DNA of 64,000 bases from an uncultured delta proteobacterium (GTDB lineage Bacteria > Desulfobacterota > Desulfuromonadia > Desulfuromonadales > BM103): positions 50,410 to 114,409 of the forward strand of contig CAVQRZ010000026.1 of NCBI GenBank assembly GCA_963715335.1. The letters run 5' to 3'. The notes beneath the pieces were generated by a model. That model worked only from the letters and a program-made list of their open reading frames with translations, searched no databases and was not told the DNA's origin. Shown here piece after piece: positions 1 to 64,000 of this stretch (position 1 is the first letter of the stretch; every line of letters begins with the position of its first letter). The position numbers were made by a program, and so were the translations under genes.

Positions 1-1112
1 AATGTGGCAAGGCAGCACGACGTGAGACGGATACCTTTGACACGTTCGTCGAAAGCTCCTGGTATTTCATGCGTTATGCCAGCCCGAAACATGATGTGGC
101 GCCTGTCGATCGTGGCGCCGTTGAATACTGGATGCCTGTAGATCAGTACATCGGCGGTGTCGAACATGCTGTCCTGCATCTACTGTACGCCAGATTCTGG
201 ACGAAGATCATGCGAGACCTGGGCATGGTCTCTTTTGCTGAGCCATTTGAGAACCTGTTGACCCAGGGAATGGTCTGCATGGAGACCAAGTCCTGTCCGG
301 AACACGGCTGGCTTTACCCTGAAGAGATTGATAACGGTCTTTGCACCCGTTGCCAGAGTGCCGTCGTCTCCGGTCGCAACGAGAAGATGAGCAAGTCGAA
401 GAAGAATGTTATCGACCCGGATGGCCTGATCAACCGGTTTGGCGCCGATACGGCGCGCCTCTTTACTCTGTTTGCGGCCCCCCCTGAAAAGGACCTCGAA
501 TGGAATGAGCAGGGCGTTGAGGGCTGTTTCCGCTTTCTCAACCGGGTGTGGCGGCTGGTCTACGAGAACCTGCCGGTTATCAAGGGCGCCTCTGCTGTAA
601 ATGCTGAACAACTTAGCCCTGAAGCCCGCGGGCTTCGCCGCCAGGTTCATCGCACAATCAAGAAGGTCACGGAAGATATTGACGGCAGCTTCCATTTCAA
701 TACGGCTATTGCTGCAGTCATGGAACTGGTTAACGCAATCTCCGTGTTCCCTGGCAAGGAGTCTGCGCCCGAAGTCCTGCGTGAGGCCATTGAGTCTGTC
801 GTTCGCCTCCTTTCCCCATTTGTTCCGCATATATGTGAAGAATTATGGCGGAACCTGGGTTATGATGAGTCCTTGGAAAAAAGTCGCTGGCCGGTCTGGG
901 ATGAAAACGCCCTGGCCGCAGAGACCCTGTTGATTGTTGTTCAGGTTAATGGCAAAGTTCGTGGTAAGGTGACCGTACCGGCAGACGCAGAGACGGATGC
1001 TGTTGAAGCTGCGGCCCTGGCTGACGCAAATGTCGTCCGCTTTACAGAGGGGAAAACCGTTCGCAAAGTCATTGTCGTGCCTGGCCGGTTGGTCAATGTG
1101 GTCATAGGGTGA
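1..1112 (+). CDS. leuS: Leucyl-tRNA synthetase, C-terminal part (begins before the window)
   Basis: Open frame from window start: [38 protein letters not shown] motif, [10 protein letters not shown]-terminal domain. Confidence 0.97.
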
Positions 1113-1624
1113 GAAAAATGCGTGGACTGCTGATTCTGTTGGCTCTGCTTGTTTCAGGATGTGGATACCACGTGCCCGGCGCATCTGACGCCTGGGTAGG
1201 TGGGGATGCGCGGCTCGTATATGTCCGGCTGTTTGAAAATACGACGGCACAGCCGTACCTGGATAATTACATGACCGATGCTCTGGTTGAAGAGCTCTCC
1301 AGGGCAAGGCTTTTTGACCTCACCGAAAATGCCGATGCTGCGGAAGTGCTGATTGGCGGGACCGTTGATAACTTTACCAGTAGCGCGATATCCTACAGTT
1401 CGACGGACACCATTACTGACTACCGTGCAACCATGGGAATTACTGTTCAGTTGTTAAAGAACGGTAACGGTCAGATCTTGTGGCAGGAAAAAATGAGCCG
1501 CAGCGAAGACTACAGCGCAGCCGTCAACAAAAACCTGCAGCTGGAGGGGGAGCGGCTGGCCGCGAGACAGGTCGCCAGGCGACTCGCCGAGGATATCCGT
1601 GCCCAACTTTTGAATAACTTCTGA
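1109..1624 (+). CDS. lptE: LPS assembly lipoprotein LptE family
   Basis: Lipobox LVSGC-GY; conserved position between leuS and holA. Confidence 0.85.
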
Positions 1625-1638
1625 AGCAACAACCGACA

Positions 1639-2640
1639 ATGTCATTAAAAGAATTGCAAAATATCCTTCAGGCCGGAACTATTCCCGGCCTGATTTTGCT
1701 TCATGGGCAGGAGCCCTATTTTGTTGAGAGGGGTATGCTGGCCGTTCGGGATGCCGTTGTTGCCCCCGAGAACAGGGATTTCAACCTGACCCAGTTCTAT
1801 GGCAAGGATTTTATTGTCAACGACGTGGTGGAACAGGCCAGGACCTACCCTGTGTTTGCTGATCGTCGTCTTGTTTTGCTCAAAAACATCCACGAATCAA
1901 GGGCCGATCAACTGGAAGGTTTGCTGGATTATGTCATGGACCCTGTTCCTGAAACCGTTCTGCTGTTGACCGCAGAAAAGATAGACGCTCGCCGTAAAAT
2001 TTTCCAATTATTTAAAAAAAATGGTCTGTCGATAGAGTTTAAGAAAATATATGAGAACCAACTGCCTGCTTTTGTCCGAGAGCTGGCCAAGGTCAACAAG
2101 CTGAGCTTGACTGCTGGCGCACTGAAGCTGTTTTGTAAAAGGGTCGGGACAAATCTGACAGAGGTTCAGGGTGAGATGGAAAAGCTGGTTGGCTACCTCG
2201 GCGAACGGGATCTGGCTGAAGAAGCTGATGTTGCAGCAATCGTCTCGGATACCCGCGTAGAGAGCATCTTCGATTTAACCGATGCGATCGGAAAGGGTGA
2301 CCGATCAAAGGCTCTGACTTTATTTGATCGACTGATGACGGAAGGCCAGGCCCCGTTGATGGTCCTCGCTATGATGACCCGCCATTTCAGGCAGATGTGG
2401 AAAATCAGTGAGCTGATGTCACAGAAAATTCCGCAGAGTGAACTCCCCCGCAGGGTTGGAGCCAGCCCGTATTTTCTCACAGGGTTGATCCAGCAAGCCG
2501 CCAGGTTCGATAATCGGCAGTACAGGCGTGTGTTTAATCGCTTACTGGAAACTGACCTGGCACTTAAATCGAGTGGTGGAGAGCCAAGGATGCAGTTGGA
2601 GCAACTGCTTCTGGAAATTTCCGATATGAGTGGCAAATAA
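1639..2640 (+). CDS. holA: DNA polymerase III subunit delta
   Basis: LLHGQEPYF, DFNLTQFYG, EMEKL, IFDLTDAI, DLALKSS; leuS-lptE-holA synteny. Confidence 0.93.
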   Translation: MSLKELQNILQAGTIPGLILLHGQEPYFVERGMLAVRDAVVAPENRDFNLTQFYGKDFIVNDVVEQARTYPVFADRRLVLLKNIHESRADQLEGLLDYVMDPVPETVLLLTAEKIDARRKIFQLFKKNGLSIEFKKIYENQLPAFVRELAKVNKLSLTAGALKLFCKRVGTNLTEVQGEMEKLVGYLGERDLAEEADVAAIVSDTRVESIFDLTDAIGKGDRSKALTLFDRLMTEGQAPLMVLAMMTRHFRQMWKISELMSQKIPQSELPRRVGASPYFLTGLIQQAARFDNRQYRRVFNRLLETDLALKSSGGEPRMQLEQLLLEISDMSGK

Positions 2641-2672
2641 AAGGGGAGACACTCCGTTTGGGAGCGCTCCCC
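2635..2672 (-). terminator. Rho-independent terminator of rpsT (possibly bidirectional with holA)
   Basis: GGGGAG...CTCCCC stem with a T-tract on the minus strand, between convergent holA and rpsT. Confidence 0.65.
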
Positions 2673-2698
2673 GTGATGCGTAAAATTCTCAGAGAAAA

Positions 2699-2971
2699 TC
2701 AGTCTGCCGATTCTGTTCCGTCGACCAGTTTGGCCAGACGGCTGATTTTGCGGCTTGCCGTTGCTTTGTGAATGACGCCCTTGGTCGCCGCCTTGTCAAT
2801 ATAAGGGACGGCTTTTTCCAGCAGAATTTTTGCCGTGTCAAGGTCACCATCGGCAATTGCGATGCGAACTTTTTTGACGTAACTGCGCATGGTTGAGCGA
2901 ATATGAGTATTCCGGGCATTGCGAATTTTGCTCTGACGATGTCTTTTTTCTGCTGATTTGTGATTTGCCAC
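2699..2971 (-). CDS. rpsT: 30S ribosomal protein S20
   Basis: MANHKSAEKRHRQS...KGVIHKATASRKISRL. Confidence 0.98.
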   Translation of the reverse strand: MANHKSAEKRHRQSKIRNARNTHIRSTMRSYVKKVRIAIADGDLDTAKILLEKAVPYIDKAATKGVIHKATASRKISRLAKLVDGTESAD

Positions 2972-3023
2972 TTTTATTCCTCCGGGCTATTTTCTTTGCG
3001 TGATTTATTTGTAAAGCGTCAGT

Positions 3024-3052
3024 TTTATAACATTGGCAGGAACAACAGTCAA
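3024..3052 (-). promoter_or_regulatory. sigma70 promoter of rpsT
   Basis: Minus strand TTGACT-N17-TATAAA with TGn extended -10, ~50 bp upstream of rpsT ATG. Confidence 0.7.
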
Positions 3053-3162
3053 GATAAAAAGATTCCAATATATAAAAAAATAGTGTTTAATTTAAGTATG
3101 TTATGAATATTAAGTATGGGATTAATAGAAAATAATGCATTGTGCCGGGTGTTGATGTCGTC

Positions 3163-4752
3163 ATGTCTGTAGCAAGTGAAGAGAAAAAACATATCTCGAG
3201 AGCGGCCGGTGTTTTGACCCTGGCGACCACGGTCAGCAGGATTGCCGGCCTGGTTCGTGACATAGTTGTTGCCGCAATATTCGGCGCGGGAATGCTGACG
3301 GATGCGTTTTTCGTCGCATTCACTATCCCTAACCTGTTGCGCAGATTCTTTGCCGAGGGTTCTCTGACGGCCGCATTTGTGCCGACCTTTACCGATGTGC
3401 TTCACCATGAAGGCACCGATGAAGCGCGTCGGGTTGTTCGGATCTGTTGGACGCTCCTTCTGCTGGTTCTGGCCTGTGTCACGCTGCTTGGGATTTTGTC
3501 GTCGCCCTGGCTGGTCAAACTGATCGGTTATGGCTTTGCAGGTACGGCTGGGAAACTGGCGCTAACCGATCTTCTCAACCGGTTGATGTTTCCCTATATC
3601 TTTTTCATCAGCCTGGTCGCGCTCTTTGCCGGTGTCCTGAATGTGTCGGGGCATTTCCTCTTGCCGGCCCTCTCTCCGGTGCTGCTGAACCTCTCCATGA
3701 TCGGAGCTGCACTGGTCCTTGCCCCGCGGCTGGATGAACCGATAACGGCTCTCGCCTATGGCGTACTTCTCGGCGGCGTGATTCAGTTTGCCATGCAAAT
3801 CCCGATTTTGTACCGCCGTGGATATGATCTGAGGCCGGATTTCAACTTCCGCCACAGCGCGGTTGTTCGTATCGTCAGGCTGATGCTCCCCGGTATCCTC
3901 GGGGTGGCTATCTACCAGATCAATGTCGTGGTAACTCGCTTGATGGCTTCTTTCCTTCAGGAGGGGAGTGTCTCCTGGCTCTATTATGGGCAGAGACTAT
4001 TCGAGTTTCCGCAGGGAATTTTTGTGGTTTCTCTGGCTCAGGCGGTGTTACCAACCATGTGTCGGCAGGCCTCGGCTGAGGACCTGGATGGTTTCCGTGA
4101 GTCATTGCGGTTCGCTCTGGTTCTGATCATGCTGGTTACCATCCCGGCAGCTTTGGGGTTGGTCCTCTGCAACGAGGCGGTGTACAGCCTGTTCTTTATG
4201 CGTGGGAGCTTTTCCGTGTTCGACGTTTCCCAGTCGGCTATAGCTCTGGCCTGGTACGCTCCGGGCCTGCTGTTCGTCGGCATCAGTCGCGTGGCTGTGC
4301 CGTGTTTTTACGCCATGAAAGATACCCGTACCCCCGTTATAATTTCTTTTTGGACACTGTTGGTCAATGCCGTAGCCGGTCTGCTGTTGATGCGGGTTAT
4401 GGGGCATGCCGGACTGGCGTTAGCCCTGACGATAGCATCGGTCTTCAATGCCTTGATCCTCATCGTACTGCTTACAAGGAAGCTCGGTAAACTGGATATC
4501 GCAGGGATACTCAACACCGTTCTGAGAACGATCCCTGGATTGTGTTTTATGTGCATTGTAGCGACTCTGGTCCTCAGGCAGGCAGACTGGTTGACGGTCG
4601 GTCCGTTCTTGCCGCGTTTTGCTCTCCTTGGTGTCGCCGTATTGTCGGGGTCTTTCGTCTATGCCGCCTGTCTATGGGTCTTTGGGGTAAGGGAGATCAA
4701 GCAGGTCTGGTCGTTGATCGCGGGGCGCTTACCGTCCCCACGCAAAAGGTGA
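3163..4752 (+). CDS. murJ: Lipid II flippase MurJ (MviN)
   Basis: SRIAGLVRD, DAFFVAFTIPNLLRRFFAEG, RLFEFPQG; many TM helices; ATG at 3163. Confidence 0.96.
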   Translation: MSVASEEKKHISRAAGVLTLATTVSRIAGLVRDIVVAAIFGAGMLTDAFFVAFTIPNLLRRFFAEGSLTAAFVPTFTDVLHHEGTDEARRVVRICWTLLLLVLACVTLLGILSSPWLVKLIGYGFAGTAGKLALTDLLNRLMFPYIFFISLVALFAGVLNVSGHFLLPALSPVLLNLSMIGAALVLAPRLDEPITALAYGVLLGGVIQFAMQIPILYRRGYDLRPDFNFRHSAVVRIVRLMLPGILGVAIYQINVVVTRLMASFLQEGSVSWLYYGQRLFEFPQGIFVVSLAQAVLPTMCRQASAEDLDGFRESLRFALVLIMLVTIPAALGLVLCNEAVYSLFFMRGSFSVFDVSQSAIALAWYAPGLLFVGISRVAVPCFYAMKDTRTPVIISFWTLLVNAVAGLLLMRVMGHAGLALALTIASVFNALILIVLLTRKLGKLDIAGILNTVLRTIPGLCFMCIVATLVLRQADWLTVGPFLPRFALLGVAVLSGSFVYAACLWVFGVREIKQVWSLIAGRLPSPRKR

Positions 4753-4755
4753 GTT

Positions 4756-5274
4756 ATGTCAGGGCAACAGTGGGATATGTTATCCTTTGAATACGGCACA
4801 GTGGCGCTGGTTGTCAGCGGCGGCCGTTTATCCAGAATCTGCTTCACACGCTCCTTTGAAGAGTCCTCGCTCGAAGTCCTCAGGCATTGTCCCGACGCCT
4901 GCCGGAGCTTGCACCCGCTGATCAGCGAGATTTTTGTCCAGTTGGAGGAATATTTTCAGGGGGAGAGGAGGACTTTTGATGTCAGGCTCGATAATGCCGG
5001 ATTGTCCTGCTTTGCAAGAAAAGTCCACAAGGCGTTGCTCGAGGTGCCCTATGGCTCGCTGATTTCGTACCTTGATCTGGCCAGGATGGCAGGTTCGCCA
5101 GGTGCTGCACGGGCGGTTGGACGGGTCATGTCTGCAAACCCCTTCCCACTGATCGTGCCTTGTCACCGTGTTGTCAATGCTGATGGTCGCCTGGGGCAGT
5201 ATTCCGGCGGTTTCGGCGGAGAGACCAAGGCCGGGCTGATCGATTTGGAGCGTGGACTCGTATCACAACCGTAG
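4756..5274 (+). CDS. ogt: Methylated-DNA-protein-cysteine methyltransferase
   Basis: VPYG...ARAVG...NPFPLIVPCHRVV active-site motif. Confidence 0.93.
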   Translation: MSGQQWDMLSFEYGTVALVVSGGRLSRICFTRSFEESSLEVLRHCPDACRSLHPLISEIFVQLEEYFQGERRTFDVRLDNAGLSCFARKVHKALLEVPYGSLISYLDLARMAGSPGAARAVGRVMSANPFPLIVPCHRVVNADGRLGQYSGGFGGETKAGLIDLERGLVSQP

Positions 5275-5312
5275 CGGGCCACGGCTGCTCGCCATGTACT
5301 TCTTAAGGTCAG

Positions 5313-6398
5313 GTGTCTATGCAGGTTGCCGGACGGATAACATTGCTCCTCCTTGCTGCTGTCGGTCTCGTCTTCCTTAATGCCTGCGGGGAGAGTGGCT
5401 ATCTGTTCCAGAGCGTCAAAGGCCATCTGGGGTTGATGTCGCGCGCGCAGTCGATAGAAGAAGTTCTGGCCAGCAACGAGGAACCGGAAATTGTCCTCAG
5501 CCAGTTGGAAACGGTTGTCAGGCTGAGAAAATTTGCGGTCGATTCACTGTCCCTGCCTGACAGTGGCAGCTATCATGAGTACGCAGACCTGGGACGACCC
5601 TATGTTGTCTGGAACCTGACCGCGGCGCCTGAGTTTTCTCTCGAGATGAAACAGTGGTGTTTTCCTGTCGTTGGCTGTGTCACATATCGTGGCTATTTTG
5701 ACGAAAACGCGGCCCTGGTCATGGCCGAGGGCCTGTCTGTACAAGGTTTTGACGTCGATGTCTACGGGGTTGAGGCTTACTCGACTCTCAACTGGTTTGA
5801 TGACCCGGTTTTGAATACCTTCCTGAAAAATGACGAAATCCATCTGGCCGCATTGCTGTTTCATGAGATGGCGCATCAAGTTATTTATGTGCCCGATGCC
5901 ACGACATTTAACGAATCCTTTGCCAAAACGGTCGAAATAGAAGGCTTGCGCCGCTGGTTTCACAGCACGGAATTTGACGATCTGTGGCAGGAGTGCCTGC
6001 TACGTGAAAAAAGGTCTGCCGATTTCCAGGATTTTCTGAGTGGCATCCGTCTGGAGTTGCAGACCGTGTACACGGCCGATTTGGTGGTCGAGGATAAAAG
6101 GTTGGCAAAGCAACAGATTATTTCACATGGCCATGAGACCTATGCCCGATTGAAAGAGGGGTGGGGTGGTTATGCTGGATACGACCGGTGGATGGAGAAA
6201 GGGATCAACAATGCGCGACTCTCTTCGGCAGCAGCCTACCATGATCTGGTCTCGGCATTTCAGACCCTTCTGCAGAGAGTCGATTATGATCTGCCCGCCT
6301 TTTATGTTGAAGTGAAAAAACTCGGGTCGCTGCCCGAAGATGCGCGTCAGGCAAAGCTGAAGTCACTTTCTCCTCGTCTCAACGCTTCTCTGTATTAA
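5313..6398 (+). CDS. Putative zinc aminopeptidase, lipoprotein
   Basis: Lipobox LNAC; WCFPVVGCVTYRGYF, AYSTLNWFDDP, HEMAH zinc motif with downstream NESFA. Confidence 0.8.
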   Translation: MSMQVAGRITLLLLAAVGLVFLNACGESGYLFQSVKGHLGLMSRAQSIEEVLASNEEPEIVLSQLETVVRLRKFAVDSLSLPDSGSYHEYADLGRPYVVWNLTAAPEFSLEMKQWCFPVVGCVTYRGYFDENAALVMAEGLSVQGFDVDVYGVEAYSTLNWFDDPVLNTFLKNDEIHLAALLFHEMAHQVIYVPDATTFNESFAKTVEIEGLRRWFHSTEFDDLWQECLLREKRSADFQDFLSGIRLELQTVYTADLVVEDKRLAKQQIISHGHETYARLKEGWGGYAGYDRWMEKGINNARLSSAAAYHDLVSAFQTLLQRVDYDLPAFYVEVKKLGSLPEDARQAKLKSLSPRLNASLY

Positions 6399-6520
6399 GC
6401 GAATTCGCCTGCGCGCAGTCACTGGAAGCCGTAGCCATGACTGTTAATACTGCTTGATAAGTGGATGTGTGCAAGGATACTTTCCCGGGCAACATTTGAA
6501 CTGTAAATCAAGGGTCGCAA

Positions 6521-7330
6521 ATGCTTGGAGCAATTGCCGGAGATGTGATCGGCTCACGTTTTGAACATGCCGGGATCAAAAGCAAGGATTTCGTACTGTT
6601 CAATCGGCGGAGTACGTTTACCGACGATACGGTTCATACCGTTGCCCTGGCGGACAGCCTTCTGCATAAAGTCCCCTACCAGGACAAACTCCGCGAATAT
6701 TTCCACCACTATCCGACCGCTGGGTATGGTACCCGCTTCAGGCGTTGGGCAAGGGCGTCAAAACCAGTCCCTTATGGGAGCTATGGTAACGGGTCCGCGA
6801 TGCGCGTCAGCCCTGTTGCCTGGTTCTATGACACCCTTGAGGATGTCCTCTCCGAGGCGCTAAGGAGCGCCGAGGTGACCCATAACCACCCGGAGGGTAT
6901 CCGCGGCGCCCAGGCCGTTGCTGGCGCTGTTTTCATGGCACGTAACGGGGCCAGCAAGGTTATCATCCGCAATTACGTCGAGGACTCATTCAATTACGAT
7001 TTATCCGCAAAGATTGCAGAGATTCGACCGGATTACAGGTTTGATGTTTCATGCCAGAACTCGGTTCCGCAGGCGATCATAGCGTTCCTGGAAGCAAAGG
7101 ACTTTGAAGATGCCGTCCGGAATGCGGTGTCTCTCGGAGGGGACAGTGACACCCAGGCCTGTATTGCTGGGAGTATCGCAGAAGCGTATTTTGGGGTGGT
7201 CCCGGATCATATCAAGGCGCAGACGCTGGCCTGTCTGGATGAAAGACTGTCTGCAGTTTTAAAAGCCTTTTACCAGAAAGTATCAGGCGTTACCCGGCAT
7301 CCAGAAATGTTGGAGCCAGGACTTCAATAA
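6521..7330 (+). CDS. ADP-ribosylglycohydrolase family protein
   Basis: GAIAGDVIGS, TDDT, GNGSAMR, THNHP, GGDSDT motifs. Confidence 0.92.
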   Translation: MLGAIAGDVIGSRFEHAGIKSKDFVLFNRRSTFTDDTVHTVALADSLLHKVPYQDKLREYFHHYPTAGYGTRFRRWARASKPVPYGSYGNGSAMRVSPVAWFYDTLEDVLSEALRSAEVTHNHPEGIRGAQAVAGAVFMARNGASKVIIRNYVEDSFNYDLSAKIAEIRPDYRFDVSCQNSVPQAIIAFLEAKDFEDAVRNAVSLGGDSDTQACIAGSIAEAYFGVVPDHIKAQTLACLDERLSAVLKAFYQKVSGVTRHPEMLEPGLQ

Positions 7331-7355
7331 ACAATTACGGAAAACGGAGAACAGT

Positions 7356-7886
7356 ATGCTGATTATGAATGAGCTTGCCGAAGTTGCCGGATTGATGCGT
7401 GCCGCCGAGAACCTTTGTGTTGCCGCACGAACTGCTCCCAAAGGCAAAGGCAAAGACCTGCTTGTGACAGCAATCGTGACGGAGGATGATAAAAAGCGTC
7501 TCCAGCAGCAGATGAGGGCAATCGGTGAACGCGATGGCGTGATATTTTTTCTTCGCGATGCAGACAATATAGACCATGCCCCGGTTGTCGTCCTGGTCGG
7601 CACTCGCAAAAAGCCGCTGCAGATCCCTGCGTGTGGCTTCTGCGGCTTTGTTGATTGCGATACCATGACCAGCGCGGGGGGGACCTGTTCGTTTAATGCC
7701 GGGGATCTCGGGATTGCGGTCGGCTCAGCGGTCGCTCTTGCTGCCGACCTGCGAATCGACAACCGCATAATGTACACGGTTGGCAAGGCAGCGATTGAAC
7801 TTGGTCTCCTTGGCGAGGAGGTGAAGATCGCGTACGGCATACCTCTCGCGGCCAAAAGCAAAAATCCCTTTTTTGACAGAAGCTGA
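7356..7886 (+). CDS. DUF2148-type ferredoxin-like / nitroreductase-fold protein
   Basis: AARTAPKGKG, RDADN, CGFCGFVDC, DLGIAVGSA, IDNRIMY, KNPFFDR. Confidence 0.75.
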   Translation: MLIMNELAEVAGLMRAAENLCVAARTAPKGKGKDLLVTAIVTEDDKKRLQQQMRAIGERDGVIFFLRDADNIDHAPVVVLVGTRKKPLQIPACGFCGFVDCDTMTSAGGTCSFNAGDLGIAVGSAVALAADLRIDNRIMYTVGKAAIELGLLGEEVKIAYGIPLAAKSKNPFFDRS

Positions 7887-7963
7887 AAAACCGGGAGATG
7901 GGGGGCAGGTTCTGGATATGGACCGTCCAAACCCAGCCCTGGAGAACCAGCGCCCTAATTTAA

Positions 7964-8572
7964 ATGATCGATCCGAACGAGCTGTTTGATATCGTAAATA
8001 ACGATGACGAAGTCATCGGACAGGCTCCACGTTGCGCCTGCCATGGCAACCCGGCCCTGGTCCATCGCGCGGTACATGTGTTGGTGTTTAACAGCTCCGG
8101 ATGGTTATTGCTGCAGAAACGTGCTCCAGACAGAGACATCCAGCCAGGCAAATGGGATACCAGTGTCGGTGGACACCTCAACTCTGGAGAATCATATCTC
8201 GCTGCAGCATATCGTGAAATGTCTGAAGAGCTGGGATTGACCGGCCTGCCATTGACGCACCTGTACCGGTCCGTAATCAGAAACCAGGTCGAGTCGGAAA
8301 ACGTGCACTCATATCTCGCAATCACTGATGATGCCATTGCATACGAGCGCAGCGAAATCTCCGAGGTTCGCTTCTGGTCTCATGGTCAAATTGACCAGGC
8401 CCTGGGGCAAGGAGTTTTTACCCCGAATTTCGAGGCAGAATGGCAGATGTTCAAGAGCTTTGCTCGCCGTTACCAATCGGCGGATTCGGACCGAATAGCT
8501 TTCTGTTCCGGGGCGTCTTTCCCTGACCTGTGGCGAGAGTTGTACAAGGCTTGTTGTCCAGATTCCGAGTGA
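7964..8572 (+). CDS. NUDIX hydrolase (YfcD/IDI-like)
   Basis: HRAVHVLVFN, WDTSVGGH..SGESYLAAAYREMSEELG Nudix box. Confidence 0.88.
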   Translation: MIDPNELFDIVNNDDEVIGQAPRCACHGNPALVHRAVHVLVFNSSGWLLLQKRAPDRDIQPGKWDTSVGGHLNSGESYLAAAYREMSEELGLTGLPLTHLYRSVIRNQVESENVHSYLAITDDAIAYERSEISEVRFWSHGQIDQALGQGVFTPNFEAEWQMFKSFARRYQSADSDRIAFCSGASFPDLWRELYKACCPDSE

Positions 8573-8620
8573 TGCTCAAAAGCTGGGCAATTGGTTGTTA
8601 AGATGCTCTATTTGTGAGCA
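8573..8620. promoter_or_regulatory. Tandem NtrC-like enhancer sites for glnB-glnA
   Basis: TGCTCAAAAGCTGGGCA (8573-8589) and TGCTCTATTTGTGAGCA (8604-8620): TGC-N11-GCA palindromes 31 bp apart. Confidence 0.7.
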
Positions 8621-8687
8621 TGTATGCGCTTGCTTGTTGACGTGATGTATAGATGTTCAAGTCTTTTTACCTGTAAAAACTCATAAA

Positions 8688-8700
8688 TATCAGACGTTTG
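8688..8700 (+). promoter_or_regulatory. Putative IHF site
   Basis: TATCAGACGTTTG matches WATCAR-N4-TTR, between enhancers and the sigma54 promoter. Confidence 0.5.
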
Positions 8701-8727
8701 TCAATGTTTATTGGTTTGTTTTATTTT

Positions 8728-8743
8728 AGGCAAGCTAATTGCT
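8728..8743 (+). promoter_or_regulatory. sigma54 (-24/-12) promoter of glnB-glnA
   Basis: AGGCAAGCTAATTGCT, GG-N10-GC spacing, ~80 bp upstream of glnB ATG. Confidence 0.8.
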
Positions 8744-8795
8744 ATTAGTCATTGCTGGACACTTTTGAGAACTATTTATGCTTAGTAGGATGTGA

Positions 8796-9161
<366 letters not shown>

Positions 9162-9218
9162 CGCTAAGACAATTACCCTAGACAGCAAGATCATTATCTT
9201 AATAAGGAGAAGTTTAAA

Positions 9219-10628
9219 ATGACCCCACAAGAAGTCGTCAAATTTGCCCAGGATAACGATTGCAAGATGGTCGACTACAAGTTTCTTGACTTTGTCGGTA
9301 TCTGGCAGCACTTTTCAACTCCGATTGGTGAATTCAGCGAAGACACCTTCGAAGAAGGTATCGGTTTCGATGGTTCTTCGATCCGCGGTTGGCAGCCGAT
9401 CCACAACTCGGACATGCTGATCATGCCGGATTCGTCGACTGCCAAAATTGACCCCTTTGTCAAGGTGCCGACACTGAGCCTGATCTGCAACATCATCGAC
9501 CCGATCACCAAGGAAGGTTACACCCGCGACCCGCGTTTCATCGCCCAGAAGGCAGAAGCTTACCTGAAACAGACGGGTATTGCTGACACGGCATACTTCG
9601 GTCCTGAGCCTGAATTCTTTATCTTTGACGATGTGCGCTATGATTCCAGCGCCAATGAGTCTTTCTATTCCGTTGATTCAGTTGAAGGCGTGTGGAATAC
9701 CGGCCGAGAGGAGTTCCCCAACCTCGGCTACAAGCCACGCCACAAGGAAGGTTACTTCCCCTGTGCGCCGACCGATTCCCTCATCGACCTGCGTAACGAG
9801 ATGGTCGAGGTCCTGCAGAGCGTCGGCATGACCATCGAGGCTGTACACCATGAAGTTGCTACCGGTGGCCAGTGTGAGATCGACATGCGCTTTGATTCTC
9901 TGCTCGCCATGGGTGACACCCTGCAGTGGTTCAAATACATCGTCAAGAACGTTGCCGTTCGTAACGGCAAAACCGTCACCTTCATGCCCAAGCCGATCTT
10001 TGGTGACAATGGGTCCGGTATGCACTGCCATCAATCGCTCTGGAAAGATGGCGTCAATCTGTTTGCCGGCGACGGCTACGGCGGCCTTTCCAAGACGGCC
10101 ATGTATTACATCGGTGGCATCATGAAGCACGCCAAGGCGCTCTGTGCATTCACCAACCCGACCACTATCTCCTACAAGCGCCTGGTCCCCGGCTACGAAG
10201 CTCCGGTCAATCTGGCTTACTCGAACCGTAACCGCTCCGCTTCCTTGCGTATTCCGGTCACCGACAACCCCAAGTCGAAGCGCGTCGAGTACCGCACGCC
10301 AGACCCGAGCTGCAACGGTTATCTGGCATTTGCTGCCCAGGTGATGGCTGGCCTTGACGGTATCGAGAACAAGATCGATCCGGGCGAGCCCCTGGACAAG
10401 GACATCTACGGTCTTTCTCCGGAAGAACTCAAAGATATCCCGAATGTGGCTGGTACCCTGCAGGAGGCTCTTGAGTGCCTTGAGGCCGATCATGAATTCC
10501 TGCTCAAGGGTGACGTCTTCACCAAGGATGTCATTGATATGTGGATCTCCTACAAGCGCGAAGCAGAGGTTGATGTCGTGCGCATGCGTCCGACCCCAAC
10601 CGAATTCGCCCTCTACTTCGACTGCTAA
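9219..10628 (+). CDS. glnA: Glutamine synthetase type I
   Basis: [41 protein letters not shown], adenylylation loop DIYGL. Confidence 0.98.
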
Positions 10629-10651
10629 GCGATCGAAACAGATAGAAAATC

Positions 10652-10686
10652 AAAGCCCCTGGTCAATCGACCAGGGGCTTTTTTTA
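10652..10686 (+). terminator. Rho-independent terminator after glnA
   Basis: AAAGCCCCTGGTC-AATC-GACCAGGGGCTTT followed by a T-tract. Confidence 0.9.
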
Positions 10687-10761
10687 TGAGGTTCAGAAGT
10701 GAGTTTTTTTCATTGGGGCAGGGATGCGGGTTGTCGTGCCCAGGCCAAAGAGGGTGACATC

Positions 10762-12153
10762 CTATGACAAGGCATTTCCTGAGAGGTAGGCCTTGACCAC
10801 CTCGGTCTTCGCATCGATGATCTCGCAGCGCTTCTGCCGATTCTCCAGGCCATCCAGGCTCGACGGACGCTCCGGATCCCGACCGATGGCCTGGTTGACA
10901 GCCTCGGGGAACTTGGCCGGATGGGCCGTGGCCAGGCAGATCACCGGATAATCGCCGCCGGGAAGATCCTGGCCGGCTTTCACCCCGGTGGCCGTGTGCG
11001 GATCGAGGACATAGCCGGTTGCCGCGTAAAAATCCCGAATGGTTGCCAGGGTTTGCTCGTTGTCCACCGCCGCAGAGAGGAAGGTCTCGTTGACCTTGGC
11101 AATCTGCTCTGCCGTGAAGGAGAGCTGCCCCGCTGCCGAGAATTGCTGCATGGCGGCGGCCAGACGTGTCGAGTCCTTATCGAAAAGGTAGAAAAGATAG
11201 CGCTCCAGGTTGCTCGCATTCTGGATGTCCATCGAGGGCGAGAAGGTTGGATGGACATCGTCGATCGAGTAATCGCCGGCGTTGACAAAGCGTTCGAGGA
11301 TGTTGTTGGCATTGGTAGCGAGGACCAGCCTCTCAATCGGCAGTCCCATACGCATGGCGACATACCCCGCAAAGATATCACCGAAGTTGCCGGTCGGGAC
11401 CGAGAAGTAGACCTTAGCACAACCGGTCTGCTTGCGGACTTGCCCCCAGGCGTAGAAGTAGTAGACGACCTGGGCGAGGACCCTGGCCCAGTTGATCGAG
11501 TTGACCGCGCCGAGCGCGTATTTCTGTTTGAAGTCGAGATCGCCGAAGATCTCCTTGACGATTTGCTGGCCATCATCAAATGTGCCTTTGATAGCCAGAT
11601 TGAAAACATTCTCGTCGGTGACCGTCGTCATCTGCAACTCCTGCACCGGAGAGACCTTCTTGTGCGGGTGCAGGATGAATATGTTGATATTGCGTTTGCC
11701 GCGTACGCCGTAAATGGCCGCGCTGCCTGTGTCGCCGGAGGTCGCGCCAAGGATGTTCATGTGTGCGCCGGATTCTGCCAGCAGGTACTCGAAGAGGTTG
11801 CCGAGGAACTGCAGGGCGACATCCTTGAAGGCCAGGGTCGGACCATGGAAAAGTTCCAGGATGTAGACGCCGTCCTTGTGTAAAAGAGGCGTAATATCCT
11901 GGTGGTTAAAGGTTGTGTAGGAACGGTCAATCATCGATTTCAGATCGGCGGCCGGGATATCTTCGATGAAGTGGCTCATGACATGGAAGGCCAACTCCGG
12001 ATAGGCCAGTTTGGCCAGAGCGTCAAGATCACCCGGGGTAAGCTGCGGGATGGTCTCAGGAAGGAGCAGGCCGCCATCCTCGGCAAGACCCATCATGACC
12101 GCCTGCTTGAAGGGAATGTTCCGGACTTGCCCGCGAGTGCTCAGATATTTCAT
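10762..12153 (-). CDS. thrC: Threonine synthase
   Basis: MKYLSTRG, ELFHGPTLAFKD (PLP lysine), ATSGDTG, NSINWAR, VPTGNFG, SPSMDI, TAHPAKF. Confidence 0.96.
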   Translation of the reverse strand: MKYLSTRGQVRNIPFKQAVMMGLAEDGGLLLPETIPQLTPGDLDALAKLAYPELAFHVMSHFIEDIPAADLKSMIDRSYTTFNHQDITPLLHKDGVYILELFHGPTLAFKDVALQFLGNLFEYLLAESGAHMNILGATSGDTGSAAIYGVRGKRNINIFILHPHKKVSPVQELQMTTVTDENVFNLAIKGTFDDGQQIVKEIFGDLDFKQKYALGAVNSINWARVLAQVVYYFYAWGQVRKQTGCAKVYFSVPTGNFGDIFAGYVAMRMGLPIERLVLATNANNILERFVNAGDYSIDDVHPTFSPSMDIQNASNLERYLFYLFDKDSTRLAAAMQQFSAAGQLSFTAEQIAKVNETFLSAAVDNEQTLATIRDFYAATGYVLDPHTATGVKAGQDLPGGDYPVICLATAHPAKFPEAVNQAIGRDPERPSSLDGLENRQKRCEIIDAKTEVVKAYLSGNALS

Positions 12154-12261
12154 TGTAACGTCCTTGGCGTTGTTGTGTGGGGCGGCATTTTAGCAGTTGT
12201 AAGCAAAACAGGGAAGGGGAAACGCGGTTGTAAGCACAAGGTATCGGAAAACCATATTTAC

Positions 12262-12296
12262 AAAAAAGGAGGGGCAAGCCGTACTGGCTGCCCCTC
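12262..12296 (-). terminator. Rho-independent terminator after maeB
   Basis: Minus strand GAGGGGCAGCC-AGTAC-GGCTTGCCCCTC followed by CTTTTTT. Confidence 0.85.
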
Positions 12297-12334
12297 GAGA
12301 GATTCAAAATCTGGTGCTATCGAACAGCGTATGG

Positions 12335-14602
12335 TTATTTATTATTGTGTGCATATTCCTGGGCGTCGACGACGGCAACAGCAGCCATGTTGACGATGTC
12401 GGTGACATCGTCACCGCGCTGCAGGACATGGACCGGCTTCTTGGTGCCCATCAGGATGGGGCCGATCTGCTCGGCACCGCCCAGTTTATGCAGCAGCTTG
12501 TAGGCGATGTTGCCGGATTGCAGGTCCGGGAAAATGAAAACGTTGGCGTTGCCTTTGAGCTTGGAGAAGGGGTACTGCTTCTCTACGAGGTCCGGGTCAA
12601 GGGCAACATTGGCCTGGATCTCACCTTCAACGATTAGTTCCGGAGCCCTTTCCTTGACCAACTTGGTAGCTCTGGCAACCTTGTTGGTCAACGGGTGCTG
12701 GGCGCTGCCAAAGTTGGAGAAAGAGAGCATCGCAACCCTTGGCTCAACCTCAAAGTACTTGGCTTTTTCGGCCGTCAGGATCGCGGTCTCAGCCAGTTCT
12801 TCCGCGGTCGGTTCGATGGTCACGGTGGTGTCGGCGAAGAACACGGCCTCTTTCTTGGTGACCATCATGTACAGGCCATGAACCTTGGAGAGGTTGTCCT
12901 GCTTGCCGATGATCTCAAGGGCAGGGCGGATCGTTTCCGGGTAGTGGTGGCTGATGCCGGAAAGGAGGGTGTCCGCATCGCCTTTTTCGACCATCATGGC
13001 ACCGAAATAGTTGCGGTTCTTTTTGATCAGGCGCTTGGCTTCTGCCAGGGTGACGCCTTTGCGCTGACGCATGGCAAAGAGCGCATCAATGTATTCTTTG
13101 CGTTTGGGTGAATTCTCGGGGTCAATAATCTCTGCACCTGTAATATCTGCACCGAGTTCCTTGACGCGGGCTTCGATTTCTCCCCTGTTGCCGAGCAGTA
13201 TCGGCTTGGCGATGTTCTCATCAAGCAGGATCTGAGCAGCACGGATGATCTTGTCTTCTTCGCCTTCCGGGAAGACGATCCGCTTCGGGCAGGCTTTCGC
13301 CTTGTTGATCAGGGTCCGCATGACCGATTTCGAGCGGCCCTGCATCGCCTCCAGGCGTTCTCTGTATGCGTCCATGTCCTGAATGGGACGGCGTGCGACG
13401 CCGCTATCCATTGCCGCCTGCGCCACTGCAGGTGCAACGTGCAGCAGGACCCGTGGGTCAAAAGGCTTCGGGATGATATATTCGCGGCCGAACTTTATGA
13501 CCTCGCCGCCATACGCCTTGCGGACCGAGTCGGGAACGTCTTCTTTGGCAAGCTCGGCAAGCGCCATGACCGCCGCGAGTTTCATCTCGGCGTTGATTGC
13601 ACTGGCATGGGTATCGAGAGCGCCGCGGAAAAGGAACGGGAAGCAGAGCACGTTATTGACCTGGTTGTTGTAATCGGAGCGGCCGGTACCTATAATTACG
13701 TCGTCACGCACGGCTTTGGCTTCCGGCGGGGTAATCTCAGGATCAGGATTAGCCATCGCGAAGACGATCGGATCCTTGGCCATCGATTTCAGCATCTCAT
13801 TCGTGAGGGCACCTTTAGCGGAGACGCCGAAGAAGATATCTGCGCCCACCATGGCGTCCTCTAGGGTTCTGGCATCGGTTTCGGCGGCCAGGCGTTCCTT
13901 GTACACGTTCATCCCCTCGGTTCTGCCCTTGTAAATGACGCCCTTGGTGTCGCAAAGGATGACCTTGTTATTGTCGATGCCCATGGTGATGGCGAGATTG
14001 GCGCAGGCAATACCGGCGGCTCCGGCACCATTGACGACAATTTTGACGTCCTCGATCTTCTTGCCTATGATTTCCAGGGCGTTGATCATGCCTGCGGCAG
14101 AGATGATGGCCGTGCCGTGCTGGTCATCGTGGAACACCGGGATATTCATGATCTCCTGGAGCTTCTCTTCGATGTAGAAGCACTCAGGACCTTTGATATC
14201 TTCCAGGTTGATGCCGCCAAAGGTCGGTTCGAGCAGTTTGACGGTGCGAATCAGTTCATCCGAGTCCTTGGTATCGATTTCAATGTCAAAGACGTCAACA
14301 TCGGCGAAACTCTTGAAGAGAACCCCTTTGCCTTCCATGACAGGTTTGCCGGCCAGTGCGCCTATATCGCCAAGGCCGAGGACTGCTGTGCCGTTGGAAA
14401 CGACGGCAACCAGGTTCCCCTTGGCGGTGTATTCGTATGCGTCATCCGGGTTCTTCGCAATTTCCAGGCAAGGTTCTGCAACCCCAGGGCTGTAGGCAAG
14501 TGCAAGATCCCTGCTGGTTGCGCATGGTTTGGTGGTAATAACTTCGATCTTGCCTTTACGCCCCATCGAGTGGTAATCAAGTGCTTCCTGACGTTTTGAC
14601 AT
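12335..14602 (-). CDS. maeB: NADP-dependent malic enzyme with C-terminal phosphotransacetylase-like domain
   Basis: [59 protein letters not shown]-like [16 protein letters not shown]. Confidence 0.96.
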
Positions 14603-14761
14603 CTTTCCTGCCTCCTTAGGCTTGGTTGTTTAAGCCAACTTTTGTTAAGGTTTTTTGTTATTAGTAAATATTTTTAGCAATATTAAAAAACTTAGATAAT
14701 GCTTCCTGACACTTTTTGTCAAGAAAAAACGGCCACAACTCCTGATCAGTCCTGCAAATAC

Positions 14762-14777
14762 AGCAATGCTGATGCCA
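14762..14777 (-). promoter_or_regulatory. sigma54 (-24/-12) promoter upstream of maeB
   Basis: Minus strand TGGCATCAGCATTGCT, near-consensus, ~160 bp upstream of maeB. Confidence 0.7.
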
Positions 14778-15055
14778 AAATGGTAAAAAGTGTGAACCTG
14801 GCATGAAAGATCTTTGAACATCACTAAAATATCGCTTTTATCTGATGCGTCAAGCGCTGTTATCTTTTAAAACGGTTATTGATAAACAAATAGATGGCGG
14901 AAATCGGCCAGGTCGGGCGGCTATTGATCGTTATCAGGAAGATTGACAAGGCGTAGTCAAGGCGTTTTACTATAAATACTTTCCCGCAACGTGAAAACGC
15001 TTGTCATACTTTTGCCGAAGTTGTCGTCTGTTGATCATTTAGCGGTGGTTTACCC

Positions 15056-15544
15056 TTGAGAATAGCTGTCTTTTCAGATACCCACCTTGGCGATACATCA
15101 GAAGCCCGGTCTTTTCTCCTCGAATTGGTGGAAGGTCTGCTCGATCCGATCGACATGATAATCCATGCGGGGGACCTGGTTGCCCTTGACCTGCTCGACG
15201 TCTTTGACGGCTACCCGGTACATATCGTGCGTGGCAATATGGATCCGTCTTCTCCTGACATCCCGATCAAGAAAGTTATCCGTATCAACGGCTTCAAGAT
15301 CGGCCTGATTCACGGCTGGGGGCCGGCTGAAGGGATCGAAGCAAGAATTTACAAAGAATTCAGTACGATCCCAATTGATTGCCTGGTTTACGGGCATAGC
15401 CATGTGCCGGTATGCCATGTACGCGACGGGGTCCTGTTCTTTAACCCCGGCAGCGCTACGGATCGGCGCAGCATGTCCTGCCACACCGTCGGTCTTCTGG
15501 AGATCGGTACAGGCATCAGGGGCACGATTGTACAACTCGATTGA
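15056..15544 (+). CDS. YfcE-family metallophosphoesterase
   Basis: SDTH, HAGD, VRGNMD, IHG, YGHSH, NPGS motifs. Confidence 0.9.
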   Translation: MRIAVFSDTHLGDTSEARSFLLELVEGLLDPIDMIIHAGDLVALDLLDVFDGYPVHIVRGNMDPSSPDIPIKKVIRINGFKIGLIHGWGPAEGIEARIYKEFSTIPIDCLVYGHSHVPVCHVRDGVLFFNPGSATDRRSMSCHTVGLLEIGTGIRGTIVQLD

Positions 15545-15576
15545 TGTTAAGATCTTTGACCCTGGAGATATGACTT

Positions 15577-16053
15577 ATGGATCGTTTGTGGGCGCCATGG
15601 CGCCTGGAATACATACAGAAGCCGGAAGCGGAAGAGTGCATTTTCTGTGTCGATGCTGACAATGCCAGTGATTCCGGACGACTCATCGTGTCACGTGGGG
15701 ATACCTGCTATGTGATGATGAACCGTTACCCTTACTCCAACGGGCATCTGATGGTTTCACCTTATCGCCATCTCGCCGATCCTGCAGACCTTGAAGGGCC
15801 GGAGATCCAGGAACTCCATCGTTTGATGGTCCTCTGTCAGGCCGTTTTGCGTAGCAGCTGCTCTGCCCAGGGGTTTAATGTCGGCTGGAATTTTGGCCAG
15901 GCAGCCGGGGCGGGGATTGCCGCACACATCCATATGCATATCGTGCCGCGCTGGGCGGGAGACAGCAACTTCATGCCGATTCTTGCGGACACCAGGATTA
16001 TTCCGCAACATATCGAAAAGACGTATACTTTACTGACCAAGGCTTTTTCCTGA
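15577..16053 (+). CDS. HIT-family hydrolase (Ap4A phosphorylase-like)
   Basis: LWAPWR, CIFC, NRYPYSNGHLMV, AGAGIAAHIHMHIVPRW histidine triad. Confidence 0.9.
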   Translation: MDRLWAPWRLEYIQKPEAEECIFCVDADNASDSGRLIVSRGDTCYVMMNRYPYSNGHLMVSPYRHLADPADLEGPEIQELHRLMVLCQAVLRSSCSAQGFNVGWNFGQAAGAGIAAHIHMHIVPRWAGDSNFMPILADTRIIPQHIEKTYTLLTKAFS

Positions 16054-16162
16054 AACAGCACAGCTTTTCGTTGTAATCGTCAGTAGAAACCAATAAAATT
16101 AGCCCCATTGCTTGGGTGCTCATCACTCTACTCATTTTCGTTCCTGGAGGAGATTTCGATAT

Positions 16163-16762
16163 ATGTGGCTTGTTATCCAAAAAGGCGGGTACCTCATGTA
16201 CCCGATCGCTCTTTGTTCAATTTTAGCTCTTGGGATCTTCCTCGAACGGCTCTGGACCTACATCAAGGTTCGCAGGGAGTTCAGGGAGCTTGCCCATCAA
16301 GTTGAACCGCTGGTGGCAAAAGACCACCGCGAAGACGCTATCACCGTATGTCATAAATCCAACTCGCCATTGGCGCAGGTTTTTCTTGCCGCTCTGCGTG
16401 CCGCAGGGCGCAGTCGTGAACAGATCAAGGCCGTGGTCGAAGAGACCGGTCGCCGTGAGGCTGCCCCGTTGCAGCGCTTTTTAGGCCTGTTGGGAACCAT
16501 CGCGACAATCTCGCCTTTGCTGGGATTGCTCGGTACGGTCCTTGGCATGATCCGGGCTTTCAACGTGATTGCCAGCCAGGGAATGGGAACTCCTGCTACC
16601 CTTGGTGGAGGAATATCGGAAGCACTGATCACGACTGCTGCAGGTATGACCGTCGCCATACCGGTCATCCTGGCGCACCGTTATCTGTCCAGCAGGCTCG
16701 ATCAGTTGATTATTGAAATGGAAGATTACTCTCTTCGACTTGTTGAACTGTTGGGTAAGTAA
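16163..16762 (+). CDS. MotA/TolQ/ExbB proton channel protein
   Basis: SD GGAGGAG; TIATISPLLGLLGTVLGMI, GGISEALITTAAG. Confidence 0.92.
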   Translation: MWLVIQKGGYLMYPIALCSILALGIFLERLWTYIKVRREFRELAHQVEPLVAKDHREDAITVCHKSNSPLAQVFLAALRAAGRSREQIKAVVEETGRREAAPLQRFLGLLGTIATISPLLGLLGTVLGMIRAFNVIASQGMGTPATLGGGISEALITTAAGMTVAIPVILAHRYLSSRLDQLIIEMEDYSLRLVELLGK

Positions 16763-17170
16763 ATGAGCTTTCTGCGCAAAACGAGTGAAGAACCACGCAT
16801 CGACCTCACACCGATGGTCGATGTGGTTTTTCTTCTGCTGATATTTTTCATGATCTCCACAACTTTTGTGGAAAGCCCGGGAATTTCGATCAAACTCCCT
16901 GAAGCCTCTTCGCAGTCGATTGAGCGTGAGCCCCGGGAACTCAAGATATATCTTTCCACCGAAGGTGATATTTATTATCTCGACCGTAAAATTTCCATCA
17001 CTGACTACAAACGATTGCTGTCCGAGCATCAGTCTGCCGCTGACACCACGACCATCCTGCTCCTCGCCGACCAGGAATCGCGTCATGGCAAAGTCGTCAC
17101 GCTGATGGACCTCGCCCGCGATGCCGGCTTCGTCAAGTTGGCGATCGCTACCGAGCAGCGCAAGAAATAG
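16763..17170 (+). CDS. ExbD/TolR family protein
   Basis: IDLTPMVDVVFLLLIFFM, AD...HGKVV..MD. Confidence 0.92.
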   Translation: MSFLRKTSEEPRIDLTPMVDVVFLLLIFFMISTTFVESPGISIKLPEASSQSIEREPRELKIYLSTEGDIYYLDRKISITDYKRLLSEHQSAADTTTILLLADQESRHGKVVTLMDLARDAGFVKLAIATEQRKK

Positions 17171-17265
17171 GGGACTGACCCAACAGGGGCCGCGTCCCGG
17201 TGTTTGGCTGTTGGGTGACCGGTGAAAAAACCTGTCACTCCATCGATGGCCGGAGGAATGTGTTC

Positions 17266-18369
17266 ATGAGCCGAACTATTGCAATATTAACCGGGGGCGG
17301 AGATTGCCCAGGACTGAATGCGGTCATCCGAGGGGTGGTGCGCAGCGCTGTCCTCAAACGCAACTGGCGCGTGATAGGTATTGAGGATGGTTTTGACGGC
17401 CTGGTGGGCGAACCTCGCTGGCGTGAACTGACGCTTGAGTCAGTGCGTGGTATTTTACCTCGTGGCGGAACAATTCTCGGGACCAGTAATCGTGGCAATC
17501 CGCTTGCTTATCCTGTCGTTGAAAATGGCCAGACGCGTTTGCTCGACGTCTCGCATGGAGTCGTCGGCAATTTCAATAAGCTGGGGCTCGATGCGTTGAT
17601 TGCGGTCGGTGGTGACGGCACGCTAAAAATTGCCCGAGCCCTCCAGGAGCTGGGAATGCCGATGGTCGGGGTACCGAAAACCATCGATAATGACCTGCGT
17701 GGCACGGATGTGACCTTCGGCTACAATACGGCAGTGGGGATAGTCACAGAGGCACTGGACAGGCTGCACACAACGGCAGAAAGCCACCACCGGGTCATGG
17801 TGGTTGAAGTTATGGGCCGCGACGCCGGCTGGATTGCCCTCGAGTCGGGTATTGCGGGATCTGCAGATATCATCCTGATCCCGGAAATACCTTTTGATCT
17901 GGCAGCAGTGTGTGATGCGATCAGTCAACGCAAGGCAATGGGCAGAAAGTTTTCCATAGTCGTCGTTGCGGAGGGGGCCTTCCCGGCAGATGGCCACAAG
18001 GTCGTGCAGGTGACCTCGGACGAGAATAGTGGTGTTGAGCGCCTCGGCGGAGTCGGTGCCTTTGTTGCTGATGAAATCTCACGGCGCATGCAGATGGAGA
18101 CGCGGGTCGTTGTGCTGGGCCACGTTCAGCGCGGTGGGACGCCATCGCCGTTTGACAGGATCCTCGGCTCCCGTTTCGGGGTCAAGGCCGTTGAATTGAT
18201 CGAGCAAGGGCAATTCGGGCGCATGGTCTCCCTGCAGGGACGTGATGTTTGTGACGTCGAAATCGAGGTCGCGGTTGATTCACTCAATCGTGTTGACCCT
18301 GACGGGAGTCTGGTCAGGTCGGCCGAGGCCCTGGGTATCGTGCTGGGAAAGAAACGGGGCAATTCTTAA
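17266..18369 (+). CDS. pfkA: 6-phosphofructokinase (PfkA family, group III type)
   Basis: TGGGDCPGLNAVIR, GGTILGT, GGDG, PKTIDND, EVMGR, LGHVQRGG; SD GGAGG before ATG 17266. Confidence 0.93.
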   Translation: MSRTIAILTGGGDCPGLNAVIRGVVRSAVLKRNWRVIGIEDGFDGLVGEPRWRELTLESVRGILPRGGTILGTSNRGNPLAYPVVENGQTRLLDVSHGVVGNFNKLGLDALIAVGGDGTLKIARALQELGMPMVGVPKTIDNDLRGTDVTFGYNTAVGIVTEALDRLHTTAESHHRVMVVEVMGRDAGWIALESGIAGSADIILIPEIPFDLAAVCDAISQRKAMGRKFSIVVVAEGAFPADGHKVVQVTSDENSGVERLGGVGAFVADEISRRMQMETRVVVLGHVQRGGTPSPFDRILGSRFGVKAVELIEQGQFGRMVSLQGRDVCDVEIEVAVDSLNRVDPDGSLVRSAEALGIVLGKKRGNS

Positions 18370-18379
18370 AGGAGAGGCC

Positions 18380-20383
18380 GTGTTAATTACCGAGGTCCTG
18401 GGTGGCAAAAGCGGCAAGCGTGATGTCGCCTACGCAATTTGCGGCATGCTCCTCGGTGTCATGGCTCCACTAGGCTGGATAACCCTGCGCCTGATCCTGT
18501 TCTGGGATGACGGCAGCTCACTCGCCAGCCAGGTCGTCACAGATATCATGGCCACGCAACAGAGCCGCTACATGTATTCCTACATGTGTGGTGGAACCAT
18601 GGTCGTCCTGGGTTTCTTTGGGTTCTTCATCGGCCGGGCATCTCAACAGATCCATGATCGGGCGTTGAAACTCGATCTCCTCAACCAGAATGTCGCTGAG
18701 CAGAAAACCAATTTCGAGCATCGCTTCACTGAACTTGACCGCAGCATCAAGAACTTTCACATCATCAATACGGATCTCCAGAGGAGCATCAACCGCCAGG
18801 AAATCCTGCGTCTGTCAGCTGACGGGCTACACGATGTCATCGGCTTTGACCGCGTCAATATCCTGATGTTGAGTGAAGACCGGCAACAGCTTTTTTTCTC
18901 GGTCTGCCGTGGCGCCAATCTGGATGATAATGTCAACATCAAGCTACCTTTCGATGAACGAGCGGGTTGCCTGTACAAGTCGGTTGCCGACCGTCAGGTG
19001 ATGCTGATCGACGACATCGCCAAGATGCCTGAAGAGTACCATCTGCGCCCACCGTGCGACAGCGTCCCGCAGCTGCGGTCGCGTAACTTTATCCTTTGCC
19101 CGATCATTATTCGTAACCAGGCGATTGGTTTGCTGGCCGTCGATAATAAATACAAGCGGCACAAGCTGGTCGATACAGACGTTGATACGGTCAAACTCTT
19201 CGCAGACCAGATCTCTTCTTCTATGATGCGCATCAACCTTCTCGACGCCGTGGAGACGCTCACCCAACAACTTGAACACACCTTCAATGAATTTCTCAAG
19301 TACCGCAATGAACATGCTGATCTGATAACGTCTTTACGTCGCGCCACATCATCAACGACCAGCGCAACTGCGGATATTTCCGGTGGGGCGGGCATCATCC
19401 AGGAATCAGTCAATTCGACCCGCTCAGCAGTCGGCCAGATCTCGGTATCTATCGAACAGGTCTCCAACAGCCTGAAAGCTCTCAACGAATTCATGGAGAG
19501 TTCGGTCGCTTCCATGACCGAAATCCAGTACACCATCAGCGCCGTCGAAGAAAGCAGTGCCAGGTCGCACGCCATGTCGGAAAAAGTCAAGGAGCGAGCC
19601 GAGCATGGTGTTGAAACGGTCAACCATGTTCTCAAGGGGTTGCGTGGGATTGTGACGTCTGTCGAGCATGCCGGAGATGTCATTAACAACCTGTCTGAAA
19701 AAGGCGAAGAGGTTGGGATGGTGACCTCGGTGGTGACCGAGTTAACGCAGAAGACCAGCCTGCTTGCTCTCAACGCAGCAATCATCGCCGCTCAGGCCGG
19801 TGAACACGGCCGTTCGTTTGCGGTGGTCGCTGACGAAGTCAGGTCCCTTGCGCAGGAATCAGCGATGTCGACAGACCGGATCAATCAGATTATTGAGGAG
19901 ATCCAGAGATATACGCGAGAGACAGTAGAGCACATCAATTCGACGACAAAGCTGGTCAAACAGGGGATGGAGCAGGGGGTGGAGATGGCGGACGTGCTCG
20001 CCCAGATCCTGGACAGTTCTCATCAGGCCATGGAAATGGCACATGACATCCGTAAATCGACCCGGGAAATTTCGACGTCGGTAGTCGGCGTGAGAAATTC
20101 GATTGAGGAACTGGGTGTGATGTCGTCGCAGGTTTCCAGAGCCTCCCGTGAGGAGGCCAATGGCGCCAAGAGTATCGTCGCTGCGGTTGAAGAAGTCCGG
20201 GCGATGGCTGACGACATGGTGAACGCCACGTCACAACAGACTGACAACACCCGACAGATCGAGACCTCGGTGGATCGGGTCAGCGATATGGCGCAACGGA
20301 TCTTCGATGAGATGGATGCCCGCCGCAAGGGCAGCCTGCAGGTTATAGATGATCTGCGCAGGCTGAAAGAGAAGACCGTCTGA
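18380..20383 (+). CDS. Methyl-accepting chemotaxis protein with two TM helices and a cytoplasmic GAF domain
   Basis: GTG start after GGAGAGG; two hydrophobic segments; GAF-like FDRVNILML...LCPIII...IGLLAVDN; signalling tip LLALNAAIIAAQAGEHGRSFAVVADEVRSLA. Confidence 0.88.
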   Translation: MLITEVLGGKSGKRDVAYAICGMLLGVMAPLGWITLRLILFWDDGSSLASQVVTDIMATQQSRYMYSYMCGGTMVVLGFFGFFIGRASQQIHDRALKLDLLNQNVAEQKTNFEHRFTELDRSIKNFHIINTDLQRSINRQEILRLSADGLHDVIGFDRVNILMLSEDRQQLFFSVCRGANLDDNVNIKLPFDERAGCLYKSVADRQVMLIDDIAKMPEEYHLRPPCDSVPQLRSRNFILCPIIIRNQAIGLLAVDNKYKRHKLVDTDVDTVKLFADQISSSMMRINLLDAVETLTQQLEHTFNEFLKYRNEHADLITSLRRATSSTTSATADISGGAGIIQESVNSTRSAVGQISVSIEQVSNSLKALNEFMESSVASMTEIQYTISAVEESSARSHAMSEKVKERAEHGVETVNHVLKGLRGIVTSVEHAGDVINNLSEKGEEVGMVTSVVTELTQKTSLLALNAAIIAAQAGEHGRSFAVVADEVRSLAQESAMSTDRINQIIEEIQRYTRETVEHINSTTKLVKQGMEQGVEMADVLAQILDSSHQAMEMAHDIRKSTREISTSVVGVRNSIEELGVMSSQVSRASREEANGAKSIVAAVEEVRAMADDMVNATSQQTDNTRQIETSVDRVSDMAQRIFDEMDARRKGSLQVIDDLRRLKEKTV

Positions 20384-20483
20384 GGGGTGGTAGAGATAAA
20401 AGAGCAGGTTGTTGTTTTATCTTCGAGCCTGCGGAATCCGTTGTTGCTGCCGCCTTGTCTGCTCGGCTGGTCTCAAACGTAGC

Positions 20484-21473
20484 TTATTCCAGCGGCCGTT
20501 TCTCGTTAGGTTCGTTGTCCTGTTGCCACCATTTTTCCTGTTGAATCTCTGCGTGGCGAACTATCTGGGCCGGACAGGCGTCCCTTTCTGGGCAGTCATG
20601 TCGTCGACAGGGTTCGACATGGATCGTTACGTCTGTGCCGATAATCTCATCGCCGATTTTTTTCTCTATGTAGTCAGTGATGTCGTGGGCCTCTTCGACC
20701 GAGAGATGCTTGCATACGGTCAGGTGGAAATCGATCAGCTTCTGTGATCCGGCTCGCCGTGTCCGCAGGTTATGGTAACCGAACAAGTCGTGCTTGTGTT
20801 CCTCAATTAAATCCTCAATCTCCTTGCGCACGGTTTCGGGTAGCTGTTCGTCGAGGATATCCCTCAGGCCATGGCGCAAGAGCCGCAGCGATTCAAAGAG
20901 GATATAGCATGCGACCAGGATCGACATGACCGGGTCCAGCCATGGCAGGTTGAACCAGGTCATGAGGACCAGGCCGATAAGCAGGGCCAGGTTGGTGTAA
21001 ACATCCATTGAAAAGTGTAGTGAGTCAGCCTCGAGTGCGGACGAATCTGTTGCTTTGGCGACCTCGCGCAGGTGACGGCTGATCAGGTAGGAGGCAAAGA
21101 TGCTGATGGACATGACAGCAATGCCGATGCCGGTTTGTCTGATCGGGCTGGAAACGATTATGCGCTGTATGGCCTCGTAAATGATCCAGGCGCCGGACAG
21201 GGCAATGACTACTGATTGAAAAAGGGTCGCCAGGGTTTCGAACTTGCCGTGCCCGTAAGGATGCTGCTCGTCCGCCGGTTGCTCGGCCTGCCGAATGGCC
21301 ATGAGGTTGATGCCGGACATGAGAATGTCCATCAGCGAGTCTATAGCCGAGCTCAGCACTGCCAGGCTGCCGGTAAAAACACCGGTGAGGAGTTTCAGGA
21401 CTGCCAGGCACAGTGCGGTGAACACTGAAAGCCGGGCTGCGGCCATTTTGGGTGAACGGGTTGTCTGTGTCAT
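20484..21473 (-). CDS. Cation diffusion facilitator (FieF-like)
   Basis: SLAVLSSAIDS..D, PADEQHPYGHGKFE, ADSLHFSMD, HDITD, IHVEP. Confidence 0.9.
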   Translation of the reverse strand: MTQTTRSPKMAAARLSVFTALCLAVLKLLTGVFTGSLAVLSSAIDSLMDILMSGINLMAIRQAEQPADEQHPYGHGKFETLATLFQSVVIALSGAWIIYEAIQRIIVSSPIRQTGIGIAVMSISIFASYLISRHLREVAKATDSSALEADSLHFSMDVYTNLALLIGLVLMTWFNLPWLDPVMSILVACYILFESLRLLRHGLRDILDEQLPETVRKEIEDLIEEHKHDLFGYHNLRTRRAGSQKLIDFHLTVCKHLSVEEAHDITDYIEKKIGDEIIGTDVTIHVEPCRRHDCPERDACPAQIVRHAEIQQEKWWQQDNEPNEKRPLE

Positions 21474-22000
21474 GATATGTCGGGCACCGGCTCAAGCGGG
21501 CAGGCCTGTCGCCAGGCGTCAAATCCGTTATCTTCTATGGCCCAGAAATCGTCTATCCTCTGTTGGTAATAATTGACCTCATCGCATTGCCGGGCAATCT
21601 TCAGCGCTGCCTGCCGATCTATGAGGTTTTGGCCCGCCAGGAAATCATAGAACAGGGCCGTGCCTCTGAGGACGCATTTCAGTTCAGTGAGATTCGGCTC
21701 GAGGGTACGGATGATGTACCAGTGTCCGGCAAACTGCCGGATACGCTCTACTGTTACGGAGAATAGATTGTCGCGACGGTCGGCGATCATGAATTCACGC
21801 AGGAAATAATCCGCCCCGTGGCAGATCTCTCCAGCCTGCTCAGGCAGGAGTCCTTCCTGGCAGGTTAAATACTGATTGAAGTGGCGCAGCAGGTCGACGC
21901 ACCGCTTGTCGACCTGGATCTCATCGTCCAGGGTGACGATGTTGAAGGCATTTCTGTTCAAACCCTGCAGGAGCGGTTTCAGGTCGTTGTCAGGGCACAT
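21470..22000 (-). CDS. Hypothetical protein (helical)
   Basis: 176-aa ORF with SD (AAGGAG), ATGA overlap with the CDF gene. Confidence 0.7.
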   Translation of the reverse strand: MCPDNDLKPLLQGLNRNAFNIVTLDDEIQVDKRCVDLLRHFNQYLTCQEGLLPEQAGEICHGADYFLREFMIADRRDNLFSVTVERIRQFAGHWYIIRTLEPNLTELKCVLRGTALFYDFLAGQNLIDRQAALKIARQCDEVNYYQQRIDDFWAIEDNGFDAWRQACPLEPVPDIS

Positions 22001-22215
22001 GCAGATGATGAACTCCTTAATCTGAAGTAGCCTTAACCATAAAGCACTTTAAATGGCTTGGCAACCACCAGATTTTGTCAGAAAAGAGTCTTTGCTATTT
22101 ACAGTCAACTGGCTGTTTTGTTAACATAATAATGTTTCGATGTGTAGCTTTAATGTTTCCAGAGCGGCCCCGTAAAGGGTTGTTTTTTTTGGATTATTAC
22201 TGAGTTAATGTGCTG

Positions 22216-24825
22216 ATGGCAAAAACCACGCCCATGATGCAGCAGTACCTGGAGATCAAGTCCGAATATCCGGATGCGATTCTCTTCTTTCGTCTCGGTG
22301 ATTTCTATGAAATGTTCATGGAAGATGCTGTGGTCGCGGCACGCGTTCTCGATATTACCCTGACGTCGCGAAACAAGGGTGCTGCAGAGGAAATCCCGCT
22401 TTGCGGAGTTCCTTTCCACAGTTGTCAGCCCTATGTCTCCAAACTGGTTCAGAACGGTTACAAGGTTGCTATCTGTGAGCAGGTGGAAGACCCCAAGCAG
22501 GCCCAGGGGATTGTCAAACGCGCCGTCGTCAGGGTTGTAACCCCCGGCCTGGTCGTTGATACCGACACGCTCGATCCGCGCCGCAACAATTACCTCATGG
22601 CCTTGCTCCCGGTTCAGAACGGTGGCTTCGGCATCTCCTGTGTCGACATCACTACCGGGGAATTCCGCGTAACCGAACTGCTCGATCCTGAAAGTACGGC
22701 AGGGGAAATCATTTCCCGTGATCCGGCAGAAGTGTTGATGCTCGATGGCGAGACTGGCGACAGTCTTGCCAAGCTTCTGCAAGGCTCACTGCAAGGGCGC
22801 AACATAAATCGTCTGCCTGAATGGGCCGCGGCTGAGGACCGCGCACGGCAGAGGCTGCTCGAGTCCTTCCCGGGTAACTCCATGGAAAGTTTTGGCTGCC
22901 ATGATATGCCTGCAGCTGTAAGGGCTGCCGGGATGATTCTGCACTACCTGGAAGAGACCCAGAAATGTTCGGTCTCCCACCTCCAGCCTCTGCGCACCTA
23001 CCATGTTCGCGATCACATGGTTCTCGATGATTTTACGCGGCGCAACCTGGAACTGACAGAAACCCTGCACGACGGTGGCCGTCGCGGTTCGTTGCTGGGG
23101 GTCATGGATCGCACCGTAACGGCCATGGGCGCACGTAAGCTGCGGCATTGGATCACACATCCCCTGGTCGATCGGCAACGCATAGAAGAGCGGCATGTCG
23201 CTGTTGAAGAGCTGGTCAGGGAAAGTCTTTGCCGGGATGATCTGCGCCGCGCTCTTGACGAGGTCTACGATCTCGAGCGACTCAACGGGCGGATCGCCAT
23301 GGCAACCGGCAATGCCAAGGATTTGGCCGCATTGCGGATTTCACTGGAGAAGCTGCCACAAATCCTTGATCTGCTTGGCCAACTCGACAGTCCCATGCTG
23401 GTCGGTTTGAGTAACGCCCTGGATACGCTGCCAGACATGGTCGCTTTAATCTCGAGTGCCATTGTCGACGATCCGCCTTTCGTTTTGCGTGAAGGGGGCC
23501 TGATCCGGGAGGGCTACCATGCCGAGCTCGATGAGCTGCGCGGCATCAGCCGCGAAGGCAAGGGCTGGATCGCCCGCCTTGAACAGGAAGAGAAGGAAAA
23601 GACCGGCATCTCGAATCTCAAGGTTCGCTACAACAGGGTCTTCGGTTACTACATCGAGGTGACCAGGTCTCAGCTGGATCGTGTGCCGGAGGATTACCAG
23701 CGCAAGCAAACCCTGGCCAATGCGGAGCGCTACATAACCCCGACTCTCAAGGAGTACGAGGAAAAAGTCTTGGGCGCCGAAGACCGGGTCGTGGAGATCG
23801 AATATGACCTCTTCCAGCAGGTCAGGCGACAGGTGGCGAAACAGGGCCAGCGCATTCAGGCCACGGCCGACAAGGTTGCGACCCTGGACGTTTTGCTTGG
23901 CCTGGCAGATCTGTCCCATGAGCGAAATTACTGCCGCCCCGAGATCGACGAATCTACCGAACTGCTGATCGAAGACGGGCGGCACCCGGTTATCGAGACG
24001 ATGAATCTGGGTGAACGGTTTGTCGCCAACGATGTCCACATGGACACGGAAGAAAGGCAGATCCTGATTATTACCGGCCCCAACATGGCCGGCAAATCTA
24101 CCTTCATGCGCCAGGTTGCACTCCTGGTCCTGATGGCGCAGATGGGCAGCCTGGTGCCTGCAAAAAAGGCCCGTATCGGTATTGTCGATCGAATTTTCAC
24201 CAGGGTCGGAGCAAGTGATAACCTGGCCCGCGGCCAATCGACTTTCATGGTCGAAATGACAGAGGCGGCCAATATCCTCAATCACGCCACCCCACGCAGC
24301 CTGATCGTGCTGGATGAAATAGGCCGTGGGACTTCCACGTTCGATGGGGTCAGTATCGCCTGGGCAGTGGCTGAGTATTTACACGACAATCCGAAGGTTG
24401 CGGCCAAGACACTTTTTGCAACTCATTACCACGAACTGACCGACCTGGCACTAACCCGTGAACGGGTGAAAAACTACAACGTCGCCGTCAAGGAATGGGA
24501 TGACCAGATCATTTTCCTCCGGCGCATCGTCAAGGGCGGGGCCAGCCATTCCTACGGCATCCAGGTCGCTCGCCTGGCAGGCTTGCCGACAGACGTTATC
24601 AACAGGGCCAAAGAAGTACTGCATAACCTCGAGTCGGGGGAATATGTAGCCGGGACACCACGACTGGCTCGCAGCAGGCAGAACGGTAACGCGGTTGTGG
24701 CTCCGCAACTGGGACTTTTTGAGCAGCCTGACAAGGTCAGGGCAAAACTTGACGAAATAGATGTTTCGGTCCTGACTCCGCTTGAGGCGCTAAACCTTCT
24801 CGATGAACTAAAGAAGATGCTATGA
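22216..24825 (+). CDS. mutS: DNA mismatch repair protein MutS
   Basis: [61 protein letters not shown]. Confidence 0.98.
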
Positions 24826-26582
24826 ACAAAATGATTCGTTCGATCATATGCATAATGACCCTGGCCAGCCTGATGGTTCCGGCCGCCGCCCTGGGCGAGA
24901 GTGCCGAGCAGGCTTACCAGAAGGCCCGTGACGCCTACTATTCATTGCAGAACTCTGCGCGCAAGCAGATGTATCGCGAGCAGTGGGAGCAGGTGTTTGA
25001 CCGTTTCAGGGCGGTTTATGAGCGTTACCCGGAAACCAGTCGTGGTCCGGACGCCTTGTACATGTGCGGCAAGACCACTGCAGGGCTGTACGGGATCAGT
25101 CGCATCAAGCCGGATGCCGAGCGTGCTGTCGAACTTTTCGAAGAGATGGCAGACATTTATCCGGACAACTCCCTGGCAGATGACGCCCTCCTGCATGCTG
25201 GAGAAATACTCGAAGAAGTCCTGGGTGACAGGCATAGGGCCTATCTTGTTTACCAGAGGCTGGTCAGTGCCTTGCCGAATGGTGATATGCGCAGCAAAGC
25301 CAGTGCAAGACTCAAAGCTCTTGCCGGGTATGCCCCCGCGCCGAAACCGGTGCCTGCCGAAAAGAACCTTGCCAGGAAAGAGGTTCCGGCTCCTCCCGAC
25401 AGTGCTGTATCACAAAGTGCCCCCGGCGGCCAATTGACATCGATTCGTTACTGGTCCAACCCGGGATATACGCGGATTGTCATCGATGTGTCCGGTGAGG
25501 CGAAATTCTCCACAAACTATCTTGCTGCAGAACCGGCCAATAACATTCCGCCGCGTCTTTATGTCGATCTTGAAAAGACCGGTCTGGACGATACCTTGCC
25601 GGAAACGACGATTGTCGACGACGGCCTTCTCAGCCGTATCCGCACCGGAAAACCACAGGGTGACACGGTAAGGGTTGTGCTTGACCTGCATAGTGTCAGC
25701 GACTACAAGGTGTTTCCGTTAAATGACCCATGGCGTATCGTTATTGATGTGGCGGGCGACAAATCGCCTGAATTGAAACGTGACGAGCCGTCGATCAGCG
25801 CCTTGCCCGAGTCCGCCCACGATGACATCGCCACGGTGCTCAAGGAAACACCTAGCCCGCCCGCCTTGCATATTCGGGGAACCTCCGCGACCACGACACT
25901 GCGCAGGATTGTGGTCGATGCCGGCCACGGAGGCAAGGACCCTGGAGCTGTCGGTCCAACTGGTGTCCTGGAGAAGGACGTCACACTCAAACTGGCGAAG
26001 GAGTTGTCAAAAGAGCTGGCCAGTCAGATTGGCTGTGAAGTCATTCTGACCCGCAGTCACGACGTCTACCTGCCTCTCGAAGAAAGGACTGCGATCGCCA
26101 ACAAGGTCGGTGCCGACCTGTTCATTTCATTGCACGCCAACGCTAACAAGAGCCGCACGGCGTATGGCATCGAAACCTATTACCTCAACTTCTCCAAAAA
26201 TGACAAGGCGGCGGCGGTTGCGGCGCGCGAGAATGGCACCTCACTCAAGCAGGTGTCTGATCTGGAGTTGATTCTGTTCGACCTGATGGCCAACGCCAAG
26301 ATTAATGAGTCAAGCCGTCTGGCGGCAGAAATCCAGAAGAGCCTGGTGTATCGCATCAGCAAGAAATACAGCAATGTCCGCGACCTTGGAGTGAGACAGG
26401 GTCCGTTCTATGTCCTGCTCGGTGCGACGATGCCCTCCGTGCTCATTGAAACAGCTTTTATCAGCCATCCGCGCGAAGAAAAACGCCTGGTCAGCAGTGC
26501 CTACCAAAAATCCGCAGCGCAGGCGATTGCCTCTGCCATCAAGGAATATGCTGTCAGCAACAAGCTGATAGCGTCTCGATAA
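24822..26582 (+). CDS. N-acetylmuramoyl-L-alanine amidase with TPR-like and AMIN domains
   Basis: Signal peptide; TPR-like [20 protein letters not shown]; Amidase_3 [31 protein letters not shown]. Confidence 0.92.
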
Positions 26583-26584
26583 AT

Positions 26585-29279
26585 ATGGAAAAGCAGCAAA
26601 CCCCGCCCGATTTCTTTGCCACTGAACTGATGGTGGCCGGTGATGTCTCATTCGCAGAGAGGCGTACCTCCCTGCTTGAAGCAGCGCGTGGCCACATCAA
26701 TTGTCATCGTAATCTTTGTCAGGAGTTGCACAGCGCAGGTGGCAGCGGCCGCGAGGTGGTCGCATGCATTACCGCCATGGCCGACCAGCTGGTCCGCAAT
26801 CTGTACCATTGTGCCTCGGCAGAATTTCCGACTTCCGGCAAGGTCTGTTCCGCTGTTATCGCCCTCGGCGGATACGGGCGTGCGGAGCTGAACCCGTTTT
26901 CCGATATCGATGTCATGTTCTACTGCAGCGACCAGAACAAGGATCTGGCGGAAAAGATTGCCGAGCGGGTCCTCTACCTGCTTTGGGATCTGAACCTGGA
27001 CGTCGGTTACAGTGTCCGTACGGCATCCGACTGCCTGTCTCTGGTCCATCAAGATATTACGATCCGCACCGCTCTCATGGACACGCGCTTTCTGGCTGGT
27101 GACGAGGCCCTTTACCACGAGTTCGAAAAGCAGGTTTCGCAGCCTGTTTTAAACCGCAACGGCCAGAGTTTTCTTAAAGCCAAATATGATGAGCACAAGA
27201 CCCGTCTGGCCAAATACGGCTCCACGGTTTACATGCTTGAGCCGAACCTCAAGGAAGGAGAGGGCGGCCTGCGCGACCTGCACACTGCGGTATGGATGGC
27301 ACGTGTGAAATTCAAGGCGAAAAACCTGCGTGAGCTGCTGATAAAAGGCGTGATTTCTGACCAGGAACTGCAGGAGTTTGAAGATGCTTACGACTATCTC
27401 TGGCGGATTCGCAATGAATTGCATTTTCAAGCAAAACGTAAGACCGATCAGATCCAGTTCGAGGCACAGGAAAAAATCGCCGCAAGTTTCGGCTATGCAG
27501 GCACCAAGGCCGCACTCCCTGTCGAGCTTTTCATGCAGGATTATTATGCTCATGCCACCCGTACGGAGCATTTGGCCTCAACCCTGATCTTTCGTGCATT
27601 CAAGGATAAGGACCCGTCTACCGGCATCCTCGGGCGCCTGGGCCGGCGCAATCTCGGCGCTGACTTCTTCAGTTATCGCGGCGAGTTGAAAACCTCACGC
27701 AAAAAACTGTTTGCCGAGCGTCCCGAAGCGATGATGCAGGCGTTCCTGCTTGCCAAGCAGAACAGTCTGGCCCTCAGCGCTGAAGTCAAAGGCCAGATTC
27801 GCGACAACCTCTCGCTGGTCAATGACAGCTTTCGCCGCAACCGGGAAGTCTCCGAAATGTTCCTCGAGATTATGCGCGGGCCCACGGGTGCAGCACGCTC
27901 TCTAAGAGACATGCACCACCTTGCCTTCCTGAACAGGTATATTCCTGAATTCAAACGGATTTACTGCAAAGTACAGCACGATGCCTATCACGTTTACACG
28001 ATTGATATCCATTCGTTCTTTGCCGTCGAGGAGATTGAAAAGCTCTGGTCAGGCGTATACCGGGAATCTAAGCCTCTGTATACCAGCGTTGCGGCAGATA
28101 TCGGCAAACCTGAGCTGCTCGTGTTGGCCGTTCTCTTTCATGATATCGGCAAAGGCGAGGGGAAAGACCACTCCAACAAGGGCGCGGACATGATGCCCAA
28201 AATCGCCCGCCGGCTGAACCTGTCGAAAGAGGACAGCAGTCGCCTGGAATTCCTGGTCCGCAATCATCTGGACATGGCCCATATTTCGCAGCGCCGTGAT
28301 CTCCATGATATCAAGCTGATTCAGGATTTTGCCAACAAGATGGCGATGGTTGAGAATCTGAAGATGCTTTTTCTCCTGACGTTTGCTGACATCAAGGCGG
28401 TTGGTCCCGATGTCTGGTCGGAATGGAAGGGGCTCCTCCTTCAGGAGCTTTACGAAAACACCTATGAAACCATGGAGCGCGGCAATTTCATGAGCGAGTT
28501 GCGCACTGAGCGTGTCCGTAACCGCAAGCGCAAGGTCATGGACGCCCTCAAGGGTGATTTTGAAGAAAAAGTGATCAAAAATCATCTGCGTGCAATGAGC
28601 ACCAGGTATCTTCTTACGCACCGCTCATGGGAAGTGCTCGATCACCTAAAGCTGGAGCTGTCCCGTGGTGATGACGCTGTCGCGATCCAGGTCAAACACG
28701 ATGTCGAAGCCGAGTACAGCAGCGTAACCATATCTACGGTCGATGTGCCGGGTCTCTTCAGCATGATTACAGGGGTTATGGCGGCAAACGGCATTAACAT
28801 TCTCGGTGCGCAGATTTACACGCGCAGCAACGGAGCCGCCCTGGATATCCTGCATGTTAACAAGTCTGTTGGCGGAGTTATTGACAGCCCAACGCAAATG
28901 GCAGAAGGTGCAGTCAGACTTGACTTCAGTACTGGAGGGTCGCGTCAAGGTCTCCAGTCTGGTCAAGAAGCGCCAGAAATCCAACACCCTGCCCGGCCAC
29001 AAAATGCCCCGTTACCCGAACCGGGTGGAATTTGACTGTGATGTTTCCAGGGCGCACACGGTTATCGACATTTTCGCCCATGACAAGGTTGGGTTGCTCT
29101 ACAAAATCACCCGGACATTAACTGATCTGGGGCTCTACATTTATGTTGCCAAGATTTCCACCAAGGTGGACCAGGTAGCTGACACCTTCTATGTAAAAGA
29201 CATCTTCGGCCAGCCGATCAACAATGAAACCAAACGGGAGGAGCTCCGTAAGGCCCTCCTTGAGTGCATGGAAGAATAG
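26585..29279 (+). pseudogene. glnD: Uridylyltransferase/uridylyl-removing enzyme GlnD, +1 frameshift at ~28891 (real lesion or sequencing error)
   Basis: ALGGYGRAELNPFSDIDV, EPNLKEGEGGLRDL, HD domain HDIGKG; ACT region continues in the next frame (KWQKVQSDL...HDKVGLLY...KISTKVDQVADTFYV) to 29279. Confidence 0.9.
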
Positions 29280-29294
29280 CTATTAAAGGCACTT

Positions 29295-30182
29295 ATGAAT
29301 CATTACCTCGACTATTACCTGAACTATCTTGCCGTTGAGCGTGGCTTGTCCAAGAACACTCTTGATGCATATGGCCATGATCTGGCGCGCTACCTGGAAT
29401 ACCTCGAGAGTGAAAAAGTTGACTGCCTGGAAAAAATAACCCCGGCTGTGGTACTGCGTTTCCTCGGGTCCCTGAAAGAGGGCGGCCTGTCTGCCAGAAG
29501 CAGGGCCCGGTCTCTTGCGGCACTGAGGACTTTTCACAAGTTTTTGATCCGGGAAAAGCTCGCCAAAGACAATCCGACCGACCAGATCGTGTCGCCCAGA
29601 AGTCTCGTCTCACTACCCAAGACCCTTTCGACTGCCGATGTAGAAAGCCTTCTGTCCAGCCCGAAGGGTGAAACTCCACTCGCTCTGCGCGATCGCGCTA
29701 TGCTGGAAATTATTTATGCGACGGGTTTGCGTGTTTCTGAGCTGGTTTCATTAAAGCTCGGGGATCTGCAGCTCGATGTCGGTTACCTGACGGCATTCGG
29801 CAAACGCAGTAAACAGCGGATCGTTCCGCTTGGTGAAGCGGCCATAGAGGTGTTGCGGCAATATATGCAGGATGGCCGCCCCAGCCTCGACAAGCAACGC
29901 GGCTCTCAACGTCTGTTCCTCAATCGTTCCGGGGAAGGCTTGACACGTCAGGGCTTCTGGAAGATTATTAAGCGCCGCGCGCTTGAGGCCGGCATCAGAC
30001 AAAGTATTACACCGCATACCATGCGGCATTCCTTTGCCACTCACCTGTTGGATAATGGTGCGGATTTGCGCTCCGTGCAGGCAATGCTCGGCCATGCGGA
30101 CATTTCAACAACCCAGATTTACACCCATGTCACTCGCGAAAGATTGCGGCAGCTGCACGCTCAGCACCACCCGAGGGGATAG
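29295..30182 (+). CDS. xerD: Tyrosine recombinase XerD
   Basis: ERGLSKNTLDAY, RDRAMLE..YATGLRVSEL, LTRQGFW, TPHTMRHSFATHLL, LGHADISTTQIYTHV, HHPRG. Confidence 0.95.
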   Translation: MNHYLDYYLNYLAVERGLSKNTLDAYGHDLARYLEYLESEKVDCLEKITPAVVLRFLGSLKEGGLSARSRARSLAALRTFHKFLIREKLAKDNPTDQIVSPRSLVSLPKTLSTADVESLLSSPKGETPLALRDRAMLEIIYATGLRVSELVSLKLGDLQLDVGYLTAFGKRSKQRIVPLGEAAIEVLRQYMQDGRPSLDKQRGSQRLFLNRSGEGLTRQGFWKIIKRRALEAGIRQSITPHTMRHSFATHLLDNGADLRSVQAMLGHADISTTQIYTHVTRERLRQLHAQHHPRG

Positions 30183-30185
30183 GGC

Positions 30186-30213
30186 CACGCGAGACGCGAA
30201 CTGCGAAGCGCGA
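30186..30213 (+). repeat. Degenerate heptamer tandem array
   Basis: cacgcga gacgcga actgcga agcgcga directly after xerD. Confidence 0.55.
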
Positions 30214-30266
30214 CCAATACATACTGACAACTTTTAACATTTCACTTTTTAATTTTTCGGGTACTT

Positions 30267-31478
30267 ATGAAACTCATTACTTTGCTTGGCGACGGTATGT
30301 CCGATGAACCTGTCGCGGAACTTGACGGTAAAACTCCTTTGCAGGCGGCCGAAACACCCAATATGGATAGACTCGCCAGGGAGGGGATTATCGGCCTGGC
30401 CGAGACTGTCCCAGCCGCCTTTCATCCTGGGTCTGATGTGGCGAACCTCTCAGTCTTCGGCTATGATCCGGCGACCTGCTATACCGGCCGTTCGCCCCTG
30501 GAAGCAGCCAGTATGGGGGTCAAACTTGGCCCTGACGATGTAGCGTTCCGGCTCAATCTGGTGACCCTGAGCCTGCTTGGCGGTGATCTGTGCATGCAGG
30601 ATTTTTCGGCAGGTCATATCTCCACGGGGGAAGCCCGTGAACTGATTCTCTGCCTGCAGGAGGAACTGGGCGATGACGAATTCCAGTTCTATCCCGGTGT
30701 TTCGTATCGCCACCTGATGGTTTGGAAGGGCGGCCGTGTCGATATCAACATGCCTCCTCCTCATGACCTGACCGGACAGCGTGTAACTGAACATATTCCA
30801 CGCTCCGTTGAGGCCATGCCGCTGATGAATATTACCAATGCCGCACAAATGCTGTTCAAGCAGCACCCGGTCAATGTCAGACGCGAAACAGAGGGCAAAC
30901 ATGCCGCCAACTCGATCTGGCTCTGGGGGCAGGGACGGCGGCCGAAAATGCCGACCTTGAAAGACAAGTTCAACCTCAATGGCGCAGTGATTTCTGCGGT
31001 TGACCTGATCAAGGGGATCGGCATCTACGCAGGGCTCGATGTTATTGTGGTGCCGGGTGCCACCGGTTATCTGGATACCAATTACAAAGGCAAGGCAGAA
31101 GCCGCCCTGGAAGCCCTGAAGAGTCGTGATTTTGTTTATCTGCACGTAGAAGCCCCTGACGAAGCCGCGCATAGTGGCAGCCTGACTGATAAAATTGAGG
31201 CAATCGAACGTTTTGACAAGGATGTGGTCGGAACGGTCATGGAAGGGATCAAAAGTCTCGGTGACTACCGGATTCTGCTGCTTCCCGATCACCCCACCCC
31301 GGTCGCGAAAATGACCCATACCAAGGATCCGGTTCCTTTTGTCCTGTTCGGCTACGGGATTGCAAGTCCTGCAGATGCGGCGGATGAGTACTCCGAAGCT
31401 GCTGCCGGGAAGTCGGGATTGCTTGTCAGCCCGGGACACCGGATCATGGATTTCCTGGTCAATGGCAAAATAATGTGA
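30267..31478 (+). CDS. apgM: Cofactor-independent phosphoglycerate mutase family (ApgM / proposed homoserine kinase type)
   Basis: GDGMSDEP, GKTPL, PGSDVANL, YTGRSPLEAA, HVEAPDEAAH, PDHPTP, THTKDPVPF. Confidence 0.85.
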   Translation: MKLITLLGDGMSDEPVAELDGKTPLQAAETPNMDRLAREGIIGLAETVPAAFHPGSDVANLSVFGYDPATCYTGRSPLEAASMGVKLGPDDVAFRLNLVTLSLLGGDLCMQDFSAGHISTGEARELILCLQEELGDDEFQFYPGVSYRHLMVWKGGRVDINMPPPHDLTGQRVTEHIPRSVEAMPLMNITNAAQMLFKQHPVNVRRETEGKHAANSIWLWGQGRRPKMPTLKDKFNLNGAVISAVDLIKGIGIYAGLDVIVVPGATGYLDTNYKGKAEAALEALKSRDFVYLHVEAPDEAAHSGSLTDKIEAIERFDKDVVGTVMEGIKSLGDYRILLLPDHPTPVAKMTHTKDPVPFVLFGYGIASPADAADEYSEAAAGKSGLLVSPGHRIMDFLVNGKIM

Positions 31479-31586
31479 GTGAAGGGCCCCTGCAAGGATA
31501 AGGGAAATAAACAAGCAAGCCTGAAATTTGCGACTTCGCCGAAACAGTCAGGTGGCAGGAAAACCGGGACTTGACTCTTTTCGAAT

Positions 31587-31636
31587 AAGATCAAAAAAAG
31601 CCGCAGTCCAGCGTGACTTCGGCTTTTTTTGATCTT
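31587..31636. terminator. Long bidirectional-type terminator hairpin
   Basis: AAGATCAAAAAAAGCCG...CGGCTTTTTTTGATCTT perfect 17-bp arms. Confidence 0.85.
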
Positions 31637-31675
31637 GGTCTCTCTGTATCGAGAAAACAAGATGAATAAGCGCGT

Positions 31676-32854
31676 ATGAAATACCTGAATACGACTCGCC
31701 CTGAATGGGGCGCTCTCAAGGTTATGGTCGGCGGCATTCTCGGTATGGTGGTTGCCATGGGAATCGGCCGATTTGTGTTTACGCCGATCCTGCCGTTGAT
31801 GCAGCGAGACCTGGGCATGTCCAACAGCGTTGCCGGGTGGCTCGCCGGCCTTAATTACCTGGGCTATCTGTGTGGCGCAATCATGTGCTCGGTATCGCCC
31901 CGGCTGCTTCGTTCCAGGTTGATAACTGGCGGCTCTCTGCTCGTGAGTATTGCAACCACTCTGTTCATGGGCGCCACCATCAGCCCGCAGTGGTGGGGCC
32001 TGTTGCGTTTTGCCGGCGGCTTTGCGAGCGCCGTGTTGTTTATCGTGATCACTGCAGAGGTCGGGGAAACGCTAAGTCGGCGCGGTTATGGCCATTGGCT
32101 CGGCACCTTGTACGGCGGTATCGGGCTGGGGATTGCGCTGAGCGGCCTTGTTGTCCCGTTGCTGGATAGAATCGGTGGCTGGCATGGCGCCTGGTACGGC
32201 GCGGGTGTTCTGGCAGCCATTCTGGCGACCACAGGTGTTTTGCTCGGCCGCAGGCGAGAACTGGTCAAACCGATTACGATTGAAGAATCCGGTTTGCCGG
32301 TATCGTTGGCCAGAGTTCGGTTGTTGTCGGTTGGGTATTTCTTCGAGGGGCTCGGATATATCGTTACGGCTACATTTCTGGTCGCGATTATCTCCTTGAC
32401 GCCGGGGCTGGAAGGTTTCGCTCCCTACAGCTGGGTCGCGGTTGGTCTTGCTGCCGTCCCTTCGACAATTTTATGGCCCTATCTCGGTCGTCGTATCGGC
32501 AACAGGCAGGCCTTGCTATGCGCATATGCCTTGCAAGCGGCAGGTATTCTGGTCAGCATCGGTGCGGAATCGATTATTGCCGTGCTGTTTGCCGCCGTGT
32601 CTTTTGGCGGCACCTTCCTCGGAGTCGTTGCCCTGACCCTGACCGAGGGGAATCTTCGCCTGCCCGGAGATGGCCGCCGGGCCGCGGCTGTCCTGACCGC
32701 CAGTTTCGGCGTCGGCCAGACGCTCGGGCCGGTCTTTGCCGGAGTTCTTGCGGACATTCAGGAAGGGTTTGCCGTGCCTTTGATGCTGGCCTCTGGCTGC
32801 GTTGTTCTTGCCGGTCTTTGTGTTGTCCTGGACAGACAGTTCCATCGACAATAA
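31676..32854 (+). CDS. YbfB/YjiJ-family MFS transporter
   Basis: AMGIGRFVFTPILPLM, NYLGYL.GA, GYFFEGLGYI..ATF; ~12 TM. Confidence 0.88.
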   Translation: MKYLNTTRPEWGALKVMVGGILGMVVAMGIGRFVFTPILPLMQRDLGMSNSVAGWLAGLNYLGYLCGAIMCSVSPRLLRSRLITGGSLLVSIATTLFMGATISPQWWGLLRFAGGFASAVLFIVITAEVGETLSRRGYGHWLGTLYGGIGLGIALSGLVVPLLDRIGGWHGAWYGAGVLAAILATTGVLLGRRRELVKPITIEESGLPVSLARVRLLSVGYFFEGLGYIVTATFLVAIISLTPGLEGFAPYSWVAVGLAAVPSTILWPYLGRRIGNRQALLCAYALQAAGILVSIGAESIIAVLFAAVSFGGTFLGVVALTLTEGNLRLPGDGRRAAAVLTASFGVGQTLGPVFAGVLADIQEGFAVPLMLASGCVVLAGLCVVLDRQFHRQ

Positions 32855-32892
32855 GCGCAAGCGACCACGCGGCGCTTTCTCTCCGGATTGGA

Positions 32893-33102
32893 ATGCCGGA
32901 CAAGGTAGACGCAATGGTTCTGTATGAACAGGTCAAGTTGCAATGGATTCCCATTGCCGCGGGACTAATTTTTTCTGTGGACGGCAGGTCCCGCAACTGC
33001 ACACTATTGCATGCCGCCGGCGGGATGCCGGTTGAGGAAATTGCCCTCGAAACCCCCGATCGACTTGCTGCAAGCCAGCGGCTTGCCGGAACGCATGGTT
33101 AG
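32893..33102 (+). pseudogene. Decayed fragment resembling the ATP-grasp of succinyl-CoA synthetase beta or a related acyl-CoA ligase
   Basis: FSVDGRSRNCTLLHAAGGMPVEEIALETPDRL resembles the SucC segment DR....V..AS..GG..IEEVA.E.P; no full gene present. Confidence 0.5.
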
Positions 33103-33105
33103 CCG

Positions 33106-34029
33106 ATGGCCAATCTCCTCTTTTACACGATTACGGTCCTGATTTGGGGCTCCACCTGGCTCGGGATCAAGTTCCAGCTTGGCATGGTCGATCCGGCGCT
33201 ATCGGTCTCTTACCGGTTCGCCCTGGCGGCGCTGATCCTTTTTGTCTGGTGTTTCGCCCGACGCCTGCCACTGAGATTCACCAGGGGTGAACACGCATTT
33301 ATTGCCATGCAGGGTGTGTTCCTGTTCGCTATGAACTACCTGCTTTTCTATCTTGCTGAATTGCAGATCACCAGCGGTCTGGCGGCCGTGGTTTTTTCCA
33401 CGATCGTGGTCATGAATCTGGTCAACGGGCGACTGTTTCTCGGCACCCCGATCGAGGTTAAAGTGCTGGTTGGCGGGGCGTTGGGGATGGCCGGCCTGGG
33501 CTTGCTCTTCTGGCCGGATATGGCTGCTGCGGATTTTTCCGGGTCGGTAGTTGTCGGTCTGCTCCTCAGCTTTGCTGCAACCTACCTGGCGTCACTCGGG
33601 AATATCCTGTCGGTCCGCAACCAGCAGCATAAACTGCCGGTTGTGCAGACCAATGCCTTCGGCATGGCCTACGGCTCAGCCTGTATGGCGATCGTTGTGT
33701 TGGTCAGTGGCACGTCGATCACGATAGACCTGGCAATTCCATACCTTGCGTCGCTGGTTTACCTGTCCCTGTTCGGTTCGGTGATTGCGTTTGGATGCTA
33801 CCTGAGCCTGGTTGGCAGGATCGGGGCAGGGCGTGCGGCATACGCCACATTGCTGTTCCCGGTTGTCGCGCTGGGGCTTTCAACGATCTGGGAGGGGTAT
33901 GTCTGGACCTTGCCCGGTGTCTGTGGAATCATTCTGATCCTGTTCGGGAATTATTTGGCCATGACCAGGAAAAAGATCACCACAGCACGGCAAAGCAAGG
34001 TCCAGAAGGCTGTCGCCCTGGATGCCTGA
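33106..34029 (+). CDS. EamA/DMT family transporter
   Basis: LIWGSTWLGIK, YRFALA, YLSLFGSVIAF..Y; 10 TM. Confidence 0.9.
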   Translation: MANLLFYTITVLIWGSTWLGIKFQLGMVDPALSVSYRFALAALILFVWCFARRLPLRFTRGEHAFIAMQGVFLFAMNYLLFYLAELQITSGLAAVVFSTIVVMNLVNGRLFLGTPIEVKVLVGGALGMAGLGLLFWPDMAAADFSGSVVVGLLLSFAATYLASLGNILSVRNQQHKLPVVQTNAFGMAYGSACMAIVVLVSGTSITIDLAIPYLASLVYLSLFGSVIAFGCYLSLVGRIGAGRAAYATLLFPVVALGLSTIWEGYVWTLPGVCGIILILFGNYLAMTRKKITTARQSKVQKAVALDA

Positions 34030-34201
34030 GCCTTGTTACTCCGGTGACGCCATCGATGCCCGGACGTTCTGCTAGCCTCCTTGCCGATGTCGATTGTGCT
34101 TTGCACATTCCGGTCTCCCTGCAATGTGACGGCTGAGGACCGCTTCGTCCTGTCAAAGGCGGCATTTCTAATGAAATGCCTGATTTAGAATGTCGCTTTA
34201 G

Positions 34202-34231
34202 TTGACCTGGAAATTACGTATTTGCTAGAGT
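34202..34231 (+). promoter_or_regulatory. Putative sigma70 promoter of holC-rsmE
   Basis: TTGACC-N18-TAGAGT with TGn extension, 40 bp upstream of holC. Confidence 0.45.
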
Positions 34232-34271
34232 GCCGCACACGACACTTTGCTGCTGACGGCAGGAGATTTAT

Positions 34272-34688
34272 TTGACGTCGATAGAATTCATAAAGCTGGA
34301 TCGGCCCGAGATGGCCAGGGTCCTCTGTGACCTGGCAGAGGAATATTATCTCAACGGTCAGCGTGTCCTGGTGATGATTCGGGATGACAACCAGGGGATA
34401 ACCCTCGACCGCTTCATGTGGACCTGGAAAAAAGGCGCTTTCTTGCCACACGTCTATGATAACGGGTCTGTCGAGGGTCTCGATGAACCGGTGGTTATCG
34501 TTTCCGAAGAAGGCAACCCGAATGGCGCCGGTATCCTGATCATGGGCGCGCCCTGCAGTATCGAGTTTATCCGCCAGTTCCGGCAAGCGATCGACTTTGC
34601 CGAAACCTATGACGAGACGCGCCTGGAAGAGTCTCGCGCGCGCTTCAGGAGTTACCGGGCCCTTGGATTCAACCCTGTCATGCGTTAA
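34272..34688 (+). CDS. holC: DNA polymerase III subunit chi
   Basis: LDRFMWTWKKGAFLPH, SRARFRSYRALG. Confidence 0.82.
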   Translation: MTSIEFIKLDRPEMARVLCDLAEEYYLNGQRVLVMIRDDNQGITLDRFMWTWKKGAFLPHVYDNGSVEGLDEPVVIVSEEGNPNGAGILIMGAPCSIEFIRQFRQAIDFAETYDETRLEESRARFRSYRALGFNPVMR

Positions 34689-34716
34689 TAACGGTGGGCT
34701 CAAGAGCCTGGTTCGG

Positions 34717-35436
34717 TTGGACCATGTCCCGCAGCTTGATCGAGAGACACGTCTTTCTGCTGCAGCACTACAGGCTCTTTCGATCTGGCAGGCCAGACCG
34801 GGTGAAGTGATGACCCTGGTTGACCCGCAAGCGACGGCATATCGTGCGCGCATTATCAGCCTGGACCCTGAACACCCGCGCTGCATGCCCTTTGCATGCC
34901 TGTCCCGTCCCGCAGAAAGTCCCCTGACCATTGCTGTTTATCAATCCTTGCCGGACCGGGAGCGTTTTGAGCTGGTCCTGCAGAAACTTACCGAACTCGG
35001 TGTCGCCCGCATCGTGCCCATGGTGTCGGCACACTCGTCAACCATTGAAGAGCGTGATGCAGGGCAGAAGAAATCACATCGCTGGCCCGATCTGGTCCGG
35101 AAAGCATCTCGCCAGTGCCGGCGCGCGATGCTGCCGGAACTCATGACGGCACAATGTTTCGCCGAAGCGCTTCGCACCGCCGAATCGGCAGAATTGAAGC
35201 TGATGCTGTATGAAGGGGATTCATCCTGGACACTCACGGAAGGATTCGGTACGTTTAGGCCGCAGAGTGTCGCCCTGATGATCGGACCCGAGGGCGGCTT
35301 CTCCCGCGAGGAAGTCGAGCTGGCGCAGGGCGCCGGGTTCCTGCCGGTCAGCCTTGGCCCGCGCATCCTGCGTACCGAGACAGCTGCGATTGTCGCTGCT
35401 GCGCTTGTGCAGAGTTATTTGGGGGATTTGGGCTAA
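34717..35436 (+). CDS. rsmE: 16S rRNA m3U1498 methyltransferase (start uncertain)
   Basis: QKLTELGV, ASRQCRR, IGPEGGFS, SLGPRILRTETA. Confidence 0.9.
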   Translation: MDHVPQLDRETRLSAAALQALSIWQARPGEVMTLVDPQATAYRARIISLDPEHPRCMPFACLSRPAESPLTIAVYQSLPDRERFELVLQKLTELGVARIVPMVSAHSSTIEERDAGQKKSHRWPDLVRKASRQCRRAMLPELMTAQCFAEALRTAESAELKLMLYEGDSSWTLTEGFGTFRPQSVALMIGPEGGFSREEVELAQGAGFLPVSLGPRILRTETAAIVAAALVQSYLGDLG

Positions 35437-35567
35437 CAGACACGAGGTGGGGAGCGGAAAGTACGCAAGCGAAGGATTAGGGCTGACAGCTGTCAACGCT
35501 AAGAAAGCTCCGGCTCCTCCTGAGTTGCTTTGGTCAAGTCCTTGCGGCGGACAGCTTGGGTTTAATT

Positions 35568-36332
35568 ATGAATCTTGATAATCTGACAGTCGTCCTCGTC
35601 GAATCCCGCGGCGAGCGAAATATCGGTTCGGTGGCACGCGCGATGGCAAATTTCGGCGTCAGCGATCTGCGCCTGGTCGCGCCGAAGGTCGATCACCTTG
35701 ATGACGAAGCGCGTAAAATGGCCGTCAAGGCAAGCGTGCTGCTCGAACAGGCCACCCTCTACCCTGACCTGGAGTGCGCCCTCACGGATTGCCATTATGC
35801 TTATGCGACCACGCGCCGCTTCGGTAAGTACCGGGCCGATTTCCTGCACCCCGACAGTGCTGCTGAAGACCTTCTGCCACGTCTCGGTAGTGGCAGGGTC
35901 GCGTTGGTCTTCGGTCGCGAAGACAAGGGGCTGAAGACCGAAGAGCTGGATCTCTGCCAGCGCTTGATTACAATTCCGACCTGCGGCAGTATCCAATCAA
36001 TGAACCTGGCTCAATCTGTGGTGGTCTGCCTTTATGAAGTCTGTCTGCAACATGGCGAGCGACAGGGCAAGGTGCAGGGGAACCGGCGCCTGGCGAGCAA
36101 CAAGCAGCTGGAGGTGCTCTTTTCACACATGCAAAAGACGCTTCTCGGCATCAAATACCTGAACCCGCAGAACCCTGAACATATCATGCGCTCCTATCGA
36201 CAGATGTTTGGCCGGGCAGGGCTGGACGACCGCGATGTTCGCATCCTGCGCGGTCTGATGAGTGAAATTGACCGTGTTGAGACCGAACGTCTCCTGCTCG
36301 CTGGAGAGGATGATGACGGCAATCAAGGTTGA
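35568..36332 (+). CDS. TrmJ/TrmH-family SPOUT RNA methyltransferase
   Basis: NIGSVARAMANFG, VFGREDKGL, SMNLAQSV. Confidence 0.9.
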   Translation: MNLDNLTVVLVESRGERNIGSVARAMANFGVSDLRLVAPKVDHLDDEARKMAVKASVLLEQATLYPDLECALTDCHYAYATTRRFGKYRADFLHPDSAAEDLLPRLGSGRVALVFGREDKGLKTEELDLCQRLITIPTCGSIQSMNLAQSVVVCLYEVCLQHGERQGKVQGNRRLASNKQLEVLFSHMQKTLLGIKYLNPQNPEHIMRSYRQMFGRAGLDDRDVRILRGLMSEIDRVETERLLLAGEDDDGNQG

Positions 36333-36675
36333 ACGGCTGGCCAACGGTCTGGAGATCAGCTTCAGTGATCAGACTAATCGCTACTTTGGCGATTACCATC
36401 GCGTCTGTGTGGTTGCGACAATTAGTTATCTTCTCGACCGCCTTCCTGATGAGACCCTGCGGTTGCAGGCGACCGCTCTCCTTGGTGAACAACTCAAGGT
36501 CGAAAAAAGTTTCGAGCGCATGGGCGTCCCGTCCGCAGAGCTTGAAAAGACCCGCAATGTTCTGATCGATGACTTCATGCGACATGCCGCTGCTTACCTC
36601 TCGCGTCCCAATTACCCCTGCCTGCTGGTTGCCGCTGAGTTGAGAAAGCCGCGTTCAGGCCGATTGTATGTCTGA
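36310..36675 (+). CDS. Conserved hypothetical protein
   Basis: SD GGAGAGG; NRYFGDYHRV, FERMGV, YLSRPNYP; overlaps both neighbours. Confidence 0.65.
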   Translation: MMTAIKVERLANGLEISFSDQTNRYFGDYHRVCVVATISYLLDRLPDETLRLQATALLGEQLKVEKSFERMGVPSAELEKTRNVLIDDFMRHAAAYLSRPNYPCLLVAAELRKPRSGRLYV

Positions 36676-37972
36676 AATGATCATGGACCTGGAAATTACC
36701 GGGTTGGTCCATGGTGGCCGCGGTATAGGTCGTTGCCATGGCAAGGCCGTTTTTGTCCCCATGACAGCGCCCGGCGACCGGGTTGTCTGCCGGGCCATCA
36801 GGTCGAAGCCGCACTATGTCGAAGCCGAGCTGGTGGAGGTGGTCGAGCCTTCGCCACACCGGCGGGTGCCGCCTTGCCCTTATTTCGAAATCTGTGGCGG
36901 CTGCCAGTGGCAACACCTCCCGTACCCGAGCCAAACCCGCTGGAAAGAAAAAATCTTTTTCGACCAGATGCTGCGCAGCAAGTGCGCTTCGGCGGCATGC
37001 TTGCAGCCGATCGTCCCGGCTCCGGATGAGTGGCGCTACCGCAACCGGGTCCAGTTCAAGTGCCATATGGCCGAACATGGGCTGGCCGTCGGTTTTTATC
37101 GCCCCAACTCGCATTTCGTCGTCGATATCGAGCACTGCCGACTTCTTTCAACACCGATTCAAGGCGTTCTGGGTCTCCTGCGCGAGGAGCTGCCGGGCGC
37201 TCCCTGTCCGGGCTGTATTCCCCAGGTCGATGTTGCCGCCGGCGATGATGGAGCCCTCAGGGTCCTATTGCATGTTCTGCCGGAAGCTCGCCGCCAGCTG
37301 CGGGCGTGGTTGCTCGGCTTTGCTGAACGTCATCAGCTCAACGCATGCTTGCAGTCTGGACGAAAAGAAACCATTGAGCTTGTCTACGGTGATGCGGATT
37401 TGTCAGTGTTTGTTGATCAACCGCCGTTGACCATGAGTTATGGCCCCGGCGGGTTTGCCCAGGTCAACTCGGCGCAGAACCGCAATATGGTGGCCGAAAT
37501 GCTCGCAATCCTCGATCTGCAAGGGACAGAAAATGTCCTCGACCTGTTTTGCGGCATGGGTAATTTCAGCCTGCCAATAGCCCGTCGAGCGGACCGGGTC
37601 ACCGGGATTGAAAGTTACCCCCCTTCCATAACATCCGCACTTGACAACGCTGCCGCAAATAGCCTGCGTAATGTCGCATTTCACGCCGCAGACGTATCGA
37701 CAGTCATGACCCGCGACGATCTTGATGCATTCGACCTGGTTGTCCTTGACCCCCCTCGCAGCGGCAGCTATCAATCCAGTCGGGAGATATTGAAGGTCAG
37801 GCCGCAGCGGATCCTCTACATCTCCTGCGATCCGGCTACCCTGACCCGCGATCTGGGGCCACTGGTGCATGACGGCTACCAGATTGTCTCCAGCCGGCCC
37901 TTCGATATGTTCCCGCAAACCTGGCATATCGAGAGCATGACTTTGTTGCGAAGGCTGGATGGAGGAAACTAG
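36668..37972 (+). CDS. rlmD: 23S rRNA m5U1939 methyltransferase (RlmD/RumA family)
   Basis: TRAM domain, CPYFEICGGCQWQH Fe-S motif, FAQVN, LDLFCGMGNF, LDPPRSG, YISCDPATL.RD, DMFPQTWHIE. Confidence 0.92.
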   Translation: MSEMIMDLEITGLVHGGRGIGRCHGKAVFVPMTAPGDRVVCRAIRSKPHYVEAELVEVVEPSPHRRVPPCPYFEICGGCQWQHLPYPSQTRWKEKIFFDQMLRSKCASAACLQPIVPAPDEWRYRNRVQFKCHMAEHGLAVGFYRPNSHFVVDIEHCRLLSTPIQGVLGLLREELPGAPCPGCIPQVDVAAGDDGALRVLLHVLPEARRQLRAWLLGFAERHQLNACLQSGRKETIELVYGDADLSVFVDQPPLTMSYGPGGFAQVNSAQNRNMVAEMLAILDLQGTENVLDLFCGMGNFSLPIARRADRVTGIESYPPSITSALDNAAANSLRNVAFHAADVSTVMTRDDLDAFDLVVLDPPRSGSYQSSREILKVRPQRILYISCDPATLTRDLGPLVHDGYQIVSSRPFDMFPQTWHIESMTLLRRLDGGN

Positions 37973-38090
37973 GGGCCGGCTGAGAAGCTGTTGGTCCTGC
38001 CGGTTCCCAGACCCTGGTCGGCAAAGTCTGCTTTTTCCCTTGCATTGCCCGGCGAACTTTGATAGAAGACACGCAATAGCTTTTCATCTG

Positions 38091-38117
38091 AAAAGTGAGC
38101 TTCGGCTCGCTTTTTTT
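38091..38117 (+). promoter_or_regulatory. rimP leader terminator-like hairpin (attenuator)
   Basis: AAAAGTGAGC-TTCG-GCTCGCTTTTTTT just upstream of rimP and downstream of a TTGCAT-N17-TAGAAG promoter candidate. Confidence 0.7.
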
Positions 38118-38128
38118 GTTTTGGAAAA

Positions 38129-38617
38129 ATGATGCGGCAAGAGATCCAGACCCAGATAGAGACATTAATCGTACCGATCCTCGATGACTTCGGTTATGAA
38201 CTTGTTGACCTGCAATACAAGAAAGAAGGCCACAGCATGGCCCTCTGCCTCTTTATTGACAAGCCGGGCGGTATTACCCTTGACGATTGCGTCACGGTCA
38301 GCCGGGAGGTTGGTGCAATCCTCGAGATCGAAGACCCGATCAAGGCGGCCTACCGGCTTGAAGTTTCATCGCCCGGCCTGGACCGACCTCTGAAAAAACC
38401 TGCAGACTTTGAACGCTTCTCCGGGCAGAAGATCAAGGTGAAGACGCTGCGTATGCTCGATCCGGACAAGCGCGGCACCAGTCGGAAAACCTTTACGGGC
38501 GAGCTGCTTGGCCTGGAAGGCGACATGATTCGCCTGGAACTGGACGATAAACGCGGCGGTCTGGCGGTGATCGCGCTGGGCGATTTGGAAAAAGCCAACC
38601 TGGTGGAAGAATTCTAG
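38129..38617 (+). CDS. rimP: Ribosome maturation factor RimP
   Basis: GITLDDC..VSR, YRLEVSSPGLDRPL. Confidence 0.95.
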   Translation: MMRQEIQTQIETLIVPILDDFGYELVDLQYKKEGHSMALCLFIDKPGGITLDDCVTVSREVGAILEIEDPIKAAYRLEVSSPGLDRPLKKPADFERFSGQKIKVKTLRMLDPDKRGTSRKTFTGELLGLEGDMIRLELDDKRGGLAVIALGDLEKANLVEEF

Positions 38618-38718
38618 CGAAACCATTGGCTCACACATTAACCATTAACGTTTAACGGTATAATAAAGACTTCGACAGCAGCCACCGCAATGATGTGGAT
38701 GGCATGCAGGGGGAAGGG

Positions 38719-39990
38719 ATGAATATCAACCTGAATCACATTATCGACCAGGTGGTTAAAGACAAGGGAATTGACCGCGCGGTGCTGATAGAGGCACTGG
38801 AAGCCGCGGTGCTGTCGGCAGCCAACAAGAAGTATCGCAATACCCGTGAACTCGAAGCCCACTACAATAATGAAGCGGGTGAAGTGGAAGTCTTCGAGTT
38901 CGTCACTGTCGTTGATGAAGTGGAGAACTCTTACCAGGAAATTGACCTGTCTGAAGCCCGCGAAATCGATCCCGACGTTGAAGTTGGCGATTCGCTCGGG
39001 ATGAAGATGGATGCAAGCAGTTTCAGCCGCATCGCAGCGCAAACGGCCAAGCAGGTGATTATCCAGAAGGTCCGTGAAGCAGAACGCGAAGGTGTTTTCA
39101 ATGACTTCAAGGATCGTGTCGGTGAGCTGGTCAACGGCATCGTCCGTCGCTACGAACGTGGTGATCTGATCGTTGACCTGGGTCGCGCCGAAGCTCTGTT
39201 GCCGCATCGTGAGCAGGTCCCGCGCGAAAACTACCGCCAGGGCGACCGGGTCCGTGCCTACATCTCCGATGTGCGTATGGCCACCAAGGGCCCGCAGATT
39301 ATCCTGTCACGCACCCATCCGGGCCTGTTGGCAGAGCTTTTCCGCATAGAAGTCCCGGAAGTTGCCGAAGGGATTGTCGAGATTCATGCTGTTGCCCGCG
39401 AACCGGGCAGCCGTGCCAAGATCGCCGTGCTCTCCAATGACCCGGACGTTGATCCAATTGGCGCCTGTGTCGGTATGCGCGGCGCGCGTGTCCAGAATGT
39501 GGTTTCCGAACTGCGTGGTGAAAAGATTGATATCATCAACTGGACACCTGACATCGCACGCTTCGCCTGTTCGGCGTTGTCTCCGGCCGAGGTAACCAGG
39601 GTCTATGTCGACAACGACGAGGAGTCGCTGGAAATCATCGTTCCCGATGATCAGCTGTCGCTGGCGATTGGCAAAAAGGGTCAGAACGTGCGGCTGGCTG
39701 CCAAGCTGACCGGCTGGAAGATAGATATCATCAGCGAGACCCGTGCCGCAGAGGCCGAACTCGAGGAATTGACCGGCGGTGGCCGCAGCTCTGAAGATGA
39801 AGTTGAAGCTGAGACCCCTGACGAACTCCTCTCGGGGATGGGTGCCAAAGAGGCCATCGCCTTGATCGAGGTTGCAGGGTCCGTCGAAGATATCGCCGGT
39901 AAGGAAATTGGTGAAAAGCGTGTCACAGTGATGCGCGCATTCGAGGCAAAAATGACGGAGCTGTCAGGCGACGAGAGCCAGGAGAGCTGA
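38719..39990 (+). CDS. nusA: Transcription termination/antitermination factor NusA
   Basis: FSRIAAQTAKQVI, AREPGSRAKIAV, GACVGMRGARV, LSLAIGKKGQNVRLA. Confidence 0.97.
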   Translation: MNINLNHIIDQVVKDKGIDRAVLIEALEAAVLSAANKKYRNTRELEAHYNNEAGEVEVFEFVTVVDEVENSYQEIDLSEAREIDPDVEVGDSLGMKMDASSFSRIAAQTAKQVIIQKVREAEREGVFNDFKDRVGELVNGIVRRYERGDLIVDLGRAEALLPHREQVPRENYRQGDRVRAYISDVRMATKGPQIILSRTHPGLLAELFRIEVPEVAEGIVEIHAVAREPGSRAKIAVLSNDPDVDPIGACVGMRGARVQNVVSELRGEKIDIINWTPDIARFACSALSPAEVTRVYVDNDEESLEIIVPDDQLSLAIGKKGQNVRLAAKLTGWKIDIISETRAAEAELEELTGGGRSSEDEVEAETPDELLSGMGAKEAIALIEVAGSVEDIAGKEIGEKRVTVMRAFEAKMTELSGDESQES

Positions 39991-40586
39991 TGGCCGAAGG
40001 GCGCAAGCAGCCGCAGCGCACCTGTCTCGGGTGCCGCCAGGTCAAGGATCAGTCGGAACTGATCCGTTTTGTGCGCTCGCCCGTTGGTGAAGTACTGGCT
40101 GATTTGAAAGCACGTTTGCCCGGTCGCGGCGCCTACCTCTGCAACAGTCGCGCCTGTATGGAAGCGGCAGTGAACAGGCGCCAGTTCGGCAGAGCTTTTC
40201 ACAGCGAGTGCCTGGCTGTGGATGTGCCGGAGCTGGCTGGCAAGGTAGCGGGGGAATTGCTCAGGCACCTTGCGAGTTTGCTTGGGATGGCGCGCAAGTC
40301 GGCAAACTTTGTTGCCGGCAGCAATGCTGTCCTTGATGCTCTGAGTCGCAGGAGAGCTCTGTCGGTCATCGTCCTGGCAGAGGACATCTCGCCACAGATA
40401 GGCGAGAAGCTCAGGCGGAAAGCTGAACGTCAGAACATATTAACGACGAAATTATTTGACAAAATGGAACTTGGCCGCATACTCGGGCGTGCGGAAAGAA
40501 GTGTTGTTGGTTTGCCCGATGGCAAGTTGGCGGATGCATTCATTGATGGTTTGCACCGTTATAAGGATATTTCAGGGGATAATTGA
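39990..40586 (+). CDS. YlxR (DUF448) fused to an L7Ae/YlxQ domain
   Basis: [21 protein letters not shown]; then [26 protein letters not shown]. Confidence 0.85.
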
Positions 40587-43315
40587 TGGCTAAAATTCGT
40601 GTTTATGAATTGGCGACCAAAATGGGCCTGGACAACAAGGATGTTGTCGAAAAGTTGCAACAGGCCGGTGTCGAGGTCAAGAACCATATGAGCGCACTTG
40701 AAGAAGATGTTGCGCAGAAGTTCGAGGCCGAAATGGCTGGCAAGGATGTCGTTGCTCCTCGGCTTGACGAGAGCGTCGAAGTCAAGGTCAACGAAGAGCG
40801 GATCAGTTCTGGTTTGATCCGCCGACGCCGCAAGACTGTCGTCAAGGAAGAGCCGGTAGCCGAAATTACCGAAGCCGCTGCTGACGCCTCTGTTGAAGAA
40901 GTGGTTGCTGCCGAAGTGGCAAAAGAGCCGGAAGCCGCGCAAACAGCAGAAGATGCCGCTCCGGAAGTCGCTGCGGAAGGTGCCGAAACAGTACCGGCGG
41001 AGGCCCAGGCCGAAGAGGCGGAAATGGTCGAGGCGCCGTTGGGGAAGGCTGACCAGGATCTTGCCAGGAAAAAAACCAAGAAGGAACCGGTCCGTGCCAA
41101 GATTCTCGGCCGGGTTGAATTACCGACCCCGGTAGAGAGACCGCGCCGTCAGGATGGCGCTGCCGCAAGAGGCCAGCGAACCGAAGCTGGCGAGGGCAGG
41201 CGTCAGGATCGACCGGCGGCGCGTCCCGATGGACGTCCTGCCGCACGCCCAGCCGCGCGTCCCGACGGACGCCCTGCCACGCGTCCCGATGGACGTCCTG
41301 CTGCACGCCCTGCTGCACGTCCTACCGTCCCGGCAATCCCTAATGATCAGCTGGATGTGCTTTCGGAAAAAGAAGGCCGTGGCGTCAAGAAGAAAAAGAA
41401 GGGGCGCGATACGGTTCGAACGGATGCCGACGGGCCGCGTCGCAAGAGTCGCAGGGAGGTTTACGAGCCGGATCGTAATGAGCGCTACCGCAAGGGCCGG
41501 AAATCGAACCGGCCGGCCAAGAAGACAGAGATTACCCAGTCCAAGGCGATCAAGAGGAAAATCAGGATCACTGATGTTATTACGATTGGCGAACTGGCAA
41601 AACGCATGGGTGTCAAAGCCAACGACCTGATCAAGGAGTTGATGGGGCAGGGCCAGATGGTCACGATCAACCATCCTCTCGATTTCGAGTCAGCGGCTAT
41701 CCTGGCTTCCGAGTTCGGTTATGAAGTTGAAAACGTGGCTTTTGACGAGGAAACCATCCTCTCTCATTCCGCTGTCACCTCGCAGGGCGATGATGATGGC
41801 GCGCTGGTGCCACGTCCGCCGGTTATAACGATCATGGGTCATGTCGATCATGGCAAGACCAGCCTGCTCGACGCAATTCGTCAAGCCAAGGTGACCGAAG
41901 GCGAGGCCGGTGGCATCACCCAGCATATCGGCGCTTACGATGTTGACCTGGGTGGGCGCAAACTGACCTTCCTCGATACCCCCGGTCATGAAGCTTTTAC
42001 CGCAATGCGTTCCCGCGGGGCACAGGTGACCGACATCGTTGTCCTGGTGGTTGCTGCTGATGACGGTGTTATGCCGCAGACCAGGGAGGCGATCAACCAC
42101 TCCAAGGCTGCCGGTGTGCCGATTATTGTGGCGGTCAACAAAGTCGACAAACCCGACGCCAATCCAGACCGGGTCATGCAGGAGCTCTCCGATCTGGAAC
42201 TGCTTCCGGAAAGCTGGGGCGGAGACACGATCTTCGTCAACGTCTCTGCCAAGGCAAAGACCAATATCGACCAGCTGCTGGAGATGATTCTGCTGCAGTC
42301 CGAAGTTCTCGAACTCAAAGCCAACCCCGACAAAAGAGCCCAGGGGACGGTCATCGAAGCGCGTCTCGACAAGGGCCGCGGCCCCGTCACGACAGTGCTG
42401 GTGCAGCAGGGCACCTTGAAGATTGGCGACCCGATAGTTGCCGGCCTGCATTTCGGCCGCGTCAGGTCGATGGCCGATGACCGTGGTCGGTCCGTCGATA
42501 AGGCCGGACCATCATTACCGGTCGAGGTGACCGGCCTATCAGGTGTCCCTGAAGCGGGTGAATCTTTCCACGCTGTTGAAGATGAAAAGGTTGCCAAAGA
42601 TGTCGCCCAACATCGGCTGCACAAAATCCGTGAGGCCGAACTGGCGAAGAACAGCAAGATTTCACTGGAGCAGCTCTATGCACGCATCCAGGAGGGTGAT
42701 GTCAAAGAGCTCAAGGTCGTGGTCAAGGCCGACGTCCAGGGGTCCGTCGAGGCTGTGGCCGATACTCTGACCAAGCTGTCCACAAATGCCTGTCGACTGA
42801 TTGTTATACACTCAGGCGTCGGGGGGATCACTGAAACCGATATCAGTCTGGCTTCCGCATCTGACGCGATTGTCCTCGGCTTCAATGTCCGTCCTGCTCC
42901 GAAGGCGGCCGGCCTTGCCGAACTCGAAGGGGTTGATATCCGCCTTTATAATGTCATCTACGATGCCATCAATGATATTAAGGATGCCATGGAAGGCCTG
43001 CTCGCACCGACTCTCAAGGAAGTCGATCTTGGCCGTGCCGAAGTTCGAGAAGCTTTCAACGTGACCAAGGTCGGCACCATCGCCGGTTGTTACGTAACTT
43101 CCGGTAAAATCCAGCGTAACGCCTATGCACGCCTGTTGCGCGACGATATTGTGGTCTGGACCGGAAAACTTGCGTCCCTGCGCCGTTTCAAGGATGACGT
43201 TAAGGAAGTTGGCACGAACTATGAGTGTGGTATCGGCCTTGAGCATTACAACGATATAAAGCCTGGTGATATCATCGAGGTGTACGAGATCAAGGAAGAG
43301 AAAACCATCCTCTAA
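40586..43315 (+). CDS. infB: Translation initiation factor IF-2
   Basis: [55 protein letters not shown]. Confidence 0.98.
41210..41329 (+). repeat. Ten 12-bp units encoding RPxx repeats in the IF-2 linker
   Basis: [40 protein letters not shown]. Confidence 0.85.
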
Positions 43316-43333
43316 TCTGTAGCGGTTCTCGAA

Positions 43334-43621
43334 ATGGTGATTGGAGTCCTGCAAATAGACCTGCGTCTGCATGCACCACAGAACCTTAAGCAGAAGCGCG
43401 GCATCACACAGAAAATCCTGGCCCGCTGCCGCAACCGTTTCCCGGCCAGCTGTGCCGAGATCGGCCATCAGGACCTCTGGCAGAGATGCTTGCTGGGATT
43501 TGCAGTCATCAACAACTCGGAACAGGTGGTCGCACCGATTCTGGCGCGCATCGAAGCTGAAATACTGGATAACAGCGAAGTCGATCTGATTAATGCCGAC
43601 ACGGAATTTATTCATTACTGA
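43334..43621 (+). CDS. DUF503 (YlxP) family protein
   Basis: LKQKR, RNRF..S.AEIGHQDLWQR; position between infB and rbfA. Confidence 0.85.
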   Translation: MVIGVLQIDLRLHAPQNLKQKRGITQKILARCRNRFPASCAEIGHQDLWQRCLLGFAVINNSEQVVAPILARIEAEILDNSEVDLINADTEFIHY

Positions 43622-43633
43622 ACACAGGAATCG

Positions 43634-43999
43634 TTGAAGGTGGCCTCACAGCGCGCACAAAGGGTGGCTGAAACCATCCACAAAGAAATATCGAACCTGT
43701 TGATCAAAGGACTCAAGGATCCGCGCATCGGATTCGTTACGATTACCTCGGTTGATGTCACCTCAGACCTGCGCCAGGCCAAGATTTACTACACCCTGAT
43801 GGGTGGCCAGGGCGACCGTGACCAGACCAAATCCGGTCTCGACAGCAGTACCTCTTATGTTCGGCAGCAGCTTGGAAAAGTTCTGCGCCTGCGGCATATC
43901 CCGGAAATCCAATTCATCTACGATGCATCCTTTGAATACGGCCAGCACATCGAAAAACTCCTGAACGAAGTCAAGTCAGACCTGCAAGAAGATGATTGA
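43634..43999 (+). CDS. rbfA: Ribosome-binding factor A
   Basis: KDPRIGFVTITSVDVTSDL..AKIY, LRHIPEIQF.YD. Confidence 0.95.
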   Translation: MKVASQRAQRVAETIHKEISNLLIKGLKDPRIGFVTITSVDVTSDLRQAKIYYTLMGGQGDRDQTKSGLDSSTSYVRQQLGKVLRLRHIPEIQFIYDASFEYGQHIEKLLNEVKSDLQEDD

Positions 44000-44951
44000 A
44001 GCGATCCTGCAACTTATAAATCAGAACCAGACCTTTCTGGTTGCCTCCCACGAAAGCCCTGATGGCGATGCGATCGGTTCGACCCTGGCCCTGACCAACC
44101 TGTTGCGTGAGATGGGCAAAGATGTCGTCGCTTACAATCGAGACCGCGCACCCCTGGAATATGCCTTTCTCCCCGGATACGCATCAGTCGTCAATGAAGT
44201 GGACGATACGCGGGCCTTTGATGTCGGTTTTGTTCTCGACGCCGGTGAATTAAAGCGTGCCGGCAGCTGGATTAAAGGGTGCTGCCGCAAGCTGGTTAAT
44301 ATCGATCACCACCCTTGTTCAGAAGATTTCGGCGACCTTTATTATCTCGATACCGTGGCCTGTGCCACAGGCGTCATGATTTATCGTATTTTGCAGGCGG
44401 CAGGGCACACGCTTTCACTCGATGTCGCCACCTGCGTCTATACGGCAATCCTTGCCGATACCGGCTCTTTCCGTTACTCAAATGCCAACCCGGAAGCGTT
44501 CCGGGTTGCTGGTGAAATGATCGAGGTCGGTGTCGACCCCTGGTCGATTGCTTCCGGCCTTTATGAAAGTCAGGAGAAGGAACGGTTGGCCCTGCTCGCT
44601 ATGGCGCTGCCAACCCTGCAGGTCTCCGCATGTGGCCGGTACGCTTCCCTTGCGGTCACCCTGGACATGTACGACAAGACCGGCGCCATCGAACAACACA
44701 CCGACCGGTTCATTAATTATCCCCGCTCGATCCGAGGGGTTGAAGTTGCAATTTTCTTCCGCCAGCTGGATCATAACCTCTTTAAAGTTGGCTTTCGCTC
44801 CAAGGGCAATATCGATGTCGGGGCGCTGGCCAGGGCCATGCATGGCGGTGGTCACCACAATGCCGCCGGCGCAACCGCCGAGGGGAGTCTTGAGGTCGTC
44901 CAGAAACAGGTCTACGATAAAGTTTCCCTTCTGCTTGCCGACCCTGAATGA
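43992..44951 (+). CDS. nrnA: DHH-family oligoribonuclease / pAp phosphatase NrnA
   Basis: HESPDGDAIGS, NIDHH, DTGSFRY, GGGHHNAAG. Confidence 0.88.
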   Translation: MIEAILQLINQNQTFLVASHESPDGDAIGSTLALTNLLREMGKDVVAYNRDRAPLEYAFLPGYASVVNEVDDTRAFDVGFVLDAGELKRAGSWIKGCCRKLVNIDHHPCSEDFGDLYYLDTVACATGVMIYRILQAAGHTLSLDVATCVYTAILADTGSFRYSNANPEAFRVAGEMIEVGVDPWSIASGLYESQEKERLALLAMALPTLQVSACGRYASLAVTLDMYDKTGAIEQHTDRFINYPRSIRGVEVAIFFRQLDHNLFKVGFRSKGNIDVGALARAMHGGGHHNAAGATAEGSLEVVQKQVYDKVSLLLADPE

Positions 44952-45865
44952 ACGGTTTTCTGATTGTCGATAAACCGGCCGGTATGACCTCGTTCGATGT
45001 GGTTCGCCAGGTCCGTCGTATGGTGAACACGCGCCGGGTCGGGCATGCTGGCACGCTCGACCCGATGGCAACCGGGGTTTTGCCTGTAGCGATCGGTACG
45101 GCGACGCGCCTGATCGAGTATACGATGGCCGGAGACAAGAGCTACCGTGCAACCCTGAAGCTGGGGAGCGTGACCGATACCCAGGATGCGGAAGGTCAGG
45201 TGCTTGAAGAAAAACCCTGGCAGCATGTCGACAGGGCAATGCTTGATGCTGCTGTCGAACACTTTATCGGTGCAATAGATCAGCTCCCGCCGATGTATTC
45301 CGCCCTGAAAAAAGATGGTCAACCTCTTTACAAGCTGGCGCGTCAGGGAATCGAAGTTGATCGTGAACCGCGTAAGATTTATGTGAAAAGCCTGGCTATC
45401 GACGAATTCACTGCCCCGCATCTGACCTTCACCGTAGACTGCAGCAAAGGGACGTATGTCAGAACCCTTTGCCACGATATAGGGCGCATGCTCGGTTGTG
45501 GTGCCCACATGACTGGCTTGCGGCGCCTGACCTGCGGTCGTTTTGAGCTTGCGCAGAGTTATCCACTCCAGGTATTGCAAGATTTGTCAGCGCACGGCAG
45601 GCCTCTGCCGCTGCTGTCCCTGGCAGAGGCCCTTGCCGACTGGACGGAACTGACGGTTGACGGTGTGATCCTTGAGCGCCTGCAGAACGGCGTCGCGCCG
45701 AACATGGCAGACCTGGCCGGTGACAGGCCTGTGGCCGGTGATAAGGTCCGGTTTATGACTGCAGAGAGACTGGTCGCGGTCGCCAGCTACACTCCAGGAG
45801 GCCATGGTAAAAGGGCCGGAGATTTTGAGCTTTTAAAGGTTTTCCCGCTTGCCGATAATGAATGA
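44948..45865 (+). CDS. truB: tRNA pseudouridine(55) synthase
   Basis: DKPAGMTSFD, GHAGTLDPMATGVL, PPMYSALK, CSKGTYVRTL. Confidence 0.96.
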   Translation: MNGFLIVDKPAGMTSFDVVRQVRRMVNTRRVGHAGTLDPMATGVLPVAIGTATRLIEYTMAGDKSYRATLKLGSVTDTQDAEGQVLEEKPWQHVDRAMLDAAVEHFIGAIDQLPPMYSALKKDGQPLYKLARQGIEVDREPRKIYVKSLAIDEFTAPHLTFTVDCSKGTYVRTLCHDIGRMLGCGAHMTGLRRLTCGRFELAQSYPLQVLQDLSAHGRPLPLLSLAEALADWTELTVDGVILERLQNGVAPNMADLAGDRPVAGDKVRFMTAERLVAVASYTPGGHGKRAGDFELLKVFPLADNE

Positions 45866-45904
45866 TAAATGCTTTACTCTGCCAGGTATTTGTGGTAGAT
45901 AATG

Positions 45905-45964
45905 CTTCTTTAGCTCAGCTCGCTGCTGAAGATAACTATAACTCACAGAAAAAGACTAAGGAGG
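45905..45964 (+). promoter_or_regulatory. Structured rpsO leader (candidate S15 autoregulatory element)
   Basis: CTTCTTTAG (45905-13) can pair with CTAAGGAGG (45956-64, includes the SD); internal hairpin TCAGC/GCTGA. Confidence 0.55.
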
Positions 45965-45971
45965 TGGCGCC

Positions 45972-46238
45972 GTGCTGGCCACAGAACGCAAACAAGAAAT
46001 CATTGAAAAATTCAAAGCCCATGACAGCGATACGGGTTCCCCCGAAGTTCAGATCGCTCTTCTTTCAGAGCGCATCACGTATCTGACGGACCATTTCCGT
46101 ACCCACAAAAAGGACCACCACTCCCGTCGTGGCCTCCTGAAAATTGTCGGCCAGCGCCGTCGCCTGCTCGATTACCTGAAAAGCAAGGATGTTGAGCGTT
46201 ATCGTACGGTGATCAAAGAACTGGGTATTCGCCGTTAA
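45972..46238 (+). CDS. rpsO: 30S ribosomal protein S15
   Basis: [33 protein letters not shown]. Confidence 0.98.
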
Positions 46239-46242
46239 AATC

Positions 46243-46283
46243 AGGCAGCAAGCTCGCTATTGTTGAGAGCCTGCTGCCTTTTA
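46243..46283 (+). terminator. Terminator after rpsO
   Basis: AGGCAGCA...TGCTGCCT stem followed by TTT. Confidence 0.7.
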
Positions 46284-46297
46284 TTCGTAAGTGTCGA

Positions 46298-46371
46298 GGC
46301 CGGGAGGTTGTCCGGAGAGAGATTCTGATCGTCATCGTATCAGGAGCTGTCTCAGGCCATCCTCCTCTGCC
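46298..46371 (+). promoter_or_regulatory. Long imperfect stem-loop in the pnp leader (candidate RNase III site)
   Basis: GGAGG/CCTCC, GAGA/TCTC and TTCTGAT/ATCAGGA arms nested around a small loop. Confidence 0.6.
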
Positions 46372-46427
46372 ATTTTAGGAAGCAGTAAATCACAGGTGAC
46401 CGGACGTCCGGTCAGAAAGAGGAAAAG

Positions 46428-48527
46428 ATGGCTTATCAGAAAGTAGAAATCGAATTCAACGGCCAGCCGTTGATCATGGAAACAGGTAAAATGGCCCGTC
46501 AGGCTGACGGCGCTGTCGTCGTTACTTACGGCGAGACCAAAGTGCTCTGTACCGTCGTCTCTGCCACGAAAATGCGAGAAGGGCAGGACTTCTTCCCTCT
46601 CACTGTCAATTACCAGGAAAAATTCTACGCCGGCGGTAAGATCCCGGGCTCTTTTTTCCGCCGCGAACGCGGCTCCACGGAGCGTGAAACGCTGATCTGC
46701 CGGTTGATCGACCGGCCGATGCGCCCGCTCTTTCCCAAAGGCTACATGTTCGAAACCCAGATCATGCCATCGGTTATCTCGGCTGATATGATCAACGATC
46801 CCGACACTCTTGCCATGGTTGCTGCTTCGGCATCTGTCGCGGTGTCCAATATCCCTTTCGAGGGTCCGATCGCTGCGGTACGCGTCGGTAGAACAGATGG
46901 CAAGCTGATTGCGAACCCGACCATTGAGCAACGGGCGCAGAGCGATCTGGAGATCGTTGTCTCCGGTTCGAAAGATGCCGTGATGATGGTTGAAGGCGAG
47001 TCGGCCTTCCTCACCGAAACCGAGATGCTGGATGCGATTTTCTTCGGTCATGAGGCTCTTCAGCCCCTGATCAAAGCGCAAACCGAACTTGCTAAACTGG
47101 TTGGTCTTGAAAAGCGGGAATTCGTCGTTGCCAAGACCGATGCCGAGCTGGAAGTCAAGGTCGCCAAGCTGGCCGAGGCAGGTGTTGCCAAAGCTGTCAA
47201 GATCAGGACCAAGCAGGAGCGTTATGCTGCCCTGGCAGACAACCGCACTGCGATCAAGGAGCAGCTTGCCGAGGAATACGCAGGCCGTGAAGGCGAAATC
47301 AGTGCCATCCTCGGCTCGATCGAAAAGCGCGTCGTCCGCCAGATGGTGACCAGGGACCGCATTCGTATCGATGGCCGCGACATGAGCACGATCCGCCCAA
47401 TCAGCTGTGAAGTAGGCGTCCTGCCGCGTGCACACGGTAGCGCCTTGTTTACCCGTGGCGAGACGCAAGCCCTGGTCGCTGCGACTTTGGGTACCAAGGT
47501 CGATGAACAGCGCATGGACAATGTCCAGGGGATGGATTTCAAAAAGTTTATGCTGCACTACAACTTTCCGCCGTTCTGTGTCGGTGAAACCAGCATGCGT
47601 CTTTTCCCCGGTCGTCGTGAGATTGGTCATGGTATGCTGGCAGAGCGCAGCACAGCGCAAATCCTGCCTACGCATGACGCCTTCCCCTACACGATCCGTA
47701 TCGTCTCCGATGTCCTTGAGTCGAATGGGTCGTCTTCAATGGCCTCAGTCTGTGGCGCATCCCTGTCGTTGATGGATGCCGGTGTGCCGGTCAAGGAAGC
47801 GATTGCCGGGATTGCTATGGGCCTGATCAAGGAAGGTGACGATGTCGCGATCCTGAGCGATATTCTTGGCGACGAGGACCATCTCGGCGACATGGACTTC
47901 AAGGTGACCGGTTCTGCTGCCGGTATCACAGCTTTGCAAATGGATATCAAGATTTCCGGTGTTACCAAGGAGATCATGACGCAGGCCCTGGCGCAAGCCA
48001 AGCAAGGCCGTATTCATATCCTTGGCGAGATGGCCAAGTGCATCGATAAGCCGCGCGAAGAACTGTCCAAGTACGCACCGCGCATTACCAGTATCAAGGT
48101 CAAATCCGATCAGGTCCGGACCGTTATTGGCTCTGGCGGCAAGAATGTCCGCGGCGTGATCGAAGCGACCGGCTGTGCTATCGACATTCAGGATGATGGC
48201 ACGATCCATATTGCATCGACCGATGGCGAAGCCGCCAAGCTCGCCATCAAGATGATCCGTGACCTGATTCAGGAAGCCGAAGTTGGTAAGCTCTACAGCG
48301 GCACAGTGCGTAAGATCATGGAATTCGGAGCCTTTGTTGAAATCTTCCCTGGTACTGACGGCCTGGTTCATATCTCCGAACTGGATAAGGAACGCGTCCG
48401 TGCAGTCACCGATGTCCTGAACGAGGGTGACAAGGTCCTGGTCAAGTGCATCGGCATCGATAAGCAGGGCAAGATCAAGCTGTCACGTAAAGAAGCCCTC
48501 GGCCAGACTTTGCCCGAAGAGGCTTAA
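46428..48527 (+). CDS. pnp: Polyribonucleotide nucleotidyltransferase
   Basis: [56 protein letters not shown] and S1 domains. Confidence 0.98.
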
Positions 48528-48540
48528 CCTTAAGGCGTTC

Positions 48541-49803
48541 ATGACTCGAAGAACGATGCTCGATAATGGCATCCGGGTGCTTTCCGAAAATGTGCCCGGA
48601 TGCCATTCTGTTTCCCTCGGGGTATGGGTTAACAATGGCTCGCGCCATGAACCTGTTGCACTCAACGGTATCTCTCACTTCATCGAACACATGCTCTTCA
48701 AGGGTACTGAACGGCGCAGCGCACAAGCTGTCGCCCGCGAGGTCGACTCGGTAGGGGGCCTTCTCAACGGTTTTACCAGCCGTGAATTTAGTTGTTATTT
48801 TGTCAAGATCCTCGCTGAAAAACTGCCGATGGCAGTCGATTTGCTTGGCGACATGATCTGCCATTCCAGATTCAGTCCCGATGATATAGAAAAAGAACGA
48901 CGGGTTATCCTGCAGGAGATCGCCATGATCGAGGACAGCCCCGAAGATCTGATCCACGACCAGTTTACTCATTCTTTCTGGGCCGGGAACCCGCTCGGCA
49001 TGCCGGTTATCGGCACCCAGGCGAGCGTAGGCAACCTTAGTCGGCAGCAGATGCTGACGTTCATGGGTGACCGTTATGTCGGTGACAACCTTTGCGTTGT
49101 GGCCGCCGGTTCCGTTGCCCACGAAGAACTGGTCGGCCTGGTTGAGAAGGCTTTTGGTGATATTCCCGAATCGGGCGTGAAACATGAAGATCTTGTCCCT
49201 GTTGTGACCAGAAAAGTCGAAGTGACCCGCCGTGAACTTGAACAGACCCAGCTCTGCCTAGGCGTCGAGGGTCTGCCGCAGAGCCATCCGGACCGTTATG
49301 GCACATACCTGCTGAATACTATCCTGGGTGGCAACATGAGTTCGCGCCTGTTTCAGAAGATTCGCGAGCAGCTTGGACTGGCCTACTCGGTCTACAGCTA
49401 TCACCATAACCATTCTGACAGTGGTGCCTTCATTGTCTACGCAGGGATCGCTGCGGAAAACGCCCCGCTGGTGGCCCGTACCATCCTCGATGAAATGACC
49501 CGCATGCGTCATCAGATGGTGACTGCGGAAGAATTGCAGAGCGCCAAGGACTTTCTCAAGGGCAGCATGCTGCTGGCAATGGAAAGTACCGACAACCGCA
49601 TGACCCGTCTGGCCAAAAATGAGCTCTTCCTGAGAGATGTTGGCATCAGTCTCGAGGAGAGTCGGGAGATGATTGATGCGGTTACCGCGGAACTGATTCA
49701 GGAACTGGCAGACAAGCTGTTTGTCAACGAAACCCTGAATATGCAGGTGGCCGGAAGGGTGGATACGGCAGCTTTCCCGGATAGTGATTTGCAATTTGGA
49801 TAG
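48541..49803 (+). CDS. M16 (pitrilysin) family zinc peptidase
   Basis: GSRHE, HFIEHMLFKGT inverted zinc motif, GGNMSSRLFQKIRE..GLAYSV. Confidence 0.92.
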   Translation: MTRRTMLDNGIRVLSENVPGCHSVSLGVWVNNGSRHEPVALNGISHFIEHMLFKGTERRSAQAVAREVDSVGGLLNGFTSREFSCYFVKILAEKLPMAVDLLGDMICHSRFSPDDIEKERRVILQEIAMIEDSPEDLIHDQFTHSFWAGNPLGMPVIGTQASVGNLSRQQMLTFMGDRYVGDNLCVVAAGSVAHEELVGLVEKAFGDIPESGVKHEDLVPVVTRKVEVTRRELEQTQLCLGVEGLPQSHPDRYGTYLLNTILGGNMSSRLFQKIREQLGLAYSVYSYHHNHSDSGAFIVYAGIAAENAPLVARTILDEMTRMRHQMVTAEELQSAKDFLKGSMLLAMESTDNRMTRLAKNELFLRDVGISLEESREMIDAVTAELIQELADKLFVNETLNMQVAGRVDTAAFPDSDLQFG

Positions 49804-49817
49804 AGGAGAAACGGCCT

Positions 49818-49880
49818 TAAAACTATACAGCCTTGCAGCGTTAAAGGCATAAAACTTACAACCCTCCAATTCTACAGCGA
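49818..49880 (+). repeat. Degenerate octamer array (TACAGCnn-like)
   Basis: taaaacta tacagcct tgcagcgt taaaggca taaaact tacaaccc tccaattc tacagcga. Confidence 0.5.
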
Positions 49881-49889
49881 CGACTTATT

Positions 49890-50339
49890 ATGATTCAAAT
49901 CAAAGTCAAAAAACTCCACCCGAATGCCCTGGTCCCCGTGTACATGACTGAACATGCCGCCGGCATGGACCTTTGTACCGTGGTCGACGAGCCGGTGGTC
50001 CTCGCGCCGGGTGAGCGGGCCCTGTTACCGACCGGACTGGCCATGGAAATCCCTGCCGGTTACGAAGGCCAGGTGCGGCCGCGCTCGGGCCTCGCCCTGA
50101 AAAAAGGTATTGCCCTGGTCAACTCACCGGGAACCATTGACGCCGACTATCGTGGTGAAATCGGCATTATCATTATCAACCACGGCAGCGAGCCGGTTGA
50201 GTTCATGCCGGGGGACCGTGTCGCCCAGTTGATTATAGCCCCGGTCACACGGGCCGCACTGATCGAGGTGGAAGATTTGAACGATACCGGTCGCAACTCA
50301 GGTGGCTTCGGCCACACCGGCGTCAGCTCCAAGCCATGA
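49890..50339 (+). CDS. dut: dUTP diphosphatase
   Basis: [43 protein letters not shown]. Confidence 0.96.
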
Positions 50340-50614
50340 GCCAGGCTTCACCGCAAAAAGAGCTGCTCGAGTTCCCGTGCCATTTCGAGTTCAAGGCTTT
50401 CGGGCCAGGCGACGATGATGAGACGTTTCTCGTCAAAGTTCTGCATGCCATCTCCTCAGTGGTGCCGGTTTCGCGTCAGGCAATGAAGTCCCGATCGAGC
50501 TCCGCGGGCAAATACCAATGCGTCAGCGCCCTGGTGACCTTGCAGAATCGCAACCAGTTGGAGGCCGTCTATGCGGCCTTGCGAAACATCGATGACTTGA
50601 AATATCTTTTATAA
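50336..50614 (+). CDS. DUF493 (YbeD-like) protein
   Basis: [29 protein letters not shown]. Confidence 0.82.
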
Positions 50615-50615
50615 C

Positions 50616-50654
50616 GAGCTATAAGCTGTAGAGCTGTAAAGATCTAAGCCTGTA
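50616..50654 (+). repeat. Degenerate octamer array (nnGCTGTA-like)
   Basis: gagctata agctgta gagctgta aagatcta agcctgta. Confidence 0.5.
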
Positions 50655-50672
50655 AGGAGATCAGAGCCGGTT

Positions 50673-51281
50673 ATGTTGCTGCACATCAATCCTGACAATC
50701 CCCAGATAAGGCTCATTGCCAGGGTCGTGGAAACCCTGAAGCAGGGCGGGGTCATTGCTTACCCCACCGACACAACCTACGGCATCGGTTGTGACATTTT
50801 TAACCGGCGTGGCATCAAGAACATCTACCAGATCAAGCAGCGCGATGCCAAGAAACCCTTTTCCTTTATCTGCGCGGACCTCTCCGATGCAGCCAATTAT
50901 GCCCGCGTCAGCAACTTCGCTTTCAAAATCATGAAACGCCACCTGCCAGGGCCTTATACCTTTGTCCTTGATGCGACGCGCATCGTCCCCGACAGCCTGA
51001 CCACCCGACAGAAAACCGTTGGTATCCGTATCCCGGACGACTCGATTGCCATGGCAATTGTCCGTGAGCTCGGGCACCCCCTGGTGACCACCAGCGCCAA
51101 TCTGACTGGTGAATCACCACTCCATGATCCAGAAGAGATCCAGGCTACAATGGGGCGTTTGCTCGACCTGGTGGTGGACGGTGGCATACGCTATGGCGAC
51201 CCGTCGACCGTCATCAGCCTGATCGATGACCGGATCGAAGTGCTTCGCGAGGGCTGTGGCGACATCTCCTGGATCGAATAG
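50673..51281 (+). CDS. Sua5/YciO/YrdC family protein (YciO-like)
   Basis: IHINPDNPQ-like N-terminus, YPTDTTYGIGC, LPGPYTFVL, VGIRIPD, TTSAN, STVI. Confidence 0.88.
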   Translation: MLLHINPDNPQIRLIARVVETLKQGGVIAYPTDTTYGIGCDIFNRRGIKNIYQIKQRDAKKPFSFICADLSDAANYARVSNFAFKIMKRHLPGPYTFVLDATRIVPDSLTTRQKTVGIRIPDDSIAMAIVRELGHPLVTTSANLTGESPLHDPEEIQATMGRLLDLVVDGGIRYGDPSTVISLIDDRIEVLREGCGDISWIE

Positions 51282-51282
51282 C

Positions 51283-51714
51283 ATGTTCCGTATGACACCT
51301 ATCAGAACAATCCTGTCTGCAGCCCTGATGATTGTTTCAATCTGGTTTGCAGTCCCAGCTGGCGCGGATGATGTTGCCTTTGGCGGCATCGGCTTACAGG
51401 TGGTGCCGACGGTCGATGGCGACCTGGTCGTTTTGAACGTGCTGCCAGACGCCCCGGCGGCAAAGCAAGGAATCCTGCCAGGTGACATGATTTTTCAGGT
51501 CAATGGCTTTCTCCTGAAGGGGAGCGACTTCGGCAAAGTTGTTACCGAGCACCTCTGGGGCCCGGTTGGCGCCACTGTTGAGCTTGTTTACCGGCGCCCT
51601 GGTGTTGCAGGTGAGAAGCGGGTGTCGCTCGAGCGGACGGCAATCGCGCCGAAACTGATTGTGGCGCCAACAGTGCAGGACAATGTGCCGGACGAGGGTG
51701 GGAAGCCGCAATGA
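51283..51714 (+). CDS. Secreted single-PDZ-domain protein
   Basis: Signal peptide; FGGIGL, PAAKQGILPGD, GPVGATVEL. Confidence 0.8.
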   Translation: MFRMTPIRTILSAALMIVSIWFAVPAGADDVAFGGIGLQVVPTVDGDLVVLNVLPDAPAAKQGILPGDMIFQVNGFLLKGSDFGKVVTEHLWGPVGATVELVYRRPGVAGEKRVSLERTAIAPKLIVAPTVQDNVPDEGGKPQ

Positions 51715-52103
51715 CCAGCAAAGAGATTACAGTTGTTCGTTACAGCTACCGATTGGTCAACAGCGACTGGGCGCCCGCAGTCGATATGGACGCCTTGGGA
51801 GGATTTATAAGAAACCTCCATAATGATCTAATTCCTCTCGGCATTACAGTTACCTACCTCGATGAACCTGACCAGGAGCTTGAAGTAAAAGGCTATGGCG
51901 ATTTGCTCAATATTATTCGTCTGCGCTCACCGAAGGACCACATCGGCAACCTGTGCCTCGGTCACATCATTGGCAAAAGTGGTAACTGTGATCTGTTCGA
52001 GGATATCCGCCGCGGCGTCTCGCGGGTCGCTTTCGCCCCGGAGATGATCGAGCCGGAAGGGTCCAACAAGGTTGTTTGTCACAATTGCGGGTGTGGGTGC
52101 TGA
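51711..52103 (+). CDS. Hypothetical protein with C-terminal CHNCGCGC motif
   Basis: 130-aa ORF coupled by ATGA overlap to the PDZ gene. Confidence 0.75.
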   Translation: MTSKEITVVRYSYRLVNSDWAPAVDMDALGGFIRNLHNDLIPLGITVTYLDEPDQELEVKGYGDLLNIIRLRSPKDHIGNLCLGHIIGKSGNCDLFEDIRRGVSRVAFAPEMIEPEGSNKVVCHNCGCGC

Positions 52104-52147
52104 AGACGTGGTGCGTGGTGTGGGGTGCGGAGAACATAAACTAACTA

Positions 52148-52174
52148 AAGGGGGCAGAGACATTCTGTCCCCTT
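52148..52174. terminator. Terminator hairpin between convergent genes
   Basis: AAGGGGGCAGA...TCTGTCCCCTT. Confidence 0.7.
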
Positions 52175-52218
52175 ATTTTATTGCTTTTCAATTTTACGCA
52201 TCCCGACCTTCGCGCCTC

Positions 52219-52536
52219 CTACTTTGCGGTTTTCTGAAAACTCCTGACATAACCGAGTAGCGCGACCATCTCCTGGGATTCGAGAGAGATCATTTTGGCG
52301 CCGACTGCGTCGCGCAGGCAGGCGTTGATGATGTCCTTGAGCTGCGTGTCGTTGAAGTCCCCGATCATATCCAGTCCCTTGCCTTCGGCGTGGCATGTGA
52401 CGCAACCGCGGCCCTTGGTGCCGAGCTCAGTGGTTTCAAAGAGGGTCTTGCCAAGCCCCAAGGTGGGGCCTTCCGTGGCCTGGGCGCAGACCCCCGTTAT
52501 CAGCAGTATGCCAAGTGCAATGATCGATTTATTCAT
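52219..52536 (-). CDS. Periplasmic monoheme cytochrome c with likely distal Cys
   Basis: SD GGGAG, signal peptide MNKSIIALGILL, CVTCH heme motif, IINAC segment. Confidence 0.85.
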   Translation of the reverse strand: MNKSIIALGILLITGVCAQATEGPTLGLGKTLFETTELGTKGRGCVTCHAEGKGLDMIGDFNDTQLKDIINACLRDAVGAKMISLESQEMVALLGYVRSFQKTAK

Positions 52537-52648
52537 GGCGATCTCCCGGAAACTGTGTAAAATGAAGGAGTTGCGAATCACTGATAGATTAACCTTGAAT
52601 ACCGTTAAAGACAAGCCTCTTCTCTTTACCGGCTGTGGAGGAAGACCA

Positions 52649-52915
52649 ATGAAAATCAAGCTTGGGTTCAGCCTGCTCCTGTCGCTTCTGGTGTTCGTCT
52701 TTATTACCCAGAATGCCGAGTCTGTTCAGGTCAACTTCATCATCTGGTCCATTGACATGTCACTCGTCCTGCTGGTTTTCATCATGCTGGGTGCAGGCGT
52801 CATGATCGGCTGGTTTCTGAGCAGTTATTTTCGCTTTGCCAGAAATCGGCAGCAAAATAAGGCAAAAAGTGTTGAACCGGTAAAAAAGAGCCTGGTTGAG
52901 AAAGACAAGATATGA
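52649..52915 (+). CDS. LapA/DUF1049-family small membrane protein
   Basis: SD GGAGG; FITQNAESVQVNFIIW...SLVLL; two TM helices. Confidence 0.78.
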   Translation: MKIKLGFSLLLSLLVFVFITQNAESVQVNFIIWSIDMSLVLLVFIMLGAGVMIGWFLSSYFRFARNRQQNKAKSVEPVKKSLVEKDKI

Positions 52916-53361
52916 GCGGCAAACTCAATCCGATACTGGAGATCACACAAGCTGCAATCGATGCAGGCAAGCCACTCGAAGTCAAAAAGATTCGTCAGTT
53001 GCGTGCAGTAAGCAAGCAGGCTGTGACGACCTTCAAGGCGGTCTTCTGGGCCGGTATCGTGATCTTCAATCTGGTCCTTTGGGCGCCTCTGCCAATCGCT
53101 GTGCCCAAAGCGGTCCTGTACGGTGCGGCGTTTATCGTCCTTGCTATCGCCATCGTTGTGCCGATTCTCGGTCTCAGGAAACACCAGATGAACCTGGAAT
53201 TGCTGAAAGTTAACAAACAGACGCTGAAAAGGAAAACGCTCAACGAAACGGGCCGGGTCTATGTGGACAAGGTCAAATGGCAGGACAGGCCGTTTATCAA
53301 TGCCGAGTTCGAACTTCTGGATGGCAGTAAGTGGTCAGACGCACCGGCCCAGGATAATTGA
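52912..53361 (+). CDS. Hypothetical membrane protein (2 TM)
   Basis: ATGA overlap with the upstream gene; two hydrophobic helices. Confidence 0.7.
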   Translation: MSGKLNPILEITQAAIDAGKPLEVKKIRQLRAVSKQAVTTFKAVFWAGIVIFNLVLWAPLPIAVPKAVLYGAAFIVLAIAIVVPILGLRKHQMNLELLKVNKQTLKRKTLNETGRVYVDKVKWQDRPFINAEFELLDGSKWSDAPAQDN

Positions 53362-53424
53362 TTTTGCCTTGCGGAATCTGCCCCCAACTTTTTCGCATCG
53401 AACTGATGTCGAGAGAGGATAGCT

Positions 53425-53928
53425 ATGAATTACAAAGTCATCAATAGCCAACACATCTCCAAAAATTGCCTGGTCTGCGGGGTTGAGAATGACTTCGGTC
53501 TGAAGACCCGGTTCTACGAGACAGCAGACAATGAGTTGGTTGCTGTGTTCAGGCCCATGCGCGAGCATCAAAGCTATCCGAACGTGACCCATGGCGGGAT
53601 CTCCGCCGCAATTCTTGACGAGGTCATTGGCCGGGCAATCATGATGACGACCGACAGTGAAACCTTCGGTGTCACCGTCGAACTGACAGTGCGCTACAAG
53701 AAACCGGTTCCGCTTGATTCCGAACTGAAGGTTGTCGGGCGAATTACCAGGGATCGCGGCAGGGTCTTTGAGGGGACAGGAGAACTTTACCTGCCCAACG
53801 GGGAGGTTGCTGTTGAGGCAGTGGGCAAGTACATGAAGCGCCGCCTGGAACAGATTACCGACCAGGACTTCACCAAAAATGAATGGTTTGTCCCCGACGA
53901 TGACTTGCCCGGAGAAATTTCCGTATAA
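53425..53928 (+). CDS. PaaI/hot-dog fold thioesterase
   Basis: CLVCGVENDFGLK, HQSYPNVTHGGISAAILDE, YKKPVP. Confidence 0.88.
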   Translation: MNYKVINSQHISKNCLVCGVENDFGLKTRFYETADNELVAVFRPMREHQSYPNVTHGGISAAILDEVIGRAIMMTTDSETFGVTVELTVRYKKPVPLDSELKVVGRITRDRGRVFEGTGELYLPNGEVAVEAVGKYMKRRLEQITDQDFTKNEWFVPDDDLPGEISV

Positions 53929-53978
53929 TCGGCAGCCGAACGGGTAAATTTTCTTTCTGAGCCTGAACAGAGAACCTC

Positions 53979-56144
53979 ATGCTACTGGACGATAAAGACA
54001 AGGAATTCAGCCTTGTCAAGAACATCATCAACACGATGTTGCTGCTCAGCAAGCAACAGAAGATCTACGCGGTAGAGAACCAGTTGGTGAAATTAACGGC
54101 AACCCGATTGCTCGGATTCTTTGATGCTTACTTTCTGTATCGCGAGAACTTCCAGCTGACTGTCGTCCGGCACGGCTTCATGCATGATGAGAATTTTGTA
54201 GACCGCCCCAACAAGGCGTTCGAACAGTTCGCCTACACGCTGTTCCAGCACGGTATCAGTGCTATCAGAATCCAGAAAGACCTCACTTCTCGTGACCTGC
54301 AGGTATTCCTCTCACTGACGACAAGGCCGCCTTCTGAAAGCTGGGAGGAGGGCGGGTTTATCTCTTCCATGAGGATGAGGGCTATTGAGAAAATCGAGAT
54401 TCGCGAGATGTCCGAAAGTGATATCGTCTTCCTTGGCGAAGTCAGGCCGGTCGAGAGAAGTGAAGCTCTGCAGCAGAAGTCCGGGATCTGGGACCGGTTC
54501 GCCCTTGCCGTGTTTCACGGCCTGAAAGGATACCGGAAAAACGGTGACGGCGAGCCTGAAGAGATCAAGCCGGGCATGCTTGCCCAGTTGACCAACCAGA
54601 TTCTTGCCGGAATGTCAGAAGTCAACAAACAGAAATTTGCCAAGGGCGTGAGCAACTTTCTGACGTCGATCCAAAGCGAAAAGATCAACGAATATCGCGG
54701 CCGCGCCCTGGCCAAGCTGACCGATTTTATCAACCGTATTGCACCTGAAATTCGGCAACGGCTGTTCAGCAATATCTTCAACCTGAACCTGAAACCACAG
54801 TTTGCAGAAGAGTTTTATTCCGGCCTGTCCGATGAAATAATTCTCGAGATTCTCGAAAGTTCGTCGCAGGATAATACCTATGTCCCCCCGGTTATCCTCA
54901 AGGTCCTGGGTAAAATAGCCCTCGACAAAAAGATCGTCATGTCGAATGTCAACGTCGACAAAAAGATCGCCGAAAAAAAGGCCGACATCGTCAAACTGTT
55001 CCAGAAAGACGATTTCGCGAAATATGTGCCGGAGAAGTATCGTGATGCCCTGTTCAACATCATCCACCATGACAATATTCCACAATCTTCCGAAGCCGGT
55101 CTTTTGCTGCTCCGGACGACCCTGGAAGAGGCCCGGCAGGAAAGGCACACTGCGGATATCATCCTGGAGATTTTGCACGCATCCCCGGACCCCGCACACA
55201 TCATGGGCCTTGATCAGAACCTGGTGAACATCGTGTCGCTATACCTCGATGAGGCTGATTACACGGGCCTGCTTGGGCTCTGGAAACTGTGCTCCGGAGA
55301 AGGTTACGGCCGACAGTTCAATATGCTGATGCGCGTATTTGCCGGTGCCGAGTTTGCCGACAGGATTGTCGATCACGTTGCCCAGTCCGGCAAGCCTGAA
55401 CAGGCAGAGATCGAGGCTCTCATCGTTGCGGTCGGGTCACCTTTCGTCGCACCACTGCTCGAACGGCTGGCGGTTGAAACAAACCGTGCCTCCCGCATGC
55501 GTTATCTGCGATTGCTTCAGGAACTTGATGAAAAACAGGTCATTGCCGAAGCGGTCAAACATCTTGGTGATCAACGGTGGTTTTTCGTCCGGAACGTTAT
55601 CTACCTGCTGCGCAGCCTGCAGAGTGATGACGCCATGCCCTATCTCAGGCCGTTGACCAGGCACCCCCACCCCAAGGTCCAACTCGAAGCAGTGCGGGCG
55701 TGCCTGAAATTTGGCTGCCGGGACTCCCTTGTCGAGCTGGTCAGGATGCTCGATGATAAAGATCAGAAAACGGTGGATACAGGCGTTTCCCTGGCGATGC
55801 AGGTCAGTAACCCAACCGTGACCGAAAGACTGCTCCTTTTGTTGCAGGATCGGGCCGTGTTTGATTACAGGCTGGAACAGAAGGCCGCGATTGTTCAAGT
55901 CCTTGCCAAAAACGCCCAGGCCGAGGCGTTGCCGGTCTTCTCGAGCATCCTGTCAAGCTCCAACCTCGTCCATGCCAAAAAGCATGAGAGCCTGAAAGAG
56001 GAAATTGTTAAATCATTAACCTATTTCGACCCGGTATTGCTGGGACCGTTCATAAAACAGCTGGTAGGCGTCACCAGCGGCAACATCCAGGGCAGGCTGC
56101 AGATGCTGTCGAGACGAATCGGAGCCGGCCATGGCGCAAACTAA
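53979..56144 (+). CDS. Large HEAT-repeat domain protein
   Basis: C-terminal HEAT-like DQRWFFVRNVIYLL, HPHPKVQLEAVRA. Confidence 0.8.
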   Translation: MLLDDKDKEFSLVKNIINTMLLLSKQQKIYAVENQLVKLTATRLLGFFDAYFLYRENFQLTVVRHGFMHDENFVDRPNKAFEQFAYTLFQHGISAIRIQKDLTSRDLQVFLSLTTRPPSESWEEGGFISSMRMRAIEKIEIREMSESDIVFLGEVRPVERSEALQQKSGIWDRFALAVFHGLKGYRKNGDGEPEEIKPGMLAQLTNQILAGMSEVNKQKFAKGVSNFLTSIQSEKINEYRGRALAKLTDFINRIAPEIRQRLFSNIFNLNLKPQFAEEFYSGLSDEIILEILESSSQDNTYVPPVILKVLGKIALDKKIVMSNVNVDKKIAEKKADIVKLFQKDDFAKYVPEKYRDALFNIIHHDNIPQSSEAGLLLLRTTLEEARQERHTADIILEILHASPDPAHIMGLDQNLVNIVSLYLDEADYTGLLGLWKLCSGEGYGRQFNMLMRVFAGAEFADRIVDHVAQSGKPEQAEIEALIVAVGSPFVAPLLERLAVETNRASRMRYLRLLQELDEKQVIAEAVKHLGDQRWFFVRNVIYLLRSLQSDDAMPYLRPLTRHPHPKVQLEAVRACLKFGCRDSLVELVRMLDDKDQKTVDTGVSLAMQVSNPTVTERLLLLLQDRAVFDYRLEQKAAIVQVLAKNAQAEALPVFSSILSSSNLVHAKKHESLKEEIVKSLTYFDPVLLGPFIKQLVGVTSGNIQGRLQMLSRRIGAGHGAN

Positions 56145-57342
56145 ACGGCTGGCCATCATCCAGGAACTGGTTCGCAACATGGCCAGTGCTCTTTCCTCCG
56201 CATCACTCTATGCCCCTGAGCATCCACAGGTCCTGGAGTATCTGACAAAACTGTCAGATACGTGCCGAAGCTTTTTCAGATATGAACCGGAGATTCTGAT
56301 CGCAATCGTCGAAGATGAGCTGCTTTTTCAGGGCAAACCTCTTGGGCATTCACCGAACGCTGATCGCCTCGTGCATTACTGTTCGCGGCGAAAGGTCGGT
56401 TACCTCAAGTTCACCCCGGGGTTTACCTCAAACGAGCTGCTGCAACTGATCAAGGTCCTGTTGGACAAGGCGAGCCTGGACTCCCTGAAAAAGTTGACCA
56501 GTAATATCCAGCTCGGCAGTGTGGACGCTCACGGAGAGGACGATATCAGGCCGATCGCCACTTTTGAGGAACTCACGGAGAGTGAGAAGAAAGGCCTACA
56601 AGAACAATTTGACAATGTTGCCGAGCAGGGCAAGATGAATGTTCAGAATATTGCCAACCTTGTGGCAGGCTTCATCTCTGCATTTCGTCAGGAAGCCAAC
56701 CCCTTCCTCGCCCTGGTACCGATCAGGAAGCATGATGAATACACCTTCACCCATTCGGTGGATGTCGGGATCCTAAATATCGCCCAGGGGATGGCCCTGG
56801 GTCTAGAGGGCCAACTGCTGCATGATATCGGGATCGCCGGAATTCTCCATGATGTAGGGAAAATATTTGTCGATCGGGAGATATTGAACAAGAAGGGAAA
56901 ACTGGATGCCGATGAGTTTGCAAAAATCAAGCAGCATCCTTCGAGGGGCGCGCAGTACCTGATGAATCAGGAAGGGATCCCCCGCCTGGCTGTGTTCAGC
57001 GCTTATGAACATCACATGCGTTACGATCTGAGAGGCTACCCGCGCCCCCCTGAAGGGTGGAAGTTGAACCTCTGCAGCCAGATGACGATGATCTCCGATA
57101 CCTTTGATGCCCTCCGGACGCGCAGGGCGTACGAGGATTCCTGGGATTTTTCCAAGGCCAGCGGTCTTATGCTGCGGCTGGCGGGAGAGCAGCTGAATCC
57201 TGATCTGACCTTAAACTTTTTGCGTACCCTGGCACATATGGGAGAAGATATCGAGAGCTTTGGCGACAGTCGAGAACAGGCGGAGATCAAGCTCGAGATT
57301 ATCGGCTGTCACTGTGCTCTGGAAAACCCTCGTTGCGGCTGA
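56131..57342 (+). CDS. HD-GYP cyclic dinucleotide phosphodiesterase family protein
   Basis: DEYTFTHS, LHDVGK, IKQHP..GA, EHHMRYDLRGYP, SDTFDALR..RAY. Confidence 0.9.
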   Translation: MAQTKRLAIIQELVRNMASALSSASLYAPEHPQVLEYLTKLSDTCRSFFRYEPEILIAIVEDELLFQGKPLGHSPNADRLVHYCSRRKVGYLKFTPGFTSNELLQLIKVLLDKASLDSLKKLTSNIQLGSVDAHGEDDIRPIATFEELTESEKKGLQEQFDNVAEQGKMNVQNIANLVAGFISAFRQEANPFLALVPIRKHDEYTFTHSVDVGILNIAQGMALGLEGQLLHDIGIAGILHDVGKIFVDREILNKKGKLDADEFAKIKQHPSRGAQYLMNQEGIPRLAVFSAYEHHMRYDLRGYPRPPEGWKLNLCSQMTMISDTFDALRTRRAYEDSWDFSKASGLMLRLAGEQLNPDLTLNFLRTLAHMGEDIESFGDSREQAEIKLEIIGCHCALENPRCG

Positions 57343-57365
57343 ATGCCGGAGTATGATTGGTGATA

Positions 57366-57400
57366 AGGGAAGAGGGAAGAGGGAAGAGGGAAGAGGGAAT
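57366..57400 (+). repeat. (AGGGAAG)x~5 heptamer tandem repeat
   Basis: agggaag agggaag agggaag agggaag agggaat. Confidence 0.9.
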
Positions 57401-57489
57401 AATGCCGGCATAATCTTGTCCGACTGGTTAATCAAGGTCATCCGTCCCATCTCAATACCATTTTAATTATCCGGTGCTATAGTTTGTCG

Positions 57490-58467
57490 ATGAAGAATCT
57501 CGCACGATGGTCTTTGCTGCTGACATTTATTTTCCCGTTGTTTCCCCAGGGCGCGCTGGCGCAAGGGGCGCCGCAGGATTTTGCGGCCTGGCTTGAACTT
57601 TTGCGTGTGGATGCCCGTTCTGCAGGGATTTCGGAAAAGACCTTGAATGCGGCCCTGGGCGATCTTGACGCACCAGATCCCCAGGTGTACGAACGCGATC
57701 AAAATCAGCCGGAAAAGACGGTGTCGCTGCAGGCTTATGTCGCCACCAGGGTCAGTCAGGAGCGCATCGACGAAGGGCGCCTGATGCTGCGTCGCTACGC
57801 CACCTGGCTGGCCCGCATCGAACGGCAGTACCGGGTGCAAAAGCGTTTCATCGTTGCACTTTGGGGGATTGAGAGCAGCTACGGTCGGCACGTCGGCGAG
57901 CATCCTGTGATTCCGGCACTGGTCACCCTGGCTTATGACGGGCGGCGTGGGGATTACTTTCGCAATGAGTTGCTTGAGGCGCTGAGAATCCTCGACGCAG
58001 GACATGTCTCTTTGCCGCGTTTGCAAGGTTCCTGGGCGGGGGCGATGGGGCCTTTCCAGTTCATGCCGTCCTCTTATCGCCACTATGCAGTCGACGCTGA
58101 CGGCGACGGTCGCATCAATATCTGGGGATCAGTCCCCGATGCGCTGGCCTCGGCGGCCAATTACCTTGCAAAAGTCGGCTGGAAGAACGATCAAACCTGG
58201 GGTCGAGCCGTTAAACTGCCCGACGAGTTTGATTCTTCAGTAAAAGGTCTGGAAACCCGGTTGCCGCTGTCGCGCTGGCAGGCTCTCGGTGTACGCTGCA
58301 GCAATGGCAGCGCACTGCCTCGCCGCAATCTGCAGGCCTCGCTGATTATTGCCGATGGTCAACCCGCACCGGCCTATCTGGTCTACGACAATTTTCGGGC
58401 CCTGCGTCGCTGGAACCGTTCCAATTCTTTTGCTGTTGCGGTTGGGACCCTTGCCGACAGTTATTGA
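57490..58467 (+). CDS. Lytic murein transglycosylase (MltB/Slt35 family)
   Basis: Signal peptide; DQNQPE, ALWGIESSYG, GSWAGAMGPFQFMPSSY, AVDADGDGRINIW, SAANYL, WNRS. Confidence 0.92.
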   Translation: MKNLARWSLLLTFIFPLFPQGALAQGAPQDFAAWLELLRVDARSAGISEKTLNAALGDLDAPDPQVYERDQNQPEKTVSLQAYVATRVSQERIDEGRLMLRRYATWLARIERQYRVQKRFIVALWGIESSYGRHVGEHPVIPALVTLAYDGRRGDYFRNELLEALRILDAGHVSLPRLQGSWAGAMGPFQFMPSSYRHYAVDADGDGRINIWGSVPDALASAANYLAKVGWKNDQTWGRAVKLPDEFDSSVKGLETRLPLSRWQALGVRCSNGSALPRRNLQASLIIADGQPAPAYLVYDNFRALRRWNRSNSFAVAVGTLADSY

Positions 58468-58581
58468 CTGCAGTGAAACCAAGGGGATCCGCACGAGCCA
58501 CGAAAAAGTTTCGCCTCGCTCTGTTCAGCGACGAGTGATTTGGTAAGATGATATTCCTATCAGGCCTTATGAGAGGTGCCT

Positions 58582-60039
58582 ATGATCAAACCTGACCCTA
58601 TGCCGATCGCCAAAACCGATGAATTCCTCGGTCTGCTGCCGCGCATGGCCAATCGCCATGGCCTGATTGCCGGGGCGACGGGAACCGGCAAAACCGTGAC
58701 CTTGCGGGTTTTTGCGGAGCATTTCAGCCGTATCGGTGTGCCGGTCTTCATGGCCGATGTCAAAGGAGACCTCTCGGGACTGGCAAAAGCCGGTGGCGAC
58801 CACCCCAAGGTCATGGAACGCGTCGAGACTCTGGGACTCAATGACTTCGTGCCACAGGGCTTTCCCGTCGTTTTCTGGGACTTGTTCGGGGAGCAGGGAC
58901 ATCCGGTTCGAACCACCGTCTCAGACATGGGGCCACTTCTCCTGGCTCGCTTGCTCGACCTCAATCCGACCCAGGCCGGTATCCTCACCCTGGTGTTCAA
59001 GGTTGCTGACGACCAGGGCCTGCTGCTGCTCGATCTCGAGGACCTCCAGGCCATGGTCCGTTTTGTCGGCGACAATGCCAGGGAGCTGCGCACGCAATAC
59101 GGCAACATCTCCACGGCCAGTATCGGCGCCATCCAACGGTCGTTGCTGACCCTGGAACAACAGGGTGCGGAAGACTTCTTCGGCGAACCGGCCCTGAACC
59201 TTGACGATCTCATGCAGACCGGGCCCGGCGGCCTCGGCGTGATCAATATCCTTGCTGCTGACCGCCTGATCCAGACCCCGAAAATATACGCAACCTTCCT
59301 GCTCTGGCTGATCGCAGAACTCTTTGAACAGCTCCCCGAGGTCGGCGACCCGGACAAGCCTCGCATCGTGTTTTTCTTCGATGAGGCCCATCTGCTCTTT
59401 GATGACCCGCCGAAAGCGTTGCTCGACAAGATTGAACAGGTCGTCCGCCTGATCCGCTCGAAAGGTGTCGGTGTCTATTTTGTCTCCCAGAATCCGCTCG
59501 ACGTTCCGGACGCCATCCTCGGCCAGCTTGGCAACCGGGTTCAGCACGCCCTGCGGGCCTTCACGCCGCGCGACCAGAAAGCCGTCCGTGCAGCCGCACA
59601 GACCTTTCGGCCCAACCCGCCGCTGGATGTCGAGCAGGTGATCATGGAGCTTGGCGTCGGCGAGGCGCTGGTCTCTTTTCTGGACGCGAAAGGGATTCCG
59701 ACCCCGGTGGAACGCGCTCTGATCTGCCCGCCCGCCAGCCGCCTGCACCCGCTTGATTTCGAGGAGCGCAAACAGGTGCGTGCAGGATCTATCGTCGGTG
59801 ACTTCTATGATCAGGCGATTGACCGGGAATCGGCTTATGAGCAGCTGGCGGCGAAGGCCCGACAACAGGCAGCGGAAACCCCACCACCGGCCAGTCGCAG
59901 CCGTGCGAAGCAGTCCAATTCAATGGGCGATCTTCTCGAAGCCGCAGGCAAAAGCGCCGCCCGCTCAATCGGCACCCAGGTCGGTCGCCAGATCATGCGC
60001 GGCGTGCTTGGCTCGCTCTTTGGCAAGGGGCGCTGGTAA
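58582..60039 (+). CDS. HerA-like ATPase (YjgR/DUF853 family)
   Basis: [15 protein letters not shown]alker A, FFFDEAH Walker [26 protein letters not shown]. Confidence 0.9.
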
Positions 60040-60050
60040 CGCACAGCAGG

Positions 60051-60752
60051 TCAGAGCTCAACCGGCAAAAATTCTTCCTGTGACATCAGCTCCCAGCTGA
60101 TCTTTTCATCAAGAGGTTCAGACGAAAACAACCAGGAGTTTGCCGAGAACGCTTTGTAGAGAGAGTAGTAGCCCGGTTCCCTGGCGAAATCACGATAAGC
60201 AAATAATTTTACGCCATCGCTGAACAGGCAATTCAGCGCCGAATACTTGTGTTTCTGCTTGATCACCGAAACCGTCTCAAGGAACGCCCGGCCCAGGTCC
60301 TGAGCCTTGCTGCTCATCACGTGGTAAAAGAACACCTCTGTATCGCGGGCATCTGCACCGAGCCCCGGTCTCTTGATGGCGGGGATCAGCTTCTGGTAGT
60401 CATAGACCACGCCGTTATGAAAAAACACGGTGTTGTCGAGATGGAAAGGGTGGGCGTGCCGGGTGCTGGAGGTGTTTGCCCAGGCGGATTTGCGCAGGTG
60501 CAGGATCATGACCGGCGAAGTCTTTGCCGCGCTCAGGATCCGGATAACCTGGTCGGTCTCTTCCAGAAGGTTGACGCCGCTCTTATGAACGACCAGAGCC
60601 CCCTCCCGGTAGTAGGCCAACCCCCAGCCATCCGCGTGTCCGGGAGGATCTTCGGCCATGACCACGCCGCTGCGTGCGAGCTCGCAGAACCGCGCAACGA
60701 TTTGCCGGTGCCTGGAGTAGTCGAAATTGGTGATACCGAGAACCCTGCACAT
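60051..60752 (-). CDS. Stand-alone class II glutamine amidotransferase / Ntn amidohydrolase (YafJ/EgtC/Dug3-like)
   Basis: N-terminal MC nucleophile, HADGWG, HLRKS, HPF, HNG, DTE. Confidence 0.88.
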   Translation of the reverse strand: MCRVLGITNFDYSRHRQIVARFCELARSGVVMAEDPPGHADGWGLAYYREGALVVHKSGVNLLEETDQVIRILSAAKTSPVMILHLRKSAWANTSSTRHAHPFHLDNTVFFHNGVVYDYQKLIPAIKRPGLGADARDTEVFFYHVMSSKAQDLGRAFLETVSVIKQKHKYSALNCLFSDGVKLFAYRDFAREPGYYSLYKAFSANSWLFSSEPLDEKISWELMSQEEFLPVEL

Positions 60753-61283
60753 CTAGAAAAACCACCTTGCAACGGCAACCGCCACCACGATGCCGATAAA
60801 ATCCGCAACCAGGCAGACCGGCACAAGGTAACGGGTTTTCTTGATACTGACAGCGCCAAGGTAGACCGCCAGCACGTAAAAAGTGGTTTCGGCGCTGCCC
60901 ATGATGATGGCCGACATATAGGTGGCAATGGAGTCGGCGCCGGTGGTCTTGACGATGTCCGTAAACAGCGCGGTCGAGGCGCTTCCGGAGAGCGGCTTGA
61001 CGATCGCCATGGAGACGGCCTCGATCGGGATATCCAGGAAAGCAAAAACGCTGTAAAAGGCATCCCTGACATAGTCGAAAGCGCCTGAGGCCTGGAACCC
61101 CTTGATGGCGACGAAGATGGTTAAAAGATAAGGGAAAATATTCAGGATAATTGCCGGTCCCTGTTTGGCTCCGGCAACAAAGGAGTCATACACCCTGACT
61201 TTCTTGAAGGTCCCGTACAGGACCGTAAAGAGAATGAACAGCGGGATAATCAGCAGCGATACGTATTCTACGTACGATATCAT
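60753..61283 (-). CDS. spmB: SpmB-family (gate domain) membrane protein
   Basis: VYDSFVAGAKQG, KPLSGSAS, IMGSAETTFYVLAVYLGAVSIKKTRY. Confidence 0.88.
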   Translation of the reverse strand: MISYVEYVSLLIIPLFILFTVLYGTFKKVRVYDSFVAGAKQGPAIILNIFPYLLTIFVAIKGFQASGAFDYVRDAFYSVFAFLDIPIEAVSMAIVKPLSGSASTALFTDIVKTTGADSIATYMSAIIMGSAETTFYVLAVYLGAVSIKKTRYLVPVCLVADFIGIVVAVAVARWFF

Positions 61284-61855
61284 CTGAAAATCTTCCTGAA
61301 CGCGGCCAGGACCAGCAGCGCCGTCATGGTCGAAATTGCGGTGGCGATCAGCACCGGAAGCACGACCGCAGCCGGATTCCGGTGTCCGTAGTTGGCCAGG
61401 ATGCCGATTACCGAAAACGGGATCAACTGGATGCTGGCGGTGTTGATGACGATGAACGTCATCATCTCGGGCGTAATGGCCCCTTTGTCTTCATTCAGCG
61501 CATCGAGTTCCTGCATGGCCTTGATCCCCAGCGGTGTGGCCGCGTTGCCGAGCCCGAACAGGTTGGCCAGGACATTCAGGGTGATCGCTGTAATCGAAGG
61601 GTGATCACCGGGGATGTTCCTGAACAGCCGGGAGATGATCGGTCTGAACAGATGGGCGATCCGGTAGATCAGACCCGAGTCCTCCAGGATCCTGGTGATC
61701 CCGAGCCAGACCGAGACGATGCCAAGGAGATACAGCGAGATCTCCACCGCCGATTTTGCGCCGTCGAAAATGGACTTGGTAAACGCCTCCAGGTTGCCGG
61801 TAAAAATGGCGAACACGATACTGACGCAAATCATGATCAACCAGAGGATATTCAT
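61280..61855 (-). CDS. spmA: SpmA-family (nucleoside recognition/gate domain) membrane protein
   Basis: AKSAVEI, WLGI, ANLFGLGNAATPLGIKAMQEL, INTASIQLIP. Confidence 0.9.
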   Translation of the reverse strand: MNILWLIMICVSIVFAIFTGNLEAFTKSIFDGAKSAVEISLYLLGIVSVWLGITRILEDSGLIYRIAHLFRPIISRLFRNIPGDHPSITAITLNVLANLFGLGNAATPLGIKAMQELDALNEDKGAITPEMMTFIVINTASIQLIPFSVIGILANYGHRNPAAVVLPVLIATAISTMTALLVLAAFRKIFR

Positions 61856-62718
61856 CGGTTGCCTCCGGGGAAAGACATTGTCCTGATCGTGAGCTGCTTG
61901 CGATCCGTATCCAGCTCGACTTCTGCACCGACAGGCAGGGTGATCTTGTTGGCGACATGGCCGATGTAAGGACAGTGAACCACCGGGAAGTCCAGCGCCA
62001 TTTGTGAAGCCAGGATGTCATAGACCTGCTTGCTCCTGATGCCGCGGAAATCGCCGAGGATGAGTCCGTTGAGACCTTTGAACCTTCCGGCAAGGACCCA
62101 CTGGGTCAGGTAGCGATCCACCTCGTGCAGACGTTCGTCGACATCTTCGAGAAACAGGATCGCATCGGTCGTATCGATCTCCCAGTCGGTACCGATCAGA
62201 GCGGACAGGGTGATGAGATTGCCCCCTTTCAGGGTCCCGACTGCGGCGCCGTGGTTGTAGACCCTGCAAGGGGCGCCTTTGAACAGGTTTTTTTGCGGGT
62301 AGCCTGCGACAGCGTTGAGCAGCGATCTGACCGTGAACGCCGTTGGCGCGTCCAGGTTGATCACCATCGGCGCATGCAGGGTCACCAGGCCAGTGCGTTC
62401 GTAGATTGGATTGAGCAGCGCGCTCAGGTCGCTGAACCCGGCGATCAGTTTGGGGTGTCTCTTGATGAGCTCGAAGTCGATGAACGGCAGGGACTTCATC
62501 GCGCTGTAGCCGCCGCGCAAGGCCAGCAGCATATCGATTCCGGGGTCTGCAAACGCCCCATGGATCTGGTTTGCCTTCTCCAGGGGCGAGGGAAGTGACT
62601 GCGGAAATTCCGGGTTGATGACGTTAAAACCCAACTTCGCGAGCTGCCTGAGCCCGGCGCCAAAGTCACGTTTCTTCTTGATCAAATAACTCGGCGTTAC
62701 AATGCAGACGTTATGCAA
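61852..62718 (-). CDS. LD-carboxypeptidase (peptidase S66, LdcA-like)
   Basis: RGGYS, GFSD (Ser nucleophile), GGNL, FLEDV (Glu), IGH (His), LPVG. Confidence 0.9.
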   Translation of the reverse strand: MHNVCIVTPSYLIKKKRDFGAGLRQLAKLGFNVINPEFPQSLPSPLEKANQIHGAFADPGIDMLLALRGGYSAMKSLPFIDFELIKRHPKLIAGFSDLSALLNPIYERTGLVTLHAPMVINLDAPTAFTVRSLLNAVAGYPQKNLFKGAPCRVYNHGAAVGTLKGGNLITLSALIGTDWEIDTTDAILFLEDVDERLHEVDRYLTQWVLAGRFKGLNGLILGDFRGIRSKQVYDILASQMALDFPVVHCPYIGHVANKITLPVGAEVELDTDRKQLTIRTMSFPGGNR

Positions 62719-62938
62719 GGGGGAGACTCCATAGATATCGAGAATCTGTCTTGCTTCAATTTATCGCCAAACCAGGACAAATACAACCTGATTAAATGTA
62801 TGGCTTTACACGGGAATTCCCGGGAAATCTCCGACTTGAAACGACCGCAAAGATTAGCATAGGCATTCGTTGCCCGGATTAGGTATGATGTCGTTTGACT
62901 AAAGCCACAAACCTGCCACCCCTGTCCGGGAGGAGCCC

Positions 62939-63994
62939 ATGAGTATTCATCACAGGCCGATCGCTGAACGCGTTGAATGGCTACTCGACCTGGCCCGTCG
63001 CCACACCTCCGAATACCGCAGCCCGGAGGCCTGCCTGGCCCGGGAGCTCTACCTGGCGAAACACCCGACTGCCATTATCGTCCTCAAATGTATGGACGGC
63101 CGCATCAACATCCCCGTAGCCACCGGCACCCCTCCCGGGATCATTCAACCGATTCGGAACCTTGGCGGCATGTTTGACCTCGGCTGGCCGCACCTGGGCG
63201 AGGTCCTCGCCGAGAGCGTCCACCGCATGGTCGCCGCCGGTCGCCGGGTGCTGATCTTTATCACCTACCATTTCTCTCGCGGTGATGCCAATCGGGGCTG
63301 CGCCGGCTTCGCCTACGACACCTCGGCGGCCCTCGAACACTGCCGGGCCATCAAGCGGCAGGCCGAGCACATCTTCGGTGCCGGTCATGATACGGTCTAC
63401 CCGATCCTCTGCGGTTACGAAACCGATGAGGACGCCCTGCTGCTGCACGGCTTTAACGATGAAATCCTTGACCTTGCCAGCATTACCCAGGCTGACGCGC
63501 CCTCCCTCGGCCGTCGCCTGACCTCTCTCTGCCCTGACATGCCCGAGCAGATACGGCACGACCTGCTGCCGCTGCTTGAAGGGAACCTCAAGTGGATAGC
63601 CCAGGTGCGCGGCGCCAACCGGTCGCTCGATATCGAACACCGGGAGTGGATGATCTGCCTGGGGCGCGGTTTCGATTTCCTCCATACGCCCAACCTCGCC
63701 CTGATCATCGGCCCCTACAGCCCCGATCTGGCTGACCCGATCCGCAAGGCCGCCGGGATCATCGAAGCCAACATGCACGCGGGCCGGATCCCCGACGACG
63801 GCTTTCTGCTCTTCGCCTCGGTCCCCTACCAGGAGATCGGCATGGACCGGGCCCGCGCCGAGCTGAAATCCGAATTCCTCGCCGATTTCGCCGCAGAGGT
63901 CATTATCACCGAGTTTCCCGGGCTCGCAGAGCGTATGCACGTCCAGAAAGCGGTCCTCTCCTGGCGGTCGCGGGCCCTCGAATTACTCGATTGA
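62939..63994 (+). CDS. CsoSCA-like beta-class carbonic anhydrase
   Basis: SD GGGAGGAG; KCMDGR, RNLGG, YHFSRGDANRGCAGF (C-x-D-x-R plus H-x9-C zinc ligands). Confidence 0.7.
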   Translation: MSIHHRPIAERVEWLLDLARRHTSEYRSPEACLARELYLAKHPTAIIVLKCMDGRINIPVATGTPPGIIQPIRNLGGMFDLGWPHLGEVLAESVHRMVAAGRRVLIFITYHFSRGDANRGCAGFAYDTSAALEHCRAIKRQAEHIFGAGHDTVYPILCGYETDEDALLLHGFNDEILDLASITQADAPSLGRRLTSLCPDMPEQIRHDLLPLLEGNLKWIAQVRGANRSLDIEHREWMICLGRGFDFLHTPNLALIIGPYSPDLADPIRKAAGIIEANMHAGRIPDDGFLLFASVPYQEIGMDRARAELKSEFLADFAAEVIITEFPGLAERMHVQKAVLSWRSRALELLD

Positions 63995-64000
63995 GGGGCG

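Follow-up and report, generated by a model that had tools for sequence, protein, structure and literature searches.

SpmA and SpmB, two proteins of spore maturation, are encoded, in a non-sporulating Desulfuromonadales genome, within a conserved operon that also specifies an S66-family carboxypeptidase and an Ntn amidohydrolase. We propose that this operon is a peptide-only unit for the uptake and breakdown of cell wall stem peptides: SpmAB would bring them into the cell, the S66 enzyme would remove D-Ala, and the Ntn hydrolase would cut the gamma-D-glutamyl bond. Our confidence in this assignment is evenly divided between acceptance and doubt.

Organization and Conservation of the Operon

The operon was analyzed within a 64,000-nucleotide stretch of DNA (the window), where it occupies positions 60051-62718 (Table 1). 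All four open reading frames are intact and are coupled as the preliminary description had stated, by ATGA overlaps at 61852-55 (S66/spmA) and 61280-83 (spmA/spmB) and by a zero-gap junction at 60753/60752 (spmB/Ntn), with TAG directly followed by ATG. A scan for promoters and terminators gave chance-level results (2 vs 1.3 expected; 3 vs 3.2 expected). In one metatranscriptome just two contigs, each of 151 bases, fell on the operon, one of them spanning the spmB/Ntn junction; because DNA carry-over is possible, they are no evidence of co-transcription. The GC content of the operon genes is 0.53-0.58 and that of the contigs 0.52-0.59, so that base composition gives no sign of a recent foreign origin. 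The spmA and spmB genes belong to the sporulation core. The host had been presumed to be non-sporulating, and its genome, rated 100% complete, indeed yielded no Spo0A.

Table 1. Genes of the operon and a nearby cell wall gene, with positions in the window
Gene	Position	Strand	Product (aa)	Pfam and remarks
S66-family serine carboxypeptidase	61852-62718	minus	288	PF02016/PF17676 (Peptidase_S66 + S66C); TTG start
spmA	61280-61855	minus	191	Gate
spmB	60753-61283	minus	176	Gate, 28 bits (cut-off 29.6)
Ntn amidohydrolase	60051-60752	minus	233	GATase_4
MltB-like lytic transglycosylase	57484..58467	plus		SLT_2; outside operon

Across 41 related genomes the gene order was identical at 16/16 spmA loci, the S66 gene being lost to a contig end in one. 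In a second set, of close Ntn loci, all four genes were present at 31/34, the remaining 3 being truncated by contig ends; the two sets of loci come from partly overlapping genomes. The co-occurrence predicted for the four genes thus holds among close relatives: the S66-spmA-spmB-Ntn cluster is not a chance assembly and travels as a unit. It is missing from 25 of the 41 relatives and is therefore dispensable. The S66 gene is confined to operon carriers in this set (15/41), and phylum-wide an S66 gene is found in 86/91 SpmA genomes vs 150/310 others, counts in which kin are not independent. Neither spmA nor the S66 gene was found near any of 46 distant Ntn loci. The S66 gene adjoins spmAB at 8 of the 60 genome loci examined, and most spmAB loci have neighbors unrelated to the cell wall. 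A cell wall gene of some kind lies near 9/80 metagenome spmAB loci, a raw count without a background rate; a Mur-ligase-family gene preceding spmAB at one locus was rejected as such a neighbor, being FolC. One metagenome contig (L227) carries a separate spmAB-S66 pairing, with an S66 gene from a different clade.

The S66 Peptidase and the Ntn Hydrolase

The catalytic residues of both enzymes are intact, as noted earlier from the letters of the operon. The S66 triad Ser96/Glu191/His254 aligns with Ser106/Glu200/His270 of E. coli LdcA and is invariant in 28/28 rows. Position 68, in an RGGY motif, is Arg in 27/28 aligned rows and Ile in MccF only. Aligned against E. coli LdcA and plasmid MccF, the S66 protein shows a short inter-domain linker, as in LdcA, and 13/13 operon-type S66 rows lack a 15-residue insertion that plasmid MccF has. 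A Trp-containing insertion is a catalytic-loop feature of MccF. Taking the RGGY Arg and the short linker as probable LdcA markers, the S66 protein looks LdcA-like rather than MccF-like, in agreement with the preliminary description, and an MccF-type reading is disfavored. Overall similarity is less discriminating: identity to E. coli LdcA is 27.5%, the score against the NCBIfam LdcA equivalog model is 115.7 bits (below the cut-off of 378; MccF itself scores 120.3), and the best PDB sequence matches are MccF-like proteins (E 1.5e-27), then LdcA (4.7e-20). In a tree of the family the spmAB-linked S66 proteins form their own long-branch clade (support 100/99), and LdcA and MccF ancestry are not separated, both being long branches with weak support. 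The reference MccF gene has ThiF, MFS, and GNAT genes as neighbors, and none of these microcin C cluster families recurs in 35 operon flanks. No hydrophobic segment was found in the S66 protein, which is predicted to be cytoplasmic and to remove D-Ala from stem peptides.

Cys2 of the Ntn protein is invariant in 37/37 aligned rows, and the other class II residues, Arg87, Asn113-Gly114 (oxyanion hole), and Asp137, are present. Profile searches matched 1TE5, 3MDN, and EgtC. The structural model (pLDDT 91) has the Ntn fold, with EgtC as best match (TM 0.70-0.74). The protein is accordingly like the stand-alone class II hydrolases EgtC, Dug3, and YafJ in its fold, its Cys2 nucleophile, and the positions of Arg, Asn-Gly, and Asp, and is predicted to be a gamma-glutamyl amide hydrolase of the YafJ/PA1307/EgtC type. 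It differs from EgtC itself: its score against the EgtC model TIGR03442 is 55.5 bits, far under the cut-off of 218.65, and in its pocket the usual HxRxATxG is replaced by a clade-specific HLRKSAW. No egt genes recur as neighbors in 35 operon flanks.

In class II enzymes the conserved Asp binds a free alpha-amino group. Because this Asp is kept, action of the Ntn enzyme on intact Ala-gamma-D-Glu-mDAP is doubtful, and gamma-D-Glu-mDAP, in which the glutamyl amino group is free, is a more probable substrate than the intact Ala-capped tripeptide. The alanine-removing step that this would entail is not encoded in the operon. We know of no D-glutamyl-specific class II Ntn enzyme.

SpmA and SpmB as a Predicted Two-part Transporter

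SpmA, which has four hydrophobic segments, and SpmB are 46 and 43% identical to their Brevibacillus copies. The adjacent spmA-spmB pair is homologous to the Firmicute proteins, with the GLGNAATP motif conserved, and the only Atlas look-alikes of the operon are SpmA-like clusters named spore maturation protein A, none with a structure. Fusion of spmA to spmB at 34/59 phylum loci already supports their pairing.

A model of a fused SpmAB homolog (pLDDT 90; 47 and 38% identical to the halves encoded in the window) was used as the query for a fold search. The best match was CNT, a concentrative nucleoside transporter, which counts against a peptide substrate (Z 14.4, rmsd 4.1, 266 aligned, 13% identity), followed by ArsB, DASS, AbgT, and TRAP; since helical bundles may reach Z ~13 by chance, the elevator transporter class is better supported than this single best match. 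At Z of at least 8 there were 73 chains, and all 50 entries listed were secondary transporters. When the SpmAB profile was searched against the PDB there were no matches, CNT included. We predict that SpmA is the N-terminal half, and SpmB the C-terminal half, of one elevator-type secondary transporter, which agrees with and extends the earlier view of them as gate-domain membrane proteins. The direction of transport cannot be read from the fold.

Linkage to an Exported Amidase

An AmiA-like amidase gene (PF07313) lies within the flank of 12/34 operon loci, divergent in 7 and co-oriented in 5, and in one case ends 4 bases before the S66 gene. Among the 41 relatives the amidase occurs in 15/16 operon genomes vs 8/25 others, and outside the family of the host in 4/5 operon genomes vs 0/11 others. 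The host copy is on a contig other than that of the operon. The release of stem peptides from GlcNAc-anhMurNAc-peptide by AmiA has been described (PMC4600125). The linkage to this exported amidase is new, independent evidence for a cell wall substrate of the operon. An MltB-like homolog lies within the flank of 5/35 operon loci, the window included; MltB-class enzymes make the anhydro-muropeptides that AmiA-like amidases cut. In two Legionella records an amidase of the PF07313 family is divergent from spmAB. The amidase linkage is local: at the phylum level a co-occurrence of the AmiA-like amidase and SpmA was rejected, PF07313 being present in 3/80 SpmA-positive vs 14/80 SpmA-negative genomes after prior exclusion of 9/89 SpmA-positive genomes from over-represented families; it was found in 0/8 genomes with the three-gene S66-spmAB form.

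Recycling Genes and the Proposed Route

Searches of the host genome, rated 100% complete, gave no AmpG, Mpl, NagZ, AmpD, AnmK, MpaA, or Ala-Glu epimerase and no members of the GH3, Amidase_2, M14, and GGT families. The preliminary description had proposed the four-gene system as an alternative to AmpG/Opp plus MpaA, to be checked by an anticorrelation with genes including ampG and mpl. At the phylum level this anticorrelation is rejected: ampG-like genes are present in 70/91 SpmA-positive vs 173/310 SpmA-negative genomes, and mpl-like genes in 70/91 vs 133/310. Locally it stands only in the sense that ampG and mpl are found in 0/41 relatives, operon present or not, and the check is uninformative there because none has either gene. 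SpmAB therefore appears to correspond to Opp/MppA, handling freed peptides, and not to AmpG. The idea of a salvage system survives in part, since the amidase linkage argues for the handling of cell wall peptides; with no Mpl in the host, the route would be catabolic and not a salvage by re-ligation.

We envisage the following sequence. The exported AmiA-like amidase would split GlcNAc-anhMurNAc-peptide in the periplasm, an activity published for the family and presumed for the host copy. SpmA and SpmB, as one ion-coupled elevator transporter of the predicted fold, would carry the tetrapeptide or a shorter piece inward, after which the S66 LD-carboxypeptidase, judged by its motifs, would release D-Ala. 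The Ntn enzyme might then split gamma-D-Glu from mDAP, the weakest step of the scheme. Because no Mpl was found, mDAP, D-Glu, and Ala would be reused as amino acids, the sugar part staying outside.

It is an unlikely alternative that the unit serves the cell wall and SpmAB carries a smaller piece, either D-alanine or the dipeptides mDAP-D-Ala and Ala-D-Glu, arising in the periplasm through carboxypeptidases and NlpC/P60 endopeptidases. The solutes of the matched transporters are small, and two NlpC/P60 proteins are encoded by the host, both with lipoprotein-like N termini. The recurring neighbors DacB (dacB precedes spmAB in Brevibacillus), PBP4-type S13 (3/80 metagenome loci), and S66 all release D-Ala, and an alanine dehydrogenase gene follows spmAB at 2/80 metagenome loci. 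However, a cytoplasmic S66 enzyme must act on a peptide that got inside, and import of free D-Ala leaves both the coupling to S66 and Ntn and the amidase linkage unexplained.

We regard it as improbable that the substrate imported and hydrolyzed by the unit comes from outside the wall and is an isopeptide or a gamma-glutamyl compound, such as a glutathione-like or isoaspartyl compound or a gamma-glutamyl amide. One pointer to it is E. coli, where yjiHG precedes the isoaspartyl dipeptidase gene iadA; this Gate-domain membrane pair likewise shares an operon with a cytoplasmic enzyme that hydrolyzes an unusual peptide bond, although the relation is distant (SpmAB profile probabilities of 95.7 for YjiG and 6.1 for YjiH; SpmB also weakly matches the YjiG family PRK10519) and the partner enzyme is different. 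The E. coli arrangement also counts in favor of the stem peptide route, IadA being an isopeptide dipeptidase. The function of YjiG is still called elusive (PMC13311989). The Ntn enzyme, with its Arg87 and Asp137, has its closest fold match in EgtC, which removes an L-glutamyl group (PMC9103826). An asparaginase_2-family gene follows spmAB on L281, and a gamma-glutamyl cyclotransferase gene precedes it on L251. Such a role would leave the S66 gene and the amidase without explanation, and the Ntn pocket motif is unlike the usual one. Glutathione turnover is disfavored, as searches of the host gave no GshA or GGT, and its only GshB-family match reads as RimK.

There is a small chance that SpmAB works outward, exporting D-amino acids or peptide waste from the two hydrolases: the matched folds, silent on direction, include the efflux members ArsB and MtrF, and without Mpl the import of whole peptides brings less gain. 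With no AmpG found in the host, however, S66 would need another importer, for which the sole candidate is a family-5 ABC system (one binding protein), which could import peptides in place of SpmAB. Least probable of all is a role in handling nucleosides or aminoacyl-nucleotide antibiotics by an MccF-like detoxifying peptidase and a CNT-like transporter, suggested by the top fold and PDB sequence matches and opposed by the Arg68 and missing insertion of S66, by the low identity to CNT, and by the amidase linkage, which it does not explain.

Comparison with Known Systems

The proposed uptake of stem peptides by SpmAB has a close parallel in E. coli, where MppA/OppBCDF, present alongside AmpG and dependent on amidases of the periplasm, is devoted to importing freed stem peptides, and cytoplasmic LdcA trims D-Ala (PMC10622912). 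MppA/OppBCDF is an ABC system, whereas the predicted importer of the operon is a two-gene secondary transporter; and E. coli has Mpl and the zinc amidase MpaA, whereas neither was found in the host and its predicted gamma-D-glutamyl cutter is an Ntn hydrolase.

The B. subtilis dppABCDE-ykfABCD operon brings together transport, S66 LD-carboxypeptidase, and gamma-D-Glu-mDAP peptidase functions, using an ABC transporter, the NlpC/P60 enzyme YkfC, and the YkfB epimerase; a YkfB-type epimerase was not found in the host. The Bacillus dacB-spmA-spmB operon encodes true SpmA and SpmB homologs, also downstream of a D-Ala-releasing carboxypeptidase, but it belongs to sporulation, and its carboxypeptidase is an exported DD-carboxypeptidase. 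As of 2022 the mechanism of SpmA and SpmB was described as unknown (10.1101/2022.02.25.481979), and the operon points to a specific class of substrate for them, with an assay ready to hand.

More tentatively, and short of an even chance, SpmAB would be a widespread, unrecognized family of secondary importers for stem peptides and the operon a new and complete route, from AmiA amidase through SpmAB and LD-carboxypeptidase to a D-glutamyl-specific Ntn enzyme, that would do without Mpl, MpaA/YkfC, an epimerase, or an ABC transporter. If correct, the proposals would add a new transporter family to cell wall recycling, provide the first wall-peptide substrate for YafJ-like Ntn hydrolases, and show how bacteria without AmpG and Mpl can regain diaminopimelate from their own walls or those of their neighbors. 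On the more tentative view, SpmAB in endospore formers would clear amidase-released cortex peptides, which would explain the failure of core dehydration in spmAB mutants.

In Bacteroides an exported cysteine amidase, AmiA (DUF1460), similarly feeds a gamma-D-Glu-mDAP amidase, YkfC, an NlpC/P60 enzyme that needs an N-terminal L-Ala and cannot cut gamma-D-Glu-mDAP (PMC4600125); the operon differs in having a cytoplasmic Ntn candidate and S66. Bacteroidota also carry fused spmAB.

Organization and Conservation of the Operon

The layout given in the preliminary description was confirmed: the four ORFs lie on the minus strand and are joined by two ATGA overlaps and one zero-gap junction. Pfam assigned S66 N- and C-terminal domains, two Gate domains (the second just below the cut-off) and GATase_4. 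Named relatives place the host in the Desulfuromonadales; its 3.3-Mb genome is rated 100% complete with 6.9% contamination, and no Spo0A was found in it. As neighbors among operon flanks, the adjacent HerA_C-family ATPase did not recur and the carbonic anhydrase homolog was seen in fewer than three.

Features of the operon region and of other loci (G000, host genome; C, contig; L, fetched locus)
Feature	Location	Strand	Remarks
S66 peptidase	window 61852..62718	-	
spmA	window 61280..61855	-	
spmB	window 60753..61283	-	
Ntn hydrolase (stand-alone class II)	window 60051..60752	-	
HerA_C-family ATPase	window 58576-60039	+	convergent with operon, gap 11 bases
Carboxysome-shell-type carbonic anhydrase homolog	window 62939-63994	+	351 aa; divergent from operon; weak Pfam CsoSCA_cat; under TIGR02701 cut-off
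Second stand-alone class II Ntn hydrolase of host	G000:C1:173788-174273		usual HVRATS motif
Histone-deacetylase-family amidohydrolase	L126:3356-4465		directly 3' of spmB, in Ntn-gene position; cluster mates L128 and L120
Two YkuD-family L,D-transpeptidase genes, Phocaeicola massiliensis	L032:1937-3752		immediately upstream of fused spmAB

A close spmA (85-100% identity) occurs in 16 of 41 related genomes, followed in the same order by spmB and the Ntn gene at all 16 loci. S66 is kept at 15, the 16th locus beginning 57 bases before spmA; these 15 operon carriers are the only relatives with S66 (15/41). When GTDB species genomes were searched with the Ntn protein, 85 relatives were confirmed, of which 80 were kept; some genomes are shared with the set of 41. 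At the loci of the 34 close relatives (59-83%), which include Geothermobacter hydrogeniphilus, Geomonas sp. Red32 and a Syntrophaceae MAG, the four genes are complete at 31 and cut by contig ends at 3. Neither spmA nor S66 accompanies any of the 46 distant relatives. A three-gene form, S66-spmA-spmB, was found in one family only, at 8 of 60 further loci (one from G002, the rest from 59 of the phylum's 89 other SpmA-positive genomes), and its S66 proteins cluster with the operon type in the tree (100/99 support). The G002 locus (L172, contig C9), from a same-genus genome lacking the operon, has a distant spmA in three pieces beside spmB.

Predicted Functions of the Gene Products

At 34 of 59 phylum loci spmA and spmB are fused into a single ORF, and one such fused homolog, rather than the pair in the window, was modeled from a 52-row alignment (pLDDT 90.4, pTM 0.86). 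The Foldseek matches were weak, with E no better than 1.6e-4 and TM near 0.4, and in nearly every case were secondary transporters of the elevator class. In a second structure comparison CNTs came out on top (Z 14.4, rmsd 4.1, 266 aligned, 13% identity), followed by ArsB, DASS, AbgT and TRAP members. The model thus supports SpmAB being a transporter, a fold that tells neither substrate nor direction. SpmA/B are described as biochemically uncharacterized in 2012 (PMC3533761) and still in 2022 (10.1101/2022.02.25.481979), and the function of YjiG is termed elusive (PMC13311989).

Profile and model comparisons of the Ntn protein, whose fold is a prediction, indicate PA1307 (1TE5), SPO2029 and EgtC. 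Across 37 rows Cys2, Arg87, Gly114 and Asp137 are invariant and Asn113 nearly so. The Arg and Asp align with GlmS residues that bind the glutamine α-carboxyl and α-amino groups, respectively, which favors a putative substrate whose glutamyl amino group is free, for example γ-D-Glu-mDAP. The clade carries a fixed motif: of the 120 matches listed among 401 homologs, 119 have HLRKSAW and the remaining one HLRKAAW; distant rows carry Thr at position 90 in 17 of 21 and Trp at position 91 in none of 21. Such a remodeled glutamyl pocket would be compatible with a D-glutamyl substrate, without being proof of one. YkfC enzymes cannot cleave γ-D-Glu-mDAP, according to PMC4600125. The gaps between spmB and the histone-deacetylase-family gene at its three phylum loci are 25, 26 and 100 bases; two of these loci are S66-spmAB operons.

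The S66 residues Ser96, Glu191 and His254 align with their E. coli LdcA counterparts. Arg68, in RGGY, is shared with LdcA and with each of the 26 remaining rows apart from MccF, which has Ile there, and the catalytic-loop insertion of MccF is absent. The best PDB matches by sequence are MccF-like proteins; identity is 27.5% to LdcA and 26.7% to MccF, and the score is well under the LdcA cut-off. By motif, the enzyme is probably LdcA-like in working, though no LdcA equivalog. No hydrophobic segment was found in it.

Peptidoglycan Recycling Genes

Searches of the host genome found no AmpG, AnmK, GH3/NagZ, Amidase_2/AmpD, M14/MpaA, GGT or GshA, and no Mpl above the cut-off (best match 209 versus 389 bits, an ORF we take to be MurC). 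No Ala-Glu epimerase was found there, the sole match being an enolase-like ORF (presumably enolase); the GshB-family match is presumably RimK. The host has a single ABC binding protein of family 5, as well as two NlpC/P60 proteins whose N-termini resemble those of lipoproteins.

Among 401 phylum genomes, S66 occurs in 86 of 91 SpmA-positive versus 150 of 310 others, ampG-like matches (E 1e-30) in 70/91 versus 173/310, and mpl-like matches (E 1e-90) in 70/91 versus 133/310, counts in which kin are not independent and many matches lie under curated cut-offs. Matches to ampG and to mpl are thus commoner with SpmA, and the anticorrelation expected in the preliminary description fails. This pattern resembles that of E. 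coli, whose MppA/Opp takes nothing but freed peptides and occurs alongside AmpG (PMC10622912). Where S66 couples to spmAB, mpl matches were found in 0 of 8 three-gene genomes and 0 of 41 relatives, compatible with breakdown to amino acids, as PMC13046382 proposes for Mpl-less Caulobacter.

An Amidase Associated with the Operon

The host AmiA-like amidase (DUF1460, PF07313) has an N-terminal hydrophobic segment and lies on another contig than the operon. A homolog flanks 12 of 34 operon loci (7 divergent, 5 co-oriented), or 11 of 25 if only loci reaching 1 kb or more upstream of S66 are counted; the second commonest neighbor is an MltB-like transglycosylase (5/35). In related genomes the amidase is found in 15 of 16 operon genomes (counting one weak contig-edge fragment and one gene in pieces) versus 8 of 25 others. 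The link is local, because phylum-wide the family is in 3 of 80 SpmA-positive genomes versus 14 in a random draw of 80 SpmA-negative ones. In Bacteroides, AmiA cleaves GlcNAc-anhMurNAc-peptide to give the disaccharide and the free stem peptide (PMC4600125). G314 and G072 (contigs C20 and C12; L214 and L215) are SpmA-positive, have the amidase and gave no S66, ampG or mpl match; with G204 they are three of five SpmA genomes lacking S66.

Proposed Pathway and Alternatives

Gene order, coupling, motifs, linkage and the absences in one genome were observed. A role of some kind with cell-wall fragments is probable. Specifically, an amidase would free the peptide, SpmAB would import it, S66 would remove D-Ala and the Ntn enzyme would cut the γ-D-glutamyl bond; we put this whole chain at an even chance. 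SpmAB might instead carry D-Ala or dipeptides, which we consider unlikely. Handling of a non-wall isopeptide is rather improbable, and export by SpmAB, a direction on which the fold is silent, slightly more so; handling of nucleosides or microcin, despite the CNT and MccF-like matches, is the least credible. For the wall-peptide pathway, the logic of peptide importer, LD-carboxypeptidase and γ-D-glutamyl amidase is already known; novelty would lie in the family of transporter and in the use of an Ntn enzyme. No SpmAB substrate or description of the operon was found in searches of the open-access literature.

Wider Sample of spmAB Loci

A metagenome scan covering 2 of 64 parts gave 595 relatives, of which the best 80 were kept; a crude ORF caller yielded 225 neighboring ORFs at 76 loci, and 169 cluster representatives were scanned. 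By raw count, a cell-wall gene lies within two genes of spmAB at 9 loci, and most loci have none. Three of the nine have a PBP4-type carboxypeptidase and L227 has S66; the other neighbors are a wall hydrolase, NlpC/P60, SLT, MurJ and a MurU-like gene. The L227 S66 belongs to a different clade, so its pairing is a separate one. The PBP4-type D-Ala-D-Ala carboxypeptidase is divergent from fused spmAB at three loci among L243, L268, L292 and L272; AmgK-like and MurU-like genes, both under cut-off, lie downstream in L268 and L272.

Of 11 matches in a plasmid collection, 10 were fetched: two from Legionella have the amidase family divergent from spmAB, one has dacB, one YkuD genes, one is divergent from mraZ and five have no identifiable wall neighbor. 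At L134, L141, L156 and L163, all from one family, a conserved protein of ∼380 aa with no Pfam match is encoded upstream of spmAB.
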